NCBI RefSeq assembly: GCF_041642155.1
Contig: NZ_JBEPWZ010000001.1
Coordinates: forward strand, 3,507-67,506
DNA from: Fodinibius sp.
GTDB taxonomy: Bacteria > Bacteroidota > Rhodothermia > Balneolales > Balneolaceae
Direction: 5' to 3'
DNA length: 64,000 nucleotides
Every line of letters starts with the position of its first letter. Positions within the stretch are counted from its first letter, which is position 1. The notes beneath the pieces were generated by a model. It searched no databases. It was not told the DNA's origin and saw nothing but the letters and a program-made list of their open reading frames with translations. The translations under genes were made by a program, and so were the position numbers. Shown in pieces: positions 1 through 64,000 of the stretch.

Positions 1-1284
1 GGCTACGACTGTACGGCAGTCCGCGATGGAGAGGAAGCCATCAAAGCGATCGATAAAAGAAGTTACGATATTATTATTTCGGATTTAAAAATGCCGAACG
101 TTAATGGTCTCGGCGTGTTAGAGCATGCTTTACAGCACTCGTCGGATACGCTCACCATTATTATTACGGCGCATGGAACCATAGAGACGGCTATCCAGGC
201 GTTACGCAAGGGAGCAGCTGATTATATTCTGAAACCTCTCGATTTTGACGAGGTGCTAATCCGAATCGAAAACCTGCTTAAACACAAAAAGGTGGTTCAG
301 GAAAATAAACACCTGCGCGAACAGATCGACCAGGAATACAACTTCAACCATATTATCGGTGAGAGCGAGGCCATGAAGAAGATCTATAAAATGGTCGAGC
401 GGGTCAGCGGCGCCAGCAGTAATGTACTTATTACCGGTGAAAGCGGAACCGGTAAGGAGCTGGTTGCACGGGCCATTCATTTCAACGGAAATCGGGCCGA
501 AAAACCCTTTCTGGCGATCAATTGCGGTGCCATTCCCGAAGACCTGATCGAATCGGAACTTTTTGGCCATAAAAAAGGGGCTTTTACCGGAGCGTCCTCC
601 GATAAAGACGGGGTGTTTGTAGCAGCACGCGGCGGGACCGTCTTCCTGGATGAGGTGGCGGAAATACCGCTTAACCTGCAGGTCAATTTGCTGCGGGTAC
701 TGCAGGAGCGTGAAGTTAAGCCCGTGGGGGCGAATCAAAATATAAGCTTTGACACGCGCATCATTTCAGCGACGAACAAAGACCTGGAAGCAGAGGTGGA
801 AAAAGGGGCTTTTCGGGACGACTTGTTCTATCGTCTGAATGTTGTAGAGCTGGAGCTGCCCAATTTGCAGCAGCGCCGCGAGGATATCCCGCTCCTGGCC
901 CACCATTTCCTGCGAAAATACAATAAAGAGTTAACACGAAATAAAAAGGGAATTTCCAGTGAGGCGATGAGTGCTATGATGTCCTATGAATGGAAAGGAC
1001 AGGTTCGGGAACTGGAAAATGTAATTGAACGCGCGGTACTACTCAGCGATAACGATTATCTTTTGCTGGAAGACCTTCCGAGCGCCATCCGGGAGGTAGA
1101 TCACTCGGAAACGGTACCTGTAAATACGGGCAAACTGGACCAGGCCGTGCAGGTATTCGAGAAACATCATATCCAAAGCATGCTTAAGCGCACGGACGGC
1201 AATAAATCAGAAGCAGCCCGATTGCTCGGGATTGATCCCTCTACCCTTTATCGCAAAATGGAGCGGCTGGGATTGTCGGAATAG
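1..1284 (+). CDS. sigma-54-dependent response regulator / enhancer-binding protein (NtrC-AtoC family), 5' end outside window
   Basis: Frame 1 is open from base 1 (GYDCTAVRDGEEAIKAIDKRSYDIIISDLKMPNVNG = receiver domain with acceptor Asp). AAA+ core has Walker A GESGTGKE, the sigma-54 contact motif KKGAFTGA, ESELFGH and VRELENV. C-terminal Fis-type HTH is AARLLGIDPSTLYRKM. Confidence 0.92.
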   Translation, partial: GYDCTAVRDGEEAIKAIDKRSYDIIISDLKMPNVNGLGVLEHALQHSSDTLTIIITAHGTIETAIQALRKGAADYILKPLDFDEVLIRIENLLKHKKVVQENKHLREQIDQEYNFNHIIGESEAMKKIYKMVERVSGASSNVLITGESGTGKELVARAIHFNGNRAEKPFLAINCGAIPEDLIESELFGHKKGAFTGASSDKDGVFVAARGGTVFLDEVAEIPLNLQVNLLRVLQEREVKPVGANQNISFDTRIISATNKDLEAEVEKGAFRDDLFYRLNVVELELPNLQQRREDIPLLAHHFLRKYNKELTRNKKGISSEAMSAMMSYEWKGQVRELENVIERAVLLSDNDYLLLEDLPSAIREVDHSETVPVNTGKLDQAVQVFEKHHIQSMLKRTDGNKSEAARLLGIDPSTLYRKMERLGLSE

Positions 1285-1505
1285 CTGTTAAACGGTTACC
1301 CGTTATTCGTATGGCTTTGTGTCATACGATGAGGGACTTTGAAAATACCACCAAACGGCTGTTTTTCAACCGTCTCATGGATATTTATTCCGGACTTTTA
1401 ACTGAGATACAGGATATAGGAATACTCTGATTGTTACCGCCGATGAGCGCAATCCAACGTCCAACGCCCGGGCAGGCGGTACGGAGCGATGGTGCAAAGC
1501 CCTCT

Positions 1506-2234
1506 TTAGGGCATGCCCGGAACCGGGATCATACTCATCGTTGCTGCCCCATCCTTCCCATCTCTGAGCGTTACGGTGACATCAAAGAAAACCATCAGCG
1601 TTTTTTTTGCGCGGATAAGGCCAAACATTGTACTGGGAGGCTCGATATCGTACGTATCCATGTGAACTTCTTTCCGGCCTTTCACATGAAACTTGTTGTT
1701 GTCATGGATTCTGCCCTGGACAAGGAAGGTCGTGGTATCCCGCACCCCGGCAATTTCCATCACGCCCCGGGTGCGAATGGACATCCATTTATCCCCGCCG
1801 GCTACCGAATCTTCCGGTTCTTCTGCCAGCGAGGCATTGAGCAGGCGATACCTGATAACCGGGAACTGTTCTTGCTTCAAAGCTTCATACATATCCCTGT
1901 TCATCTTTCGCTTGCCGCAGTCGAGAGAGGCAACCGGCAAGGATACGGCAATAGCGACCTGGCCTTCCCCGGTGACGGTTGATGCGGGGTCCGTCGTATT
2001 TTTAATATTTCCCTGGCCCGAAAGCTCCTCGGCATGGCAGCTAAAGTCGACGGGGCCGGCCGTGCCTTCGATCCAGAGCTCACCGCCTTCATCTATAGAA
2101 ATAGCGCCGGGAAGCGATTGTGCGTCCCCTCGCGATGGGATGATCAGCACCACCAGCAGTATCATGCCACCCACTCTTTGGAGGGTGCGCATGATTCCAG
2201 CCGGGAAATATGAGGCGAGGCGAGACATCAGCAA
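1506..2234 (-). CDS. YceI-like periplasmic protein (paralogue 2)
   Basis: 242-aa ORF. The signal peptide is best from the internal Met at 2192 (MRTLQRVGGMILLVVLIIPSRGDAQS). It shares blocks with the adjacent ORF (MNRDMYEALKQEQFPVIRY vs MNGKMYDALKKDDHPNITF; YDIEPPSTMFGLI vs YDVDPPSAMFGTI) typical of the YceI family. Overlapping plus-strand ORFs are shadows. Confidence 0.75.
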   Translation of the reverse strand: MLMSRLASYFPAGIMRTLQRVGGMILLVVLIIPSRGDAQSLPGAISIDEGGELWIEGTAGPVDFSCHAEELSGQGNIKNTTDPASTVTGEGQVAIAVSLPVASLDCGKRKMNRDMYEALKQEQFPVIRYRLLNASLAEEPEDSVAGGDKWMSIRTRGVMEIAGVRDTTTFLVQGRIHDNNKFHVKGRKEVHMDTYDIEPPSTMFGLIRAKKTLMVFFDVTVTLRDGKDGAATMSMIPVPGMP

Positions 2235-2257
2235 ATGTATTCTTATTTATTATTTAC

Positions 2258-2854
2258 TTATTGTTCAGAGAAAAAGAGTTCAAAAGAGATTGTAACCATT
2301 TCCCCGCTTTTTATCGTACCGAACATGGCAGACGGTGGATCAACATCATAATCTTCCATGTTAAGTTCATAGCTGCCGGTAAAGGTATAGACTCCATCCC
2401 CTGTAACACTTCCTTCTACAGGAAAGTTTATTTCTTCACTGACGCCGGCAATAGTAAGCGTACCGGTTGTATTGAGTGTAAACGAAGATTCCGAAGAGCC
2501 TTCCGATATTTCGGCCGTTGAAAGCTCAAACGTGATATTTGGATGGTCGTCTTTTTTAAGGGCATCATACATCTTGCCATTCATTCGTCCTTTGCCACTT
2601 TCCATTTCCTCTACCGGTACCGTAAGAGTAAGTGATGTAACCGGATTTTCGTCAGACTCCGGCGTAAAGGCGGATGCATTAAAATTAGCGTCAATATTTA
2701 TTTCCTCTACGTCGGCAGTCCAGTCGTGAATAGAGGAGGTGCCGTCAACCTGCATGGTACTCTTGTCGAGCAATTCATAATCGGAAGATTGCGCGGTCAC
2801 GCTTCCGCTGAATGCAAACAAGAACAGTAACAGTGATAGTAGTAACGATTTCAT
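2258..2854 (-). CDS. YceI-like periplasmic protein (paralogue 1)
   Basis: 198-aa ORF with signal peptide MKSLLLSLLLFLFAFSGSVTAQ. YceI-type layout (DKSTMQVDGTSSIHDWTA..., C-terminal DPPSAMFGTIKSGEMVTISFELFF). Confidence 0.8.
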   Translation of the reverse strand: MKSLLLSLLLFLFAFSGSVTAQSSDYELLDKSTMQVDGTSSIHDWTADVEEINIDANFNASAFTPESDENPVTSLTLTVPVEEMESGKGRMNGKMYDALKKDDHPNITFELSTAEISEGSSESSFTLNTTGTLTIAGVSEEINFPVEGSVTGDGVYTFTGSYELNMEDYDVDPPSAMFGTIKSGEMVTISFELFFSEQ

Positions 2855-2897
2855 AATAACCTCATTTTATTGTTAAATGTTTTTCAGTGTATAATAG

Positions 2898-2913
2898 TGC
2901 AATCATCGTTCCA
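2898..2913 (-). promoter_or_regulatory. candidate sigma-54 (-24/-12) promoter for the YceI operon
   Basis: Minus strand reads TGGAACGATGATTGCA. This matches TGGCAC-N5-TTGCA with exact GG-N10-GC spacing and one core mismatch. The -12 element lies about 45 nt upstream of the ATG at 2854. Confidence 0.5.
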
Positions 2914-3392
2914 AAGAATGCGCATAACAAAACTTTTAACTAAAAAATACCTTGACGGGGTATAGAAACGCATTTCCGGCAGTAAGCCACAGCTCGCCAG
3001 CTATAGCATCCAGGAAAAGATTGCAACCATGCAAACACCGCCAAAATGGCCGTTGCAGCTATGCAATACCGTAAGATGTTGAGTGAATGTTCAGGGCATC
3101 TGTCCCGGACTTCACACCGGGAAACACGACCGGGGACAAAACAAATCCCCAAAAGTGCGGGAAAGATGTTTCTCTTTGTTAACACCGATGCCTGGGAGGC
3201 CAATTCAGCACCCGGGGACCCATTTCACCGTTCTAGCAGGTTCAGTGCCGGTTCATTTCTTTTAACAGCGCTAATGCATTGCTATTAATTAGGTTATCGG
3301 AATTCTATTTTACTTGCAGGGGATACCGGCCATGCTTATCCGGAGGATTCCGGAGGGAGAATATAAAATTAACATACCCAAAATCAGAAAAC

Positions 3393-3408
3393 TGGTCTGT
3401 TAATTGCA
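3393..3408 (+). promoter_or_regulatory. candidate sigma-54 (-24/-12) promoter for the orphan receiver gene
   Basis: Plus strand reads TGGTCTGTTAATTGCA. TGG, the G at position 7 and TTGCA have correct spacing. It lies about 90 nt upstream of the ATG at 3498. Confidence 0.45.
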
Positions 3409-3497
3409 TTGATATAAAGCAGGTAACGCTTGCTTTAAGCCAACCGTCACGGCAGTGTATTTACTACATCATAACATTCAAGAAATACTGACAAACG

Positions 3498-3866
3498 ATG
3501 CAATCGCGGGCCATTCTTATTGCAGACCAGGAAGAAGCAGTCAGAGAGTCGCTTCAGTTAATCATGAGCGACGAGGGTTATCGGTGCTTCTCCGGTTCCA
3601 GTAAATCAGAAATACTGGAGATACTTGCTAAGGAAGACATTACCGTCATTATACTTGATAGCCAGCTGACTATTAAAACAGGCCTGCCGACCATCATTAA
3701 AGAACGGTACCCAAAGATCAAAATAATTGTTATCAGTTCGTATGCAGCACTGGAGAGTATTCAGCTGGTCCTGATGGACAATACGGATGGAATTATTCTT
3801 AAGCCCCTGGATTTTGATGAACTGATTGACCTGGTCAATCGCTTAACGGAACCTGCTTCTTTATAA
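3498..3866 (+). CDS. stand-alone response-regulator receiver domain protein
   Basis: 122 aa with CheY-like layout: AILIADQEE, acceptor Asp in VIILDSQL, VISSY, ILKPLDFDEL (conserved Lys-Pro). No output domain. Confidence 0.8.
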   Translation: MQSRAILIADQEEAVRESLQLIMSDEGYRCFSGSSKSEILEILAKEDITVIILDSQLTIKTGLPTIIKERYPKIKIIVISSYAALESIQLVLMDNTDGIILKPLDFDELIDLVNRLTEPASL

Positions 3867-4070
3867 GAGTGGGGGACTTGATTACTGATCCGGATTGAAC
3901 TTGCTCTCCAGCCTGAGCTGTATACTACAAATTCGGATACCAAATTACATAACGCTTCCCGGATATTTGCCTCTTGCGATAAGACCGAAACAAAGCCGAA
4001 ACGTATCTAACCTATTGGACGTTTTACTATATAATCGCACCCACAAAACATATTAAGGCCATTTGCTGTT

Positions 4071-5021
4071 ATGAGTACACCAATGAGGGCATCCTATTTT
4101 GAGGAATTCGGAGAGTTAGACCAGATAAAAACCGGCACGCTGGAACGTCCTGAAGCCGGGGAGGGGGAAGTGCTTGTCCGCGTGAGGGCAGCGGGCGTAA
4201 ATCCCGTGGACGCCGCCGTAGCCCGGGGGATGCTGCAGCAGGCCATACCGGCTAAATTCCCGGCCGTCCCGGGTTGGGATCTTGCCGGAGAGGTGAAAGA
4301 GCGGGGTCATGCGGCCCGCAGGTTCGACGAAGGGGACGAGGTCTATGCCTATGCGCGCAGGCCCACGGTACAACACGGGACTTTCGCGGAATATGTGGCC
4401 CTGCCGGAGTGCTATCTTGCCCGCCGCCCCCAAACGATAACGATGACCGAAGCCGGCGGGATTCCCCTCGTCGGACTTACGGCCTACCAGGCGCTTTTCC
4501 TGGCCGGAGATCTCAGCGAAGGCGATACGTTATTGATACTCGGTGCTTCCGGTGGAGTCGGTACCCTCGCCATACAACTGGCCAAAACCGCCGGTGCCAC
4601 CGTCATCGGGGTCGCGGGCAAACACAACCAGGCGTATATGAAAGAGCTCGGTGCGGACGAAACGATTGACTATGCGGCCGGGAATGTGGGAGAAGCGATC
4701 CGGGCCGCCGTCAGGGAGGATATTGATTTTATCTTTCACTGTTCCCGGGGCGATTCCCTGGATCAAAGTATCGATACGCTCAAAAGCGGGGGACAGCTTG
4801 TCTCCATTACGAACAGCCAACCCGGGGTCCGTGACGATATCCGCTTCGAGTACGTGTTTGTAGAGCCGAATGCGAGACAACTGAAACATCTTCAGGAACT
4901 GGTCGATGAGAATAGCATTAAGATCCCCGTTTCCAAAACATTTGGCCTGGAGGACACCGGTAAAGCTATCCGGGAGATCGAATCTCTTCATACACGGGGT
5001 AAAACCGTTATTACACCCTGA
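4071..5021 (+). CDS. NADPH:quinone oxidoreductase / zinc-type alcohol dehydrogenase superfamily (MDR)
   Basis: 316 aa. GroES-like N-terminus (GEGEVLVRVRAAGVNPVD) and Rossmann motif ILGASGGVGTLAIQLAK. Confidence 0.85.
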   Translation: MSTPMRASYFEEFGELDQIKTGTLERPEAGEGEVLVRVRAAGVNPVDAAVARGMLQQAIPAKFPAVPGWDLAGEVKERGHAARRFDEGDEVYAYARRPTVQHGTFAEYVALPECYLARRPQTITMTEAGGIPLVGLTAYQALFLAGDLSEGDTLLILGASGGVGTLAIQLAKTAGATVIGVAGKHNQAYMKELGADETIDYAAGNVGEAIRAAVREDIDFIFHCSRGDSLDQSIDTLKSGGQLVSITNSQPGVRDDIRFEYVFVEPNARQLKHLQELVDENSIKIPVSKTFGLEDTGKAIREIESLHTRGKTVITP

Positions 5022-5324
5022 ATATAGAACTTCACCCGAATACCCCAGCACCTCAACGTTGCGATGGGACCCCTATGATGATTAGCCCGGCCTTCCCTAC
5101 TACAAAAAGCCCGCCTTTCTCCCCATCCCGGCAGTGGTCTCCCCTCTTTCCACCCCAATGTTCTGAAGGTCTTGAATTGCATACATACAGGTGGATAAGA
5201 GAATCTTTTAGATTCCACGATCACCGGTTCCCTGGATTTTAAGCACTTTGCACAGTTGGCGCCAGAAGCTGTCTGTTACCCTCTACGGGAATGATCCAGC
5301 ACGAGGTTGGCGTGGGACACTATA

Positions 5325-5361
5325 TAAAAAAACGGTGCCACCATATCATGGCGACACCGTT
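5325..5361 (-). terminator. rho-independent terminator downstream of the porin-like gene
   Basis: Minus strand reads AACGGTGTCGCCATGATATGGTGGCACCGTT followed by TTTTTT. It lies about 40 nt after the stop at 5397. Confidence 0.6.
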
Positions 5362-5396
5362 GAAGGGATTAGGGATAGGGAATAGTCAGGGCTACA

Positions 5397-6713
5397 TTAG
5401 AAACTGATGACCGCTTCGAGCATGACACCGTCAAATTCACCACCGTCATATTTGGTACCTACAAAGCTATCTCCGTCATAGGACTGTTTCATATACTCCA
5501 GCTTGGCCAGTACATTCTTAGTCAGGAACCAGCCGCCGCCGAGGTTGAAGCGATCGATCTCGACATCTCCGTTTACAGATTCACCATCCACCAGGTTATA
5601 ACGGCCACCCAGGTAGAAATTTTCATTGGCCCCAAAGCGATAGAGCAGTTCCGCACCATATTGATTGTAAGTTCGCGAGTCGGCTCCTTTAACATTACCG
5701 GACGTATTTTCATAGACTCCGTAGAACTCCAGCCCCTGGAATTTTACAAAGGGGTTGATCATAATGGCCGTCATTTCTCCTGCGCCAGGTTCAGCACCTC
5801 GTGGGGGAGTAAAGCTGGGAGCAAAGCGCCCGGAACGAAATCCGTCATCCATTACGCTGTAGTAGCGGGAACCGGCCCGGTCTCCGGAGTACAGGTAGAT
5901 CGAGGGAGAGTTCGATACATTCAGAATGGACCCCGTCAAACGAAGGTGTATGACATCGCCCATCTTCTTTTCATACCCCAATTTACCATAGACGGTCGCA
6001 TGCGTTTTAATATCACCGGCAACAACGCTCTGGTTCAGTTTACCGTTGCTCAGGCCGAACATGGCAAGCAAGCCCTTATTGTAATAATAGAGTTCGCCGG
6101 CTACTTCCGTGGTAAACGAATCCATGATGTAATTTCCTACAAATGGGTTGTGGATAGCTGATGCATTATCCGTTCTTCTGAAGTGGTTGTCGCCGTAGTT
6201 GAGCTCCATGTGGCCCACTTTAATACGAACTTTGTCCATCACGTCGGAAAGCAAGCCTTCCTGGATGAAATCAAGACGATCGACCTGCATATAGCCACTC
6301 TTGACGTAGGCTTCCGTGTGGTGTTGCGAGGTTAAGTAGGTCCGCAAGTGCATGCGAAGTCCGTCCCCGAGGGCGACATCAAGGTCTAAATTGGAGGTCG
6401 CGAGATTGAAATTTGATTCCAGCTCCGACAAGGTGTTCATAATAGGCTCGCCGTTTTCATCGACCCCCGTTTGCCACGGGCCGGCATTTTCATGGCTCAG
6501 ACCCTGAAATTGAAGGGTATTTGCCCCGCCGATGCGAACGTTCACTCCGTCGAATTCAACGTCCGTCTCAAAAGGAGCTTCAAACTGGTTAAGCCCGGTC
6601 TGGTCGGGATTGGTAAAATACTGCATTTCCCGGTCGAACTGGGCAAAGGCGCTTCCCGCCATCATAAAGAAGCCGAGAAGGAATAGTGAGGTATATTGTA
6701 TGAAATATTTCAT
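5397..6713 (-). CDS. outer-membrane beta-barrel porin-like protein
   Basis: 438 aa. Signal peptide MKYFIQYTSLFLLGFFMMAGSAFAQ, alternating hydrophobic beta-strand pattern, aromatic C-terminus (...GVMLEAVISF). Confidence 0.6.
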   Translation of the reverse strand: MKYFIQYTSLFLLGFFMMAGSAFAQFDREMQYFTNPDQTGLNQFEAPFETDVEFDGVNVRIGGANTLQFQGLSHENAGPWQTGVDENGEPIMNTLSELESNFNLATSNLDLDVALGDGLRMHLRTYLTSQHHTEAYVKSGYMQVDRLDFIQEGLLSDVMDKVRIKVGHMELNYGDNHFRRTDNASAIHNPFVGNYIMDSFTTEVAGELYYYNKGLLAMFGLSNGKLNQSVVAGDIKTHATVYGKLGYEKKMGDVIHLRLTGSILNVSNSPSIYLYSGDRAGSRYYSVMDDGFRSGRFAPSFTPPRGAEPGAGEMTAIMINPFVKFQGLEFYGVYENTSGNVKGADSRTYNQYGAELLYRFGANENFYLGGRYNLVDGESVNGDVEIDRFNLGGGWFLTKNVLAKLEYMKQSYDGDSFVGTKYDGGEFDGVMLEAVISF

Positions 6714-7182
6714 GGTAGTACCTGTTTTTTGGAGTTAGTGCTTACTGGTTTTGTTAAAATTGAATAATGATGTCATTAAATTTCGTTGATGCTGGCTATG
6801 CTGAAGAGCATATCCTAAGTGCTTTCCGTGCATTCCATTTGTAGTGATTACAACTTCTGTTCCAAAAAGGAGAGAAGAGATAAAAAAATTGAATAACATC
6901 ACGAATTACCCTTTAAGGGGCTACAGGCGGGATTTTTCTCACTCTTTTTTTAAATGGAAAAATGACGGTCTGCAAGCCTTTCCTTTCGGTCTTGCAATTC
7001 TGCAAGACTATCCGTCGCTGCCGGTGCGAAGCTGCAATAGGGGGAGGTAGTATCCCATCAGGTACCTGAATTACACTTGATTAACCGGTCCGCTCACTCA
7101 TCCGGCACTATAGTTTAACATTGAATGACTTTTCTATATATTACTTTGTTATTCAAATCGTAATAAAAAAGAGGATGAGGAT

Positions 7183-7560
7183 ATGGGTATGATAGAAAAA
7201 GCAGGTCGTTATTTATTCGCACTGCCATTTGGCATTTTTGGACTCTTTCACTTTATGAATGCAGGACAGATGGCAGGAATGGTTCCGATTCCCGGTGGCG
7301 TTTTTTGGGTTTACTTGACGGGAATAGCATTGTTAGCCGCATGTATTAGTATCCTGATTGAAAAAAAAGCACGCCTGGCTTGTATACTGCTCGGGGTTAT
7401 GCTGCTTATCTTTGTATTGACCATTCACCTCCCCGGTGTACTGGGAGAAGGGGGACAATCAGCAATGACGATGTTGTTAAAAGATACCGCTATGGCGGGT
7501 GGGGCCTGGATCCTTGCCGGTCAGTTTCCGAGTGAGACGGACTCAGGGTTTAACGAATAG
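7183..7560 (+). CDS. DoxX-family small membrane protein
   Basis: 125 aa with four predicted TM helices (FALPFGIFGLFHF, VFWVYLTGIALLAACISILI, LACILLGVMLLIFVLTIHL, AMAGGAWILAG). Family assignment is by recollection of DoxX-like topology. Confidence 0.55.
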   Translation: MGMIEKAGRYLFALPFGIFGLFHFMNAGQMAGMVPIPGGVFWVYLTGIALLAACISILIEKKARLACILLGVMLLIFVLTIHLPGVLGEGGQSAMTMLLKDTAMAGGAWILAGQFPSETDSGFNE

Positions 7561-7581
7561 ATGTCTGTTTTGAATCCAATA

Positions 7582-8214
7582 TCACAAAGCTCTGCCCATC
7601 ATATCATCGGGATTGGACACAAATTCTTCGCATGTCAACCAGCTGTTCCAGGGTGTGGGTCCCCCCGCACAGTTCCGGATGGTACCCGCCAGGCTTAGGA
7701 ACTCGCGGACTACCTTTTGGTTTTCGGTGTCATACACCACGGTCGTCGTCCCACCCTGTCCGGGGTTATTATCCTGCCCCGGATCATAGAACTCACCGGG
7801 ATCAAGCCGGCCGGCAAGAGCAAAATCTTCGCCAAACGCGCTCTCGGCCCCGCCCTTGGCCGCATTCACTTCGTGATTCCGAATTAAGATAGTAAGTCCG
7901 TCAGGCCCCGGGAAGGTGGCCATCCCGTCCGGGCGATGCGGTACCGAAAAGCCGTCATCCATTTTATCGCCGAAGGTAGAAATAATATTATAGGAAAACG
8001 CTTCCGGCAAATTAAAAAGTCCGGCGGGATCTGACTGCAGCGGACCAAAGGGATCGGTTATCAGCTTTTGGGCCACTCGTCCCGAAGAGGTGCAGCTGCT
8101 TAGTATGTGTAACCCTGAAAAGCCCAGTGTCAGGGCCCCGGCCTGTTGTAAAAAATGTTTGCGTGATATCGACACAGATAATTTTATGTGTTCCTGAATC
8201 TGGCTGACGAGCAA
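7582..8214 (-). CDS. PhoX/DUF839-family protein, N-terminal fragment only (probable truncated gene)
   Basis: 210 aa. Tat-like signal (SRKHFLQQAGALTLGFSG). The DUF839/PhoX hallmark block TIRNCAGGPTPWNSWLTCEE is followed by a stop after 16 more residues. Full-length family members continue for several hundred residues. Confidence 0.6.
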   Translation of the reverse strand: MLVSQIQEHIKLSVSISRKHFLQQAGALTLGFSGLHILSSCTSSGRVAQKLITDPFGPLQSDPAGLFNLPEAFSYNIISTFGDKMDDGFSVPHRPDGMATFPGPDGLTILIRNHEVNAAKGGAESAFGEDFALAGRLDPGEFYDPGQDNNPGQGGTTTVVYDTENQKVVREFLSLAGTIRNCAGGPTPWNSWLTCEEFVSNPDDMMGRAL

Positions 8215-8379
8215 CTTTCAAGGCATAGGATATACAAAACAAATAGTAACGTAAAGTAATAAGTTTTACCCTTCACCGGCTGTACCATTAGCCTAATTTC
8301 CGATTCATACCATAAAAAAGGCGCTTACCTTCTGCGGGTAAGAAGGTTAATTCAAAAGCCCATAACGAGTAGGCGGAAC

Positions 8380-11300
8380 CTAAGCCTTGGCCGGCTTGAC
8401 AGTTTCACTTTTACCGAAAGGCAACCAGCTTTTTTCCCTGACCCTGGCCAGTACATTTTCCGCAGCCACATAGACTACCGGGATAAATACCAGGGTAACG
8501 AGCGTTGATGCCGCAAGTCCCCCAATCACCACCCGCGCCAGGGAAGCCTGAAGTTCGGCTCCGGATCCGAAACCAAAAGAGAGCGGAAGCAACCCTAAAA
8601 TCGTGGTAAGCGTGGTCATCAGGATGGGCCGCAGGCGCAATTTCCCCGAGTGAATAACAGCCTCGCGAATATTCATATGGTGTTCGCGGCGCATAAGATT
8701 GATATAATCGACCAGCACAATAGCGTTATTCACCACGATCCCGATCAGCATTACGATACCCATCATGCTTTGCATATTAATGGTCGTGCCGGTAATCATC
8801 AGGGTGGGGATCACCCCGATAATAGCCAACGGTACGGAAAACATGACCACCAGGGGATCAAAGAAGCGCTCAAACTGGGCCGCCATAACCATATAGATAA
8901 GGATCAGCGCCATGATAATAGAAAGGCGAAAATCAGCCGCGGCCTTCTGCTGTTCTTCATATTCTCCGCCGTAGACAATGGAAAAACCCTCCGGCAGCTG
9001 CATGTCGGAAAGCTTATCCCGGATCATCTCCACGGCTTCTCCCAGGGCCACTCCACTCTCCAGGTTCGCTGAAATATAGGAAACCCGCTGGCTGTTCACC
9101 CTGTTGATGTCCGTCGGCCCCCGTCCCTTGCTTTTGGAAACCACCGCCGAAACGGGCAGGACTTGTCCCCCGGGCGTGCGGATCGAAATATTTTCGAGGT
9201 CGGTCGTGCTGAGTCGGTCTTCCGGCTGCAGGCGGACCGTAATCGGGAATTCATCGCCGCCTACGCGGTATGTTCCGGCCCGGCTCCCCCCCACATTGGT
9301 CTGAATTACCTGGGCGACTTCACGGACCGAAAGACCAAGATCGGCAATTTTTTCCCGATCAAAGACCATATTCTGCTCCGGTCGCCCCTCGCGCCGGTCG
9401 GTTCGGACCCCCGTTACCTCCGGGATTTCTTCCATCCGGCGTTTAATTTCTTCGGACAGTGTTTTGGCCTGGTCCAGGTTATAGCCCCGCAGCTGCACCT
9501 CTACCTCTTCACCCCCTCCCGAGCCGAACAGCCTGCGCAGCATCCACAGCCCCGACTGGGCGCTTACCCGTATATCGCCGCCCGGGACAAGGCCAGCCAC
9601 ATTGTCCCGGATTTGATCGGCAATCCTGGAGGTGCTCATCGATCGCTGAGAGGCTTCCACCATAGCTACTTCTACTTCCGCCCGCCCGTCACGTACGTCA
9701 GTTGTTATATGCCTGACATCTTCCATGGGCAGGTTGGCGCGGACCGCCTGTTCCAGCTCTTGCAAATATTCGTTTTGCACGGCAATATTTGTTCCTTCGG
9801 CCATCATGAAATCCACATCAATTTCATCCGCATCCGATTGCGGGGTAAGCTCAACCGGTATCAGGGGAATAAGCAGCACACACCCTATAACCAACGCCCC
9901 CGTAACCCCAAAGACCAGGGGCTTCCGCTGGAGTGTACGATCAATAAGCTTGGCATATTTATGCTCCATGACTGCAAAAATTCGCTGAAACCAGTTCTTT
10001 TGCTGGGCTTTCTCGGAACCGGCGGGCTGGATAGTCAGGAACTTGCTGCAGAGCATCGGCACCAGCGTAAGAGCGACGAAAAGGGAGCACACGAGGGCAA
10101 AGACGACGACCAGTGCCAGCTGCTGGAATATCGAGCCCGAAATAGTCTGCATGAACACCACCGGCAGAAATATGACGGAAGTGGTAATGGTGGAAGCTAC
10201 AATAGCCCCACCCACCTCGCGCGTTCCGACCAGGGCGCTGGCTTGAAGGTCTTTGCCTCGCTCCTCCCGGAGCCTGATAATATTTTCAAGCACCACAATG
10301 GCATTATCAACAATAAGGCCCACCCCCAGGGCAAGTCCCCCAAAACTCATCTGGTTCAGCGTCAGGCCGTTAAAATAAAGCAGCGCAAAGGTGGCAATAA
10401 TTGAAATCGGAATGGAAACGGCAATAATAAAGGTTGACGAACCATTTCTCAGGAACAGATATAAAACAACAATCGCAAGGAGCGCCCCCCAGACAGCCGA
10501 ATTTTGCACATTATTGATCGAGTTTTGAATAAACTCGCTTTGATCCGTCGTCACGAACAGGTTCATGTCGTCGCGCTCCAGGTTGACCCGCTCGATCTCA
10601 TCCCGGATGTCGTCCGCAACAGCCACCGTATTGGCGCCCGTTTGCTTACGGATACCAAAACGGACCATCGGTTTTTTATTGATGGTTACCAGCCGGTTCA
10701 GATCCTCGTATCCCCATTTCACCTCTGCAACATCCTCAACACGGATAGGCTTGCCATCCTCCATGGCGATAATGGTGTTGGAAATTTGGTCGAGCGACTC
10801 GTATTCGCCCAGCGTGCGGACGTATAACTGCTGTACTCCCGAGTTCACATTCCCCCCCGGCAGGTTTACATTTTCACTGGCAATCGCCTGTTGTACCTGG
10901 GCAGAGGATAACCCGCTGGCAATGAGCCGGTCCCGCTTGATATCTATGTGTACCTCTTTATAGACGCCGCCCCAGATATCAATGGAACCGACCCCTGCAA
11001 TTTGGTCGAAACGCTTGGTCACTTCGCGTTCCAGCACCTGCGTAAGCTCCTGGAGATTCATATCCGAATTTGCTCCCACAATGACCACGGGAAAGTTATT
11101 GGGATCGAATTTCCATATCCGTGGCGGCTCAGCTTCGGGCGGGAGTTCATCCCGAACACGGTCTAAGGCGGCCCGAATATCGTTGGCCGCAACATCTATA
11201 TCTGTCCCCTGGGCAAATTCAAGCGTTACCCGGCTCTGTCCTTCTGAAGAACTCGAGCGTACGCGCTCTACCCCCGGAACGCCTGCAATAGTATTCTCTA

Positions 11301-11499
11301 TACGCTGGGTAATAATTTTTTCAATTTCCTCTGACCCTACATTGGGATATTCCGTCGCCACGGTCAGCTGCGGGTATTCAACCGGCGGCAGCAGATCCAC
11401 CGGCAGGTAGCGGAAAGACGTGATCCCCAGAACGACGATAATAAGAAATAGCATCGTCGTAGCGATGGGACGTTTGACAGCGGTTTCAGTAATCTTCAT
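8380..11499 (-). CDS. RND efflux permease (AcrB/HAE1 type)
   Basis: 1039 aa with 12-TM/two-large-loop architecture. N-terminus is MKITETAVKRPIATTMLFLIIVVLG. Typical blocks GLALGVGLIVDNAIVVLENI and GIVVNNAIVLVDY. Confidence 0.95.
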   Translation of the reverse strand: MKITETAVKRPIATTMLFLIIVVLGITSFRYLPVDLLPPVEYPQLTVATEYPNVGSEEIEKIITQRIENTIAGVPGVERVRSSSSEGQSRVTLEFAQGTDIDVAANDIRAALDRVRDELPPEAEPPRIWKFDPNNFPVVIVGANSDMNLQELTQVLEREVTKRFDQIAGVGSIDIWGGVYKEVHIDIKRDRLIASGLSSAQVQQAIASENVNLPGGNVNSGVQQLYVRTLGEYESLDQISNTIIAMEDGKPIRVEDVAEVKWGYEDLNRLVTINKKPMVRFGIRKQTGANTVAVADDIRDEIERVNLERDDMNLFVTTDQSEFIQNSINNVQNSAVWGALLAIVVLYLFLRNGSSTFIIAVSIPISIIATFALLYFNGLTLNQMSFGGLALGVGLIVDNAIVVLENIIRLREERGKDLQASALVGTREVGGAIVASTITTSVIFLPVVFMQTISGSIFQQLALVVVFALVCSLFVALTLVPMLCSKFLTIQPAGSEKAQQKNWFQRIFAVMEHKYAKLIDRTLQRKPLVFGVTGALVIGCVLLIPLIPVELTPQSDADEIDVDFMMAEGTNIAVQNEYLQELEQAVRANLPMEDVRHITTDVRDGRAEVEVAMVEASQRSMSTSRIADQIRDNVAGLVPGGDIRVSAQSGLWMLRRLFGSGGGEEVEVQLRGYNLDQAKTLSEEIKRRMEEIPEVTGVRTDRREGRPEQNMVFDREKIADLGLSVREVAQVIQTNVGGSRAGTYRVGGDEFPITVRLQPEDRLSTTDLENISIRTPGGQVLPVSAVVSKSKGRGPTDINRVNSQRVSYISANLESGVALGEAVEMIRDKLSDMQLPEGFSIVYGGEYEEQQKAAADFRLSIIMALILIYMVMAAQFERFFDPLVVMFSVPLAIIGVIPTLMITGTTINMQSMMGIVMLIGIVVNNAIVLVDYINLMRREHHMNIREAVIHSGKLRLRPILMTTLTTILGLLPLSFGFGSGAELQASLARVVIGGLAASTLVTLVFIPVVYVAAENVLARVREKSWLPFGKSETVKPAKA

Positions 11500-11556
11500 A
11501 ACAGTGATATTTAGTCAATCATGGTGGATCATATGAGTTAGAGAAATCGTGGCGAG

Positions 11557-12852
11557 CTATTCTCCATCCAGGACGCGTTGCAGTAAATCCTGGCGCTGCA
11601 GTCCCTGGAGTGCTAAAATTCGATCCCAGGAACTGGCACGCACGCGGGCTTGACCGGGACCGGTCACAAGCAGATCCTGTCCCACCGTGACCACCCAGCT
11701 TCCGGATTCGATACCTTCAATACCGACTTCCAGCCGGCCTTCGGCAACGACGTCAACCGGCTGAAACTGCACCTCGGTCGGCTCTGTCAGCGGAGGCAGG
11801 TTTTCACCATCACCCTGTTCGGCAGGCTCTATTTCACTGCCCAGCGAAGTGGCAACGTAGACTCCATCCTCTCCGGTATTGGGATCCGTAAAAAGCGCGC
11901 TCGACGGGATGATCGTGGCCTGCCGGCTCTCCCCGTAGAGAATATCTACCGGGACGAACATTCCAGGGCGCAGGTTGTGATCGCGGCTGGCGACATCAAT
12001 TTCACCTTCGGTACTCCGGGTAATATTATTCAGAAAAGGCGAAATGCGGGATAGTTTGGCTTCAATAACTTCGCGGTTCCCCCCGGCTGTGGACCCGGTA
12101 TAAATGCGGGCGGTCTGACCAATCTGTACTTTGTTCAGCATATCATCCGTCAAAACCACTTCTATACGCAGATTTTTCAGATCGCCAATGGTAAAAAGAG
12201 GCGAATTGGGACCGACCTGCATGCCCACTTCTGCGTTGCGTTGTCCCACGGTCCCGTTTATGGGCGCACGAATAACGGTCTTTGACAACATGTCCCGTTG
12301 TTCCTCCACGCTCGATTCGGATTGTTCCAGCTGAGCTTCGGCCAGTTCTATGTCTGCTTCCGCAGATGACATCTGAGCTTCGAGGGTCTCCATCTCCATA
12401 TCACTTGAAAGGTTTTTATCGCTGAGCTGTTTCGTACGTCTGTATTGCGCTTCCAGCTCTTTATAACGCGCCTGCGCCTGCTTCAACCTTGCCTGGTTAA
12501 TACGGGCGTTCGCACGGGCTTGCTCGACCTGCTCCCGGTACTGGCGATCTTCCAGTGAGATGAGGGACTCCCCTTTGCGGACGGAATCGCCGGTCTGGAC
12601 GTGGATCTGCGAGACTTTCCCGGATATCTCGGGGTAGAGTTGCACCTGGTTCTGGGCGACCACGGTGCCGCTCAATCGCTCAGACAGGGGCAGCGACCCA
12701 TATCGTGCCTGTACCGCTTCTACAGCCGGGATAGTGGAAGTGTTGGGCCCTTCTTCACTGCTATCTGAAGAGCCATAGCAGGAGACCAGCAACATCGCCG
12801 CCAGGAACAGGAGAATAGTATGGATGGAAATATCAGACTTTAAAAAGATCAT
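11557..12852 (-). CDS. RND efflux periplasmic adaptor (membrane-fusion protein, HlyD family)
   Basis: 431 aa. Lipoprotein-like N-terminus (LLVSCYG), lipoyl/barrel-sandwich motifs (GTVVAQNQVQLYPEISGKV), long coiled-coil hairpin. Sits immediately upstream of the permease. Confidence 0.9.
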   Translation of the reverse strand: MIFLKSDISIHTILLFLAAMLLVSCYGSSDSSEEGPNTSTIPAVEAVQARYGSLPLSERLSGTVVAQNQVQLYPEISGKVSQIHVQTGDSVRKGESLISLEDRQYREQVEQARANARINQARLKQAQARYKELEAQYRRTKQLSDKNLSSDMEMETLEAQMSSAEADIELAEAQLEQSESSVEEQRDMLSKTVIRAPINGTVGQRNAEVGMQVGPNSPLFTIGDLKNLRIEVVLTDDMLNKVQIGQTARIYTGSTAGGNREVIEAKLSRISPFLNNITRSTEGEIDVASRDHNLRPGMFVPVDILYGESRQATIIPSSALFTDPNTGEDGVYVATSLGSEIEPAEQGDGENLPPLTEPTEVQFQPVDVVAEGRLEVGIEGIESGSWVVTVGQDLLVTGPGQARVRASSWDRILALQGLQRQDLLQRVLDGE

Positions 12853-13614
12853 TCGTTGCTTGTATGAACATTCATGTTACGTTCTCAAATAACTGTAGAG
12901 GATTTTGACCGATCTGTGGGGCGGCTGGTTTGGCCGTTCACTGAGGGTAGCTTCGCTACTGGTTAAACTCCGTCTGTCTCGCAGCGGGGCGGTTCGGGCG
13001 TCCGATGTCCGATGGAAGAGGAGGGTTACCTTATTAGCTACTTGCTTAAACCGGCTGGCCGCATCTGCATTGCCCCGGGGACGGAGATAGTATATAATAT
13101 AAGTCCTCACAAAAAACAGTATTGGTTAAAATATATATCAAATTTTAATCAAAACTTGCATTAAGAGATGTAATATCTTATTAGAATTAAATAAAGGGCA
13201 TAATTCTGAAGAAAAACTGAGTTTTGGGCTGTAAAATCTCTCGCCGGGATTTATTTAATGTAATTTTACAAACATCCGTTCGTCATCGGTCCTGATGACA
13301 ACCCACAATAAAAGAAACATCAGCACGTATTTCATCACAACGAGTGTTCTTGACAAATAAATACTCCCGGTCAGGAATAACAGGCCGCCCCGAATCCCGG
13401 GCAGTTGGAGTAATGAAATGGGATGAGTACCTTGTGTTTTCCCTGTAGTCCCATAACCGGTACCAGGGGTACAATGAACCAAATCGCGAAATTTACACGG
13501 GCGGGAGGCGCGTTACCCCAGACGATCGTGTTCAACCAGAACTGATACCCATATGCAACTAAAACCGATAAAAAGGCAAGCTACAAGCCAGCAGCGAATC
13601 CATTCAGGCACGCT

Positions 13615-14673
13615 ATGGATACTGTAACACAGGCCACCCTCGGGGCGGCCGTCGGGGAGATGGTACTGGGCAAGAAGATAGGCAACAAAGCTCCTCTGTG
13701 GGGAGCCGTCCTGGGCATAGTACCCGACCTTGACGTCCTAACCATTCCCTTTGTCAGCAACATGCAGGCCCTGGCCATCCACCGGGGCATTACGCATTCG
13801 ATAGTTTTCTGCGTGGCGGCCGCGATACTGCTGGGCTGGATGCTCGACCGGCTCTACCGCAAGGAGAGTGTAGGATGGCGCAACTGGTCGTGGATGGCAT
13901 TTTGGACGCTGTCCACGCATGTTTTTATTGATGTCTGTACTTCCTACGGCACCCAGATACTGCAACCGTTCAGTAACAGGCTCTTTAGTTTAGATACAAT
14001 CTTTATCGTCGACCCTTTCTACACCCTGCCCCTCGTAATCGGTATCCTCATTGCGCTCTTTATTCGGCGAGAGTCAACCGCGAGACGGTGGGCCAATTAT
14101 GCCGGTATTGCGGTCAGCTCCCTGTATCTTTTGGCCGGACTGGCCGTCAAATCACACGTAAATGCGGTTTTCGAACGGAACTTCGAGGCAGAAACCATCA
14201 CTCCCGAACAGTACATCACCACGCCTACGCCCTTTAATATTTTTCTGTGGACGGGCTATGGCGAACAAGGGGATACGCTTTATGCCGGGCTCTATTCCCT
14301 TTTCGATGATGAGGACGATATCCGGTTCCACCGGATAGCACAAAATGAAAAACTCCTGGAGCCGTACCGGGGACAACCCGCCGTCGACCGGCTGCTTTGG
14401 TTCTCGCGGGGTTATTTTGTGGCGGATAAAGGTGCGAATGGTGAACTGTTTGTTCACGACCTGCGCTTCGGACGATCGGATTTTTGGCTTACCGGTCAGC
14501 CGGCCCCCTACGTTTGGAATTACCAGCTGCAGTTTAACAAGGATTCAACCCGGGTCACGGGATTTCGCCATTTTCAGCCCGACTTCGAGCGTCGTGCAGC
14601 GCTGCTCGGTCAATTGATGGATCGCATATTTACAGGAAGAACGGGGCTCCACCAACCCCATTCTTCGAGGTGA
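13615..14673 (+). CDS. membrane-bound metal-dependent hydrolase (YdjM/DUF457 family)
   Basis: 352 aa. N-terminus MDTVTQATLGAAVGE...LWGAVLGIVPDLD...HRGITHS is characteristic of DUF457. Multiple TM helices. Confidence 0.7.
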   Translation: MDTVTQATLGAAVGEMVLGKKIGNKAPLWGAVLGIVPDLDVLTIPFVSNMQALAIHRGITHSIVFCVAAAILLGWMLDRLYRKESVGWRNWSWMAFWTLSTHVFIDVCTSYGTQILQPFSNRLFSLDTIFIVDPFYTLPLVIGILIALFIRRESTARRWANYAGIAVSSLYLLAGLAVKSHVNAVFERNFEAETITPEQYITTPTPFNIFLWTGYGEQGDTLYAGLYSLFDDEDDIRFHRIAQNEKLLEPYRGQPAVDRLLWFSRGYFVADKGANGELFVHDLRFGRSDFWLTGQPAPYVWNYQLQFNKDSTRVTGFRHFQPDFERRAALLGQLMDRIFTGRTGLHQPHSSR

Positions 14674-14746
14674 GAAATGCCGGCTCGCCTTAAAGCCCGA
14701 CACCGGACATTGACCGGGGACAACCCGCTGTTGTGCGGGTTACCCC

Positions 14747-15745
14747 TCAACACTCAACCCAGGCTCCCTCCTTATCGCTTTGCACCACCGCCTCTATCAC
14801 CTTCATGTTGGCCACGGCATCATCGAGCCTGGTAGGCACTTCTCTATCCTCGAGTATGGCTTTGGAAAACAGCTCGCCCTGAACCGTATACTGATTGGCC
14901 GTCTCAAAGTGGATCTTCCGGCTTTCGTTATCGGTGTGCAGGTGAATAGACGTTGGTTTGTCAACGGGAGCGTTAAAGGGCATATCGATCTCCATTTTCC
15001 CCTTGGTCCCAAAAATACGCACACTTTGATGCGGTGCCAGCTGGGTGGCACAGGTAAAGGTAGCCGTCCCCCCGGGAAATGCCATGACCCCGGAGGTGAG
15101 CCGGTCGATCCCCAGATCGGGATCGATTTCTCTGGTACCAAAAACTTTGTCGGGTTCTTGCCCAAACAGAAAACGGGGTACTGAAATGCAGTAACAGCCT
15201 ATATCCATAAGTCCGCCCCCGCCTATATCGGGCTTGTTGCGTACATTTTCGGGGTCGTCATTGTAATAGGAAAAGAATGACCGGATGGTACGCACCTCCC
15301 CCAGAATACCGCTTTCAACCAGTTCTTTGGCCCTGACCCAGCGCGGGTGGTGCCGGTACATAAAGGCTTCCATCACCTTTAGATCCGGATACTTGCGGGT
15401 TTCAAAAAGCAACTTTTCGGCTTCATCCACACAGAGTCCGATCGGTTTTTCACAGAGCACATGCTTGCCGGCTTCCAGTGCTTTTACCGACCAGGGCACA
15501 TGCAAGTGGTTGGGGAGCGGGTTGTAGACGGCCTCGACCTCCGGAAGCGCCAGGAGCTCCTCGTATGACCCGACGGCCCTGTCGATGCCCAGCTGGCCGG
15601 CGGCCTCCCGGGCCCGCTCGCCACTTCGGGATGAAATAGCCACAATTTCACAGTGGTCGGCCTGCTGCATCGCCGGGATGACCTTCTCAACCCCGATCTT
15701 AGCGGTACTCAGTATGCCCCAGCGGATGGTTCGCTTTTTTTCCAT
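14747..15745 (-). CDS. Gfo/Idh/MocA family oxidoreductase
   Basis: 332 aa. N-terminal Rossmann fold IRWGILSTAKIG, and EKPIG motif in VLCEKPIGL. Confidence 0.9.
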   Translation of the reverse strand: MEKKRTIRWGILSTAKIGVEKVIPAMQQADHCEIVAISSRSGERAREAAGQLGIDRAVGSYEELLALPEVEAVYNPLPNHLHVPWSVKALEAGKHVLCEKPIGLCVDEAEKLLFETRKYPDLKVMEAFMYRHHPRWVRAKELVESGILGEVRTIRSFFSYYNDDPENVRNKPDIGGGGLMDIGCYCISVPRFLFGQEPDKVFGTREIDPDLGIDRLTSGVMAFPGGTATFTCATQLAPHQSVRIFGTKGKMEIDMPFNAPVDKPTSIHLHTDNESRKIHFETANQYTVQGELFSKAILEDREVPTRLDDAVANMKVIEAVVQSDKEGAWVEC

Positions 15746-15790
15746 AATTACAGATCAAATAAGTATTGGTAATGTATATTGCGGTTCGTT

Positions 15791-16618
15791 TTATGACTCC
15801 TCGCCGGACTCGTCCTCATTACCTCCGACCTGGGGGGGCAGCTGCACCCCCGACATATTTTTAAATACCTCCAGCATCTCCATAGGCAGGGGGATAAATG
15901 CGAAGGTCGCGTTTTCCTCGCTGATATCGGTCATCGCCTGCAGAAAACGGAGCTGCAGGGCCATCGGAGCTTCTTTCATCATGGTAGCGGCTTCAACAAG
16001 TCGTTCGGCGGCCTGGAACTCTCCTTCGGCGTTAATCACCTTGGCGCGGCGCTCACGTTCGGTTTCAGCCTGCCGGGCCATTGCTCTTTTCATATTTTCA
16101 GGTAATACTACGTCACGGACTTCCACCGAAACCACCTTAATGCCCCAGGGGTCGGTCTGGCGGTCAATAATCTCCTGAATATTTCTATTCACTTTTTCGC
16201 GTTCCGCCAGCAGTTCATCCAGTTCTACCTGTCCCACAATGCTGCGCAGGGTCGTTTGAGCCAGCATGGACGTTGCATGGATATATTGCTCGACCTGTAT
16301 GACGGCATCTTCCGCATCGATAACCCGAAAAAAGGTAATGGCATCCACATTCACCGTCACATTGTCTTTGGTAATGACCTCCTGCTTATCCACATTAATG
16401 GTCAAAACCCGGAGATCCACCCGCTCTATCTTATCAATAAAGGGAATAAGAAAAATAAGTCCGGGTCCCTTGGTTCCCTTGTACTTTCCAAGCCGAAAAA
16501 TAACCGCCCGTTCATACTCCCTGAGGATCTTAAACATCTGGGGCAACAGGATAGCCGCCAGCACTGCAATGGTAATAATCCATGTGAGAGAGTTGATAAA
16601 TTCATCTCCGTTTTCCAT
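15791..16618 (-). CDS. SPFH/band-7 (stomatin-like, slipin) protein
   Basis: 275 aa. N-terminal TM helix then SPFH core (REYERAVIFRLGKY...GPGLIFLIPFID, RAMARQAEAERERRAKVI-type helix). Confidence 0.9.
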   Translation of the reverse strand: MENGDEFINSLTWIITIAVLAAILLPQMFKILREYERAVIFRLGKYKGTKGPGLIFLIPFIDKIERVDLRVLTINVDKQEVITKDNVTVNVDAITFFRVIDAEDAVIQVEQYIHATSMLAQTTLRSIVGQVELDELLAEREKVNRNIQEIIDRQTDPWGIKVVSVEVRDVVLPENMKRAMARQAETERERRAKVINAEGEFQAAERLVEAATMMKEAPMALQLRFLQAMTDISEENATFAFIPLPMEMLEVFKNMSGVQLPPQVGGNEDESGEES

Positions 16619-16647
16619 ATCAGTATAAATTTTAGTGGTGTTTTCTA

Positions 16648-17949
16648 TTAAGTGCTGCGTTTTACTTTGGCCGTGAGGCCGTTAATTTCAATAATTTTAC
16701 ATGTTTCCCCCTCCCCGATTTCCTCATCACTGACCGCATTCCAGTATTCTCCACTGATAAAAATGCGTCCCCTGCCCTCTTTGATGGGCTCTACTATCTC
16801 CGCCTCGCGGCCAATCATCGATTCCTTGCCCGTTATACTGTTGGAGAACTGAATCCGGATCCCCTCTGTCACGATCCAGACAAAGAAAAGGGTGGTCAGT
16901 ACCGTGGCCGGAACAAGCCATGCCCACGAAAGCGCCATAGACTGTGGCAAGTCCTGAAACAGCATGAGTGCCCCCAGGAAAAAAGCAACAGCCCCACCCC
17001 CGATCAGTATACCAAAAGCCGGGGTAAACGCTTCGGCAACAAAAAGAACAATCGCCAGACCAATGAGTGCAAAACCTGCAATATTGATGGGCATGGAGGC
17101 CGAAGCATAAAGCACCAGTATCAGTGCGATAACACCTGCCACGCCCGGGACGATGGCGCCCGGATTCGTGACTTCGCCGATAATCCCGTAGATGGCGATC
17201 ATGGTGAGAATGAGCATGACTTCGGGACGCATGATGAAGCTCAGGAGCGTTTCTGCCAAATTCGTGGGAATTTCTTCGATTTTGGCATTTCGGGTTTGCA
17301 GGGTATCGCCGCCTATCACCCGACCGTCAATCTGTTCGAGCAACTCCTCCCGGTCATTGGAGATAAAATCGATAACATTCAGTTCAAGTGCTTCGGCGGC
17401 GGTAATGGATTCCCCGTCGCGGACTGCGGATTTCGCCCACTCGGCATTGCGGTCCCGCCGGTTCGCCACGCTTTCGATAAAACTTTCCGAATAGTTAAAA
17501 ATTTTCTTCTGCATCACCGAGTCCTGCTGACCTCCTCCCATCTGTACCGGCGAGGCGGCCCCAATGGTTGTGGCGGGAGCCATGGCGGCAATATGGGCAG
17601 CCATGGTGATAAAGGTGCCCGCACTGGCCGCCCGTCCCCCTTCGGGAGCTACATAGACGACGACAGGCATATCATCGGACTCCAGGAACAGCTGTACAAT
17701 ATCCTTGGTGGATTCCAGCAGACCGCCCGGGGTGTCCAGTTGAATAATAAGCGCTTCGGCCCGCAGCTCTCTCGCCCTTGCCATTCCGCGATTTATGTAA
17801 TTGGTGGTCGTGGGAGAAATAGACCCCTCGACCGAAATCATGGCTACCCGGGTGGTGGACGTGTCGGATACGGCGGCGGTATCCTCCTGGGCCTTCCCGT
17901 GCCCGGCTGCCAGGCATAACAGTGCTATGATGATCGTCAATTGCTTCAT
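16648..17949 (-). CDS. NfeD-family membrane-bound ClpP-class serine protease
   Basis: 433 aa. Signal peptide, ClpP-like domain (LDTPGGLLEST), multi-TM middle, C-terminal NfeD OB-fold. This is the classical NfeD-stomatin gene pair. Confidence 0.85.
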   Translation of the reverse strand: MKQLTIIIALLCLAAGHGKAQEDTAAVSDTSTTRVAMISVEGSISPTTTNYINRGMARARELRAEALIIQLDTPGGLLESTKDIVQLFLESDDMPVVVYVAPEGGRAASAGTFITMAAHIAAMAPATTIGAASPVQMGGGQQDSVMQKKIFNYSESFIESVANRRDRNAEWAKSAVRDGESITAAEALELNVIDFISNDREELLEQIDGRVIGGDTLQTRNAKIEEIPTNLAETLLSFIMRPEVMLILTMIAIYGIIGEVTNPGAIVPGVAGVIALILVLYASASMPINIAGFALIGLAIVLFVAEAFTPAFGILIGGGAVAFFLGALMLFQDLPQSMALSWAWLVPATVLTTLFFVWIVTEGIRIQFSNSITGKESMIGREAEIVEPIKEGRGRIFISGEYWNAVSDEEIGEGETCKIIEINGLTAKVKRST

Positions 17950-18196
17950 ATATGTAAGATATCAAAAAGGACTTCGGAAGCAATAGATACTGCTGATTTT
18001 CTGCCCGTCTATATATTTATATAAAAACCGCATATTGAAATATGTAAAATGACTCCCAGAAGTAAGGGGAGCGGGAAAAAAGAAACGGAAAAATCATGTT
18101 TAATATAGCTAACTTTCCAATTAGTTTCTATTGATTTACTTAAAATCAGGGGTTATGTTTACCCAAGTAGGATTAACTAATTAATTGGTTTATACT

Positions 18197-18808
18197 ATGT
18201 CTGACAAAATGAAGAATACCCGCTCGGAGATCGCGCATGCGGCCCGGGCAGAATTTGTAGCCCATGGTTATGAAGGAGCCCGCCTGCAGAAAATAGCAGA
18301 CCGGATCGGCGTTACCAAGGCGATGATTCATTATTACTTTAATACCAAAAGGGAACTATTCGAGCATGTGTTCCGGCAGTCCGTCGAGGAGATGTTCAGC
18401 GGATTGGCGGAGTTGCTGGACAAAAATATTCCCCTCTTCAAGAAAATCGAGCAGCTGATTTCCGCTTGTCATAATAAAGCCGAAAGCGATCCCGGGGTTT
18501 TGGGGTTTGTGCTCACCGAAAGCAACCGGAACGCCGACTGGCTGCTGCCCGTCATCGAGGAAGAGATCACCCTGGAGAAGTCTGCATTTGCCGAGCAGAT
18601 AGAAGAAGCGTCCGCCAGCTACACTATAACCTCGGTGGATCCAAACCAGCTGCTGCTGAATATCTTTTCGCTGTGTTACTATCCCTCGCTGTCGGCGCCT
18701 GTCAACCGGGCGGTATTGACCGACGGCGACGACAAGTCCGGCCGGGAGCTGACGGCCGGCCGCCAGGGCATCGTACTCGATACGATCTTAAACTGGCTGA
18801 CGGCTTAG
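18197..18808 (+). CDS. TetR/AcrR family transcriptional regulator
   Basis: HTH region EFVAHGYEGARLQKIADRIGVTKAMIHYYFNTKRELF. The ORF track starts at TTG 18185; ATG 18197 (MSDKMKN) is preferred. Confidence 0.85.
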   Translation: MSDKMKNTRSEIAHAARAEFVAHGYEGARLQKIADRIGVTKAMIHYYFNTKRELFEHVFRQSVEEMFSGLAELLDKNIPLFKKIEQLISACHNKAESDPGVLGFVLTESNRNADWLLPVIEEEITLEKSAFAEQIEEASASYTITSVDPNQLLLNIFSLCYYPSLSAPVNRAVLTDGDDKSGRELTAGRQGIVLDTILNWLTA

Positions 18809-18913
18809 AGGGCTGCAAGGGGCATTTTACGTCCTGCCAAAAAAAGCACAGTCTTTTTTGTGGTGAAAAACAAGAACGCAAACGGGAAAACGAAACCTAC
18901 TCGAAGCTTGAAT

Positions 18914-20362
18914 TCATGACGAATTCTCCTTGACATGGCGGATGGCTTCCCTGATGATATCCAGCATCAGTTCGACTTCATCGAGGTGGGTACGGAAGTT
19001 AAGCGGTGCAATGCGCACATAAATCGTTCCGTTGATGTGGGTAGAAGAGAGGAAGATTCGTCCGTCGCGGTGGATGTAATCCACGAGCTTTTTATTAAAA
19101 TCGTTGGGATCCCCCGAATCGGGAACATATCGAAAAAATAAGATGGACAACTCTGGTTCCGGTCCCACTTCAATACCTTCTATTTTCTGTATTTCTTTAT
19201 AACAATACCGGGTGAGCAGCAATTTTTCTTCCAGAGCCGCCCGGAACGGTGCTATCCCCAGAAGCTGGAGCGGCAGCCACATCCGCAGGCCGCGAAAATG
19301 TTTGGAAAGTTCCGGGGAAAGATCGGCAGGCGAATATTCTTCCGTCGCTTTAAGCGTATCCTGCAAGTAATTGGCAGACATGTGTTGCGACGCGTAGAGC
19401 TTCTCACCCTCCTTGACCAGTACCGCTCCCAGGCCATACGGAAGAAACAGGCCTTTATGGGGATCAATCGTCACGGAATCCGACCGGCTGATCCCGCGCA
19501 TCACTTCTTTGCCGTGCTCGGTCAGCAGAAAAAAGCCGCCGTAGGCTGCATCCACGTGAAACCAGAGGGCATGCTTCTCGGCAATATCGGCAATATCATC
19601 CAGCGGGTCCACCGCTCCGAGGTCCGTGGTACCGGCCGAAGCAAAAATCATCAGAGGAATGCGTCCCTCCCGCTTATCCGCTTCAATATGATCCTTCAGC
19701 GACTGGGCTTTCATCCGGTAGCGATCGTCCATCTCAACCTCACGAATGGCGGCTTCCCGGAGTCCCGCAAATTTAATTGCTTTGATAACGCAGTGATGCA
19801 CCTGGTGCGTGGTATAGATGACGGCCCTTTCGAAATCCCGGGACCTGATACCGGAATCATCGCGCGCCGCTACCATGCCGATCAGGTTGGCAATGGAACC
19901 ACCGGAGGTGAGGTTTCCGGCCGCGTTCCCGGGATAGCCGATCAGATCGCATATCCACCGGATGCACATATTTTCAATCCGTACCGCCCCGGGCGAGGTA
20001 AAAAACATCCCCGCATACCGGTTGGTAACGGCCGCCAGAAAATCGGCCACAGCAGAGGGATACACGCCGCCGCCGGGTATATAGCCGGCATGTCGCCCCG
20101 AAGCGGGATTAAGTCCCGGCCGGTCCACCTCGGAGTCCAGCAACTCAAGCAGCTGCGGAAATGGCCTGGAGTCTTCGCTAAAGGGCAGCTTGTACACGCC
20201 CCGACCTCTGTTCTCAGCCTCCACATGGGCTGGTTGTTCGGGAAGATCCTCCAGGAAACGCTCACTGTAGGCCTTGGCGCTATCTATAAGTTTCGTCCGA
20301 TCGCCGGCGCCAAGCTCGAGCTTCCGGGCCTGGCGTTCAAGTTTTTTAATCTGTGTTTTCAT
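18914..20362 (-). CDS. pyridoxal-phosphate-dependent decarboxylase (group II, aromatic-amino-acid/tyrosine decarboxylase-like)
   Basis: 482 aa. PLP-lysine motif SVTIDPHKGLFLPYG, TSGGSIANL, HVDAAYGG. Confidence 0.85.
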   Translation of the reverse strand: MKTQIKKLERQARKLELGAGDRTKLIDSAKAYSERFLEDLPEQPAHVEAENRGRGVYKLPFSEDSRPFPQLLELLDSEVDRPGLNPASGRHAGYIPGGGVYPSAVADFLAAVTNRYAGMFFTSPGAVRIENMCIRWICDLIGYPGNAAGNLTSGGSIANLIGMVAARDDSGIRSRDFERAVIYTTHQVHHCVIKAIKFAGLREAAIREVEMDDRYRMKAQSLKDHIEADKREGRIPLMIFASAGTTDLGAVDPLDDIADIAEKHALWFHVDAAYGGFFLLTEHGKEVMRGISRSDSVTIDPHKGLFLPYGLGAVLVKEGEKLYASQHMSANYLQDTLKATEEYSPADLSPELSKHFRGLRMWLPLQLLGIAPFRAALEEKLLLTRYCYKEIQKIEGIEVGPEPELSILFFRYVPDSGDPNDFNKKLVDYIHRDGRIFLSSTHINGTIYVRIAPLNFRTHLDEVELMLDIIREAIRHVKENSS

Positions 20363-20773
20363 ATCATTTAGTAAATACTTAACCTCAAATGACTGCGTTT
20401 TATAAAAAAGCTTTGAAAAATTTGTCGAATGGCTGACTTTGTCATCCGATCAGTGACTAAAACGTCTGACCGCAGCGCGAGCTCTCAGGAGTGTATTGCA
20501 CAGGTTTTTTGTAGAAGAGAAAGAGAAACAGCAACGGTATTTAAACTATAATTGTTATCTCTCTTACATTCAAAGAATGAAAATTATATTAAGCCTGTTT
20601 ATGGCAGTATGAGTACTCATTATTTAGAAATATATAGTATGTACGAATGCGCTTTAGGTAACATCCTGTGACATTAGTCACGTGCGGGCCCGAGCCTGCC
20701 ACTCACTGCCAAATGTAGGGTTATATAACTAAAATTAGTAGTGATATAACAAATAACAAGTTAATGAAATTCG

Positions 20774-21631
20774 ATGATGAACAGTAATGGTTTGCGTACG
20801 GTATTCCTGATGACGCTGGTTGCGGTGTTGGTCATGTTTGTGGGCTACCTGGTGGCCGGTACCTCGGGGATGGTTATAGCATTTGTAGTGGCCACGGCCA
20901 TGAATTTCTTCAGCTACTGGAAGTCCGATAAAATGGTGCTTAAGATGTACGATGCACAGCCCGTAGACCGGCAATCGCATCCGGGGCTATACCGGATGAT
21001 GGAAGAGTTGACTCAAAATGCAGATCTCCCGATGCCTGCGCTGTATATCATACCGCAGCAGCAGCCCAATGCGTTTGCGACGGGACGAAATCCCGAGCAT
21101 TCGGCCGTGGCTTTTACCCAGGGCATCCTGCAAACGCTGAATGAGGATGAACTGCGCGGAGTGGCGGCCCATGAGCTGGCCCATATTAAAAATCGCGACA
21201 TCCTTACCTCGACCGTTGTCGCCACGGTTGTCAGCGCCCTGAGCATGCTGGCCCAGTTCGCTTATTTTATCCCGATGGGTGACCGGGACCGGGGAAATCC
21301 CCTGGTAACCATTATCGTGCTGATCACAGCCCCTCTCGCCGCCATGTTGCTGAAGGCGGCTATCAGCCGTACCCGCGAATATGAGGCTGACCGCGAGGGA
21401 GCCCGGATTTCCGGCAAGCCGCAACAGCTGGCCTCCGCGCTACAGCGCATCCAAAAAGCGGCAAAACAGATACCGATGAATGTTTCCGAATCGGCTATGC
21501 GATCCACCTCCCACATGTTTCCGGTGAATCCCTTCAGCGGCAAGCGCCTGATGAGTCTCTTTTCCACGCACCCCGAGACCGAGGAGCGGGTGGAGCGACT
21601 GATGGAGATGGGCCGGACAGGCACCTTCTGA
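20774..21631 (+). CDS. htpX: zinc metalloprotease HtpX (M48B)
   Basis: 285 aa. Two N-terminal TM helices, HELAHIKNRD zinc motif, C-terminal LFSTHPETEERVERL. Confidence 0.9.
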   Translation: MMNSNGLRTVFLMTLVAVLVMFVGYLVAGTSGMVIAFVVATAMNFFSYWKSDKMVLKMYDAQPVDRQSHPGLYRMMEELTQNADLPMPALYIIPQQQPNAFATGRNPEHSAVAFTQGILQTLNEDELRGVAAHELAHIKNRDILTSTVVATVVSALSMLAQFAYFIPMGDRDRGNPLVTIIVLITAPLAAMLLKAAISRTREYEADREGARISGKPQQLASALQRIQKAAKQIPMNVSESAMRSTSHMFPVNPFSGKRLMSLFSTHPETEERVERLMEMGRTGTF

Positions 21632-21921
21632 AACATACTCCAGTCCCGCGTGGAATGGCAATCAGTGCAAAACAGCTGCGTGTTCGGTCAATTACTTACC
21701 GACTGCTCGTTGCTCTTTCCTACCCGGCTGAAGTGATCGGACGGGAAATCTACGGCCGAATGGGCTGAAAACAGATGGACCACCTCGAATTCCGCCGCCA
21801 GCAATAGGAATCCAATAATACTAAATAGAACTTTTCTATCTCCTTCCCGGTCCTCTTTTGTTAGGGGCACCCCGTTTGTATTCTTGGTTATGAGAGGGAA
21901 GAAATTGAAAGAGACAAGGCC

Positions 21922-22128
21922 TTATTCCTCCTCATACTGTTCGTTATAAGCATTCTTGATGCGCTGATTCATATGCCGCTTGTAATTTTCATATTCGTAT
22001 TTCCGGACGGTAAATTCCGAGCGGTAATTGCCGTCATTGCATACCACCTTCAGCTTGTTGGGATGGTCGGTCTCGTTTATCTCGACACTGATGGAGCCTA
22101 ATTTGTAGGAGTCAATCACAGTATTCAT
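21922..22128 (-). CDS. hypothetical small protein (68 aa)
   Basis: Only the clean ORF with ATG start and plausible composition supports it. No family recognised. Confidence 0.35.
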   Translation of the reverse strand: MNTVIDSYKLGSISVEINETDHPNKLKVVCNDGNYRSEFTVRKYEYENYKRHMNQRIKNAYNEQYEEE

Positions 22129-22204
22129 ATTTTACTTCGGTTTGCAGCAAGATAAGACAAAACAGTTTCTTTGTGAATTTTAACTGGTGCTTTCCCAAAC
22201 AGAA

Positions 22205-22231
22205 CAGGCCCCGTTTCCTGAACGGGGCCTG
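22205..22231 (-). terminator. rho-independent terminator after the collagen-like gene
   Basis: Perfect 11-bp stem CAGGCCCCGTT / AACGGGGCCTG with a 5-nt loop. T-rich flanks on both strands (CTTTT on plus, TTCTGTTT on minus). Confidence 0.6.
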
Positions 22232-22270
22232 CTTTTACTAACTGAAGACTGAGTCTGCTCTTGCCTCTAA

Positions 22271-23242
22271 TCAAAACAGCTTTTGGATCTGCTGGTACGA
22301 CATTTTCTGCAATTGATCTTTTGACAGCTTGTTTTTAGCCGCTACTCCTCCGGGAATAATGACGTACCTGAATTCAATCGAACTGTTGAAACCGGTGCTG
22401 CCACTGTTGTCCATCGTAAAACGGGTTATCAACAGCCTGTTCAGGCGGGGGAGAAAGTCCATGACATTCGCCGCACCGCCGGCATACCCTGTATAGGGAA
22501 GCGGGTATACACTATCAAAGAATCTCATATAGACATTGACCACGCCCTGATCCAGGATTTCCTGCGAAAGCTGAGGAGCATTGATATCACCCACCTTTAA
22601 TTTACTTCCGTCAATGGTTGTGTCACGTACAGCAGAATCGAGGGTAGTCCAGGAAGAGTATATCACATTGGCCGTCCCTTTCAGGCTGATCGGCGTCCCC
22701 CAGCCACTGCCAGATTTGGGTCCATAAAGTTCATAGTCAGCTTTATCGAGATAATAGTCACCGGTCGCACCCAGTGAAGCCCCCGGCGAGCCGGTCCCGG
22801 CATATATTTGGCTGCCGTCCTCACCGTCCTGCCCGTCCTCGCCGTCCTGCCCGTCCTGCCCGTCTTTCCCGTCAGCGCCGTCCTGTCCATCGGCTCCATC
22901 TTGTCCGTTCTCACCGGCCGGTCCTTTCAGACTTATCGGGGTCCCCCATCCGTCATCGCCCTTGGGTCCATAGAGTTCACCGGTGTCCTTATTCAAGTAG
23001 TAATCTCCGTTTTCCCCGACCTCGGCTGAAGGAGTTCCGGCATCTGCATGAATGACACTGCCATCCTCACCGGCCGGTCCCACCGATCCTGCCGGTCCCT
23101 GCGGCCCCTGTGTTCCCTGTACTCCCTCGGGGCCCTGGGGACCTTCGCAGCCGGCCATGGTTCCCAATACCAGCGCCAAAGGTATAACCAGAAGCATGAA
23201 TTTTTGGATGTAATTTTGACTAAGAGATTTCTGTGTTTTCAT
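22271..23242 (-). CDS. collagen-triple-helix-repeat lipoprotein with duplicated GDYYL...GWGTPISLKG modules
   Basis: 323 aa. Lipobox LGTMAGC. There are two G-X-Y tracts (GPQGPEGVQGTQGPQGPAGSVGPAGEDG; GPAGENGQDGADGQDGADGKDGQDGQDGEDGQDGEDG). Each tract is followed by a roughly 45-aa module ending GWGTPISLKG. The C-terminal domain of about 130 aa is unassigned. The DNA shows 9-bp periodicity at about 22812-22920. Confidence 0.75.
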   Translation of the reverse strand: MKTQKSLSQNYIQKFMLLVIPLALVLGTMAGCEGPQGPEGVQGTQGPQGPAGSVGPAGEDGSVIHADAGTPSAEVGENGDYYLNKDTGELYGPKGDDGWGTPISLKGPAGENGQDGADGQDGADGKDGQDGQDGEDGQDGEDGSQIYAGTGSPGASLGATGDYYLDKADYELYGPKSGSGWGTPISLKGTANVIYSSWTTLDSAVRDTTIDGSKLKVGDINAPQLSQEILDQGVVNVYMRFFDSVYPLPYTGYAGGAANVMDFLPRLNRLLITRFTMDNSGSTGFNSSIEFRYVIIPGGVAAKNKLSKDQLQKMSYQQIQKLF

Positions 23243-23640
23243 AATAAGATATTAAGTGCGTTCTTTTGTGTTAGGTATTGATGATTAGTTTACGGGGAGA
23301 TATTACATCCCTGCTTTATTTACATTGTATGTATACGTAACATTATTCGGAAAGAGCTCAAGCCGGTGCGGTGCCCGCACATAACGGAAATCACAAGCCG
23401 ATGGTGGCAGCCCCGGTAATCTTTCGGTTGAGATTCTCCCTGTTTCTCCTAACTTATAGGAGCTTTACCCGTATCTAACTACGCCCGACAGACAGGGTTA
23501 ACCGTAAGTCAGTTACCAGTTACAACCAATAGGCGCCCATGTACCGTAATAGCGAACCATCCAAATGCGATCCGCCGGGCACATTCCGGGAAGTTGTAGC
23601 GCATCCCGGGGGATATAATCGCGTAATCGAGAAGGCCATT

Positions 23641-24318
23641 ATGATGGAGCATCGTTTTGCCTTTGTTTTCTGGATGAAATGGAAACGAGCGCTGCAGCAG
23701 CGCAGCTGGCTCCGCCAGCCCGCGCCCACCCTGGTTACGATTGACTGGCACCGGGATCTGGCTCCGCCGGAGGATCACCATAAGAGGCAGCTTGAGAAGC
23801 TCGACCCCTCGAACCTGTCGGATACCGCAAACTATGTGTGGGCGCAGTTTGCTCACACCAACGATGGACATATCCTCTCTGCAGCCTGGCTGAACCTGAT
23901 CGGGGATATCGTCCTGCTTAAAAATGCAGCGGGTCCCCTGCGTGACACGTTCACGGACCGGGAGGACAACAGCCATCAGATTTTCGAATTCAGAACATAC
24001 AAACGGTTTGAAGAATTTTTGACCGGACGTGACGATCACAATATCTTCCTGGATATCGATCTCGATTATTTCATCCACGGCAAAGGCAATGTCTTTTACC
24101 CGGGCACCTTCAAACCTTACTCGGAGACCGAAATCAAGGCCGTAATCGACCATCAAAGCCCGGTTTTCGACTATCTGTTGCCCCGGACGGACGGGCTCAC
24201 CATCGCTCAGGAACCCTCATACTGCGGGGGAATTGCCAACTCGTGCAGCATTTTAAAGGTGGTGAACAATCAACTCTTTGATGATCACAATAACTGGAAA
24301 CACCTGGAAAACAGCTAA
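23641..24318 (+). CDS. UPF0489-like / arginase-deacetylase-fold-like hypothetical protein
   Basis: Motifs LVTIDWHRDL and IFLDIDLDYF resemble the HxDxHxD ... DIDLDFF pattern of UPF0489 (recollection, not searched). The ORF is open from 23539, but ATG 23641 (MMEHRFAFVFW) is preferred. Confidence 0.45.
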   Translation: MMEHRFAFVFWMKWKRALQQRSWLRQPAPTLVTIDWHRDLAPPEDHHKRQLEKLDPSNLSDTANYVWAQFAHTNDGHILSAAWLNLIGDIVLLKNAAGPLRDTFTDREDNSHQIFEFRTYKRFEEFLTGRDDHNIFLDIDLDYFIHGKGNVFYPGTFKPYSETEIKAVIDHQSPVFDYLLPRTDGLTIAQEPSYCGGIANSCSILKVVNNQLFDDHNNWKHLENS

Positions 24319-24329
24319 CCAATTGATCC

Positions 24330-24821
24330 ATGATCTATATTGTAATGGGCGTTTCGGGCTCCGGCAAAACGGTAGTGGGACAAAAACTGGCGCGGCGGCT
24401 GGGTGTCCCTTTTCATGACGGGGATAACTTTCATCCGCAGGACAATATAAAGAAAATGGAATCGGGCCGGCCGCTTAACGACCGGGACCGTCGTCCCTGG
24501 CTCGAGACGCTGGCCCGGAAAATAGCCGAGTGGCATATCTCGGGCGGAGCCGTCCTGGCGTGTTCGGCGCTCAAAAAAAAATATCGGGATCTTCTTTGCT
24601 CCAGACAGAATGCCCAATTTATTTATTTAAAAGGACCCATCCCGCTAATTGCGGAACGAATGGCGGACCGGACAGGTCATTTTATGCCTGAAAAATTGCT
24701 GGAATCCCAGTTTGAAGCCCTGGAAGAACCTTCCGAAGCCATCACCGTTTCCATTGAACCGCCGCCGGAAGAGATCGTATCGGCTATCCTCGGGCAGCTT
24801 CAACCAAAAGAAGAGGGCTGA
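24330..24821 (+). CDS. gntK: gluconokinase
   Basis: 163 aa. P-loop MGVSGSGKTVVG and FHDGDNFHPQDNIKKMESGRPLNDRDRRPWL, typical of GntK/IdnK. Confidence 0.85.
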   Translation: MIYIVMGVSGSGKTVVGQKLARRLGVPFHDGDNFHPQDNIKKMESGRPLNDRDRRPWLETLARKIAEWHISGGAVLACSALKKKYRDLLCSRQNAQFIYLKGPIPLIAERMADRTGHFMPEKLLESQFEALEEPSEAITVSIEPPPEEIVSAILGQLQPKEEG

Positions 24822-25196
24822 GCGGCATGATTTCTTTTTACCAGAAAACCACTTGGAAGCGCCAAGAACCTGACCTCTTTCTGACAAAACACAAAGTCAT
24901 ATGCCAGCGTACAAGCTGAATATTTCCTGCGGCCTGCCGGACGTTAACATCCTCTTGCAAGCTCATTCAAAGTTTTGCATCTTTGCTGTCGATTCGGTTG
25001 CTAACAGAAAGAGTAACATGTTTAAAATCCTGTTTATTATTAACCTACTCGTTGTGCGGCTGGTTTCCAAATGGGCCTTCCGTGTCCATAAAACCTGTAA
25101 CCATTGGTTTTGCAGGGACACTGACAGGAGTTGCCTCCCGTTAGCATGCCGTCAGGTCAGGTATCCGCACAAAACGTTAATTAACAATACCGATTC

Positions 25197-26630
25197 ATGA
25201 AAAAAGCGGATATCGGCATTTACGGGCTGGGGGTGATGGGACGTAACCTGGCCCTTAATTTTAACGATCACGAGTTCGGGGTGTCGGTCTACAACCGCAA
25301 TCTTCCGGGCGAAGAGGACCTTATAGCTGCTTTTTCATCCGGTGAAGCCGCAGGAACCCCCATCCGGACCTTTAACGAGGTAGAATCATTTGTAGCTTCG
25401 CTGGAAAGGCCGCGCAAAATACTGCTCATGGTGAAAGCCGGTCCCCCGGTAGATGCGGTCATCGATCAGCTCACCCCCCTCCTCGATGAAGAGGATATCC
25501 TGATTGACGGGGGCAATACGCATTACAGCGATACCAACCGGCGCCTCGAAACGCTTTCCCAGCGACATCTCCGCTACATAGGTATGGGGGTATCCGGCGG
25601 GGAAGAAGGCGCGCGCCACGGTCCCTCGCTGATGCCGGGCGGGAATGCAGAAGCCTGGCCGCCCGTGCAACCGCTCCTGGAGTCCATCGCGGCTCCATCA
25701 CCTGAAGGAGGTTCCTGCTGCGCGTGGATGGGCCCCCAAAGCGCGGGGCATTTTGTAAAGATGGTCCATAACGGCATTGAATACGCAATCATGCAGCTTA
25801 TCGCCGAATGTTACCAGCTGATGCGCAACGGGTTGAACATGGAAAACCAGGCCATCGCCCATACCTTTGAGTCCTGGGACAGCGGGTTATTAAACAGCTA
25901 CCTGCTGGAAATTACCACCCGCATTTTTAACACTGAAGATGAAAGCGGCAGCCTTGTTCTCGATCACATCCTCGACAGGGCGGGCCAGAAGGGGACGGGG
26001 CGGTGGACCGCCCTTACGGCCCTGGAACTGGGCGTCCCGCTGCCGCTGATTACGGAATCGGTTTTTGCACGAAGCATCTCCAGTTTCAAAGATTTACGCC
26101 GGCAGGCTTCCGACACTTTACGATTTGAGGCTGGAGGGGAACCAAATGCGATCAGTACTACCTCGCTGCGGGAAGCGCTGCTGGGGGGACAGCTGGTAGC
26201 TTTTGCGGAGGGGTTTTGGCTCTTGAAAACTGCCAATGAGGAGTTTGACTGGGACATACCGTTCAGCGAGGTCGCCCGGACCTGGAGCGGCGGGTGTATC
26301 ATACGATCGGCATTGTTGCAGCCGATCGCCACATCGTTTCGAGAAAATCCGGATTTGCCTCACCTGCTGCTGGCTCCCGCTTTCAGGGAGATACTGAATG
26401 CCGTTCAGGGAGGGTGGCGCTCAACTGCTCGTTTCGGCGTGGAGAGGGGTATACCGGTACCCGCAACCACGGCGGCACTTTCCCATTACGACAATCTGAG
26501 CACAAAGCGGCTGCCGGCGAATCTCATCCAGGCGCAGCGCGATTATTTCGGAGCGCACCGGTATGAACGACTGGACCGGCCGGGGGGGACCTTCTTTCAC
26601 ACCGACTGGACCGGCGGTCATAAGGGCTAA
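25197..26630 (+). CDS. gnd: 6-phosphogluconate dehydrogenase, decarboxylating
   Basis: 477 aa. IGIYGLGVMGRNLALN, GMGVSGGEEGARHGPSLMPGG, HFVKMVHNGIEYAIMQ, C-terminal QRDYFGAH. Confidence 0.95.
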   Translation: MKKADIGIYGLGVMGRNLALNFNDHEFGVSVYNRNLPGEEDLIAAFSSGEAAGTPIRTFNEVESFVASLERPRKILLMVKAGPPVDAVIDQLTPLLDEEDILIDGGNTHYSDTNRRLETLSQRHLRYIGMGVSGGEEGARHGPSLMPGGNAEAWPPVQPLLESIAAPSPEGGSCCAWMGPQSAGHFVKMVHNGIEYAIMQLIAECYQLMRNGLNMENQAIAHTFESWDSGLLNSYLLEITTRIFNTEDESGSLVLDHILDRAGQKGTGRWTALTALELGVPLPLITESVFARSISSFKDLRRQASDTLRFEAGGEPNAISTTSLREALLGGQLVAFAEGFWLLKTANEEFDWDIPFSEVARTWSGGCIIRSALLQPIATSFRENPDLPHLLLAPAFREILNAVQGGWRSTARFGVERGIPVPATTAALSHYDNLSTKRLPANLIQAQRDYFGAHRYERLDRPGGTFFHTDWTGGHKG

Positions 26631-26766
26631 AAAATTTGCCGTGTTATTTGGTAAAACTTAAGGGGGTAGTTATAATTAATGTTATGAACGGCCAGCCGAT
26701 TCGCATTGACGGGGGGGTGGGCATTATAATAGCGGAAAGCAAAAAAGATTGACTATGGGAGTTAGC

Positions 26767-27642
26767 ATGCAGAAGATGGAAGCTTCAATGGAATACCAAC
26801 ACGATGCCACCCTGGGCGAGGGTCCCGTGTGGGACGAGCGGGAGGGGCGGCTGTACTGGGTCGATATCCTCTCGGGCACCCTGTTCGTCTACGACCCTGT
26901 AACCAACCGCAACAAGGCCCATGATCTGGGGGAGCACCTCGGGGCGGTCGGGCTCCGCCGGGAAGGGGGCCTGGTGGTGGCCCTGCAATCGGGCTTTGCC
27001 TTTTACGACCCGGCGGAACGGAAGATCACGCCCATCGCGGATCCCGAAGCGGACCGGCCCGGCAACCGGTTCAACGACGGAAAATGCGACCCGTCGGGCC
27101 GATTTTGGGCGGGAACCATGTCGTATGAGCTGGAAGAGGGAGCGGGAAGCCTCTACTGCCTGAACCGGGGCCTGGAGGTGGCGGTCAGGCTACGCGGGGT
27201 GACCATCTCCAACGGGATGGCCTGGGACGAGGACCGGTTTTTCTTTATTGATACGCCCACCCGGCAGGTTATGGCCTTTGCCTATGATCAGGAGTCGGGA
27301 ACCGTCGCCAGCCCGGAGATCCTGAGAACGGTGGACGAAGGGGAGGGCTACCCGGACGGGATGACCATCGACCGGGAGGGAGCGCTGTGGATAGCCCTCT
27401 ACGACGGATACAAAGTAATCAGGATAGATCCCGTCAGCGGCGAAACCCTGTTTGAAGTCCACCTCCCGGTTCCCCAGGTCACCTCCTGCACCTTTGGCGG
27501 GGCGAGCTTTCGCGAGCTTTATATTACCACCGCCCGTGAGCATATGTCAGAGGAAGAGATCCAGCGGTGGCCGCTGTCGGGCTCGCTCTTTAAAGCGAGC
27601 GTCCCCTTTGGAGGCAGTCCCGCCGCCCGGTTCGGGGGATGA
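26767..27642 (+). CDS. SMP-30/gluconolactonase/LRE family lactonase
   Basis: LGEGPVWDEREGRLYWVDI, NRFNDGKCDPSGRFWAGTM, ISNGMAWD, YPDGMTIDREGALWIA. Alternative starts at 26755, 26776 and 26788. Confidence 0.85.
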   Translation: MQKMEASMEYQHDATLGEGPVWDEREGRLYWVDILSGTLFVYDPVTNRNKAHDLGEHLGAVGLRREGGLVVALQSGFAFYDPAERKITPIADPEADRPGNRFNDGKCDPSGRFWAGTMSYELEEGAGSLYCLNRGLEVAVRLRGVTISNGMAWDEDRFFFIDTPTRQVMAFAYDQESGTVASPEILRTVDEGEGYPDGMTIDREGALWIALYDGYKVIRIDPVSGETLFEVHLPVPQVTSCTFGGASFRELYITTAREHMSEEEIQRWPLSGSLFKASVPFGGSPAARFGG

Positions 27643-27890
27643 TAGGCATATTGTCTAATGTCCCCCGCAGGCTATCACCAGCTGCGCGCAAAAGAGACAA
27701 AACTTACGCAGCGGAACCCATTGTGGTTTTTGGTGACTACGCTGCGTAACTTGAGCACTAATCCTTCAGGATTGGGTATGCCTGACGTTGAGTAAAGATG
27801 GGTCCCTCAAAGAGACGAGATGGTGTCTCCTGATGTATTGCATGAGGTTTACACTACACACATACACATAATAGTAAAACAGAAGATGCT

Positions 27891-29609
27891 ATGTCCACAG
27901 ACAAAAAACTCAGAAGCAGCGACTGGTTTGGCAAAAGCGGAAAAGACGGATTCATTTACCGGGCCTGGATGAAAAACCAGGGTTTTCCGCCCGACGAGTT
28001 TGAGGGCAAGCCGGTTATCGGCATCTGCAATACCTTCTCCGAGCTGACTCCCTGTAACGCCCACCTTCGCGAACTGAGCGATGCGGTCAAGCGGGGGGTC
28101 TGGGAGGCCGGCGGACTTCCCCTGGAATTCCCCGTCATGTCCCTGGGCGAGACGCTCATTCGTCCCACCGCCATGCTGTTCCGGAACCTGGCCAGCATGG
28201 ATGTAGAAGAATCGATTCGGGCCAATCCCCTGGACGGGGTGGTGCTGATGTGCGGGTGCGACAAGACCACCCCCGCGCTGGTGATGGGAGCCTGCAGCGT
28301 GGATATTCCGGCGATCGTGGTCTCCGGGGGACCCATGCTCACGGGGAAATTCCGGGGGGAGGATATCGGCACCACCGACGTGTGGCGGTTTGCCGCCGAG
28401 CATAAAGTGGGCGATCTGAGCACGGATGCGTTCAGGGAGGCCGAAGGAGCGATGTGCCGCAGCGCCGGGCACTGCGCGGTCATGGGAACCGCCTCCACGA
28501 TGGCCTCCATGGCAGAGTCGCTGGGAATCAGCCTGCCGGGCAACGCGGCCATTCCCGCCGTCGACGCCCGCCGCAAGGTCCTGGCCCACCGCTCCGGCCG
28601 GAGAATGGTGGAGATGGTGGAGGAAGACCTTACCCTCTCGAAGATCCTCAGCCGCGAGGCTTTCCTGAATGCAATCAAGGTCAACGCCGCCATTGGAGGC
28701 TCTACCAATTTCATCGTGCACCTGACGGCCATTGCCCGCCGCGTCGGGGTGGCCCTGGAGCTGGAGGACTTTGATACCCATGGCAGCCAGGTGCCGCTGC
28801 TGGTAAACCTGAAGCCGTCAGGCGAACATCATATGGAAGATTTTTACTATGCGGGCGGGCTGCCGGCCGTTATCTGCGAGCTGCAGGATCACCTAAGCGA
28901 AGAGCCGATAACGGCCAATGGCCAAACCCTGGTAGCAAATAACCGGGACGCCCCCTGTTACGACCGCGATGTCATCGCCTCGGTTGAGGATCCCTTCCAG
29001 CAGGAGGCCGGCACCACGGTGGTACGCGGCAATCTTTGTCCCGACGGGGCCGTCATCAAAACTTCCGCGGCCTCCCCCGGGCTTCTCCGGCACCGGGGAC
29101 CCGCCGTGGTTTTTGAAACGATTGAGGATTACCACGCCCGGGTCGATGATCCCGACCTGGAGGTGACCCCGGACTCTGTACTGGTCCTGAAGTATGTGGG
29201 ACCCAAAGGCTATCCCGGGATGGCCGAGGTGGGTAATATGACACTGCCGAAGAAGATCCTCCGGCAGGGGGTCGACGATATGGTGCGGATCTCCGACGGA
29301 CGCATGAGCGGCACCGCCTACGGCACGGCCTTCCTGCATGTGTCCCCGGAGTCGTATGCCGGCGGCCCTCTGGCGCTGGTGGAAAACGGGGATATGATCG
29401 AGGTCGACGTGGAAAACAAGCGCCTGCACCTTGACGTGTCCGAAGAGGAACTGCAGCGAAGGAGGGCCCAGTGGACCCCGCCCCCCCACGACTACGACCG
29501 GGGCTACGTTCGGCTCTACATCGACCACGTGCAGCAGGCACACCTGGGAGCCGATATGGATTTTTTGGCCGGTGGTTCCGGAAGCACCGTGCAGCGGGAA
29601 TCGCATTAA
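27891..29609 (+). CDS. IlvD/Edd-family sugar-acid dehydratase (arabonate/xylonate/galactonate dehydratase-like)
   Basis: 572 aa. LRSSDWFG...GFPPDEFEGKPVIGICNTFSELTPCNAHL, MCGCDKTTPA, SDGRMSGTAYG. Confidence 0.9.
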   Translation: MSTDKKLRSSDWFGKSGKDGFIYRAWMKNQGFPPDEFEGKPVIGICNTFSELTPCNAHLRELSDAVKRGVWEAGGLPLEFPVMSLGETLIRPTAMLFRNLASMDVEESIRANPLDGVVLMCGCDKTTPALVMGACSVDIPAIVVSGGPMLTGKFRGEDIGTTDVWRFAAEHKVGDLSTDAFREAEGAMCRSAGHCAVMGTASTMASMAESLGISLPGNAAIPAVDARRKVLAHRSGRRMVEMVEEDLTLSKILSREAFLNAIKVNAAIGGSTNFIVHLTAIARRVGVALELEDFDTHGSQVPLLVNLKPSGEHHMEDFYYAGGLPAVICELQDHLSEEPITANGQTLVANNRDAPCYDRDVIASVEDPFQQEAGTTVVRGNLCPDGAVIKTSAASPGLLRHRGPAVVFETIEDYHARVDDPDLEVTPDSVLVLKYVGPKGYPGMAEVGNMTLPKKILRQGVDDMVRISDGRMSGTAYGTAFLHVSPESYAGGPLALVENGDMIEVDVENKRLHLDVSEEELQRRRAQWTPPPHDYDRGYVRLYIDHVQQAHLGADMDFLAGGSGSTVQRESH

Positions 29610-29758
29610 CCGGGAGCCGGAAAAATTATCCCGGATTTATCACCAAGAGGCAGGATGTATTGTTGTACCTTATAGTAGAGATAAAGTTATGTCGATTTAT
29701 ACGGGTTGCAAACTATATTACCCCTGATGCTTTCAGAAGCTATGGCTTCTCAACGTCC

Positions 29759-32182
29759 TCACCGGTTCCGCTGACTTCCGAAGAAGTACTGGAAGTTCAG
29801 GGAATATGAACGCGTAGACCAACTGAATTCCCGCTGCGTGTAGTAATCGGTATTGGGATTTCCATCCGTATTAACCGTATGGCTGAAGTTCTGGGCATCA
29901 AACACATCACGCACATTGAAGACAATTTTGGCTTTTTCTTCAAACAGATCGTAAGAGATTCCGGTATCGGTCATCGTCATGCCGTCCCGGCTTCCCTGCG
30001 GCGTACTGCTCGGGCCGCGATACCGCATGGAAGCCTGGTAATTCAAGCCATCAACAATCTCCCACCGGAGTCGCATGCGGGCCTGAAAATTATCCGATTC
30101 GCTGCTGAACACCCGCTCTTCGTACGTACCTTCCGTATTCGACTGGAACAGATTGGCACTGCCGGTCAGGGTAAAGATATCACCGATCTCCTGGTCAGCC
30201 GAAAACTCAATGCCCCACGCTTCTTCACTCGCAAAGTTGATCGGAAACCGGAACTGCACGCCGTCTCTCTGCTCATTGATACGTTCAATTACGTCGGTGC
30301 GATAGCGGTAGTAAAAGCTGGTCAGCAGCGAGCCGCTTCCCCAGTATTGCAGGTACCCTGCTTCGTAGGAATTACTGTATTCAGGGGTCAAATCGGGATT
30401 GCCGATATACTGACTCCTGTTATCATCAAAATCGATGCCCGGCAGTAACGAGCGGGACCACGGTCGGCGCAACCTCCGGCTGTAGCTCAGCTGTACCGAC
30501 TGCTGCTCATTAAATGAGTAGTTCAAAAAGACGCTGGGAAACAGGCCGATATAGTTTTGCTCATTTACATCGCCCGTTTCTTTAATTTCAGTGCGGATAT
30601 TCGTGTTTTCCGCACGCACGCCAACCTGCCCGGAAAAGTCGCCGAACTCGCCACCCAGAATGAGAAAGGCCGCATTCACATTTTCCCGGTAGAGAAAGTT
30701 TTGCGTGTAGGCCGGCTCTTCCACCCATGTACCGTCGACAAGCGTTTCCGCCTTATAGCCCGTGTCCATCCATTCGGTATCGCTGCGAAGACCGGTTTCC
30801 AGCTTGCCGTTTTCACCCAGGGGACGCACATACTCGGCATCGAATCGCAGATCCATCTCTTCTTCGGTATCTTCGGCCCGCTGCTGCAGCGGATCGGCCA
30901 ATCCCTGCTGCACCACTTCGTCAATATCCGTATCAGCATTCTCCCGGCTGATATCAAAACTTGCGTCGGCCTCGAATTTATGTTCATCACCGTCGAACTC
31001 ATTCTCATAATCTAGATTAAAATCAAAATTACTTTCGTTTTCCGTCTCCTCGGTATCCCGGTTGGTAACCTCTTCGGGCGAGGCACTTATATAATCCATT
31101 GGATTTCCCCCGAAGTTATCCCCGCTATACTCCCAGTCGGTATACTCCCAGTCGGTATAAATCATATCTTCTTCGTTTACCTCCTGCTCGAGACTGATAT
31201 AGGTGCTGGCGGTTAAGATCTCATCATCGGAAAGATAAAAATCGGCCCCAAAACGGAAGTCTCCGTCAACTTCCGATTCATGGGCATCCGTCTCTTCTCG
31301 ATACATATACTCTGTATCGGGTCCCGAAAATCGCTGGAAAGAACTGCCGGATTCCGGTTCGGAGCGGTAATCAACTCCCACGTCAGCAAACCAGTTTACA
31401 CGAGGCATTCGATAATTAAGGTTAATTGAGCCTTCATATTCTTCGGGATAACCAGTTCCTATACTCGCGCTCCCGTTCAGTCCAAGCTCCCGATCATCCG
31501 TAAGGATAATATTTATAATGCCGGCTGAACCTTCGGCAGCATATTTAGAGGAGGGATTGGTAATAATTTCTACTTCTTTAATCATGGAAGCCGGAATACT
31601 TCTCAGGGCATCCACATTGCTGCTGCTTACCATACTTGACGGTTTGCCGTTGATAAGAACACGGACCGACTCATTCCCCCGAAGGCTGATATTTCCTTCA
31701 ATATCCGTAGCAATAGAAGGCACGTTATCAAGCACGTTTACGGCCGAGCCGCCCAGGCTGGTGATATCCTGGCCCACATTAAAAACGCGCCGGTCGAAGC
31801 TCATCTCCATTTGTGAACTTTCACCGCGGACGACCACTTCCTCCATTTCCTGGGAGGTAGGAGTCAGCGTTACCTGACCGATATCCACGGTTTCACCGGC
31901 ATCGACTTCTACCGGCTGCGTGTGGGGAGAAAGGGACAGAAAAGTGATTTTCAAGACATACCGGCCCGGATCTATATCAATCCTAAAGGTTCCGTCGGAA
32001 TCGGTGGGAGCTCCTGTTACCACCTCCGATTCGGTGGAATCATACACCGATACCGAAGCGGAAGGTACGGGATCGTCCTGATTGTCCAGAACCTCACCGG
32101 TAATGACACCCTCTCCGGCCTGTCCGATGGCAAAAGAAGTTATCAATAAGGTGAAGACAAGTGATAATAATAACTTTTTCAT
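29759..32182 (-). CDS. TonB-dependent receptor with N-terminal carboxypeptidase-regulatory-like domain
   Basis: 807 aa. Signal peptide, CarbopepD_reg-like domain (GVITGEVLDNQDDPVPSASVSVYD), plug (NVLDNVPSIATD..ISLRGN), C-terminal beta-barrel. Confidence 0.9.
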   Translation of the reverse strand: MKKLLLSLVFTLLITSFAIGQAGEGVITGEVLDNQDDPVPSASVSVYDSTESEVVTGAPTDSDGTFRIDIDPGRYVLKITFLSLSPHTQPVEVDAGETVDIGQVTLTPTSQEMEEVVVRGESSQMEMSFDRRVFNVGQDITSLGGSAVNVLDNVPSIATDIEGNISLRGNESVRVLINGKPSSMVSSSNVDALRSIPASMIKEVEIITNPSSKYAAEGSAGIINIILTDDRELGLNGSASIGTGYPEEYEGSINLNYRMPRVNWFADVGVDYRSEPESGSSFQRFSGPDTEYMYREETDAHESEVDGDFRFGADFYLSDDEILTASTYISLEQEVNEEDMIYTDWEYTDWEYSGDNFGGNPMDYISASPEEVTNRDTEETENESNFDFNLDYENEFDGDEHKFEADASFDISRENADTDIDEVVQQGLADPLQQRAEDTEEEMDLRFDAEYVRPLGENGKLETGLRSDTEWMDTGYKAETLVDGTWVEEPAYTQNFLYRENVNAAFLILGGEFGDFSGQVGVRAENTNIRTEIKETGDVNEQNYIGLFPSVFLNYSFNEQQSVQLSYSRRLRRPWSRSLLPGIDFDDNRSQYIGNPDLTPEYSNSYEAGYLQYWGSGSLLTSFYYRYRTDVIERINEQRDGVQFRFPINFASEEAWGIEFSADQEIGDIFTLTGSANLFQSNTEGTYEERVFSSESDNFQARMRLRWEIVDGLNYQASMRYRGPSSTPQGSRDGMTMTDTGISYDLFEEKAKIVFNVRDVFDAQNFSHTVNTDGNPNTDYYTQREFSWSTRSYSLNFQYFFGSQRNR
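31126..31155. repeat. perfect 15-bp tandem duplication inside the TonB-dependent receptor gene
   Basis: TATACTCCCAGTCGG occurs twice (31126-31140, 31141-31155), encoding the in-frame repeat (Y)TDWEYTDWEY. Confidence 0.9.
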
Positions 32183-32542
32183 TCAACCAATATAGTTTCC
32201 TTTTCTGTTTGTGTTTAACGTAACAATCGAACTTGTGGTAAGATTGTATGAAAGCTGAAGGAAATCTGAATTATTGATGTTTTTAATCACTTCTAACAAA
32301 TATTTACAAAATAGTCTTTCGACTTTGCTGAGCGCACCCTGCTTCGCTTCAAATACAGGCTGAAACAACGCCGGAGGCCACGTTACAGGAACAACTGGGC
32401 TGCAGGGCCGAACAGTAAACGACCAGGCGGTACTGAAGCAGCTGAATTTCGCCCGGGATGAAGGAGAGGAGATTGCCGGCATAGTCGAATACATGGGACC
32501 CATTTTGAAACTGCGGGGAAACGCTTTTTTATTGATTCCGGA

Positions 32543-33820
32543 TTATACAGACTCCGGATGAAATCTCACGTTTATGGTATGCCAGCCATCTTCATAGTCA
32601 TAAGAGATCGCGTAGTTATTCTGATCTACAATTTGTTCGATGATCGAGAGACCAAGGCCGATGGAGTCTACGCCGTGATCAGCCTTTTTAAAACGCTTGA
32701 AAAGCACATTGGTATCCATATCAAGCGGCTTGCCGGTATTGGATATCTCCAGGCGGTCATTCGCCAGCGTAATGCGGATACGGCCATTCTCAATATTGTG
32801 CTTGATAGCGTTTTGAAAAAGATTGGTCCACATGATATCGGCCAATACCGGGTGGATCTGCAGGAAAACCTCCTCTTCAAGGTCCGTTTCCACTTGCAGG
32901 CCGTTTAATTTGATAAACTCCTCAAAGGCCTGCGTGCTCTCCCGGATGAGGTTCGTAACATTCACCTTATCCTTGTTTGTAAATTCGTGATTTTCAATCT
33001 TGGTCAGCAGTGCAAGCGACTCGCTGAGCCGCGACAGTTTCTTGATCGAGCGCTGACTTGCTTCCACATATTGATACTGTTCGGGCGTAAGATCCGTCTC
33101 GGTGAGCAGCTCCAGCTTTCCTTTGGTAATAGAAAGAGGGGTTTGCAGTTCATGTGACGCATTTTCGGCAAATTCTTTTAAGTTCTTATAGTCCTTGACG
33201 GCCTTGCGGGTCATTTCTTCCACAAACCGGTTCAAATCATTAAACTCTTCGACGCTGGTCTCTTTCGCCAGAATAGGTTCCCTATCCTGGATATTAAACC
33301 GCTTGATACGGGCCAGGGTCTCGCGAAAGGGTTTAAACAGCCGCCCGGAGACGATAAATCCAACCCCGATCGCCCCGATGACCTGCAGTCCTAAAATCCA
33401 CAGCAAGATCTGTATCACCGCTTCCGTGATATCGTCAGTCTCAACCAGGGCCCCGTAGGTGGAAATAAAATAAGAAGTGTCTTCCACGGTCCGGTAGGCC
33501 GAGACTTTCAGGTTGGGTTCCATCTGTTGCAGGCGGTCGTGCCAGACCATGGTATCTTTGATAACGGTTTCCGGGGCTACTTTTTGGGGGAGTTGCTGGA
33601 TTATGAGGTTGCGATCGCCCGACCCTTTCAGTTTTTCAGACTTAAAATCCTTTCCTTTCTCCAGCAGGTACGTCACCCGGTCAATCCGGTCCATAAAGCG
33701 CCACTTCAGCTCATTGTCCAGCTCCCCCTTGATAACGAAAAAGGATATATACCCCCCTATACCCAGCACAATGACCGTGACGACAAGGTAAATTAATATG
33801 AATTTGTTAATGAGTTTCAC
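32543..33820 (-). CDS. sensor histidine kinase
   Basis: 425 aa. Two TM helices flank a periplasmic loop, then HAMP-like linker, HisKA box ASHELQTPLS and HATPase_c (GLGLSI). Confidence 0.9.
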   Translation of the reverse strand: MKLINKFILIYLVVTVIVLGIGGYISFFVIKGELDNELKWRFMDRIDRVTYLLEKGKDFKSEKLKGSGDRNLIIQQLPQKVAPETVIKDTMVWHDRLQQMEPNLKVSAYRTVEDTSYFISTYGALVETDDITEAVIQILLWILGLQVIGAIGVGFIVSGRLFKPFRETLARIKRFNIQDREPILAKETSVEEFNDLNRFVEEMTRKAVKDYKNLKEFAENASHELQTPLSITKGKLELLTETDLTPEQYQYVEASQRSIKKLSRLSESLALLTKIENHEFTNKDKVNVTNLIRESTQAFEEFIKLNGLQVETDLEEEVFLQIHPVLADIMWTNLFQNAIKHNIENGRIRITLANDRLEISNTGKPLDMDTNVLFKRFKKADHGVDSIGLGLSIIEQIVDQNNYAISYDYEDGWHTINVRFHPESV

Positions 33821-34503
33821 GGGCGGTTGTTCACTTTGAACTTATAGCCAATTCCGTACACACTTTCGATATAATTTTGGGCCCCGGCTTTTTCCAGTTT
33901 TTTGCGCAGGTTCTTGATATGCTGGTAGACGAAATCCAGATTCGTAAGGTGATCCACGTAATCGCCCCACAAGTGTTCGGCGATGGTTTGCTTGGAGAGC
34001 ACATGATTTTTATTGGAAGCGAAATAGAGGATCAGGTCATATTCCTTGGGGGTCAGGTCGACGGCAGTGCCATTGACGGTCACCTCCATCGTATCCGTAT
34101 TGATCGCAATTTCATTGACGTTGATGATCTCCCGGCCATCGCGCTGGTTACGGCGGTTAACGGCTTTAATGCGCGCATGCAGCTCCGGCAGCTGGAACGG
34201 CTTGGTAATGTAGTCGTCGGCCCCCAGTTCGAGTCCCTTCACTTTGTCATCAAGGGCATTTTTTGCGGAAATGATGATGGTTCCGGTTTGGGGATTGACC
34301 GATTTAAGCTCACGCAAAACCTGCAGCCCCGACCCGCCGGGAATCATAATATCAATGAGCACCACGTCATACGTATACGACATCACCTTATCGAAGGCCA
34401 CCCTGTAATCCCGGGCGAACTCGCAGATATAGCCCTCCCGCTTCAGGTAGGTACGGATATTCTGCAGCAAATCTTCATTATCTTCGATAATAAGCAGTTT
34501 CAT
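33817..34503 (-). CDS. OmpR/PhoB-family response regulator
   Basis: 228 aa. MKLLIIEDNEDL, acceptor Asp in VVLIDIMIPGG, winged-helix C-terminus (VYGIGYKF). Overlaps the kinase gene by 4 bp. Confidence 0.9.
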   Translation of the reverse strand: MKLLIIEDNEDLLQNIRTYLKREGYICEFARDYRVAFDKVMSYTYDVVLIDIMIPGGSGLQVLRELKSVNPQTGTIIISAKNALDDKVKGLELGADDYITKPFQLPELHARIKAVNRRNQRDGREIINVNEIAINTDTMEVTVNGTAVDLTPKEYDLILYFASNKNHVLSKQTIAEHLWGDYVDHLTNLDFVYQHIKNLRKKLEKAGAQNYIESVYGIGYKFKVNNRP

Positions 34504-34864
34504 ACGTCAAAAGGTACAAAATGATTTTGAAGCAAAACTGAAGTTAAGGGGCAGTCGGGCAGGCATCTTATGGTCCGCCTTCACTGCTGACGAGTAAAAC
34601 CTCTTGCATGCATGAGGCCCTGGCAGGGGACACGCCTGGGGGCTCCCGCAGCACGACCTCTATCACCCACTTTGGACAGATCGTCTATATTCAACGGTTG
34701 TTTGAAGAGAAAAACCGAAATCTGCCGACAGGAAGTTTTCTAAAGTATAACCCGAAATATTCTCTTTAGAGAACCTGGCGTTACAGAAATAGAATATCAG
34801 AAATTATTCGCAAGAATCGGATTTTTTCTGGCGTTTATTCCTGCTATGTTTGAAACACACATAA

Positions 34865-35722
34865 ATGACAGACCAAACGATGACAGACTACCAGCGGGTG
34901 GCCGAAGCCATCACGTACATCAAACACCATTCTAGCGAGCAGCCTCAATTGGAAGATATTGCCGGAGCCGTCCACCTCAGTCCCTATCATTTCCACCGGA
35001 TATTTAAGAAGTGGGCGGGGGTAACCCCTAAAGAATTCCTGCAATACATTAGTCTGAATCGCGCCAAAAAGCTGTTAAAAAAGAACCAGACTATCGAAGA
35101 AGCAACTTTTCGCACCGGGCTCTCCAGCAGCAGCCGCCTTCACGACCTGTTTGTCAATATCGAAGGAATGACGCCCGGAGAATTTAAGAGCCGGGGCCAG
35201 TCGCTTGACATCCGCTACCATTTCAGTAAAAGTCCCTTTGGCGATATCCTGATCGCCTCTACGGGCAAGGGGATTAGCAATCTGAGTTTTGTGAAAGAGC
35301 GGGATGAAAGCATACGGATATTGAAGAAACGCTGGCCGAAGGCCCGCATCACCGAAGGCAAAGACAAACACATACGAAACCTGGATAACAGGTTCGGAAG
35401 CGGCTGGCAGGACCCGGATGAAATCAAACTCCACATTCGTGGAACTGAATTCCAGTTGAAAGTATGGGAAGCCCTGCTGAAAATTCCGGTCGGCCAGCTG
35501 GTTACGTACTCCGATGTGGCACAAGCAATCGAGAACCCCAAAGCTTCCCGCGCCGTAGGCACGGCCTTGGCTAACAACCCGATCGCCTACCTGATTCCCT
35601 GTCACCGGGTAATCAGGAAAGCGGGAGGCATCGGGGAATATCGCTGGGGCAGCACCCGCAAGACGGCCATCATAGGATGGGAGGCCGCGCAAGCCGGGGA
35701 GGACCATGCTGGGGCAGACTGA
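34865..35722 (+). CDS. AraC-type HTH / methylated-DNA-protein-cysteine methyltransferase fusion (Ada-like)
   Basis: 285 aa. N-terminal AraC HTH (LEDIAGAVHLSPYHFHRIFKKWAGVTPKEF). C-terminal MGMT with active site IPCHRVI. No Cys4 N-Ada domain seen. Confidence 0.85.
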   Translation: MTDQTMTDYQRVAEAITYIKHHSSEQPQLEDIAGAVHLSPYHFHRIFKKWAGVTPKEFLQYISLNRAKKLLKKNQTIEEATFRTGLSSSSRLHDLFVNIEGMTPGEFKSRGQSLDIRYHFSKSPFGDILIASTGKGISNLSFVKERDESIRILKKRWPKARITEGKDKHIRNLDNRFGSGWQDPDEIKLHIRGTEFQLKVWEALLKIPVGQLVTYSDVAQAIENPKASRAVGTALANNPIAYLIPCHRVIRKAGGIGEYRWGSTRKTAIIGWEAAQAGEDHAGAD

Positions 35723-35727
35723 TTTAG

Positions 35728-35850
35728 GTGCCACAAAATCTTTTCAAACCCGCCAGCCAGTGGAGCTACTCCAATCACGGTATCCTCTTTTGGGGACGGA
35801 TTGTCGAGCTCGTCACCCACGATGACTACAAATATTACATAGCTGGCCGT
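35728..35850 (+). pseudogene. relic of a beta-lactamase-family serine hydrolase gene
   Basis: The translation LFKPASQWSYSNHGILFWGRIVELVTHDDYKYYIAG matches the conserved PGxxWxYSNxGxxLLGxIIExVTGxxY block (YSN motif) of PF00144-type hydrolases. The N-terminal SxxK region and the C-terminal part are absent. The frame runs by chance into the SDR gene. Confidence 0.4.
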
Positions 35851-35943
35851 CCACGGTCCGCACCTTGCCGACAAGATCAATCAAACGTTTTGTGCTCAAT
35901 TCAAGTTATAGAGATCAATAATCTCAAGAAAAAGCTATTATTC

Positions 35944-36615
35944 ATGGATTTAAAAAACAAAGCCGCTATTGTAACAGGAGCCAGCCGGGGTATCGGTCGC
36001 TCTATCACCCGGGCGCTGCTGGACAAAGGCGCTACCGTAGCCGGATGGAGCCGCTCGGAACCCGAAAATTTCAGCCATAAGAACTTTTCTTATATAAAAG
36101 CCGATCTCACTCAGCAAAACGCCGTACAACAGGCTTACCAGCAGACAACGGATGCATTGGGAGAACACATCTCCATTTTGATTAACAATGCCGGCGTGGG
36201 CTATAAAGGGGACCTGGATGAGATGCCGTCGGAAAAATGGCGTTATCTTTTTGATCTGAACGTACATGGCATTTTTTATGTGAGCCGGCTGGTGATTCCA
36301 CCGATGAAAACTCGACAAGAGGGACATATTATCAACATTTCATCCGGCGCGGGGACCAACGGCATTGCGGGCATGAGCTGCTATTCGGCGACCAAGCACG
36401 CGGTCGTGGGCATCTCGCGCTCGCTGCACCAGGAATTGCGCGATTTTGGGATCAAGGTGACCTGCCTGTCACCCGGCTCGGTGGATACCGGCTTTTCGGA
36501 TTCGGAGAAGAATAAACTGAAACCCGATGAGCTGGCACGATCGGCCGTGCATATCCTGGAATGCTCCCAAAACTTCCACTACACCGATGTACAAGTGCGT
36601 CCCCTGCAGCCTTAA
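35944..36615 (+). CDS. short-chain dehydrogenase/reductase (classical SDR)
   Basis: TGASRGIG, NNAG and catalytic YSATK. ATG 35944 (MDLKNKAAIVTGAS) is preferred over the longer ORF from 35728. Confidence 0.85.
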   Translation: MDLKNKAAIVTGASRGIGRSITRALLDKGATVAGWSRSEPENFSHKNFSYIKADLTQQNAVQQAYQQTTDALGEHISILINNAGVGYKGDLDEMPSEKWRYLFDLNVHGIFYVSRLVIPPMKTRQEGHIINISSGAGTNGIAGMSCYSATKHAVVGISRSLHQELRDFGIKVTCLSPGSVDTGFSDSEKNKLKPDELARSAVHILECSQNFHYTDVQVRPLQP

Positions 36616-36747
36616 CTCGCATTTGTTACTTGCCTGAGGGTAGCGATAGTCTTATGTTGGTTGGTTTATTTTTCAGCTTTTTCCACCCAATTCGGCTAAT
36701 TTGTTCCTTTTGCATCCGGCGCCGTGTTGGCCGGAGTGGCCGATTAA

Positions 36748-38355
36748 TTAATACCCGGGGTTCTGTTCCAATCCCGGCTCTACCTTCAAACTGTTTTCAT
36801 GGAAAGGCCACAGGTAATTGTGATCTTCAAACGAGCGGTCTTCAATGTGAAGCGACTGTAATTCCCCGTTTACTTCCCTGGTGTGTCCCAACGCGGGTTC
36901 ATTCAACACCTCTTCTGCTGTTCTCCACCGCTTGATATCCGCATAGCGAAGCCCTTCCGCCGCAAACTCAATCCTGCGCTCGTTTCTTATCAGGTCAATC
37001 CACTGATCCCGGGTGTAAGCGCTGTAGCGCGGCAGGGTTACGTCTGCCTGGGACATATCCAAGCCGGCCCGCTCCCTGACCTGGTTAATGGCATCCTTGA
37101 CCGAAGCATCTATCTCATCTATCATGATCTTCGCCTCTGCATACGTCAGCAATACCTCGGCATACCTCAGCAAGCCAAATTCAAAGTTTCCGCTGCTAAA
37201 GGCATCAGCTTCTGAGACAAACTTTCTGAACCAGTAGCCGGATTCACTGGCCCGCTCGTTTTCATGATACATGGGGCTGTTCTCATTATAGATATCAATG
37301 GTATCTTCATAGAACAGATCACCGTGTCCCATAATGCTGGCCTCATAACGGGGGTCCCGGTGCAAATTCGGGTCCAGTTCATGTTCTCTTTTGGTGTGCT
37401 GGGGACAGTTTTCAATACGGTAGCCGTCCAGGGTCCAGTATGCATCCACCAGCGACTTCAGGGGAACCAGGTACGACTGCCCGTCCCCGGTTCTGTAATG
37501 GGGGCCTAAGTCTCTGAAGGAGTAGGTCGTGCTTCCGCTATAGCTTTCCTGGTTCTGGTGTATGATGAATTCATTGTTATCAGAATCCGCTTCATACTGA
37601 AACAGGTGGCCGTAGTTGGGGTGCAGTTCGTAGTTTCCGCTCTCCATGATCTCCCGGGCCAGATCAATGGCCATCTGATAGCGCTCGTTGTACAGCGCGT
37701 AGCGCATCGTAAGTGCCTTCAGGGAATACTCGTTAAACATGTATTTATTGGTTGTGTATTCTTCGGAAGGTAAATTTTCCGCAATCTCAATCGCCAGAGG
37801 AAAGATGGTCTCCAGGATCTCCTCCTTGGGCGTCGTAGGCTGGGTGGCATTCGATAAATCGGCCGGCTCCAGATGAAACGGCACATCGCCCCACCTGAAG
37901 GTTAGCTTAAAATAATGCCAGATGCGCAGTCCCCTTAAAATATTTTCGTATTTCGTCCGGGTAGCCTCATCCTCCACATACGGCACGTCCGAGTTCGCGA
38001 TGAAGGTATTCAACCTGCCGAGGTGCTTCATCTGCAGTTCGTAGTAATAAGAGAACGCCTCGGTATTGCTGTTGAAATCACCGTTGGCTATGCGCTGGTG
38101 GTGGTCGCCTTCCAACCGGCTGTAAGCGTTGTCGGATTTCCCGTCCTGCATGTAAAACAGGGTCTCCCGATTATAATGATGCGTAAAAACATCATAATAA
38201 CTACTGTACACCACCCGGCGCAAATCATCTTCATCATTATAGAACTCGTCAAAAGACGTGGCCGTGGGATCCGTCTTGTCTAAAAAGTCCTCACATCCCA
38301 CCAACCCTACGGAAATAAACACTATGAAATATATTACCTTTCTCATAACTGACAT
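36748..38355 (-). CDS. SusD/RagB-family outer-membrane lipoprotein
   Basis: Lipoprotein signal MRKVIYFIVFISVGLVGCEDF. Size and position directly after SusC. C-terminal ...EQNPGY typical of the family. Start is 38355 or 38346 (ORF open to 38403). Confidence 0.9.
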   Translation of the reverse strand: MSVMRKVIYFIVFISVGLVGCEDFLDKTDPTATSFDEFYNDEDDLRRVVYSSYYDVFTHHYNRETLFYMQDGKSDNAYSRLEGDHHQRIANGDFNSNTEAFSYYYELQMKHLGRLNTFIANSDVPYVEDEATRTKYENILRGLRIWHYFKLTFRWGDVPFHLEPADLSNATQPTTPKEEILETIFPLAIEIAENLPSEEYTTNKYMFNEYSLKALTMRYALYNERYQMAIDLAREIMESGNYELHPNYGHLFQYEADSDNNEFIIHQNQESYSGSTTYSFRDLGPHYRTGDGQSYLVPLKSLVDAYWTLDGYRIENCPQHTKREHELDPNLHRDPRYEASIMGHGDLFYEDTIDIYNENSPMYHENERASESGYWFRKFVSEADAFSSGNFEFGLLRYAEVLLTYAEAKIMIDEIDASVKDAINQVRERAGLDMSQADVTLPRYSAYTRDQWIDLIRNERRIEFAAEGLRYADIKRWRTAEEVLNEPALGHTREVNGELQSLHIEDRSFEDHNYLWPFHENSLKVEPGLEQNPGY

Positions 38356-38404
38356 AAGCTTTACTATTAATATTTTTGGTATTGCTATACTATCCGACAC
38401 CATC

Positions 38405-41332
38405 CTAATTTATGGTTGCCTGGATCCCGATACTGTAGCTGGCCATCCTTGGATAGGTCCCATTACCGCCATCTCTTTCCGGCTCAAGGCCTTCCCAGTT
38501 CGTAAACGTAAAGGCATCCTGGGCATTCAGATAGATGCGAACATCCCTGATACTGTTGCCAATCTGTGGAATAGAATATCCCAACTCCAGCGTCTTGATC
38601 CGGAAAAAGGAGGCGTCGCTCAGCCAGACGTCACTTAACTCATCATTGGGAGAGGACCCGGTCCAGACCCGCGGAAAACGGCTGTCGCGATTGTCGGGGG
38701 TCCAGCGATTATTCATGTAATACTCTCTCGGGACGCCCAAACTGTTCGTTGAACCATCCATTTTAACCGGGTAGCCCTCCAGCCCGTTTAACCGTCCGGT
38801 GCGTTGGCCGACCCCCTGGCCTATGGCGCTGAAATCCCACCGCTTGTAATTCAGATCCAAATTAATAGAGTAATTGAAGTGCGGAAACGGATCGCCGAGA
38901 TTCACTTTATCCTGGTTATTGATCACGCCATCCCCGTTTTGATCGACATACCGGATATCGCCGGGCATGGTATTCGCCAATTTGGCATCGGCTTCATCCA
39001 CTTCCTGCTGGTTCTGGAAGTACCCGTCACTTTCATAACCGTAGTAGTTATCGATGGCAATGCCTCTGTACCAGATCATATCGGGATCATCGGTAAAGAT
39101 GAGGGTGTCCGACTTTGCGTATCCCGCCTTTAATACTTTGTTTTCGTTATTAAAAAGCATTCCACCCACGCTATAGGAAAAATCACCGGCCTGGTCGCTC
39201 CAGCTGGCTGAAAGTTCCCAGCCTTTGTTTTCAACTTCTCCTATATTTACGGAGGAGGTCAGGTAGTACGAACCGGTCAGCGGGGGGACCGGAAAGTCTG
39301 AATAGATTAAGTCATAGGAATGTTTATTATAGGCTTCAAATGAAACGTCAAGCTTATCTTCGAAGGTGGTGAGCTCAATCCCGACATTTTGCTGTTTTTG
39401 TTTCTCCCAGGTAAAATCCGGGTTGGGGACACGCATCGTCCATCCCCAGGTATTTACAACCTCCTGCCACAGGTACGGATCCACATCTTCATTTCCGATG
39501 ATGCCGTAGGAAAAACGAACTTTCAGCCTGTTCAAAAACCCGCTGTCGGTCAGGCCCGACATAAAGTTCTCATTGTGGATATTCCAGGCAAAAGCCCCGG
39601 AGGGAAAGAAACCCCATCGCTTACCGGGAGCAAATTTGCTGCTGCCATCGGCCCGTGCCGTTCCCTCCAGCAGATAACGGTTGTCAAAAGAGTAGTTGAG
39701 CTTGCCGAAAAAGGAAGATTTTGAAATTTCACGGTAATCGGTATAGGTATTATTCATAATCTCCGAACCGGCGATAAAATAGATCTTATCCTTATCCTTC
39801 CGGATATTCTGCTCGTAATTAATCATTGCCCGCGCCGTTATCTGACTTCTGCTCACTCCCTGGGAAGAGCCGACCGCATTCTGCCAGACGTCAACGGGCT
39901 CGCCATCCCCGTCGTAAAACTTAAAGGTATCCCGCTCATACTTATTTGCGGACTTATTAACCATATATGATACATTACCCGCCAAATGCAGGTTCTCATT
40001 AATATAATATTTTGGCCTTAGATTAATCGTGCTTCTGTCATATAAGGCGTTATAGGCTCCCCCGTGATGAATAGAGGCAAGCGGATTCTGGTCGTTATGC
40101 AATTTATAATGGTTGTCCAGATCCGAGTCATAAAATACTTCCTGCGTAGGATTCATTTCCCAGGCCATCCTGTACAATCCATGACCGTCCCTGTTCGCAT
40201 TCAAGCGATCGACCTGCAGCCGGTGCGCATAAAAGTCCGCCAAAAGCTCAAACTGATCGGCTATGTTAATATTCGTATTAAACCGGGCACTGAACTTCTG
40301 TGTACCTTCATAATTGTTTAGCCCATTTTCATTGATATACCCCAGCATCAGGTTAAAAGTACCGACGCCGCCACCACCGGAGATGCTGGCGGACGTATTA
40401 TGAGAATAAGCCTTCCGTTCCATAATGGTATCCATCCAGTCGGTGTTGGTATACTCGCCCTGCTCGGCCCGGTCGACCTCCTGCTGTGTATACTGTTCCG
40501 ACTGACCCTGCATGGAACGAGCTTCGTTATTCAGGCGCATATAGTTGGCTGATCCGACGAAATTCGGCAATTTAATCGGATCGTCGATGGCGGTCCAGCT
40601 ATGCACATCAACCATAAACCGGTCGGCGGCTCCCCGCTTGGTTTCAATGATAATGACTCCGTTGGCCCCACGCGAACCGTACATGGCCGCCGAAGCGGCA
40701 TCTTTCAGCACGGTTATATCTTTAATCTGGTTGGGATCTATATCCGTCAGGGACTGCTCCATCCCGTCCACAATGACCAGGGGAGAGGCATTTTGCAGGG
40801 TACTGATCCCCCGAATGGAGATAGTACCCGGCACGCTGCCCGGCAAGTTGCTGCCCTGCATGAGTGTCACCCCGGGTATGGTACCGCTGAAAGCCTCTTG
40901 CAGTTTAGCGATAGAACGCGTTTCTATGTTATCCATTTCTACTTTTGAAACCGAGGAAGCGAGGTGTTCTGTCTCCACCTCACTGTAACCGACGACCGTC
41001 ACTTCATCCAGGCCGACCGTTCCCTCTTGCAATACCACATCGATTTCACTCCGATCCTGCGTATTGATTTCCTGTTGCTCGAAACCCACCATGCTAAAGA
41101 TAAGCGTCACGTTTTCTTCGCTTATCGTTATTTCATAATGGCCTTCCGCATTGGTTGCGGTACCTATGTTGGTCCCTTTAACCAGGACATTCACGCCGGG
41201 TAGCGACTTCCCCTCCGCATCCGTTACCGTACCCTCGATTGTTCTTTCCTCCTGGGCAACGGCGGTTGACGCCAAAAAGACAAGTAAACTAAACGTAAAC
41301 AGTAGCTTATTTTTCATTGATTGTATCCCCAT
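38405..41332 (-). CDS. SusC/RagA-family TonB-dependent transporter
   Basis: 975 aa. CarbopepD_reg-like domain (IEGTVTDAEGKSLPGVNVLVKGT), plug (ISIRGISTLQNASPLVIVDG), beta-barrel ending ...SIGIQATIN. Possible start at MKNK (41317). Confidence 0.9.
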   Translation of the reverse strand: MGIQSMKNKLLFTFSLLVFLASTAVAQEERTIEGTVTDAEGKSLPGVNVLVKGTNIGTATNAEGHYEITISEENVTLIFSMVGFEQQEINTQDRSEIDVVLQEGTVGLDEVTVVGYSEVETEHLASSVSKVEMDNIETRSIAKLQEAFSGTIPGVTLMQGSNLPGSVPGTISIRGISTLQNASPLVIVDGMEQSLTDIDPNQIKDITVLKDAASAAMYGSRGANGVIIIETKRGAADRFMVDVHSWTAIDDPIKLPNFVGSANYMRLNNEARSMQGQSEQYTQQEVDRAEQGEYTNTDWMDTIMERKAYSHNTSASISGGGGVGTFNLMLGYINENGLNNYEGTQKFSARFNTNINIADQFELLADFYAHRLQVDRLNANRDGHGLYRMAWEMNPTQEVFYDSDLDNHYKLHNDQNPLASIHHGGAYNALYDRSTINLRPKYYINENLHLAGNVSYMVNKSANKYERDTFKFYDGDGEPVDVWQNAVGSSQGVSRSQITARAMINYEQNIRKDKDKIYFIAGSEIMNNTYTDYREISKSSFFGKLNYSFDNRYLLEGTARADGSSKFAPGKRWGFFPSGAFAWNIHNENFMSGLTDSGFLNRLKVRFSYGIIGNEDVDPYLWQEVVNTWGWTMRVPNPDFTWEKQKQQNVGIELTTFEDKLDVSFEAYNKHSYDLIYSDFPVPPLTGSYYLTSSVNIGEVENKGWELSASWSDQAGDFSYSVGGMLFNNENKVLKAGYAKSDTLIFTDDPDMIWYRGIAIDNYYGYESDGYFQNQQEVDEADAKLANTMPGDIRYVDQNGDGVINNQDKVNLGDPFPHFNYSINLDLNYKRWDFSAIGQGVGQRTGRLNGLEGYPVKMDGSTNSLGVPREYYMNNRWTPDNRDSRFPRVWTGSSPNDELSDVWLSDASFFRIKTLELGYSIPQIGNSIRDVRIYLNAQDAFTFTNWEGLEPERDGGNGTYPRMASYSIGIQATIN

Positions 41333-42334
41333 GCTATAGATAAGATATTATTAGATTAAAGTTCAGAAACCAAAATAGACAGAAAGTATACGCCCTTATC
41401 TATTTCGCTTTCAAAGAGTATGTATTCAGCAGTTTGCTTTACAATGGTACGGCCGACACCGTAAACGATGCAGCAGTAGCCCCCTGTTGATACGTTGATG
41501 AATTAGAAATCTGCCAAAACACCCACACCAACTTTCTTTTTAACGATGCAAGTGGTTACCAACAAGTCAATTCAAGACCACTGCACCCGAACTATTTCAC
41601 GGTACTGTTTCAACGTTAAGGTTAAAAAATCACGTGCAAAGACCCGTTTTTTAGGTTATAACAGTTTCGTTTAATTTCACCGGGTGGACAACCAAAAACC
41701 CTTCCTGTATGTTATAAAGATACTGCTTGAATGGGTTTACCTTACCGGTCCCATTAGTACCAAGTATTTACGGCTATAACATATTCACGCTTGTTCAACA
41801 GATAAGCTAAAATCTTCTTTTACCTGCACGAAAAGGTTTAAGTATCATAGAACCCCTAAATACATCCATGAACATAAAAGCCTAAATAATAGTTATACCC
41901 TTTACACCTGTGTTATATAGTTGTTTGGACAACCATATTTAATGTAATAAAAAATATGAACCCTGCCAATTATTTTTTTGCTTTAAAAAGAAAACCCTGC
42001 TTATCCTTGTATTTCTATACCTCGATCTCGCCGTGAATATGAACGATCATTTAAGGTACCCCGTGGAGAGAGTCTCCCGCATGATCTCAGCCCCCCCGAT
42101 TCGACCCGTCCGGGACTCATGAAGCATCCCGGTTCTTTATAATCCTCTCCGGTAGGCCTCCGGAAGAAATCCAATAAATCGTTTTATCAACTCATCTATC
42201 TTCCTATCTTAGGATACGGGAGGAATTTGAATTCGTGAAAATGCAGAAATTGGCCAACCAAACGGTTTTGCAAAGTCCTCTACGAAACAGATATTCTCTT
42301 TACTTTCTGTTTAATTGTAATTATCGACCGCGTT

Positions 42335-43375
42335 ATGAGACCTGTGGATACCTCAATCGAACGTACGATACCATTCAGTACCGATCCCGCCCTTCGCCGG
42401 CGCTATATGATCCTGGACAGGGATATACCGGGCAACATGCGGTGGGGACTGCTGCTTGAAGAGCTCGATAAGCTGGCCGAAGATATCGCTCTTGACTATG
42501 TGCACCAGTTTGAGCCCGGGGGACGCGTGGTTACGGCCGCGGTTGATGATATTGCCCTGCACGTGCCCGGAGATATCAACAAGGATGTCTTCCTGCGGGC
42601 GCGCATTAATTATGTGGGACGCACGTCTATGGAAGTTGGCATTCGCGTGGACCAGGACAAGGAGGCCAGGCACTCGCTGGCAGCCTGCTATTTTACGATG
42701 GTGGCCCGGACCGGCAGGGACAATGATGCGGAGAGCCTGCCCATTCCGCCCCTGGAATATAAGAGCGCCATCGAAAAGGAGCGGTACGAAGCGGCTATTA
42801 AGCGCCGCAAAGCGTATCGCGAGCAGATCGACGCGCTGGAAGACCCGCCGAGCAAAGAGGAGTTCCACCACCTGCGGGCGCTGCACAAAGCGCAGGAAAA
42901 AGAGGATTTTGACGGGTTACTGGTCGGAAACCTGATACGGAACAGCATGGAGCGAATGTACCCGGATCAGGAAAATGTGCCCAAAAAGATTTTCGGCGGG
43001 TATGTCATTCGCCGCGCCTTTGAACTGTCATTGATGCATGCGGAAGAAATCGCCACCCACCGGCCGGTGTTTGTGCGGGTGAACCGCATTAACTTCCTGC
43101 AGCCCATCCGTATTGGCGATAAGCTGGATTTTACCAGCCGGATCGTCTACACCGGTGAGACGTCCATCAGTATTGAAATTGATATTGAACGCACCAGCCT
43201 GGACAAGGTGACCCGGGCCCTTTCCAATACCTGTGTTTTCACGTTTGTGAATGTTGATCATAAAATGCAGCCCCAGCCGGTGCCCAAGGTATATCCGACT
43301 ACCTACGCCGAGGACGAGCGATACCTGAAAGCACGCCGTCGCCGTAAAGAACACCTCATTAATATCGGAAAGTAA
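42335..43375 (+). CDS. acyl-CoA thioesterase (double hot-dog fold)
   Basis: 346 aa. Two hot-dog-like halves (VVTAAVDDIALHVP...; FGGYVIRRAFELSLMHAEE...VNRINFLQPIRIGD). Confidence 0.75.
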   Translation: MRPVDTSIERTIPFSTDPALRRRYMILDRDIPGNMRWGLLLEELDKLAEDIALDYVHQFEPGGRVVTAAVDDIALHVPGDINKDVFLRARINYVGRTSMEVGIRVDQDKEARHSLAACYFTMVARTGRDNDAESLPIPPLEYKSAIEKERYEAAIKRRKAYREQIDALEDPPSKEEFHHLRALHKAQEKEDFDGLLVGNLIRNSMERMYPDQENVPKKIFGGYVIRRAFELSLMHAEEIATHRPVFVRVNRINFLQPIRIGDKLDFTSRIVYTGETSISIEIDIERTSLDKVTRALSNTCVFTFVNVDHKMQPQPVPKVYPTTYAEDERYLKARRRRKEHLINIGK

Positions 43376-43438
43376 CCCCGGCGTGATCGTTCCCGTTGGT
43401 TACTACTGGATACAACGCAGATTAATAGGTACCTGAAT

Positions 43439-43879
43439 TCAGTTGCCTATCGGAGGCCAGACGGACCAGGGAATGCGTATGAGGATGAATGCAATACCCA
43501 ATCCGTAATAGATGAGTAATTTCTTATATCGCGTGGCGTCGCCTGCTCCCCGCTTTGCTTTAGAATAACCGACGGTGATTAAAATAACGCCGATGATCAT
43601 GGTCAGCGGGTGCTCCAGCATATACAGCCGCGACATCGCATCCCCCATCGCTTCACCCGAAAAGTTCGATAGTCCCTGTGGAGAAATAAAATACAACACC
43701 AGGCCAATCAGCAGCTGTAGATGCGCTGCAATAAGCCCCGCCAGCGATGCTTTCCGTACCTTTTCAGTGAAGGATTTTTTTTGTATAAAATTAATGAGCG
43801 CATAGATAAAGGAAAACAGCAGGACGGCAAGCACAATGTAGGCTATGCCGGAATGCAGGTGTTGAAATCCGGTGTACAT
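43439..43879 (-). CDS. conserved four-TM membrane protein, function unknown
   Basis: 146 aa with four hydrophobic helices. N-terminal HLHSGIAYIVL and AAHLQLLIGLVLYFISP resemble a Bacteroidota membrane-protein family sometimes labelled cytochrome-b-like. Confidence 0.5.
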   Translation of the reverse strand: MYTGFQHLHSGIAYIVLAVLLFSFIYALINFIQKKSFTEKVRKASLAGLIAAHLQLLIGLVLYFISPQGLSNFSGEAMGDAMSRLYMLEHPLTMIIGVILITVGYSKAKRGAGDATRYKKLLIYYGLGIAFILIRIPWSVWPPIGN

Positions 43880-44112
43880 AGGTCAGTTGATCTTATTTAA
43901 TTAGTTGTTGGGTTCCGCAATGGCCACTCAATAATAATCAAAGGACATGCAAAGCAAAAGTTATAGCAGAATTCTTTACATTCTTTACCTGTTTTCTGTT
44001 GCAGAGACCATATCAAATAGTTTACTTAACATGTTATGCGATTGATTTTAACCAACTTGTCAGCCCCTGAACGCTCCCTCTTAGCCACGGTAAAGAACCA
44101 TTTCATCAGCTT

Positions 44113-44682
44113 ATGGATACGAAAAAAAACTTTCTCATAAAAAACATGGTGTGCAGTCACTGTGCAGAGGTACTGAAGGAAAAACTGGAAGAAAACGGTT
44201 TCCGTGTACAAAAAATTGAGCTGGGGGAACTGCAGCTGGCGGGACCGGTCGATCAGACTGCCTATAAACGGCTGGTGTCGGTCGTGCGCAAAAACGGCTT
44301 TGACATCATCAATGATGAAGCCAGCCAGATCGTAGAGCGTATCAAACATCTTATTATTGATCACATCCGTTCCAGCGAGCCGCTTAACGGCAACCTCTCG
44401 GAATATCTTTCGGACCGTATCCACAAGGATTATCAGCAGCTCAGCCGGCTATTTTCCGCGGTAGAGGGAAAGTCCATCGAACGCTATTTCATCCTCCAAA
44501 AAATTGAGCGGGCTAAAGAACTCATCGTCTATGGCGAAAAGACACTCAGCGAAATAGCCTATGAATTGGACTACAGCAGCCAGCAGCATTTTTCGCGACA
44601 GTTTAAGAAAGAAACCGGCCTCGCGCCCTCTCATTTCAAGAATATAAAGGAGAACAAACGCACCTCCATCGATCAGCTGTAA
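44113..44682 (+). CDS. AraC-family transcriptional regulator with N-terminal heavy-metal-associated (HMA) domain
   Basis: 189 aa. N-terminal ferredoxin-like HMA with metal motif IKNMVCSHCAEVL. C-terminal AraC HTH (LSEIAYELDYSSQQHFSRQFKKETGLAPSHF). Confidence 0.8.
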   Translation: MDTKKNFLIKNMVCSHCAEVLKEKLEENGFRVQKIELGELQLAGPVDQTAYKRLVSVVRKNGFDIINDEASQIVERIKHLIIDHIRSSEPLNGNLSEYLSDRIHKDYQQLSRLFSAVEGKSIERYFILQKIERAKELIVYGEKTLSEIAYELDYSSQQHFSRQFKKETGLAPSHFKNIKENKRTSIDQL

Positions 44683-44762
44683 CATAATCCTGCACAAGAT
44701 ATACATAAAGATATAAGACCGTTCCCCGCTCTATCCCTATCTTACGGCCTGAATTTCTGGGG

Positions 44763-44897
44763 CTTTGAAAAGCCAGTCCCGAAGCATCGGGAAATATCAA
44801 AGCCTGAGCGCCTTCAAAACCACCCCGTATAAAGCATATGTGAGGATATTGGATGCGCGAAAATACAGAGATTGAATCACAAAACTGATTTTCAAAG
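44763..44897 (+). repeat. 135-bp hairpin-containing upstream cassette, copy A (5' of P1B ATPase)
   Basis: Distal 40-nt core CTTTGAAAAGCCAGTCCCGAAGCATCGGGAAATATCAAAG (44763-44802) contains hairpin TCCCGA-AGCA-TCGGGA. Proximal box TTTTCAAAG (44889-44897) is the inverted repeat of the first 9 nt. The ATG follows 17 nt later. Confidence 0.8.
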
Positions 44898-44914
44898 CTC
44901 TCTTTAAATACATA

Positions 44915-46861
44915 ATGGACCTTATTATCGCATTTATAAAAAAATATAAGGAAGCAGTCATCAGCGGCCTGTTGCTTGCCGCGGCGCTAACCGTCCAGTA
45001 CGGTGCCGATTTTCCCAGCCGGCATTACCTGTACCTCCCGTTGTATGGCCTCTCGTACCTGGCAGTAGGGGGACCCGTTTGGCTGAAGGCTTTTTATTCC
45101 ATAAAAGACGGCACAATATTCAGTGAATTCCTGCTAATGGGTATTGCTACCGTCGGGGCTTTTGCCATCGGTGAGTATGCCGAAGGGGTCGCCGTCATGC
45201 TTTTCTATATGATCGGCGAGTATGCCCAGCACGGGGCGGTGCACCGCGCCAAACATTCCATCAGGAAGCTGATCAATCAACAGCCGGATATAGCGGCGGT
45301 CGAACGGGGGGGCTCTACCGAGCAAGTCCATCCCTCAGCAGTTGAAAAGGGGGAGGTTATCCGGGTCAGGCCCGGAGAAAAAGTACCGCTGGACGGCGAA
45401 CTGCTCACGGAAAGAGCCTCCTTTAATACCGCAGCCCTGACGGGGGAATCCAAACCAATGGCACGCAAAGCCGGAGAAGAGGTCTGGGCGGGGTCCATCA
45501 ACCAGGACGTGCCGGCACGTATTAGAGTCACCAGCGATTACGAGGATACCAGGCTGTCCCATATCCTTACCATGGTTCAGGAGGCGGCCCGGCGCAAGGC
45601 ACCCACCCAGCGGTTTATGACAAAGTTTGCAAAAATCTATACCCCGGTGGTCGTGTGGCTGGCGGCAGCACTGACCTTTGTTCCCTATCTCGTTGTGGAT
45701 GATTACGTGTTCCAGGATTGGTTTTATCGTGCACTCATTTTCCTCGTTGTTTCCTGTCCCTGCGGACTGGTTATCTCCATTCCCCTCGGTTACTTTGGCG
45801 GCATTGGTGCGGCCTCGCAAAACGGTATCCTGCTCAAGGGTTCCGACTTCCTGGATCAGCTTCGAAAGATGACGATGCTGTTCATGGACAAAACCGGAAC
45901 CCTTACCGAAGGCACCTTTGAGGTGCGGGAGGTCCACCCCCGGAACGGCTTTGACCGGGAGGAGCTTTTGCGGTTAGCGGCTTCCCTGGAACAGCACTCC
46001 ACTCATCCGATCGCAAAAGCTATTTTGGACTATGCGACCGGACAACCGTTGCAACCGGTGCAGCGGCAGCAGGAGAGTCCGGGCAAGGGGTTGCAGGGAG
46101 AGGTCGGCACGCGCAACATACTGGTAGGAAACAGCGACTGGCTGGCCGAACATGGTGTAACGTACAGCGGAAATGGATTAGATGAAGCCTATACATACGT
46201 GCATGTGGCTATTGAGGGAGTCCACGCCGGAACCATCGGTATTGCCGATCGAATAAAAGACGACAGTAAAAAAGCAATCGAAGAGCTTCGCGGGCTGGGA
46301 ATCAGCGAGCTTATCATGCTGTCCGGCGACAACCAGGAAGTGGTCGATGGGATAGCCCGGAAACTGGGACTGGACAAGGCGTATGGCAATCTGCTACCGG
46401 ACGAAAAATACCGGCATGTGGAGGAGGCGTTGCAACCGGGCCGTACGGTTGGCTTTATCGGGGACGGCGTAAATGATGCCCCGGTCATCACCCTCGCCGA
46501 TATCGGCATCGCCATGGGAGGGATCGGTTCCGATGCCACCGTAGAGACTGCGGACGTCGTCATTCAGACCGACCAGCCGTCCAAAATACCCCTGGCCATC
46601 GATATTGCTCAATTCACGCACCGCGTGGTATGGCAGAACATAGGTTTTGCCCTGGGGATTAAAATCCTGGTCATGGTCATGGCTACGCTGGGGATGGCAA
46701 CTATGTGGGAGGCCATTTTTGCGGATGTGGGAGTCGCCCTCCTCGCTATTGCGAACGCCATCCGCATTCAATACCATTACACGGATGAAGAATTCAGCCT
46801 TAGTCCCCCTGCGGATCCTTCAACAAAAGAAGAACCCGCCCAGGCTGACTGCTGCTGTTAG
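44915..46861 (+). CDS. heavy-metal-translocating P1B-type ATPase (Zn/Cd/Pb-type CPC pump), without N-terminal HMA domain
   Basis: 648 aa. TM CPC motif VSCPCGLVIS, phosphorylation site DKTGTLT, STHPIAKA, GDGVNDAP, Cys-rich tail AQADCCC. Confidence 0.95.
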   Translation: MDLIIAFIKKYKEAVISGLLLAAALTVQYGADFPSRHYLYLPLYGLSYLAVGGPVWLKAFYSIKDGTIFSEFLLMGIATVGAFAIGEYAEGVAVMLFYMIGEYAQHGAVHRAKHSIRKLINQQPDIAAVERGGSTEQVHPSAVEKGEVIRVRPGEKVPLDGELLTERASFNTAALTGESKPMARKAGEEVWAGSINQDVPARIRVTSDYEDTRLSHILTMVQEAARRKAPTQRFMTKFAKIYTPVVVWLAAALTFVPYLVVDDYVFQDWFYRALIFLVVSCPCGLVISIPLGYFGGIGAASQNGILLKGSDFLDQLRKMTMLFMDKTGTLTEGTFEVREVHPRNGFDREELLRLAASLEQHSTHPIAKAILDYATGQPLQPVQRQQESPGKGLQGEVGTRNILVGNSDWLAEHGVTYSGNGLDEAYTYVHVAIEGVHAGTIGIADRIKDDSKKAIEELRGLGISELIMLSGDNQEVVDGIARKLGLDKAYGNLLPDEKYRHVEEALQPGRTVGFIGDGVNDAPVITLADIGIAMGGIGSDATVETADVVIQTDQPSKIPLAIDIAQFTHRVVWQNIGFALGIKILVMVMATLGMATMWEAIFADVGVALLAIANAIRIQYHYTDEEFSLSPPADPSTKEEPAQADCCC

Positions 46862-47036
46862 CAGCGTTGTTTACAATCATGGTGATCAGGAGTATAAATG
46901 TATACTCATATGCTTAACTCCCTTATTCCGGGTATGATAACCGGTCCATCACCCGGCCGTTTTTCGTGCTGATTGCTCTTCGATTCCCACTGGTGAACCA
47001 CTAACAGGCTCACATTATGAATTCTTTACCCCGTTT

Positions 47037-47579
47037 TTAGAATCCGGACAGTATCTTCAAATACTTCTCTTCCATCTCACGGTGCACCGACCAGAATCCC
47101 CGGGGCATCCGATCATTAAGACGGGCGGACAAGATACCCAGGTGCGTATGCCAGCCGCTGGCCACGCTGGCGAGCATATCGGGATCGTCTCCGAGCCGGC
47201 GATGCGTTAATGTCAGCCGGACTTTTTCTCCCTCGGGAGTCAGCTCAAACGTGACTTCCGACTCTTCGCCCGTCCCCTCTCCCCAAGTGTAACTGAGCAG
47301 GCGGGGAGGATCGTACCGGGTAACACGACCGGTAAAACCGGTGCCGTCTTTCATGTGCTTGTATTTGTCGGGCGGCTGTTCATCATGGGGAGAAAGCGTG
47401 TCGTGCCGGAAACGCAGCTCCACCTTCCCGCCCACACGGGGTTCCACCACGCCGGCAGCCAGCCACTTTGCCTTTTTACCGGATTCCGTCAGATAGGCCC
47501 ACACACGCTCGATCGGCCCGGGTAATAGCCGTTCAAATCGAATGGTGCCCGTTTCTGTAAAGATGCCGTAATTATTCAT
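47037..47579 (-). CDS. SRPBCC-superfamily protein (AHSA1/START-like)
   Basis: 180 aa. IRFERLLPGPIERVWAYLTES...RLTLTHRRL pattern of Aha1-like SRPBCC proteins. Confidence 0.8.
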   Translation of the reverse strand: MNNYGIFTETGTIRFERLLPGPIERVWAYLTESGKKAKWLAAGVVEPRVGGKVELRFRHDTLSPHDEQPPDKYKHMKDGTGFTGRVTRYDPPRLLSYTWGEGTGEESEVTFELTPEGEKVRLTLTHRRLGDDPDMLASVASGWHTHLGILSARLNDRMPRGFWSVHREMEEKYLKILSGF

Positions 47580-47682
47580 TGTTATTTTTCATTTTATTAT
47601 TGAACTGCGTGCAAAAAAAAGAGCTTTACACGACATTAAACGGAGGCTTTCTGTATGGTTCCCGGTACCTGTCCCGAGTTGC

Positions 47683-48102
47683 TTACTCAAAATTTAACGG
47701 CCCGAAATTCAACTGCCAGGAGACCCCGAGCCGGTCGTTTACCCAGCCGAACCTGGTGCTGAATCCATAGTTGTCGAGCGGCATCGCCACTTCGCCGCCA
47801 TCACTCAGCTTGTCGAATAGTGCTTTAAGCTCTTCTTCCGAATCGCATTCAACAAACAACGATATAGAGGGGGTGAACGTAAAATCATGCTCAATATAAC
47901 TATCGAATGCCATGTATCGTCGCCCCTTCAGGGTAAATACGGCATTCTGCACGGTGCCTTCGGCTTCCGGCCCTCCCGGTCCCCCGGGCCCGTATTTTTT
48001 GATTCTCACAATTTCAGAGTCATCGAAAAGTGATATGTAAAAGGTTATCGCTTCTTCTGCGTCGCCTTCAAACATCAGGAAGGTGGTAATTTTTGGATTC
48101 AT
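47683..48102 (-). CDS. VOC-family protein (PhnB-like / 3-demethylubiquinone-9 3-methyltransferase domain)
   Basis: 139 aa. ITTFLMFEGDAEEAITFY...FGWVNDRLGVSWQL is typical of PF06983. Confidence 0.8.
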   Translation of the reverse strand: MNPKITTFLMFEGDAEEAITFYISLFDDSEIVRIKKYGPGGPGGPEAEGTVQNAVFTLKGRRYMAFDSYIEHDFTFTPSISLFVECDSEEELKALFDKLSDGGEVAMPLDNYGFSTRFGWVNDRLGVSWQLNFGPLNFE

Positions 48103-48153
48103 GTCTTGGGTGTTTTATGGGTTGGGTGTCCATCTTGCATAGAATTATTTTTT

Positions 48154-48567
48154 TCAACTACCTATTAATAGTTTGTTCAGTTTGCCGAGCATATAACTCA
48201 AGCCCTCTTGGGTACGGTCTTTATATTCTTCCCATTTGGGATCCAAGGTGTGAACGAGAGTCAGCCGGCATCCGCTTTCAGCAGGTAGAATCGTGATAGT
48301 CACTACGCTCTCATCTCCGGCCTCAACATCAACACCCCAGGTGAAAACCAGCCGGTTCGGGCGTTGAATTTCCCGATAGGTGCCCATATGGTTGATTCTC
48401 TGGCCATCCCGGTCCACTACATAAGAGAACTGTCCGCCTTCCCATTCCAGGGTTTTCCAAGGTTCAACCCGGCCGCTGCTTTTAGTGAACCAGAATGTTG
48501 AAGTGATATCCGGATTGATCATCGCTTCAAAAACCTCTTCAACGGGCTTTCGGATAAGCATTTGCAC
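48154..48567 (-). CDS. SRPBCC-superfamily protein (AHSA1-like)
   Basis: 137 aa. IRKPVEEVFEAMINPDITSTFWF...CRLTLVHTL. Confidence 0.75.
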   Translation of the reverse strand: MQMLIRKPVEEVFEAMINPDITSTFWFTKSSGRVEPWKTLEWEGGQFSYVVDRDGQRINHMGTYREIQRPNRLVFTWGVDVEAGDESVVTITILPAESGCRLTLVHTLDPKWEEYKDRTQEGLSYMLGKLNKLLIGS

Positions 48568-48616
48568 TTGTACGAGTGGTGGATTTTGTGTACTTATAAA
48601 ACTGTCTGTTTATCGA

Positions 48617-48940
48617 TTAGTCATTTTTGTTGTTGTCTTCCTCGGCCAAAGCCGCTTCCAGGGCATCCAGCTTTTGAGACCAGAATCTGTGATAGCGTGC
48701 CGTCCATTCCGCCACCTCTCGCAGCTTGCGGGGATCGGACCGGTATAACCGTTTACGGCCCTTTTTTCGAATCACGACCAATCCACACTCATCCAGAATC
48801 TTCAGATGCTTGGAAACAGCCGGCCGCGACATTTCAAAGTTACTGGCTACATCTTTAACCGGAAGCGACTGATCCGCCAGCAGATCGATAATCTCACGCC
48901 GCGTCGGATCGGCGATGGCCTGGAAAACATCTCGTTGCAT
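48617..48940 (-). CDS. ArsR/SmtB-family transcriptional regulator (no CxC metal site)
   Basis: 107 aa. VFQAIADPTRREIIDLL...VKDVASNFEMSRPAVSKHLKILDECGLV winged HTH. Confidence 0.9.
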   Translation of the reverse strand: MQRDVFQAIADPTRREIIDLLADQSLPVKDVASNFEMSRPAVSKHLKILDECGLVVIRKKGRKRLYRSDPRKLREVAEWTARYHRFWSQKLDALEAALAEEDNNKND

Positions 48941-48966
48941 ATATATCAGGGATTAAGCATATTTAC

Positions 48967-49008
48967 GTAACTGTTCGGTTACTAATTTACATGTAACTGA
49001 TCAGTTAC
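48967..49008. promoter_or_regulatory. two 16-bp palindromes, candidate ArsR-family operators
   Basis: GTAACTGTTCGGTTAC (48967-48982) and the perfect palindrome GTAACTGATCAGTTAC (48993-49008) lie 27 and 53 nt upstream of the arsR-like start codon. Confidence 0.5.
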
Positions 49009-49249
49009 GCAAATCTTTTTTCGTCTGACAAACTATTTCCGTTGAATTATTCTGCCAGGAGCAACCAGAATCAACGGTGATAAACGCCCCCAAACATACC
49101 GTATGGGGGATATCGCTGATAGATGGGGAAACCCAAATCCGGACCGTGAAAAGTATGTCAAATATGCTATCTTTTACCGATGGTAACTGTAGCTTCCTAT
49201 TTTGCATAGCACAAAGCAGCGGTGTAAGAAAGTAAGACCCCCATTTATT

Positions 49250-51397
49250 ATGAATTGCCCTAAGTCATTATTACTTCTTTTGATGTCAGCCTCAATCATT
49301 TCATGCGACGTTAAACAATCCCAACAAGAAGTTGCTCCTGTCGAGTTAAAATCCTATCCCCGGACTGACAAGAATACAACGGTGGTGGATGATTATTTTG
49401 GCACAGAGGTGCCCGATCCCTACCGCTGGCTGGAAAATGATACCTCGGCGGCCACCGCCAAATGGGTAGAAGCGCAAAACGAAGTGACCTTTGACTATCT
49501 CTCGCAAATCTCTTTCCGATCTCCACTTCGGGAGCGTATTGAAGAGTTATGGAACTATGAAAAATACAGCGCCCCGTTCAAAGAGGGCGGGTGGACATAC
49601 TTCTATAAAAACGACGGGCTGCAAAATCATTCGGTGCTCTATCGCCAGCAGGACGATAGCGAGCCGGAGGTATTTCTGGATCCCAATACGTTTTCCGAAG
49701 ATGGAACCACCTCGCTGGCCGGCATCAGCTTTACCAAAGACGGAAGCCAGGCGGCTTATATGATCTCCGAGGGCGGTTCGGACTGGCGCAAGGCGATCGT
49801 TGTGGATACGGAAACCAAAGAGCAGGTCGGTGATACGCTGAGAGATCTCAAATTTACAGGTATCGCCTGGAAAGGAAACGAGGGCTTCTACTACAGCAGC
49901 TACGACAAACCCGATGAAGGCAGCGCCCTTTCAGCCATGACGGACCAGCATACACTGTATTATCATGAGCTGGGTACGCTCCAAAGTGAAGACAAATTGA
50001 TTTTCGGAGGCTCCGAAACACCCCGGCGGTATATCGGGGCATCAGTAACGGAAGACCAGCGTTTCCTGGTTATTTCCGCCGCCCACTCAACCAGCGGAAA
50101 CGAGCTTTATATTAAGGATCTCAGCAATCCGGATAGCCCGATTATGCCAGTGGTTAAGAATATGGACCACGAACACAGCGTCCTTGCCAGCGAGGGCGAT
50201 ACCCTGTACATTCAGACAAATCTCGATGCTCCCAATGAGCGCGTGATAACGGCGGAGGCAGCCGATCCGGGCCCTGAAAACTGGACTGACCTTATTCCGG
50301 AGACCGACAACGTATTGGATGCTTCTACCGGAGGGGGCAAGATTTTTGCTCATTACCTGGAGGACGCCACTTCTCTGGTGCAGCAATACGGAATGGATGG
50401 AGAGCTGGAGCGTACGATTGATCTTCCGGGCATGGGGTCGGCCCGGGGATTTAGCACAAAGAGAGAGGAAGACGAACTGTACTATACGTTTACCTCTTAT
50501 ATTTATCCGCCGACGATTTTCCACTATGATATTGCCTCGGGAGCGTCCGAAGTATACAAGGAATCCGGCGTGGACTTTGATCCGGAGCAGTACGAATCGA
50601 AGCAGGTGTTTTTCACCTCCAGGGACGGCACCCGCGTTCCTATGATTATCACGCACAAAAAAGGAGTGGAACGCAATGGCGAAAACCCTGCCCTCTTATA
50701 CGGATATGGCGGATTTAACATCAGTCTCACCGCTTCTTTCAGCGTGGCTAATATCATCTTACTGGAAAACGGCGGCATTTATGCCGTTCCCAACCTGCGG
50801 GGCGGTGGAGAGTATGGCAAAGAGTGGCATGAAGCCGGCACCAGGATGGACAAGCAAAATGTGTTCGATGATTTTATCGCCGCCGCCGAGTATCTGATTG
50901 ATAACAACTATACGTCGTCCGAGTACCTGGGTATTTCGGGACGTTCAAACGGGGGGCTGCTCGTGGGAGCTGCGATGACGCAGCGTCCCGATCTCTTTAA
51001 AGTCGCCTTGCCCGGCGTAGGCGTGCTGGATATGCTGCGCTATCACCAGTTTACGGCCGGGGCGGGCTGGGCATCGGATTATGGTACCGTCGATGACTCG
51101 GAAGAGATGTTTAAGTACCTCTACGATTATTCGCCCTATCATTCGCTGGAACCCGGCACGGAATATCCGGCAACGCTTGTCACGACGGCCGACCACGATG
51201 ACCGGGTGGTGCCGGCACATTCGTTCAAATTTGCCGCCCGTCTTCAGGAATACCATGAGGGGGAAAACCCGGTGCTTATCCGTATCGAAACCAAAGCGGG
51301 TCACGGCGCCGGCAAACCGACCTCCATGGTTATTGTCGAGCATGCTGATACCTGGTCCTTTTTCTTCCAGAATGTTGGTGTGGCTCCCGGGTATTAG
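49250..51397 (+). CDS. prolyl oligopeptidase (S9A) lipoprotein
   Basis: Lipobox SASIISC. N-terminal propeller region DPYRWLEND. Catalytic GRSNGGLL Ser motif, C-terminal DDRV...AGHG. ORF is open from 49202. Confidence 0.9.
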   Translation: MNCPKSLLLLLMSASIISCDVKQSQQEVAPVELKSYPRTDKNTTVVDDYFGTEVPDPYRWLENDTSAATAKWVEAQNEVTFDYLSQISFRSPLRERIEELWNYEKYSAPFKEGGWTYFYKNDGLQNHSVLYRQQDDSEPEVFLDPNTFSEDGTTSLAGISFTKDGSQAAYMISEGGSDWRKAIVVDTETKEQVGDTLRDLKFTGIAWKGNEGFYYSSYDKPDEGSALSAMTDQHTLYYHELGTLQSEDKLIFGGSETPRRYIGASVTEDQRFLVISAAHSTSGNELYIKDLSNPDSPIMPVVKNMDHEHSVLASEGDTLYIQTNLDAPNERVITAEAADPGPENWTDLIPETDNVLDASTGGGKIFAHYLEDATSLVQQYGMDGELERTIDLPGMGSARGFSTKREEDELYYTFTSYIYPPTIFHYDIASGASEVYKESGVDFDPEQYESKQVFFTSRDGTRVPMIITHKKGVERNGENPALLYGYGGFNISLTASFSVANIILLENGGIYAVPNLRGGGEYGKEWHEAGTRMDKQNVFDDFIAAAEYLIDNNYTSSEYLGISGRSNGGLLVGAAMTQRPDLFKVALPGVGVLDMLRYHQFTAGAGWASDYGTVDDSEEMFKYLYDYSPYHSLEPGTEYPATLVTTADHDDRVVPAHSFKFAARLQEYHEGENPVLIRIETKAGHGAGKPTSMVIVEHADTWSFFFQNVGVAPGY

Positions 51398-51588
51398 GAG
51401 TAAGGTGTTGAAAACTATCCCAAAGGGATACCGGAAAATATAATTTTCTGCCTGTTTCAAGCTACCTGACCTTTGAAATTTTTTTCACAATAGGGTCCAC
51501 GCTTGAAACAACGTTGATCAATATCGACGCTTATCGCCACTGGATATTGAATAGGTCAACCATTTTATAAGTTATCTTACAGATTTCT

Positions 51589-53025
51589 TCACTTTCCCAT
51601 TCCATATTGCTGTCCGGGCAGCAGGGGCTGCAGCCAGGCCATCTCCTGTTCTCCTTCCACAAAGTAGTTTTCTTTACGTTTCGAGGAGATCACTTTGGCC
51701 CGTACATACAGCTCATCTCCCTGAAACTCATAGCTTGCCTCATTACCTGTCGTCTCCTGCAGTACCGTCCCGATATTTTCGCTGTATTGCCGGGTTCGGT
51801 CTTCCCGCACCTGGCCCTCCGCATCCACATACGGTTCACTCGACGGGTCGTATCCCTCACGGGTGCCGATAAAGCGGATCGTATATTCCACATCCTCTTC
51901 CGGATCGACCTTTACCGTGTACCTGCTGCCGTCCGAATAGATCTCCTGCATTTCCACACCACTGCTGGCATAAAAATCCCCTTTTTCCAGTGCGCGCACG
52001 ATATGTTCGGGCGTAAGGTATCGCGACCGGACCCTGACCCATCCTCTGCCAGGCCTCGCCGTCTCGGAATCACTTTCTTCATAGTGGTGGGCATCGTCAA
52101 CCGCTAGCCCGTAAACCGGGGGGAGATCGAGTTCTCCCAGCCGTCTAGTCAGCACAATGTCCCACACCCGGTCCAATCCCTTACTACCGTCATCGCTGCC
52201 AAAGTTGAGAACCCCTCGATGCCCGTTATAGACCTCAAAGAGCCGCAGGTTTTCGACCGGGGCCATGTCTTCCGCAGTGACTGCCTGGCCAAAATTGGGG
52301 TGATTCAGATGGGGTAGCATGTCCCGTCCCGTTTCCTTGCGCTGCTCCATTACCGCATCCATATTAAGGCGGATCGTCTCTTCGACGGTCTCCCCGCTCC
52401 GGGGCTCAATAAGGTCCCTGATATTGGTCGCGTTTACATGGATCACATGCTGGCTTTCGGTAATCTCCTCGGAATCAATCAGCTGAAACCGGCCGGATTG
52501 CTCAAACAGGGCCCGAACCTCGTCCAGGGGCTTGAGTCGTACCTCCAGCTCGCCATCCACCTGGCGGGTTTCCACCCACTCATCACCGAACCGCTCCCGG
52601 TACAGCTCATAGACCTCCATACCGCCGCCCCTCCCGGCAAGCGGGTTGGTTTCGGGATTGATCCATCTTTTCCCCCGCTGCAGGATGTTGTGATCGGAGA
52701 GCGCAAGGAAGTGATAGCCGTGTTCATAATACCACTGGGTCGCCACCTCCGGAAACTGGTCGCCATCGCTCCAGAGTGTATGGGTATGCAGGTTGCCCTT
52801 CCACCAGTAATAGCCGTTTTCATCCGGCTCAGGGGGATCGTACTGTCCCGCGTCAGAACGAAAACTATAGTCGACCTTCTTGTGCGTGTGGTCAGCGGTG
52901 TGCTCATGGTCGTGGTTGTGGTCATACTCATGAGTATGACCGCTCTGTCCGCACACCACCTCTGCCTGCAGCAAAAGCACCAGACCGCCAAGGGCGGACA
53001 TCAAAATAACAAATGACTGTTTCAT
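51589..53025 (-). CDS. secreted PHP-domain (CehA/McbA-like) metallohydrolase with His-rich N-terminal tract
   Basis: 478 aa. Signal peptide MKQSFVILMSALGGLVLLLQAEV, His-rich GHTHEYDHNHDHEHTADHTHKK, PHP motif GNLHTHTLWSDGD...ALSDHN. Confidence 0.7.
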   Translation of the reverse strand: MKQSFVILMSALGGLVLLLQAEVVCGQSGHTHEYDHNHDHEHTADHTHKKVDYSFRSDAGQYDPPEPDENGYYWWKGNLHTHTLWSDGDQFPEVATQWYYEHGYHFLALSDHNILQRGKRWINPETNPLAGRGGGMEVYELYRERFGDEWVETRQVDGELEVRLKPLDEVRALFEQSGRFQLIDSEEITESQHVIHVNATNIRDLIEPRSGETVEETIRLNMDAVMEQRKETGRDMLPHLNHPNFGQAVTAEDMAPVENLRLFEVYNGHRGVLNFGSDDGSKGLDRVWDIVLTRRLGELDLPPVYGLAVDDAHHYEESDSETARPGRGWVRVRSRYLTPEHIVRALEKGDFYASSGVEMQEIYSDGSRYTVKVDPEEDVEYTIRFIGTREGYDPSSEPYVDAEGQVREDRTRQYSENIGTVLQETTGNEASYEFQGDELYVRAKVISSKRKENYFVEGEQEMAWLQPLLPGQQYGMGK

Positions 53026-53079
53026 AGCTGTTTTTTATAACTTTATTGGATATTGCTAGTTAAAAGAACTTCTATAGGG

Positions 53080-53214
53080 CTTTGCAAAGCTGTTCTTGTG
53101 GGCAAGCTCTGTATTTTCGCGAATTCAGAATCCTCATTTATGCCTTATATTCAGCTGTTTTGAATGTGCTCAGACTTTGATATTTCCCGATACTTCGGGA
53201 CTGGTTTTTCAAAG
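53080..53214 (-). repeat. 135-bp hairpin-containing upstream cassette, copy P (5' of PHP-domain gene)
   Basis: The reverse complement of 53175-53214 is CTTTGAAAAACCAGTCCCGAAGTATCGGGAAATATCAAAG (38/40 identical to copy A). Proximal palindromic box CTTTGCAAAG is at 53080-53089, 54 nt from the start codon. Confidence 0.8.
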
Positions 53215-53401
53215 TTCTCTGCTGTTTTATTCACCAGTCCAGAATGGATTGGTCCTCCGCCCTGATGGTCGTGGAATAGAAAAGATAATTTCAGGATGGT
53301 AACCCGGCCAAACTAATCACAATGGGTAGTCAAAATAAAATAAATAATAAAGGACTATCAGGTCCTGCAACCCCATGTAACTTTGAGCCGTGACGGGCAT
53401 C

Positions 53402-54340
53402 CTACTTGTTCGCGCTTTTTCCACCGAGACTCATGGTGGGATAATCAGACATCGCATATGTTACCCGGGCATTTTTATTGATATCGGTTACCTTCATAAC
53501 GGTCTTGTCCCCGCTTTGCCGGTCTTCGGAGGTCATTTCCATCATCATGCCGTAGGGATAGTTGTCCGGAATTTTGCCCCTCACCTGCTTGGCATTGGCG
53601 TTCGCCTTGAACATATTCTGCATTCCAAGCGTCTCATCCCGGCTCACCCACACTTCGACTACGCCATCGCTGTTTTCCGACCGGTAGCCATCACATTCAT
53701 AGCCCTGAATAGTTTTGTTTCCGATTTTGGTGTACCCCTGCCACTCGTCTACTTCATCCCAGTCTGTTTCTTCCGCCTGACGGGTTTCGGCACTGCTCTC
53801 TGGATGTTCCAACGCCTGTTTCCAGTCGTAGGCAAAAGAAAATTTGTCATTTTCATTTTCCATCAGCATCAGCATGGCGGCGTTGTTAAAATCATAGACA
53901 ATAAACAGGTCTCCCTCATCCTGACTCATGCCCTCCCCGGAAAAAAAAGTGCCGGTATACCTTTCGTCTGTATTGAAATGCATCTCCATGACGACCGGCG
54001 GGTCGGACTCCCCATCTTCTCTAATGGTTTCAATTTCCATCGTCGTAATGGTGTCAAAATGATAGGCATCCTCTGTTTCCACATTGCTGCCCATAGAAAA
54101 AGGTACGCCCATGCCCCCGTACGCGCTGTCGGAGGATATATCCCCGAAAACAGCATTCCACGAATCCTCCACCATCTGGCGGGAAGCTTTTTCTACCTGG
54201 TCGCTTAGCTTTTCTTCCGCTTTTTTCGATGCTGCCTCTTTCGCCTTGTCCTTCAGCCGGTTGAATAGCTGGGCTTCAGCATCAATAACAAAGGTGACCG
54301 ACATCAGGCTGGCTGCCAGTATTATAATAAGATATCTCAT
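53402..54340 (-). CDS. secreted acidic protein, DUF4412-like (function unknown)
   Basis: Signal peptide MRYLIIILAASLMSVTFVIDAEAQ from the Met at 54340 (ORF open to 54454). The GYECDGYRSENSDGVVEVWVS block is reminiscent of DUF4412. The antisense ORF 53390-54208 was rejected. Confidence 0.5.
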   Translation of the reverse strand: MRYLIIILAASLMSVTFVIDAEAQLFNRLKDKAKEAASKKAEEKLSDQVEKASRQMVEDSWNAVFGDISSDSAYGGMGVPFSMGSNVETEDAYHFDTITTMEIETIREDGESDPPVVMEMHFNTDERYTGTFFSGEGMSQDEGDLFIVYDFNNAAMLMLMENENDKFSFAYDWKQALEHPESSAETRQAEETDWDEVDEWQGYTKIGNKTIQGYECDGYRSENSDGVVEVWVSRDETLGMQNMFKANANAKQVRGKIPDNYPYGMMMEMTSEDRQSGDKTVMKVTDINKNARVTYAMSDYPTMSLGGKSANK

Positions 54341-54370
54341 GATATACTCTCTTTTTTTAATTTTTGAGAG

Positions 54371-54505
54371 CTTTGCAAAACCGTTCTTTTGACCAATTCC
54401 GGCGTTATCGATCGGTTGAAGTCCCCACATATAGGGTATATGCTGCGATTCCAACCTCCCCGAGGCCTTGACTTTTCCCGATGCTTCGGGACTGATTTTG
54501 CAAAG
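54371..54505 (-). repeat. 135-bp hairpin-containing upstream cassette, copy Q (5' of DUF4412-like gene)
   Basis: The reverse complement of 54466-54505 is CTTTGCAAAATCAGTCCCGAAGCATCGGGAAAAGTCAAGG (34/40 identical to copy A). Proximal box CTTTGCAAAA is at 54371-54380, 30 nt from the start codon. The proximal flank CAAAGCTCTC is shared with copy A. Confidence 0.8.
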
Positions 54506-54654
54506 ATTCTCATTCTTTTGAACCTGTAATCTACAAAAGATACGATTAAATAAAAGACAAATTGTCGGGTATCACTAAAATATCACTACCTTTGCCACTG
54601 CAACACATAATTTCGGTTCTTTGACGTTAAATTATTTTGTATCTTTCATTACTT

Positions 54655-55326
54655 ATGAATTACGAAATCATCAAACGGTATATACGGGAACCGGTCAACA
54701 GCCTGACACACGGCCTCGGGGCCATAGCTGCTGTTATCGGTCTGATTTTACTGCTCTATGAAGCAATCACCCGGGGTTCGATAAACCACCTTATTGCCTT
54801 TTCGATGTTTGGGCTCAGCATGGTCCTTCTCTATACCTCCAGCACGCTCTTCCACGCCCTTCCGGTAAAGGAAAAAACGCTGAAGCTCCTGCAGAAGCTG
54901 GATCACAGCATGATCTATGTACTCATTGCCGGTACCTTTACTCCCATTTGCCTGCTGGTACTCGAAGGCAGCTGGAAGTGGGGATTTTTTGCAACCGTCT
55001 GGACGCTGGCGGTCATAGGCATTATCAAGAAATTAGTGTGGATAGAAGCGCCCCGCTGGCTTTCTACCTCTTTCTATTTGGGGATGGGCTGGCTGGCCGT
55101 CTTTACGTTTCCGACCCTCATGGAGAAACTTCCGCTGGCCTTTCTCATCTGGATTGCCATAGGCGGACTTGCATACACGCTGGGCGCGATTATTTATGGC
55201 ATTCAAAAACCAAATCCCGTTCCCGAGTGGTTTGGACATCACGAAATCTGGCACCTGTTTGTACTGGCCGGTACCTTCTCGCACTTCTGGGCTATCTATT
55301 ACTATTTGCCCGGCTATGCGGGATAG
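54655..55326 (+). CDS. hemolysin-III / PAQR-family membrane protein
   Basis: 7-TM protein. EPVNSLTHGLGA, SSTLFHAL, LDHSMIYVLIAGTFTP, HEIWHLFVLAG. Confidence 0.9.
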   Translation: MNYEIIKRYIREPVNSLTHGLGAIAAVIGLILLLYEAITRGSINHLIAFSMFGLSMVLLYTSSTLFHALPVKEKTLKLLQKLDHSMIYVLIAGTFTPICLLVLEGSWKWGFFATVWTLAVIGIIKKLVWIEAPRWLSTSFYLGMGWLAVFTFPTLMEKLPLAFLIWIAIGGLAYTLGAIIYGIQKPNPVPEWFGHHEIWHLFVLAGTFSHFWAIYYYLPGYAG

Positions 55327-55398
55327 ACAAAGTGTTAAGCACGACGTATAATATTTCTTAGGTTGCTGTCTATCTGTCTCCGAAATGCTGGTATTCGT

Positions 55399-58287
55399 AT
55401 GCGTACAATCTTATTGCTACTGTTGTTCTGTTGGGGAATATATGCCGCCACCCCCGCCCGGGCACAATTCTACCCCACTCAATACCGCCCGGCACAGCAA
55501 TGGGAGCAGCTAACAACCCCTCACTTTAACCTGGTATATGCCCGCGGCAACGATTCTACAGCCCTGAAAATGGGACAGATACTTGAAGAGCAATACCCCG
55601 GCGTTCAGCAGTTGGTAGGGGGACAGCTAACCGGGTTTCCCATTATCCTTAATGACTATAATGACCGCTCTAACGGCTTCGTCACTCCCATCCATTTTCG
55701 CTCTGAGATCGAGCTACCGCCTATCAAGGGGAAATCAATGAACCCGCGAACCGGAGGCTGGCTCGAGAATGTGGGTCCCCACGAACTGGTCCACGCGCTC
55801 CAGCTCAGTAACCTTGGCAAAAAAAATCTACCCCATCTCGTCAGCTTTTTTTCTCCTGATTTGGCCCGTTCTTTTCACGGGGCGATCCCTTCCGGCGTTA
55901 CCGAAGGGATCGCCGTCTACCACGAAACAGAGGGGGTCTCTCCGGGCGGGGGACGAGGACAATTTCCGATCTTTACCAACCAGTTCGATGCGGTGTTTGA
56001 CAGCGATCAGCGCTGGTCTATGGGACAGATGATACAGATCTCCTCCAACACGCGCCCCTTTAACCGGCATTATATCGGCGGACACGCTTTTACCGACTGG
56101 CTGCAGGAGACCTATGGCTACGAAACCACCCGCGAGACCCTCGGCTTTTACCTGAACTACCCTTTCCTCGGATACGGCGTGGCACTGCGACATACCACAG
56201 GCTCCTGGCCGGGCCAGCTGTACGAACAATTTGAAAAAGATAAGCGGCAATCGTTAAACGACCCGCCGGAAGCAGCCGCTCGCCCTCAGGCCCTATCCAT
56301 TCCTTTCAAAGGACGTGAAATTCGGCGGCCCCAGTGGCTGTCCGATTCCACGCTCGTCTTCTACGGATCCTTTTATAATGCACGCCCCGGGTTTTACCGC
56401 TATAACCTACAGTCCCAAAAAATAAAGCGGATCGTAACCACCAATTCGGTCGGCGACTACCGCTACGATCTTACCGCAGACCGGTCAGCCATGGTTTATA
56501 GTTTTTACGATTCCGACCCCCTTTACGACCATACCTATACAGCGGAGCTGGCGGAATACGATCTTTCTACCGGTACTCGCCGGCAGCTCACCGAAGGGGC
56601 GCGGCTATACGCGCCGCAATACGACAATAACCGGCTGCTGGCCCTGCAAACGCGTCCGGCTTCCTCGGCATTGGTTTCGGTGCGCCGGGACCGCACCACC
56701 TCCGAAGCTATCCCATTACTCTCTTCCGGAGCCTATGAAATAACCGCGATCGCCCGCCATCAGGATAAGAAACGGCTGGCTGTTATTGCCAATAAAGGGG
56801 GCTTGCAGGGGTTGTGGATTGCTGGCCGGGACAATCCGGAACAGGCCTTATCCCGAGCGCCGGATATCTCCTTTGAAAACGGCGCTGTTTTTGACCCCGA
56901 ATGGCACCCGGATGGCGATAAACTGCTCTTCAGCAGCGGATTCTCCGGCATCCACCAACTCTATGAATATAACCTGCGGGATGACTCCGTTATCCAAATC
57001 ACCCGAGCAGGCTTCAATGCCTTTGAGGGAGCCTACAGTCCCGGTGGCACCCGCATCGCTTTTATTCGGCAGCATACCAATGAACGCCTGCCCGTTGTTC
57101 TCGAGCGCTCCCCCGCACCGGGAGATACTGTTTCCGTATCGCTCTGGAAACCCTCAGAAACCAAGGCAGCAGCAATGCGGCGTTCTGCGGTCTCCGACTC
57201 CGTTGTCACCGCCTCCGAACAGTGGAGCCGGGAACCCTATTCTCCCGGCTCCAGCTGGCTGAAGCCGCGGACGGTCTTGCCGGCGGTCCACGAGATTTCT
57301 AACAGAGGCCGCTACCAGATAGGACTCTCGCTGCACAGTAATAATTTGTTGCAAAGCCAGGCCTATTCCGCAGAAATAAGTTACCTGGAGGAACAGCTGT
57401 GGTACGACCTGTCCTACGAAAACAAGCAATTTTATCCGGGCTTCAACATGCGCCTCTATAGCGAACCCTCCTATTTCAGGTTCAACACGACACAAAATAA
57501 TACCGTCACCCTGCTCCGCGAGGACCGGTCTCTCGCTTTCAGCGTCCCATTCGATTTTCAGCTTGATCAAAATGTTTTCTCCACTTCCTTTTTCATAGAG
57601 CCCGAATTTCGTTACTCACAGATACGGTTTCGTGATGTCGGACTGGCCAGTAATATATCCGACTTCGCCAACAGTGCTGTCAGTAACCTGTACGGGCAGT
57701 TTAACTTCCGGCTGCAGCAGAATATCCGGGATGTTCAACCCAACAGTGGACTGGTGCTGTATTCGAAACTCGAGCACTTCTGGAGTACCTCTGATCTTCG
57801 GTTCTCGAACGGGCAGGATGAAGTTGAACTGACTTTACGGCAACCTACGGCCCTTCAGGGCGGTATCATTGGCTTTCTGTCCCCGCTCCGCCGATGGAAC
57901 CAGTCGCTGCGCCTGGAGGTGGAGGGACTTACCCAGTCGGGGCCTGTTTTTAACAACCAGTCGCTGGTCTCGGATGCCTTCTCCGAACCGGTTCTCGCTA
58001 CTTCCGACAACCTTTTGAGCCTGTCAGCCCACTACACCATCCCCCTTCTTTTTGCCGATGACGGCGGGTTTTTATTACCGTTCTACCTGAAAAATCTGTA
58101 TCTGGTTGCGTTCTCCAGTTCGGTAACGGATCCTGCGGTTGCGGACTGGCGGGAACAGTCGCGGTCTGTATATGGGTTAGAGCTGCGAACAAGATTCCGG
58201 ATCTCCAACTTGTCTTTCGATCTTGGAATCGGCTACGGTTACGAACCCACGCGGGAAAATCACCATATTTACTTCGGAAGCTTTTAA
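55399..58287 (+). CDS. large secreted/outer-membrane protein: HExxH peptidase-MA-like domain + PD40/TolB-like beta-propeller + C-terminal putative beta-barrel
   Basis: Signal peptide MRTILLLLLFCWGIYAATPARAQ. GPHELVHALQ followed about 40 aa later by VTEGIAVYHE (Peptidase_MA_2-like). PD40-like repeats (WHPDGDKLLFSS, YSPGGTRIAFI). Ends ...HHIYFGSF (OMP-type aromatic terminus). Confidence 0.6.
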   Translation: MRTILLLLLFCWGIYAATPARAQFYPTQYRPAQQWEQLTTPHFNLVYARGNDSTALKMGQILEEQYPGVQQLVGGQLTGFPIILNDYNDRSNGFVTPIHFRSEIELPPIKGKSMNPRTGGWLENVGPHELVHALQLSNLGKKNLPHLVSFFSPDLARSFHGAIPSGVTEGIAVYHETEGVSPGGGRGQFPIFTNQFDAVFDSDQRWSMGQMIQISSNTRPFNRHYIGGHAFTDWLQETYGYETTRETLGFYLNYPFLGYGVALRHTTGSWPGQLYEQFEKDKRQSLNDPPEAAARPQALSIPFKGREIRRPQWLSDSTLVFYGSFYNARPGFYRYNLQSQKIKRIVTTNSVGDYRYDLTADRSAMVYSFYDSDPLYDHTYTAELAEYDLSTGTRRQLTEGARLYAPQYDNNRLLALQTRPASSALVSVRRDRTTSEAIPLLSSGAYEITAIARHQDKKRLAVIANKGGLQGLWIAGRDNPEQALSRAPDISFENGAVFDPEWHPDGDKLLFSSGFSGIHQLYEYNLRDDSVIQITRAGFNAFEGAYSPGGTRIAFIRQHTNERLPVVLERSPAPGDTVSVSLWKPSETKAAAMRRSAVSDSVVTASEQWSREPYSPGSSWLKPRTVLPAVHEISNRGRYQIGLSLHSNNLLQSQAYSAEISYLEEQLWYDLSYENKQFYPGFNMRLYSEPSYFRFNTTQNNTVTLLREDRSLAFSVPFDFQLDQNVFSTSFFIEPEFRYSQIRFRDVGLASNISDFANSAVSNLYGQFNFRLQQNIRDVQPNSGLVLYSKLEHFWSTSDLRFSNGQDEVELTLRQPTALQGGIIGFLSPLRRWNQSLRLEVEGLTQSGPVFNNQSLVSDAFSEPVLATSDNLLSLSAHYTIPLLFADDGGFLLPFYLKNLYLVAFSSSVTDPAVADWREQSRSVYGLELRTRFRISNLSFDLGIGYGYEPTRENHHIYFGSF

Positions 58288-58343
58288 GGTTATTATTTGT
58301 TACACTATGATATCGTAATCTCCATGTTCAACTAAGCTCTGTT

Positions 58344-58928
58344 ATGACGACCAGAACAATTTATCTTCTATCTTCTCTGTTAATACTACTTCTCCTGGGG
58401 AGCTGTAGCCAGTCAGAGCCAGAAGAAACGGAAACGCTCCGTCGAAAGAGTCCGATTGCCATTGCCAAGGTACTTCACCATCCCTCTGACACCTACATCA
58501 AAATTATATATGGTCAGCCTTACAAACGGGACCGCGATATTTTCGGTCAGCTTGTGCCCTACGATAATATTTGGCGCACCGGTGCCAACGAGGCGACCGA
58601 ACTTACCACTACCCACGACATTCGTTTCGCGGGAGAAAAACTGGAGGCAGGGACTTATTCTCTGTTTACGATTCCCCGGGAGGACGAGCCGTGGACGGTT
58701 ATTTTAAACGGCGAGCTCGGTTTATGGGGCGATTTTGATTACCAGCAGGAGCATGACGTGCTTCGCGTCGACGTTCCCGCCGAGCAAAAGGAGTCTGTTG
58801 CAGAAGCGTTCACCATTCAGTTTTCCGATGTGGTGGATGATTCTACCAATATCATGCTGCAGTGGGACCAGACCGAAGTGCGTATTCCGATTGCATTTCT
58901 CGCCTCCGGATCCGGGGCGGGGGAATGA
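58344..58928 (+). CDS. DUF2911-family lipoprotein
   Basis: Lipobox LLLGSC. IIYGQPYKRDRDIFGQLVPYDNIWRTGANEATELTT...LEAGTYSLFTIP matches the DUF2911 pattern as I recall it. Confidence 0.6.
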   Translation: MTTRTIYLLSSLLILLLLGSCSQSEPEETETLRRKSPIAIAKVLHHPSDTYIKIIYGQPYKRDRDIFGQLVPYDNIWRTGANEATELTTTHDIRFAGEKLEAGTYSLFTIPREDEPWTVILNGELGLWGDFDYQQEHDVLRVDVPAEQKESVAEAFTIQFSDVVDDSTNIMLQWDQTEVRIPIAFLASGSGAGE

Positions 58929-59215
58929 ACATCGCACAACAACCCCAGCTTAAGAGGTTAAACGTTAACTCACGATACATGCAAAAAATCTCGAATAATT
59001 GCCCACCTTGTACCTGAGCTCTCAATTCCAGAAGCGGTAGGGTAGCCTGACAGGGCCGGAGAGGTGTTTTCATCGTTATTAACATGCCGGTTTTTATTAA
59101 AAGAGATCTTCCAACTCCATTCAAAAGAATAAAAACATATTGTTATATTGGCTACCTTAATTTTAGGGAATGAAATATTTCTCTTTGCCCTCTCAAAATC
59201 TTTAATAAATCAAAG

Positions 59216-60955
59216 ATGACTTATACTTTTTGGGATTTTTTGCAGCTGATAGGTGCACTGGGAATCTTTATCTACGGGATGAAGGTGTTTAGTGACGGGC
59301 TTCAGAAAGTTGCAGGCAATAAGCTCCGGTCCATTCTCAAGGGAATGACCAGTACGAGATTTCGCGGAATCCTTACCGGGTTTACCACCACAACGATTAC
59401 GCAATCCTCCTCGACCACGACGGTTATGGTCGTAAGTTTTGTAAATGCCGGATTGATTACCTTTATAGAATCCACGGGAGTGATCATGGGGGCCAACATC
59501 GGCACTACGGTCACCGCCTGGATGATCTCTATTTTTGGGTTTAAAATGCAGATTACGCCCCTGGCTATGATGCTCATCGGCATCTTTTTTCCCTTCATAT
59601 TTTTTGGCCGTGAAAAATTGCGGAACCTTGCCGAAGCGATGATCGGTTTCGGAATCCTGTTTATTGGACTGGATTTCATAAAAAACGGGGTGCCGAACAT
59701 CCAGGATAACCCCGAGATGTTCATGTTTCTGGATCAGTTCACGGAGTTTGGCTTCGCCTCTATTTTAATTTTTATTGTGGCCGGCACCATCCTGACATTA
59801 GTCACCCAGTCTTCTTCAGCGGCCTCCGCTATTACGCTTGTAATGCTGTTTGAGGGCTGGATTGACTTTCCCATTGCAGCGGCCATGATCCTCGGTGAAA
59901 ACATCGGGACAACGGTCACCGCCAATATCGCTGCCGTTGTCGGAAATGTTTATGCCAAACGAGCCGCCCGGTTTCACTTTGTGTTCAATATATTCGGGGT
60001 AATATGGATGCTCATTCTGATGCAGCCTTTCCTGATGGGGATAGATGCAACGATGAGCTATTTTTCTCCGGGGGCAGGTTCTATCCTCCACGCGACCGAT
60101 GAACTGGGTCGGGCCAATGCCACGTTGGCCGTTTCGCTGTTCCATACTGTATTTAATATAGCCAACGTGTTGCTACTTGTTGGTTTTGTACCGTATATCG
60201 TTCGGATTGTAGAGAAGTATCAAAAAGAAAAGGAGGATACACAGCATCGGCTGCAGTATATCTCTTCCGGGATGATGTCTTCTCCCGAGCTGTCGATGTC
60301 ACAGGCTCACAAAGAGATAGAGCTGTTTGCCAAACTGGTGGAAAAAATGCACTTCAGCATGCAGGGACTGTTGTTTAACAAGCAGAATAAGCAAGAGCAG
60401 TTTCTGAAGAAGATTGAGAAAAGAGAAAAAATAACCGACAACATTGAGCTTGAGATCGCTGAGTACCTGACTAAAATTTCCAGTTTTACACTCACAGAAG
60501 AAGCCACCCGGCGCATTCGCGGCATGCACAGCATGATCAACGACCTGGAAAGAGTGGGAGATATTTATTTTCAAATGTCAAAAACATTTGAACGGATGCA
60601 ATCTGAAGGAAACGAATTACCTGACCATGCATTGGAAAAGATTGGCAGGATGCTTGACCGGGTACACGATGCCATTCGCAATGTCCGCGAGAACCTCTCA
60701 GGGGATAACGGAGACATCGATCTGGAAAAATCCCTGCACCTTGAAAATTCCATCGATTTGTATCGCGACGAGTTGCTGGAGTTTCATTATGCTCAGCTTG
60801 AGGATAACGGGTACTCAAACCAGGTTGGATTTGTATTCCTGGATTACCTGAACCGGTTAGAGAAAATCGGGGATCACCTTTTTAATGTAAATGAGGCCAT
60901 TGCCGGCAAGAAAGTAAAAGCCGCCTATGAAAGAGTGGTCGAGGAACGAGGCTAG
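59216..60955 (+). CDS. Na+/phosphate cotransporter family protein with C-terminal PhoU-like domain
   Basis: 579 aa. Duplicated Na_Pi_cotrans motifs (TQSSSTTTVMVVSFV, TQSSSAASAITLVM) and a helical PhoU-like tail. Confidence 0.9.
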   Translation: MTYTFWDFLQLIGALGIFIYGMKVFSDGLQKVAGNKLRSILKGMTSTRFRGILTGFTTTTITQSSSTTTVMVVSFVNAGLITFIESTGVIMGANIGTTVTAWMISIFGFKMQITPLAMMLIGIFFPFIFFGREKLRNLAEAMIGFGILFIGLDFIKNGVPNIQDNPEMFMFLDQFTEFGFASILIFIVAGTILTLVTQSSSAASAITLVMLFEGWIDFPIAAAMILGENIGTTVTANIAAVVGNVYAKRAARFHFVFNIFGVIWMLILMQPFLMGIDATMSYFSPGAGSILHATDELGRANATLAVSLFHTVFNIANVLLLVGFVPYIVRIVEKYQKEKEDTQHRLQYISSGMMSSPELSMSQAHKEIELFAKLVEKMHFSMQGLLFNKQNKQEQFLKKIEKREKITDNIELEIAEYLTKISSFTLTEEATRRIRGMHSMINDLERVGDIYFQMSKTFERMQSEGNELPDHALEKIGRMLDRVHDAIRNVRENLSGDNGDIDLEKSLHLENSIDLYRDELLEFHYAQLEDNGYSNQVGFVFLDYLNRLEKIGDHLFNVNEAIAGKKVKAAYERVVEERG

Positions 60956-61083
60956 CCATACGAAGCATCGGCACGTTTTTCGAATCCAAATTTTTTCGGA
61001 CTTTGAATAGCGGTTGGACATGCTTACTAAAGCCCTATAATATATGATTGATCGGAACCCCGATCGCGGATGTTTCAGCGTTA

Positions 61084-61425
61084 TTACTTCACCTTTTCCA
61101 ACAGCTCATCCGGCACGTCAATATCCATGCGCAGCAAAGTTGCAGCGTGGGTTTTTCCCTGGGCATCGAGTTTCAGGGAAACCGTACCTCCACCGCCCAG
61201 GCTGTCGTTCAGCACAAAGTTCAGCGCATCAATGTTGGGCATCTCGTAACGCTCAACCTCTCCATTACAGATATGTTTCATATGCTCTTTCACCACCTCG
61301 GCCGTGAGGATATCTTTGAGAAAAGGATACACAGCCGGGTGACGCGCAATAATCCCTATATTGCTTTTATTTCCCTTATCCCCGCTGCGTCCGTGGGCAA
61401 TATCAATGAGCTTAACCTGTGCCAT
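61084..61425 (-). CDS. AtuA-C-terminal-like small protein (normally partnered with DUF1446)
   Basis: 113 aa. IAHGRSGDKGNKSNIGIIA...NFVLNDSLGGGGTVSLKLDAQGK resembles the small subunit/C-terminal domain of AtuA-like proteins (recollection). Confidence 0.5.
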   Translation of the reverse strand: MAQVKLIDIAHGRSGDKGNKSNIGIIARHPAVYPFLKDILTAEVVKEHMKHICNGEVERYEMPNIDALNFVLNDSLGGGGTVSLKLDAQGKTHAATLLRMDIDVPDELLEKVK

Positions 61426-61580
61426 ACTATATGATCCTTGAGTTAGTTACCTGCTGATGTGTAATCAAGATAACTGGCCGGAGGAGTACCTGCAAAAAAA
61501 GTCTGATAATCGCAAACGATTTTTCTATCAGCTTGGTTGTACAATCTCACTAATACTTCAATATTAAACTAAAATTATTT

Positions 61581-61937
61581 ATGAGCTACTTAGACAAAAT
61601 TACGGATATCTACGATCACATTGCCCAGGGTACGGCCTTGGACGCTTTTGAAGAGTATTATGGCGAAGATGTAGTTATGGTATTGGAAGACGGTACCGAA
61701 GTGGAAGGGAAGGACACCAATCGCGAACGGGAAAACGAATTTTTTGACAGCGTGGAAGCTTTTCACGGCATAGAGGTTACCTCTATTACCTCAAATGAAG
61801 AGGAAGCCACCACGGCCGTTGAATCTGCCATGGATGTCACGTTTAAGGGTGGTGACCGTGTTAGTCTGGAGCAGGTCGCCGTGCAGCACTGGGATGGCGA
61901 TAAGATCGCCAGGGAGCGATTTTACGCCACTCAGTAA
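61581..61937 (+). CDS. SnoaL-like / NTF2-superfamily protein
   Basis: 118 aa. Alpha+beta cone pattern with C-terminal QVAVQHWDGDKIARERFY. Confidence 0.55.
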   Translation: MSYLDKITDIYDHIAQGTALDAFEEYYGEDVVMVLEDGTEVEGKDTNRERENEFFDSVEAFHGIEVTSITSNEEEATTAVESAMDVTFKGGDRVSLEQVAVQHWDGDKIARERFYATQ

Positions 61938-61962
61938 AGAATAGACATCCATTCCTCATTGA

Positions 61963-61992
61963 ATAGCTCCCTGGGCTCAGGGGGCTATTTTT
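61963..61992 (+). terminator. rho-independent terminator after the SnoaL-like gene
   Basis: ATAGCTCCCTG-GGCT-CAGGGGGCTAT (11-bp stem with one G-U) followed by TTTTTA. Confidence 0.7.
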
Positions 61993-62299
61993 ATGCGGGG
62001 TCGGCCCGGACAATTCCACCCGTCAATCACATTCATGCTGGAATGGCCAATATCATTCTATAGTCCGGCCTGTCAGGCACAATCCCGGTCTTTTCATTTC
62101 TTCAATCATATCAAGTAATCCACATATAACCATAATTCACTTTCTTTTTTTCGCAAAGGTTTAGTTTATTATAGCCGACCGGATGATCCGGCTAAACAGG
62201 TTATTATGTATTGTTTATTATATATTGTGAAAGCCGATCAGATCCTCCTTATATTTTACCCAGATCAAATCCCTATATTAATTAATATCTTTTCTTAGC

Positions 62300-63550
62300 A
62301 TGAGCAAGCCGAACAGAGTTGTCATTACCGGGTTAGGAGCCCTTTCTCCCTTAGGCAATAACGTGGATGATTTTTGGAATAATCTGAAGAACGGTGTCAG
62401 CGGCGCCGATTATATCACCCATTTTGATCCCTCGGAATTTCGCACGCATTTTGCCTGTGAACTCAAGGATTTTGACGTTACGGAGCATCTCGAGCACAAT
62501 ACAATCCGCCGCTCCGATCCCTACAGCCATTATGCACTGGTGGCTACTCAACAGGCGGTAGAGGATTCCGGACTCGATTTCAACGAAATGGATCCCTTTG
62601 ACAGTGGCGTCATTTGGGGAAGCGGCCAGGGGGGGATGTATACCTTCGAGGAGGAGGTCAGAAACTATGCCGATAACGATTACTCCCCCCGCTTTAACCC
62701 GTTTTTTGTGCCCAAGCTGATTATTAATATGGCCCCGGGACTTATTTCCATGGAATACGGCCTTATGGGGATCAATTATGCCACGGTTTCGGCTTGTGCT
62801 ACCTCGAACACAGCTATTATGGATGCCCTGAACTATATCCGCTGGGGAAAGGCCAAAGTGATTATCACCGGTGGATCGGAGGCCGGCATTACGGAAGCAT
62901 CGTTCGGCGGGTTCTCGGCGATGCGTGCCATGTCCCAGCGCAATGACGACCCCAAACACGCCTCACGTCCTTTTGACAAGGACCGCGACGGTTTTGTGAT
63001 GGGCGAGGGAGCGGCTACCCTTATTTTGGAAGAATATGAGCACGCAAAAGCCCGCGGAGCCCATATATACGGGGAGGTCACCGGCGCGGCCATGACGGCC
63101 GACGCCTATCATATGACGGCCACCCATCCGGAAGGCAAGGGAGCTTCGGTAGCCATGAAACAGGCACTGGACGACAGCAATCTCAATCCCGAAGACGTGG
63201 ATTATCTCAATACTCACGCTACTTCTACCCCGATGGGCGATGCCAGCGAAACCAAGGCAATCGCCCGGGTATTCGGCAAAAAACCTGATCAGCTGTCCGT
63301 CAGCGCCACAAAGTCAATGACGGGGCACCTGTTAGGCGCGGCGGGTGCTATTGAGGCTATTGCAAGCATAAAGGCGATTAATGAAGGCGTTATTCCGCCG
63401 ACCATCAATACGGAAACCATTGATGAGGAGATTCCATCGGGACTTGATATCGTACTGGGCGAGACGCTCGAAAAAGAGGTCAATGTGGCCATGAGCGATA
63501 CCTTCGGCTTCGGGGGCCACAATGGCATTGTGGTATTTAAGAAGGTATAA
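62300..63550 (+). CDS. fabF: beta-ketoacyl-ACP synthase II
   Basis: 416 aa. Active-site Cys in VSACATS, His in NTHATST and GHLLGAAG, C-terminal FGFGGHN. Confidence 0.95.
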   Translation: MSKPNRVVITGLGALSPLGNNVDDFWNNLKNGVSGADYITHFDPSEFRTHFACELKDFDVTEHLEHNTIRRSDPYSHYALVATQQAVEDSGLDFNEMDPFDSGVIWGSGQGGMYTFEEEVRNYADNDYSPRFNPFFVPKLIINMAPGLISMEYGLMGINYATVSACATSNTAIMDALNYIRWGKAKVIITGGSEAGITEASFGGFSAMRAMSQRNDDPKHASRPFDKDRDGFVMGEGAATLILEEYEHAKARGAHIYGEVTGAAMTADAYHMTATHPEGKGASVAMKQALDDSNLNPEDVDYLNTHATSTPMGDASETKAIARVFGKKPDQLSVSATKSMTGHLLGAAGAIEAIASIKAINEGVIPPTINTETIDEEIPSGLDIVLGETLEKEVNVAMSDTFGFGGHNGIVVFKKV

Positions 63551-63591
63551 ACTTCTCCACGATGCATCGCTTTGACAACCGGCAGAATAAC

Positions 63592-64000
63592 TTACTCACT
63601 CCAGGGGGGCACGACCCCGTTCACCCGGCCATAGGCTATCGCCTGTCCCACATGCTCGCTTTTATGGGTAATCAGCTGCATGAGTACCGCCTGCCCGTTA
63701 ACCGTCCTGCCGTACAGTTCTGTTTGTTCCTGTAACTTGGATTTCGGCATTGCTTCAATCTGCCCCTTTACATATTCAATTGACCGCTCCAGTATCTCCA
63801 CAACATCCTCTTTGCCGGTAATAGACTCAATATTATCGACCTCCACATCGTCGGGGACGGTAAAACCAAGCGAATTCTGCAGGTAATAGAAGTTATAGCG
63901 TGCGATATGGGTATACACTTCCTCCACGGAACTGACGCCCTCTGCGGGACGCCAGGAATAAATCTCAGCGGGCATGGCTTTCGCCAGGGAAAGGACCCGG
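63592..64000 (-). CDS. DinB-family protein, N-terminus outside window
   Basis: The frame stays open upstream of the Met at 63975 to the window edge (RVLSLAKAMPAEIYSWRP). DinB pattern ...HIARYNFYY...HKSEHVGQAIAYGR. Confidence 0.75.
   Translation of the reverse strand, partial: RVLSLAKAMPAEIYSWRPAEGVSSVEEVYTHIARYNFYYLQNSLGFTVPDDVEVDNIESITGKEDVVEILERSIEYVKGQIEAMPKSKLQEQTELYGRTVNGQAVLMQLITHKSEHVGQAIAYGRVNGVVPPWSE

Follow-up and report, generated by a model that had tools for sequence, protein, structure and literature searches.

The structured cassettes that stand in front of three genes in the window, the 64-kb stretch of Fodinibius sp. DNA analysed here, are very probably old copies of a MITE that is abundant in Balneolaceae and into which a short hairpin was nested later. 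The family is new, and its kind is well known. A very abundant MITE family is documented here in Balneolota, a phylum for which the literature searched describes no MITEs: no paper joining MITEs with the term Balneol- was retrieved, and none of the Fodinibius papers deals with repeats. For annotation, the structured element in front of the metal ATPase gene is to be read as a transposon relic and not as a riboswitch, which removes a tempting false positive. Balneolota repeats will furthermore fragment assemblies and confound RNA-motif searches in these halophiles.

Three full-length copies of about 147 nt each and one partial copy are present in the window. Copy A (44757-44903, + strand; 145 bits with the covariance model) is a full-length, decayed MITE copy that shows about 75% identity to consensus-like metagenome copies. 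Copy P (53074-53220, - strand; 141 bits) lies 5' of a gene for a His-rich secreted PHP/CehA-McbA-like protein. Copy Q (54365-54505, - strand; 150 bits over 54365-54511) is placed within the putative 5' untranslated region of a DUF4412 gene and, with F. roseus as the reference, has a deletion of AAGAGGG, the outermost part of the 5' inverted repeat. The original prediction had described three copies, each spanning 135 nt from CTTTG to CAAAG, with core identities of 38/40 and 34/40 and ending 17-54 nt before start codons; positions, lengths and core identities are all borne out, and the gaps measure 17, 54 and 30 nt. The 135-bp extent itself has to be revised, because the family consensus reads AGAGGG...CCCTCT: homology extends a further 6 nt on either side (44757-44903 +, 53074-53220 -, 54365-54511 -), and the 3' end of copy A lies 11 nt from the ATG of the Zn/Cd-type P1B ATPase gene. 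The middle of the unit had been called poorly conserved; it consists of the paired arms of a long hairpin, and copies A and P are 76% identical overall. Outside the shared hairpin, the overall identity among copies A, P and Q is 61-76%. With up to three mismatches, the core CAGTCCCGAAGYATCGGGAAA occurs at three sites only in the window, compared with an expectation of 0 from 100 shuffles.

The three copies are thus real and unique in the window at full length, and a fourth, partial copy had been overlooked. Copy T (42213-42281, start approximate, + strand) comprises only the 3' half of the MITE, which is alignable to copies P and A, and lies 5' of a thioesterase gene (42335-43375). The covariance model match is weak and covers 42129-42281; its 5' extension to 42129 is spurious, as comparison with F. 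roseus indicates that only about 42213-42281 is element-derived. The interpretation of copy T as a full element with a covarying P2 was dropped, since homology is confined to the 3' half and is absent in F. roseus, where no such copy was found 5' of the thioesterase gene. The surrounding region (41333-42334), between a 975-aa minus-strand gene and the thioesterase gene, is about 1 kb without an ORF of at least 100 aa. All four window copies fall within 12.4 kb and each is directed at a downstream gene, an arrangement that is not significant because the background rate of that orientation is 63%. No target-site duplications are recognisable around these old window copies.

The family was characterized with a covariance model built from 5 copies and run on the window and on metagenome contigs, the latter picked by a degenerate 36-nt pattern for the conserved 3' part. 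The pattern matched at least 120 loci, concentrated in few samples, soda-lake sediment contigs among them. The model recovered at least 138 distinct copies on 82 metagenome contigs (594 kb), with up to 4 per contig. The host contigs are Balneolaceae-like: a protein from one of them shares 78% identity with a window protein across 918 residues, and an ATPase from another is 66% identical to the window ATPase. On the human gut contigs that match the pattern (L013, L020, L023, L042, L070, L085 and L092) the covariance model gave no hit, and these matches are probably chance or unrelated TTTGCAAAG-containing sequences.

The matches listed fall mainly into size classes of 142 nt and 149-150 nt, without an ORF, accompanied by internally deleted short forms of 51-124 nt. 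A typical copy reads AGAGGGCTTTGCAAAACC...GGTTTTGCAAAGCCCTCT, the ends being complementary over 17-18 bp and thus forming terminal inverted repeats. Perfect direct repeats of 3-5 nt abut the ends in 58 of the 84 full copies with both flanks among the matches listed, vs 4.4/84 expected when flanks are shuffled between copies. In the same set, the target-site duplications measure 3 nt (n = 36), 4 nt (n = 21) or 5 nt (n = 1), and the duplicated sequences are varied and AT-rich. A simple ORF caller places 136 of the 138 copies listed in intergenic DNA. Of 116 copies scored for orientation, 73 run in the same direction as the downstream gene and 43 in the opposite one (p = 0.007; crude ORF caller, matches listed); the corresponding numbers in co-directional spacers are 34 and 20, while 19 of the listed copies occupy divergent and 10 convergent spacers. 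The median distance from a listed copy to the downstream start is 198 nt. These features agree with the prokaryotic definition of a MITE as a short, non-coding element with terminal inverted repeats and flanking repeats (PMC10969869): the element is non-coding and shorter than 500 bp, its 17-18-bp inverted repeats lie in the range of about 4-30 bp, perfect flanking direct repeats accompany 58 of the 84 full copies listed, at least 138 copies are dispersed, 136 of those listed in intergenic DNA, and presence/absence at orthologous sites is observed at the Q and P loci.

The search for an autonomous insertion sequence with matching inverted repeats gave none, and no end pair enclosing an ORF was found in the ~1 Mb examined, where pairing of the inverted-repeat ends returned nothing beyond solo ends and another MITE family bounded by identical ends. 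This second short element (L086:8932-9066, L090:6718-6848, L125:10858-10992) shares the terminal inverted repeats (AGAGGGCTTTGAAATACC ... GTTTTGCAAAGCCCTCT) and has an unrelated core; one transposase may mobilise several MITE families sharing ends. The element would be moved by a DDE-type transposase acting in trans, generating 3-4-bp duplications of AT-rich intergenic targets. Three full-length insertions and one half insertion, all into gene-upstream spacers, would have taken place in the ancestor of Fodinibius sp. and F. roseus or later.

Target-site duplications together with empty sites in relatives demonstrate that the element transposes. The Q locus is empty in L133 and L135, whose DUF4412 orthologues are 81% and 78% identical: here the box TCTTTTGTAGATTAC, about 20 nt and the ribosome-binding site GGGAG are collinear, and in the window and F. 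roseus the element lies between them. The P locus is empty in L010 (protein orthologue 86% identical), where ...GGTGAATAAAA runs straight into AAGTTCTTTTAAC.... In F. roseus, copies are present 5' of both the DUF4412 and the PHP-like orthologues, without the TCCCGAAGCATCGGGA hairpin. Copy P and the F. roseus copy in the same spacer have differing flanks and 61% identity, so that their orthology is uncertain. The orthologue of copy A in F. roseus (L138 5632-5770) is identical at 82/149 positions, vs 87/96 in the upstream flank. Four-fold degenerate sites differ between the window and F. roseus by 24-30%, and copy A drifts freely, at or above the neutral rate. The suggestion in the original prediction that the cassette might be MITE-like stands: it has terminal inverted repeats and target-site duplications, its copies are numerous, and some orthologous sites are empty; the outward promoter attributed to it is unsupported, and at the DUF4412 locus a conserved promoter-like box is located 5' of the element.

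Copy A is followed by the heavy-metal P1B ATPase gene (Zn/Cd type, 44915-46861, +; Pfam and NCBIfam matches) and preceded by an AraC-family regulator gene (44113-44682, +). The 75-nt spacer between the AraC-family gene and copy A (44683-44756) shows about 91-93% identity to F. roseus, far above neutral, and probably represents the region that actually regulates the ATPase gene. It contains a motif, CTATCCCTATCTT, similar to CTATCTTCCTATCTT at 42196-42210, just 5' of copy T. The ATPase start is ATG in the window (44910-44920) and ACG in F. roseus (L138:5775-5800), with the next codons conserved; the F. roseus gene is called 74 residues shorter. Copy P is followed by the gene for the His-rich secreted protein (51589-53025), which has weak similarity to PHP/CehA-McbA metallohydrolases, and copy Q by the gene for a secreted DUF4412 protein (53402-54340), which matches an NCBI entry from Fodinibius sp. 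at 100% identity and its F. roseus counterpart at 84%. The spacer between the DUF4412 gene and copy P holds the 3'-end remnant (...ILDW*) of an enolase-superfamily dehydratase-like gene (window 53225-53300, -; L007:12040-12115). This gene is intact in L010, 5' of the PHP orthologue, and its deletion is common to the window and F. roseus.

For the three window copies, RNAalifold predicts a small and a long hairpin together with a closing helix, and the copies show compensatory changes relative to one another. The three-way-junction model derived from this fold (P1, P2, P3) was abandoned, as family members reveal P2 to be a late insertion and the ancestral fold to be a single rod. For the consensus, the fold obtained is a single rod-like hairpin with an energy of -55 kcal/mol. 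Inherited G-U pairs make the sense strand the more stable of the two strands in 78 of 82 copies among the matches listed. At least two Watson-Crick types, each in at least two copies, are found at 19 of the 55 pairs, and this covariation separates subfamilies. Paired-position states occurring in no more than two copies were taken as a proxy for recent independent mutations. Such rare states are mostly pair-breaking (other 95, A-C 31, G-U 25, Watson-Crick 22), and G-U shows no excess over A-C. The covariation that the original prediction had proposed to test is present as compensatory changes between subfamilies, while private changes mostly break pairs. Since the rare states break pairs, pairing is kept in the transposition-competent master copies and not in the inserted copies; this is the pattern of a MITE, unlike that of a cis-regulatory RNA class.

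In contrast to the freely drifting copy A, copy Q is under purifying selection in the DUF4412 5' untranslated region. With the hairpin left out, copy Q and its F. roseus orthologue differ at 8/125 positions (6%), vs 29/107 four-fold sites (27%; Fisher p = 2e-5), and on the basis of this difference copy Q has probably been exapted, i.e., co-opted as a structured leader. The constraint is four-fold stronger than at synonymous sites. On its 5' side lies the promoter-like box TCTTTTGTAGATTAC (54526-54540, -), shared without change by the window, F. roseus, L133 and L135; the TGTAGATTAC box is conserved, the window and F. roseus are identical in the promoter-like region, and a related TGTAGATTG is found about 45 nt 5' of the ATG in L008 and L009. 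The box is a putative promoter element. On the 3' side (54347-54370, -), the MITE tip CTCTC (54366-54370) faces the ribosome-binding-site-like GAGAG (54347-54351) of the DUF4412 gene. Tip and ribosome-binding site each show a suggestive lineage-specific change: the tip, CTCTC here, is CCCTC in F. roseus, and the ribosome-binding site, GAGAG here, is GGGAG both in F. roseus and in the relatives with an empty site. Counted as one event, the two changes would keep the potential for five base pairs between tip and ribosome-binding site, with a putative effect on translation. The C-rich 3' tip of copy Q would thus have two alternative partners, the G-rich tip at the 5' end of the element and the ribosome-binding site. 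A triple covariation of 5' tip, 3' tip and ribosome-binding site, considered as proof of a translational switch, was downgraded to one suggestive double change, because the window 5' tip is simply deleted. Copy Q provides a clean natural example of probable exaptation, with the insertion between a promoter-like box and a ribosome-binding site and with empty sister sites.

A 16-nt hairpin, TCCCGA-N4-TCGGGA (a perfect 6-bp inverted repeat with a 4-bp spacer), is identical or 15/16 at exactly the same position in all three full window copies and absent from the F. roseus orthologues. It reads TCCCGAAGCATCGGGA in copy A (44777-44792, +), where the F. roseus orthologue has GCATTTTGACCGGCT, and again TCCCGAAGCATCGGGA in copy Q (54476-54491, -), where F. 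roseus has TATTTTTTGTTCA; copy P carries TCCCGAAGTATCGGGA (53185-53200, -). No such hairpin is found elsewhere in the 64-kb window. The junctions are identical in A, Q and P, after CAG and before AA[A/T][A/G]TCAA. Transposition does not explain a shared hairpin in three otherwise diverged copies. Any conversion tract would have to be 19 nt or shorter, because copy Q keeps its own lineage-specific flanks. An exact scan of the hairpin core in 185,579 species genomes (one per bacterial species) yielded four chance matches in coding regions. Considered as an intrinsic terminator, the hairpin was flagged on the antisense strand only, with a poor T-tract, and its other positions are without a T-run.

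The hairpin is common in the family as a whole. Among the matches listed, 73 of 141 copies have hairpins of the type TCCCGA(A)-N4-(T)TCGGGA, between one and three per copy, located at no fewer than five positions of the MITE: about 20 (the three window copies and one other), 32, 66, 72 and 100. Comparison with the closest hairpin-less copies listed (82-97% identical) indicates replacement of native sequence and not mere insertion: 9 nt or 15 nt are replaced by 16 nt at the apex, 10 by 18 in the 5' arm and 9 by 17 in the 3' arm. At least 65 more hairpins lie outside the MITE on the same contigs, within several other repeat families, and 62 of the 65 listed are intergenic; in one of these families the first hairpin holds a second one in its loop. 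These contigs also contain three or more additional families of high-copy intergenic repeats (e.g., L024:4350-4480, L120:1790-1910, L096:8700-8820, L039:2570-2850), one with AACCCGGATATTTCACCAAGAAATT and another with CAGATTTGGCCAGATTCCG...CTATTCGCCTCAAAAGACC, each having a near-central CCCGAA-N4-TTCGGG hairpin.

Following the split from F. roseus, the hairpin would have replaced the same ~12 nt of the 5' arm in A and Q, with the same position affected in P, either by very short-tract gene conversion or by a process that writes the hairpin into imperfections of existing palindromes. Such writing could possibly be REP/RAYT-like or proceed by palindrome-loop cleavage and templated repair, with selection for a binding site as a third possibility beside conversion and writing. 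We tentatively propose, as a reading that is on balance doubtful, that a Balneolaceae process writes TCCCGA[A]-N4-[T]TCGGGA into the loops or imperfections of palindromic repeats, replacing 9-15 nt, so that the hairpin would be a nested mobile or templated module and not a by-product of gene conversion. On this reading the process would have acted at five or more MITE positions, in the loop of the hairpin's own kind in another family and, since the F. roseus split, two to three times in parallel at one position in this species, and the module is possibly functional, for example as a protein-binding site. We know of no description of a hairpin-writing process of this kind; the replacement, if it reflects a dedicated mechanism, would be a new route of bacterial repeat remodelling.

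The explanation of the cassettes as old MITE copies has to be weighed against a cis-regulatory leader, in which CUUUGA alternates between the proximal and the distal UCAAAG in a riboswitch- or thermometer-like manner, possibly in response to metal. The sense orientation of all four window copies, the RNAalifold closing helix and long hairpin with their compensatory changes, the better folding of the sense strand (78/82 among the matches listed) and the conservation of copy Q in a 5' untranslated region are all compatible with such a leader. Copy A also resembles metal riboswitches (czcD/NiCo, yybP-ykoY) in that its structured, RNA-like fold is directly followed by a gene for a heavy-metal P-type ATPase; it differs from them as a transposable repeat that has unrelated neighbour genes and occurs in both orientations. 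The switch-like leader of the original prediction does not hold at the family level, where neither a uniform position with sense orientation nor pairs selected within single copies are found: among the matches listed, 43 of 116 copies (37%) have the opposite orientation to the gene that follows, convergent spacers hold 10 copies, a median of 198 nt separates a copy from the downstream start, and only 14 of the 73 sense copies are within 60 nt of a start codon. Private mutations break the pairs, copy A drifts at or above the neutral rate, and target-site duplications and empty sites show transposition. The comparison to metal riboswitch models that had been recommended returned nothing of the kind: Rfam 15 at the gathering score has no match in the window or in three metagenome loci, and at E values up to 10 copy A gives opposite-strand chance matches only, with no metal riboswitch and no other curated RNA family. 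This reading is already refuted for the family as a whole, and overall it is extremely improbable. More generally, dozens of scattered copies with no strict orientation, which the original prediction had itself named as speaking against a regulatory role, are what is observed.

A shared operator of one regulon, another of the earlier suggestions, finds no support for the 135-bp unit. The idea is a possibility only for the 16-nt palindrome specific to the copies of this species, TCCCGA-N4-TCGGGA, which might be a species-specific operator or RNA-protein binding site recruited onto existing MITE copies and placing the ATPase, PHP-like and DUF4412 genes under one regulator, e.g., the adjacent AraC-family protein or a metal sensor. 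Its identity, or 15/16 identity, at exactly the same position in copies otherwise 61-76% identical, its absence from the orthologous F. roseus copies and from the rest of the window, and its 6-bp inverted repeat with 4-bp spacer, the typical form of a dimeric site, argue for recruitment. Against it, the hairpin occurs at four or more other positions in MITE copies and in other repeat families of related organisms with no gene link, no functional link is demonstrated among the three downstream genes in the 64 kb of genome seen, and no regulator is tied to the palindrome; the operator is therefore considered unlikely, less so than the leader. An even smaller weight, similar to that of the leader, is given to the alternative that the element is no DDE-type MITE and that a RAYT (Y1, IS200/IS605-like) transposase moves it as a palindromic repeat of the REP/REPIN type. 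The element is indeed a long hairpin-forming intergenic repeat of very high density, and its small GC-rich hairpin is similar in size to a REP unit and, like one, serves as a mosaic building block in several repeat families. Single-strand Y1 transposition, however, is not known to make terminal inverted repeats or target duplications, and the 142-nt unit has clear terminal inverted repeats, 3-4-bp target duplications and no GTAG-type flank adjoining the hairpin.

The MITE family shares further traits with known bacterial repeats. REP/BIME/REPIN sequences of Proteobacteria likewise have a 16-18-nt GC-rich hairpin with a conserved stem and variable loop and modular intergenic reuse; here, in contrast, a conserved GTAG flank is missing, 9-15 nt of the host element give way to the hairpin, which does not simply stand beside other units, and the carrier is 142 nt long with target duplications. 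IS5-superfamily-derived MITEs (IS1031/ISL2-type groups in bacteria; Tourist/PIF-Harbinger in eukaryotes) are possible kin, as a lead only. They share the 3-bp (sometimes 4-bp) AT-rich target duplication, the G/A-rich inverted-repeat tip and the near-complete foldback, whereas the targets of the Balneolaceae MITE are not restricted to TNA/TWA and no transposase with matching ends was found in ~1 Mb. Correia elements (CREE/NEMIS) of Neisseria, the bacterial MITEs studied in most depth, are similarly non-coding and ~100-155 bp long, have terminal inverted repeats, duplicate a short target, occur in hundreds of copies that are intergenic as here, and are often transcribed together with their neighbours into a long hairpin with the potential to change mRNA processing or expression (in part PMC10969869). 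The two have no sequence similarity, and the host phylum differs (Balneolota). The target duplication is TA in Correia elements and 3-4 bp of no fixed sequence here, and the inverted repeats are ~26 bp and 17-18 bp, respectively; for the promoter, IHF site and RNase III cleavage of Correia elements, no counterpart is shown in the Balneolaceae MITE.

The spacer 5' of the 66%-identical ATPase orthologue on a metagenome contig (L031:1-1240) contains three MITE copies or fragments. One of them, at about 1010-1075, is an internally deleted sense copy that starts with AGAGCTTTGAAAAGCC, as does window copy A. Ancient orthology to copy A is one possible origin of this deleted copy, an independent hit in a favoured spacer another.
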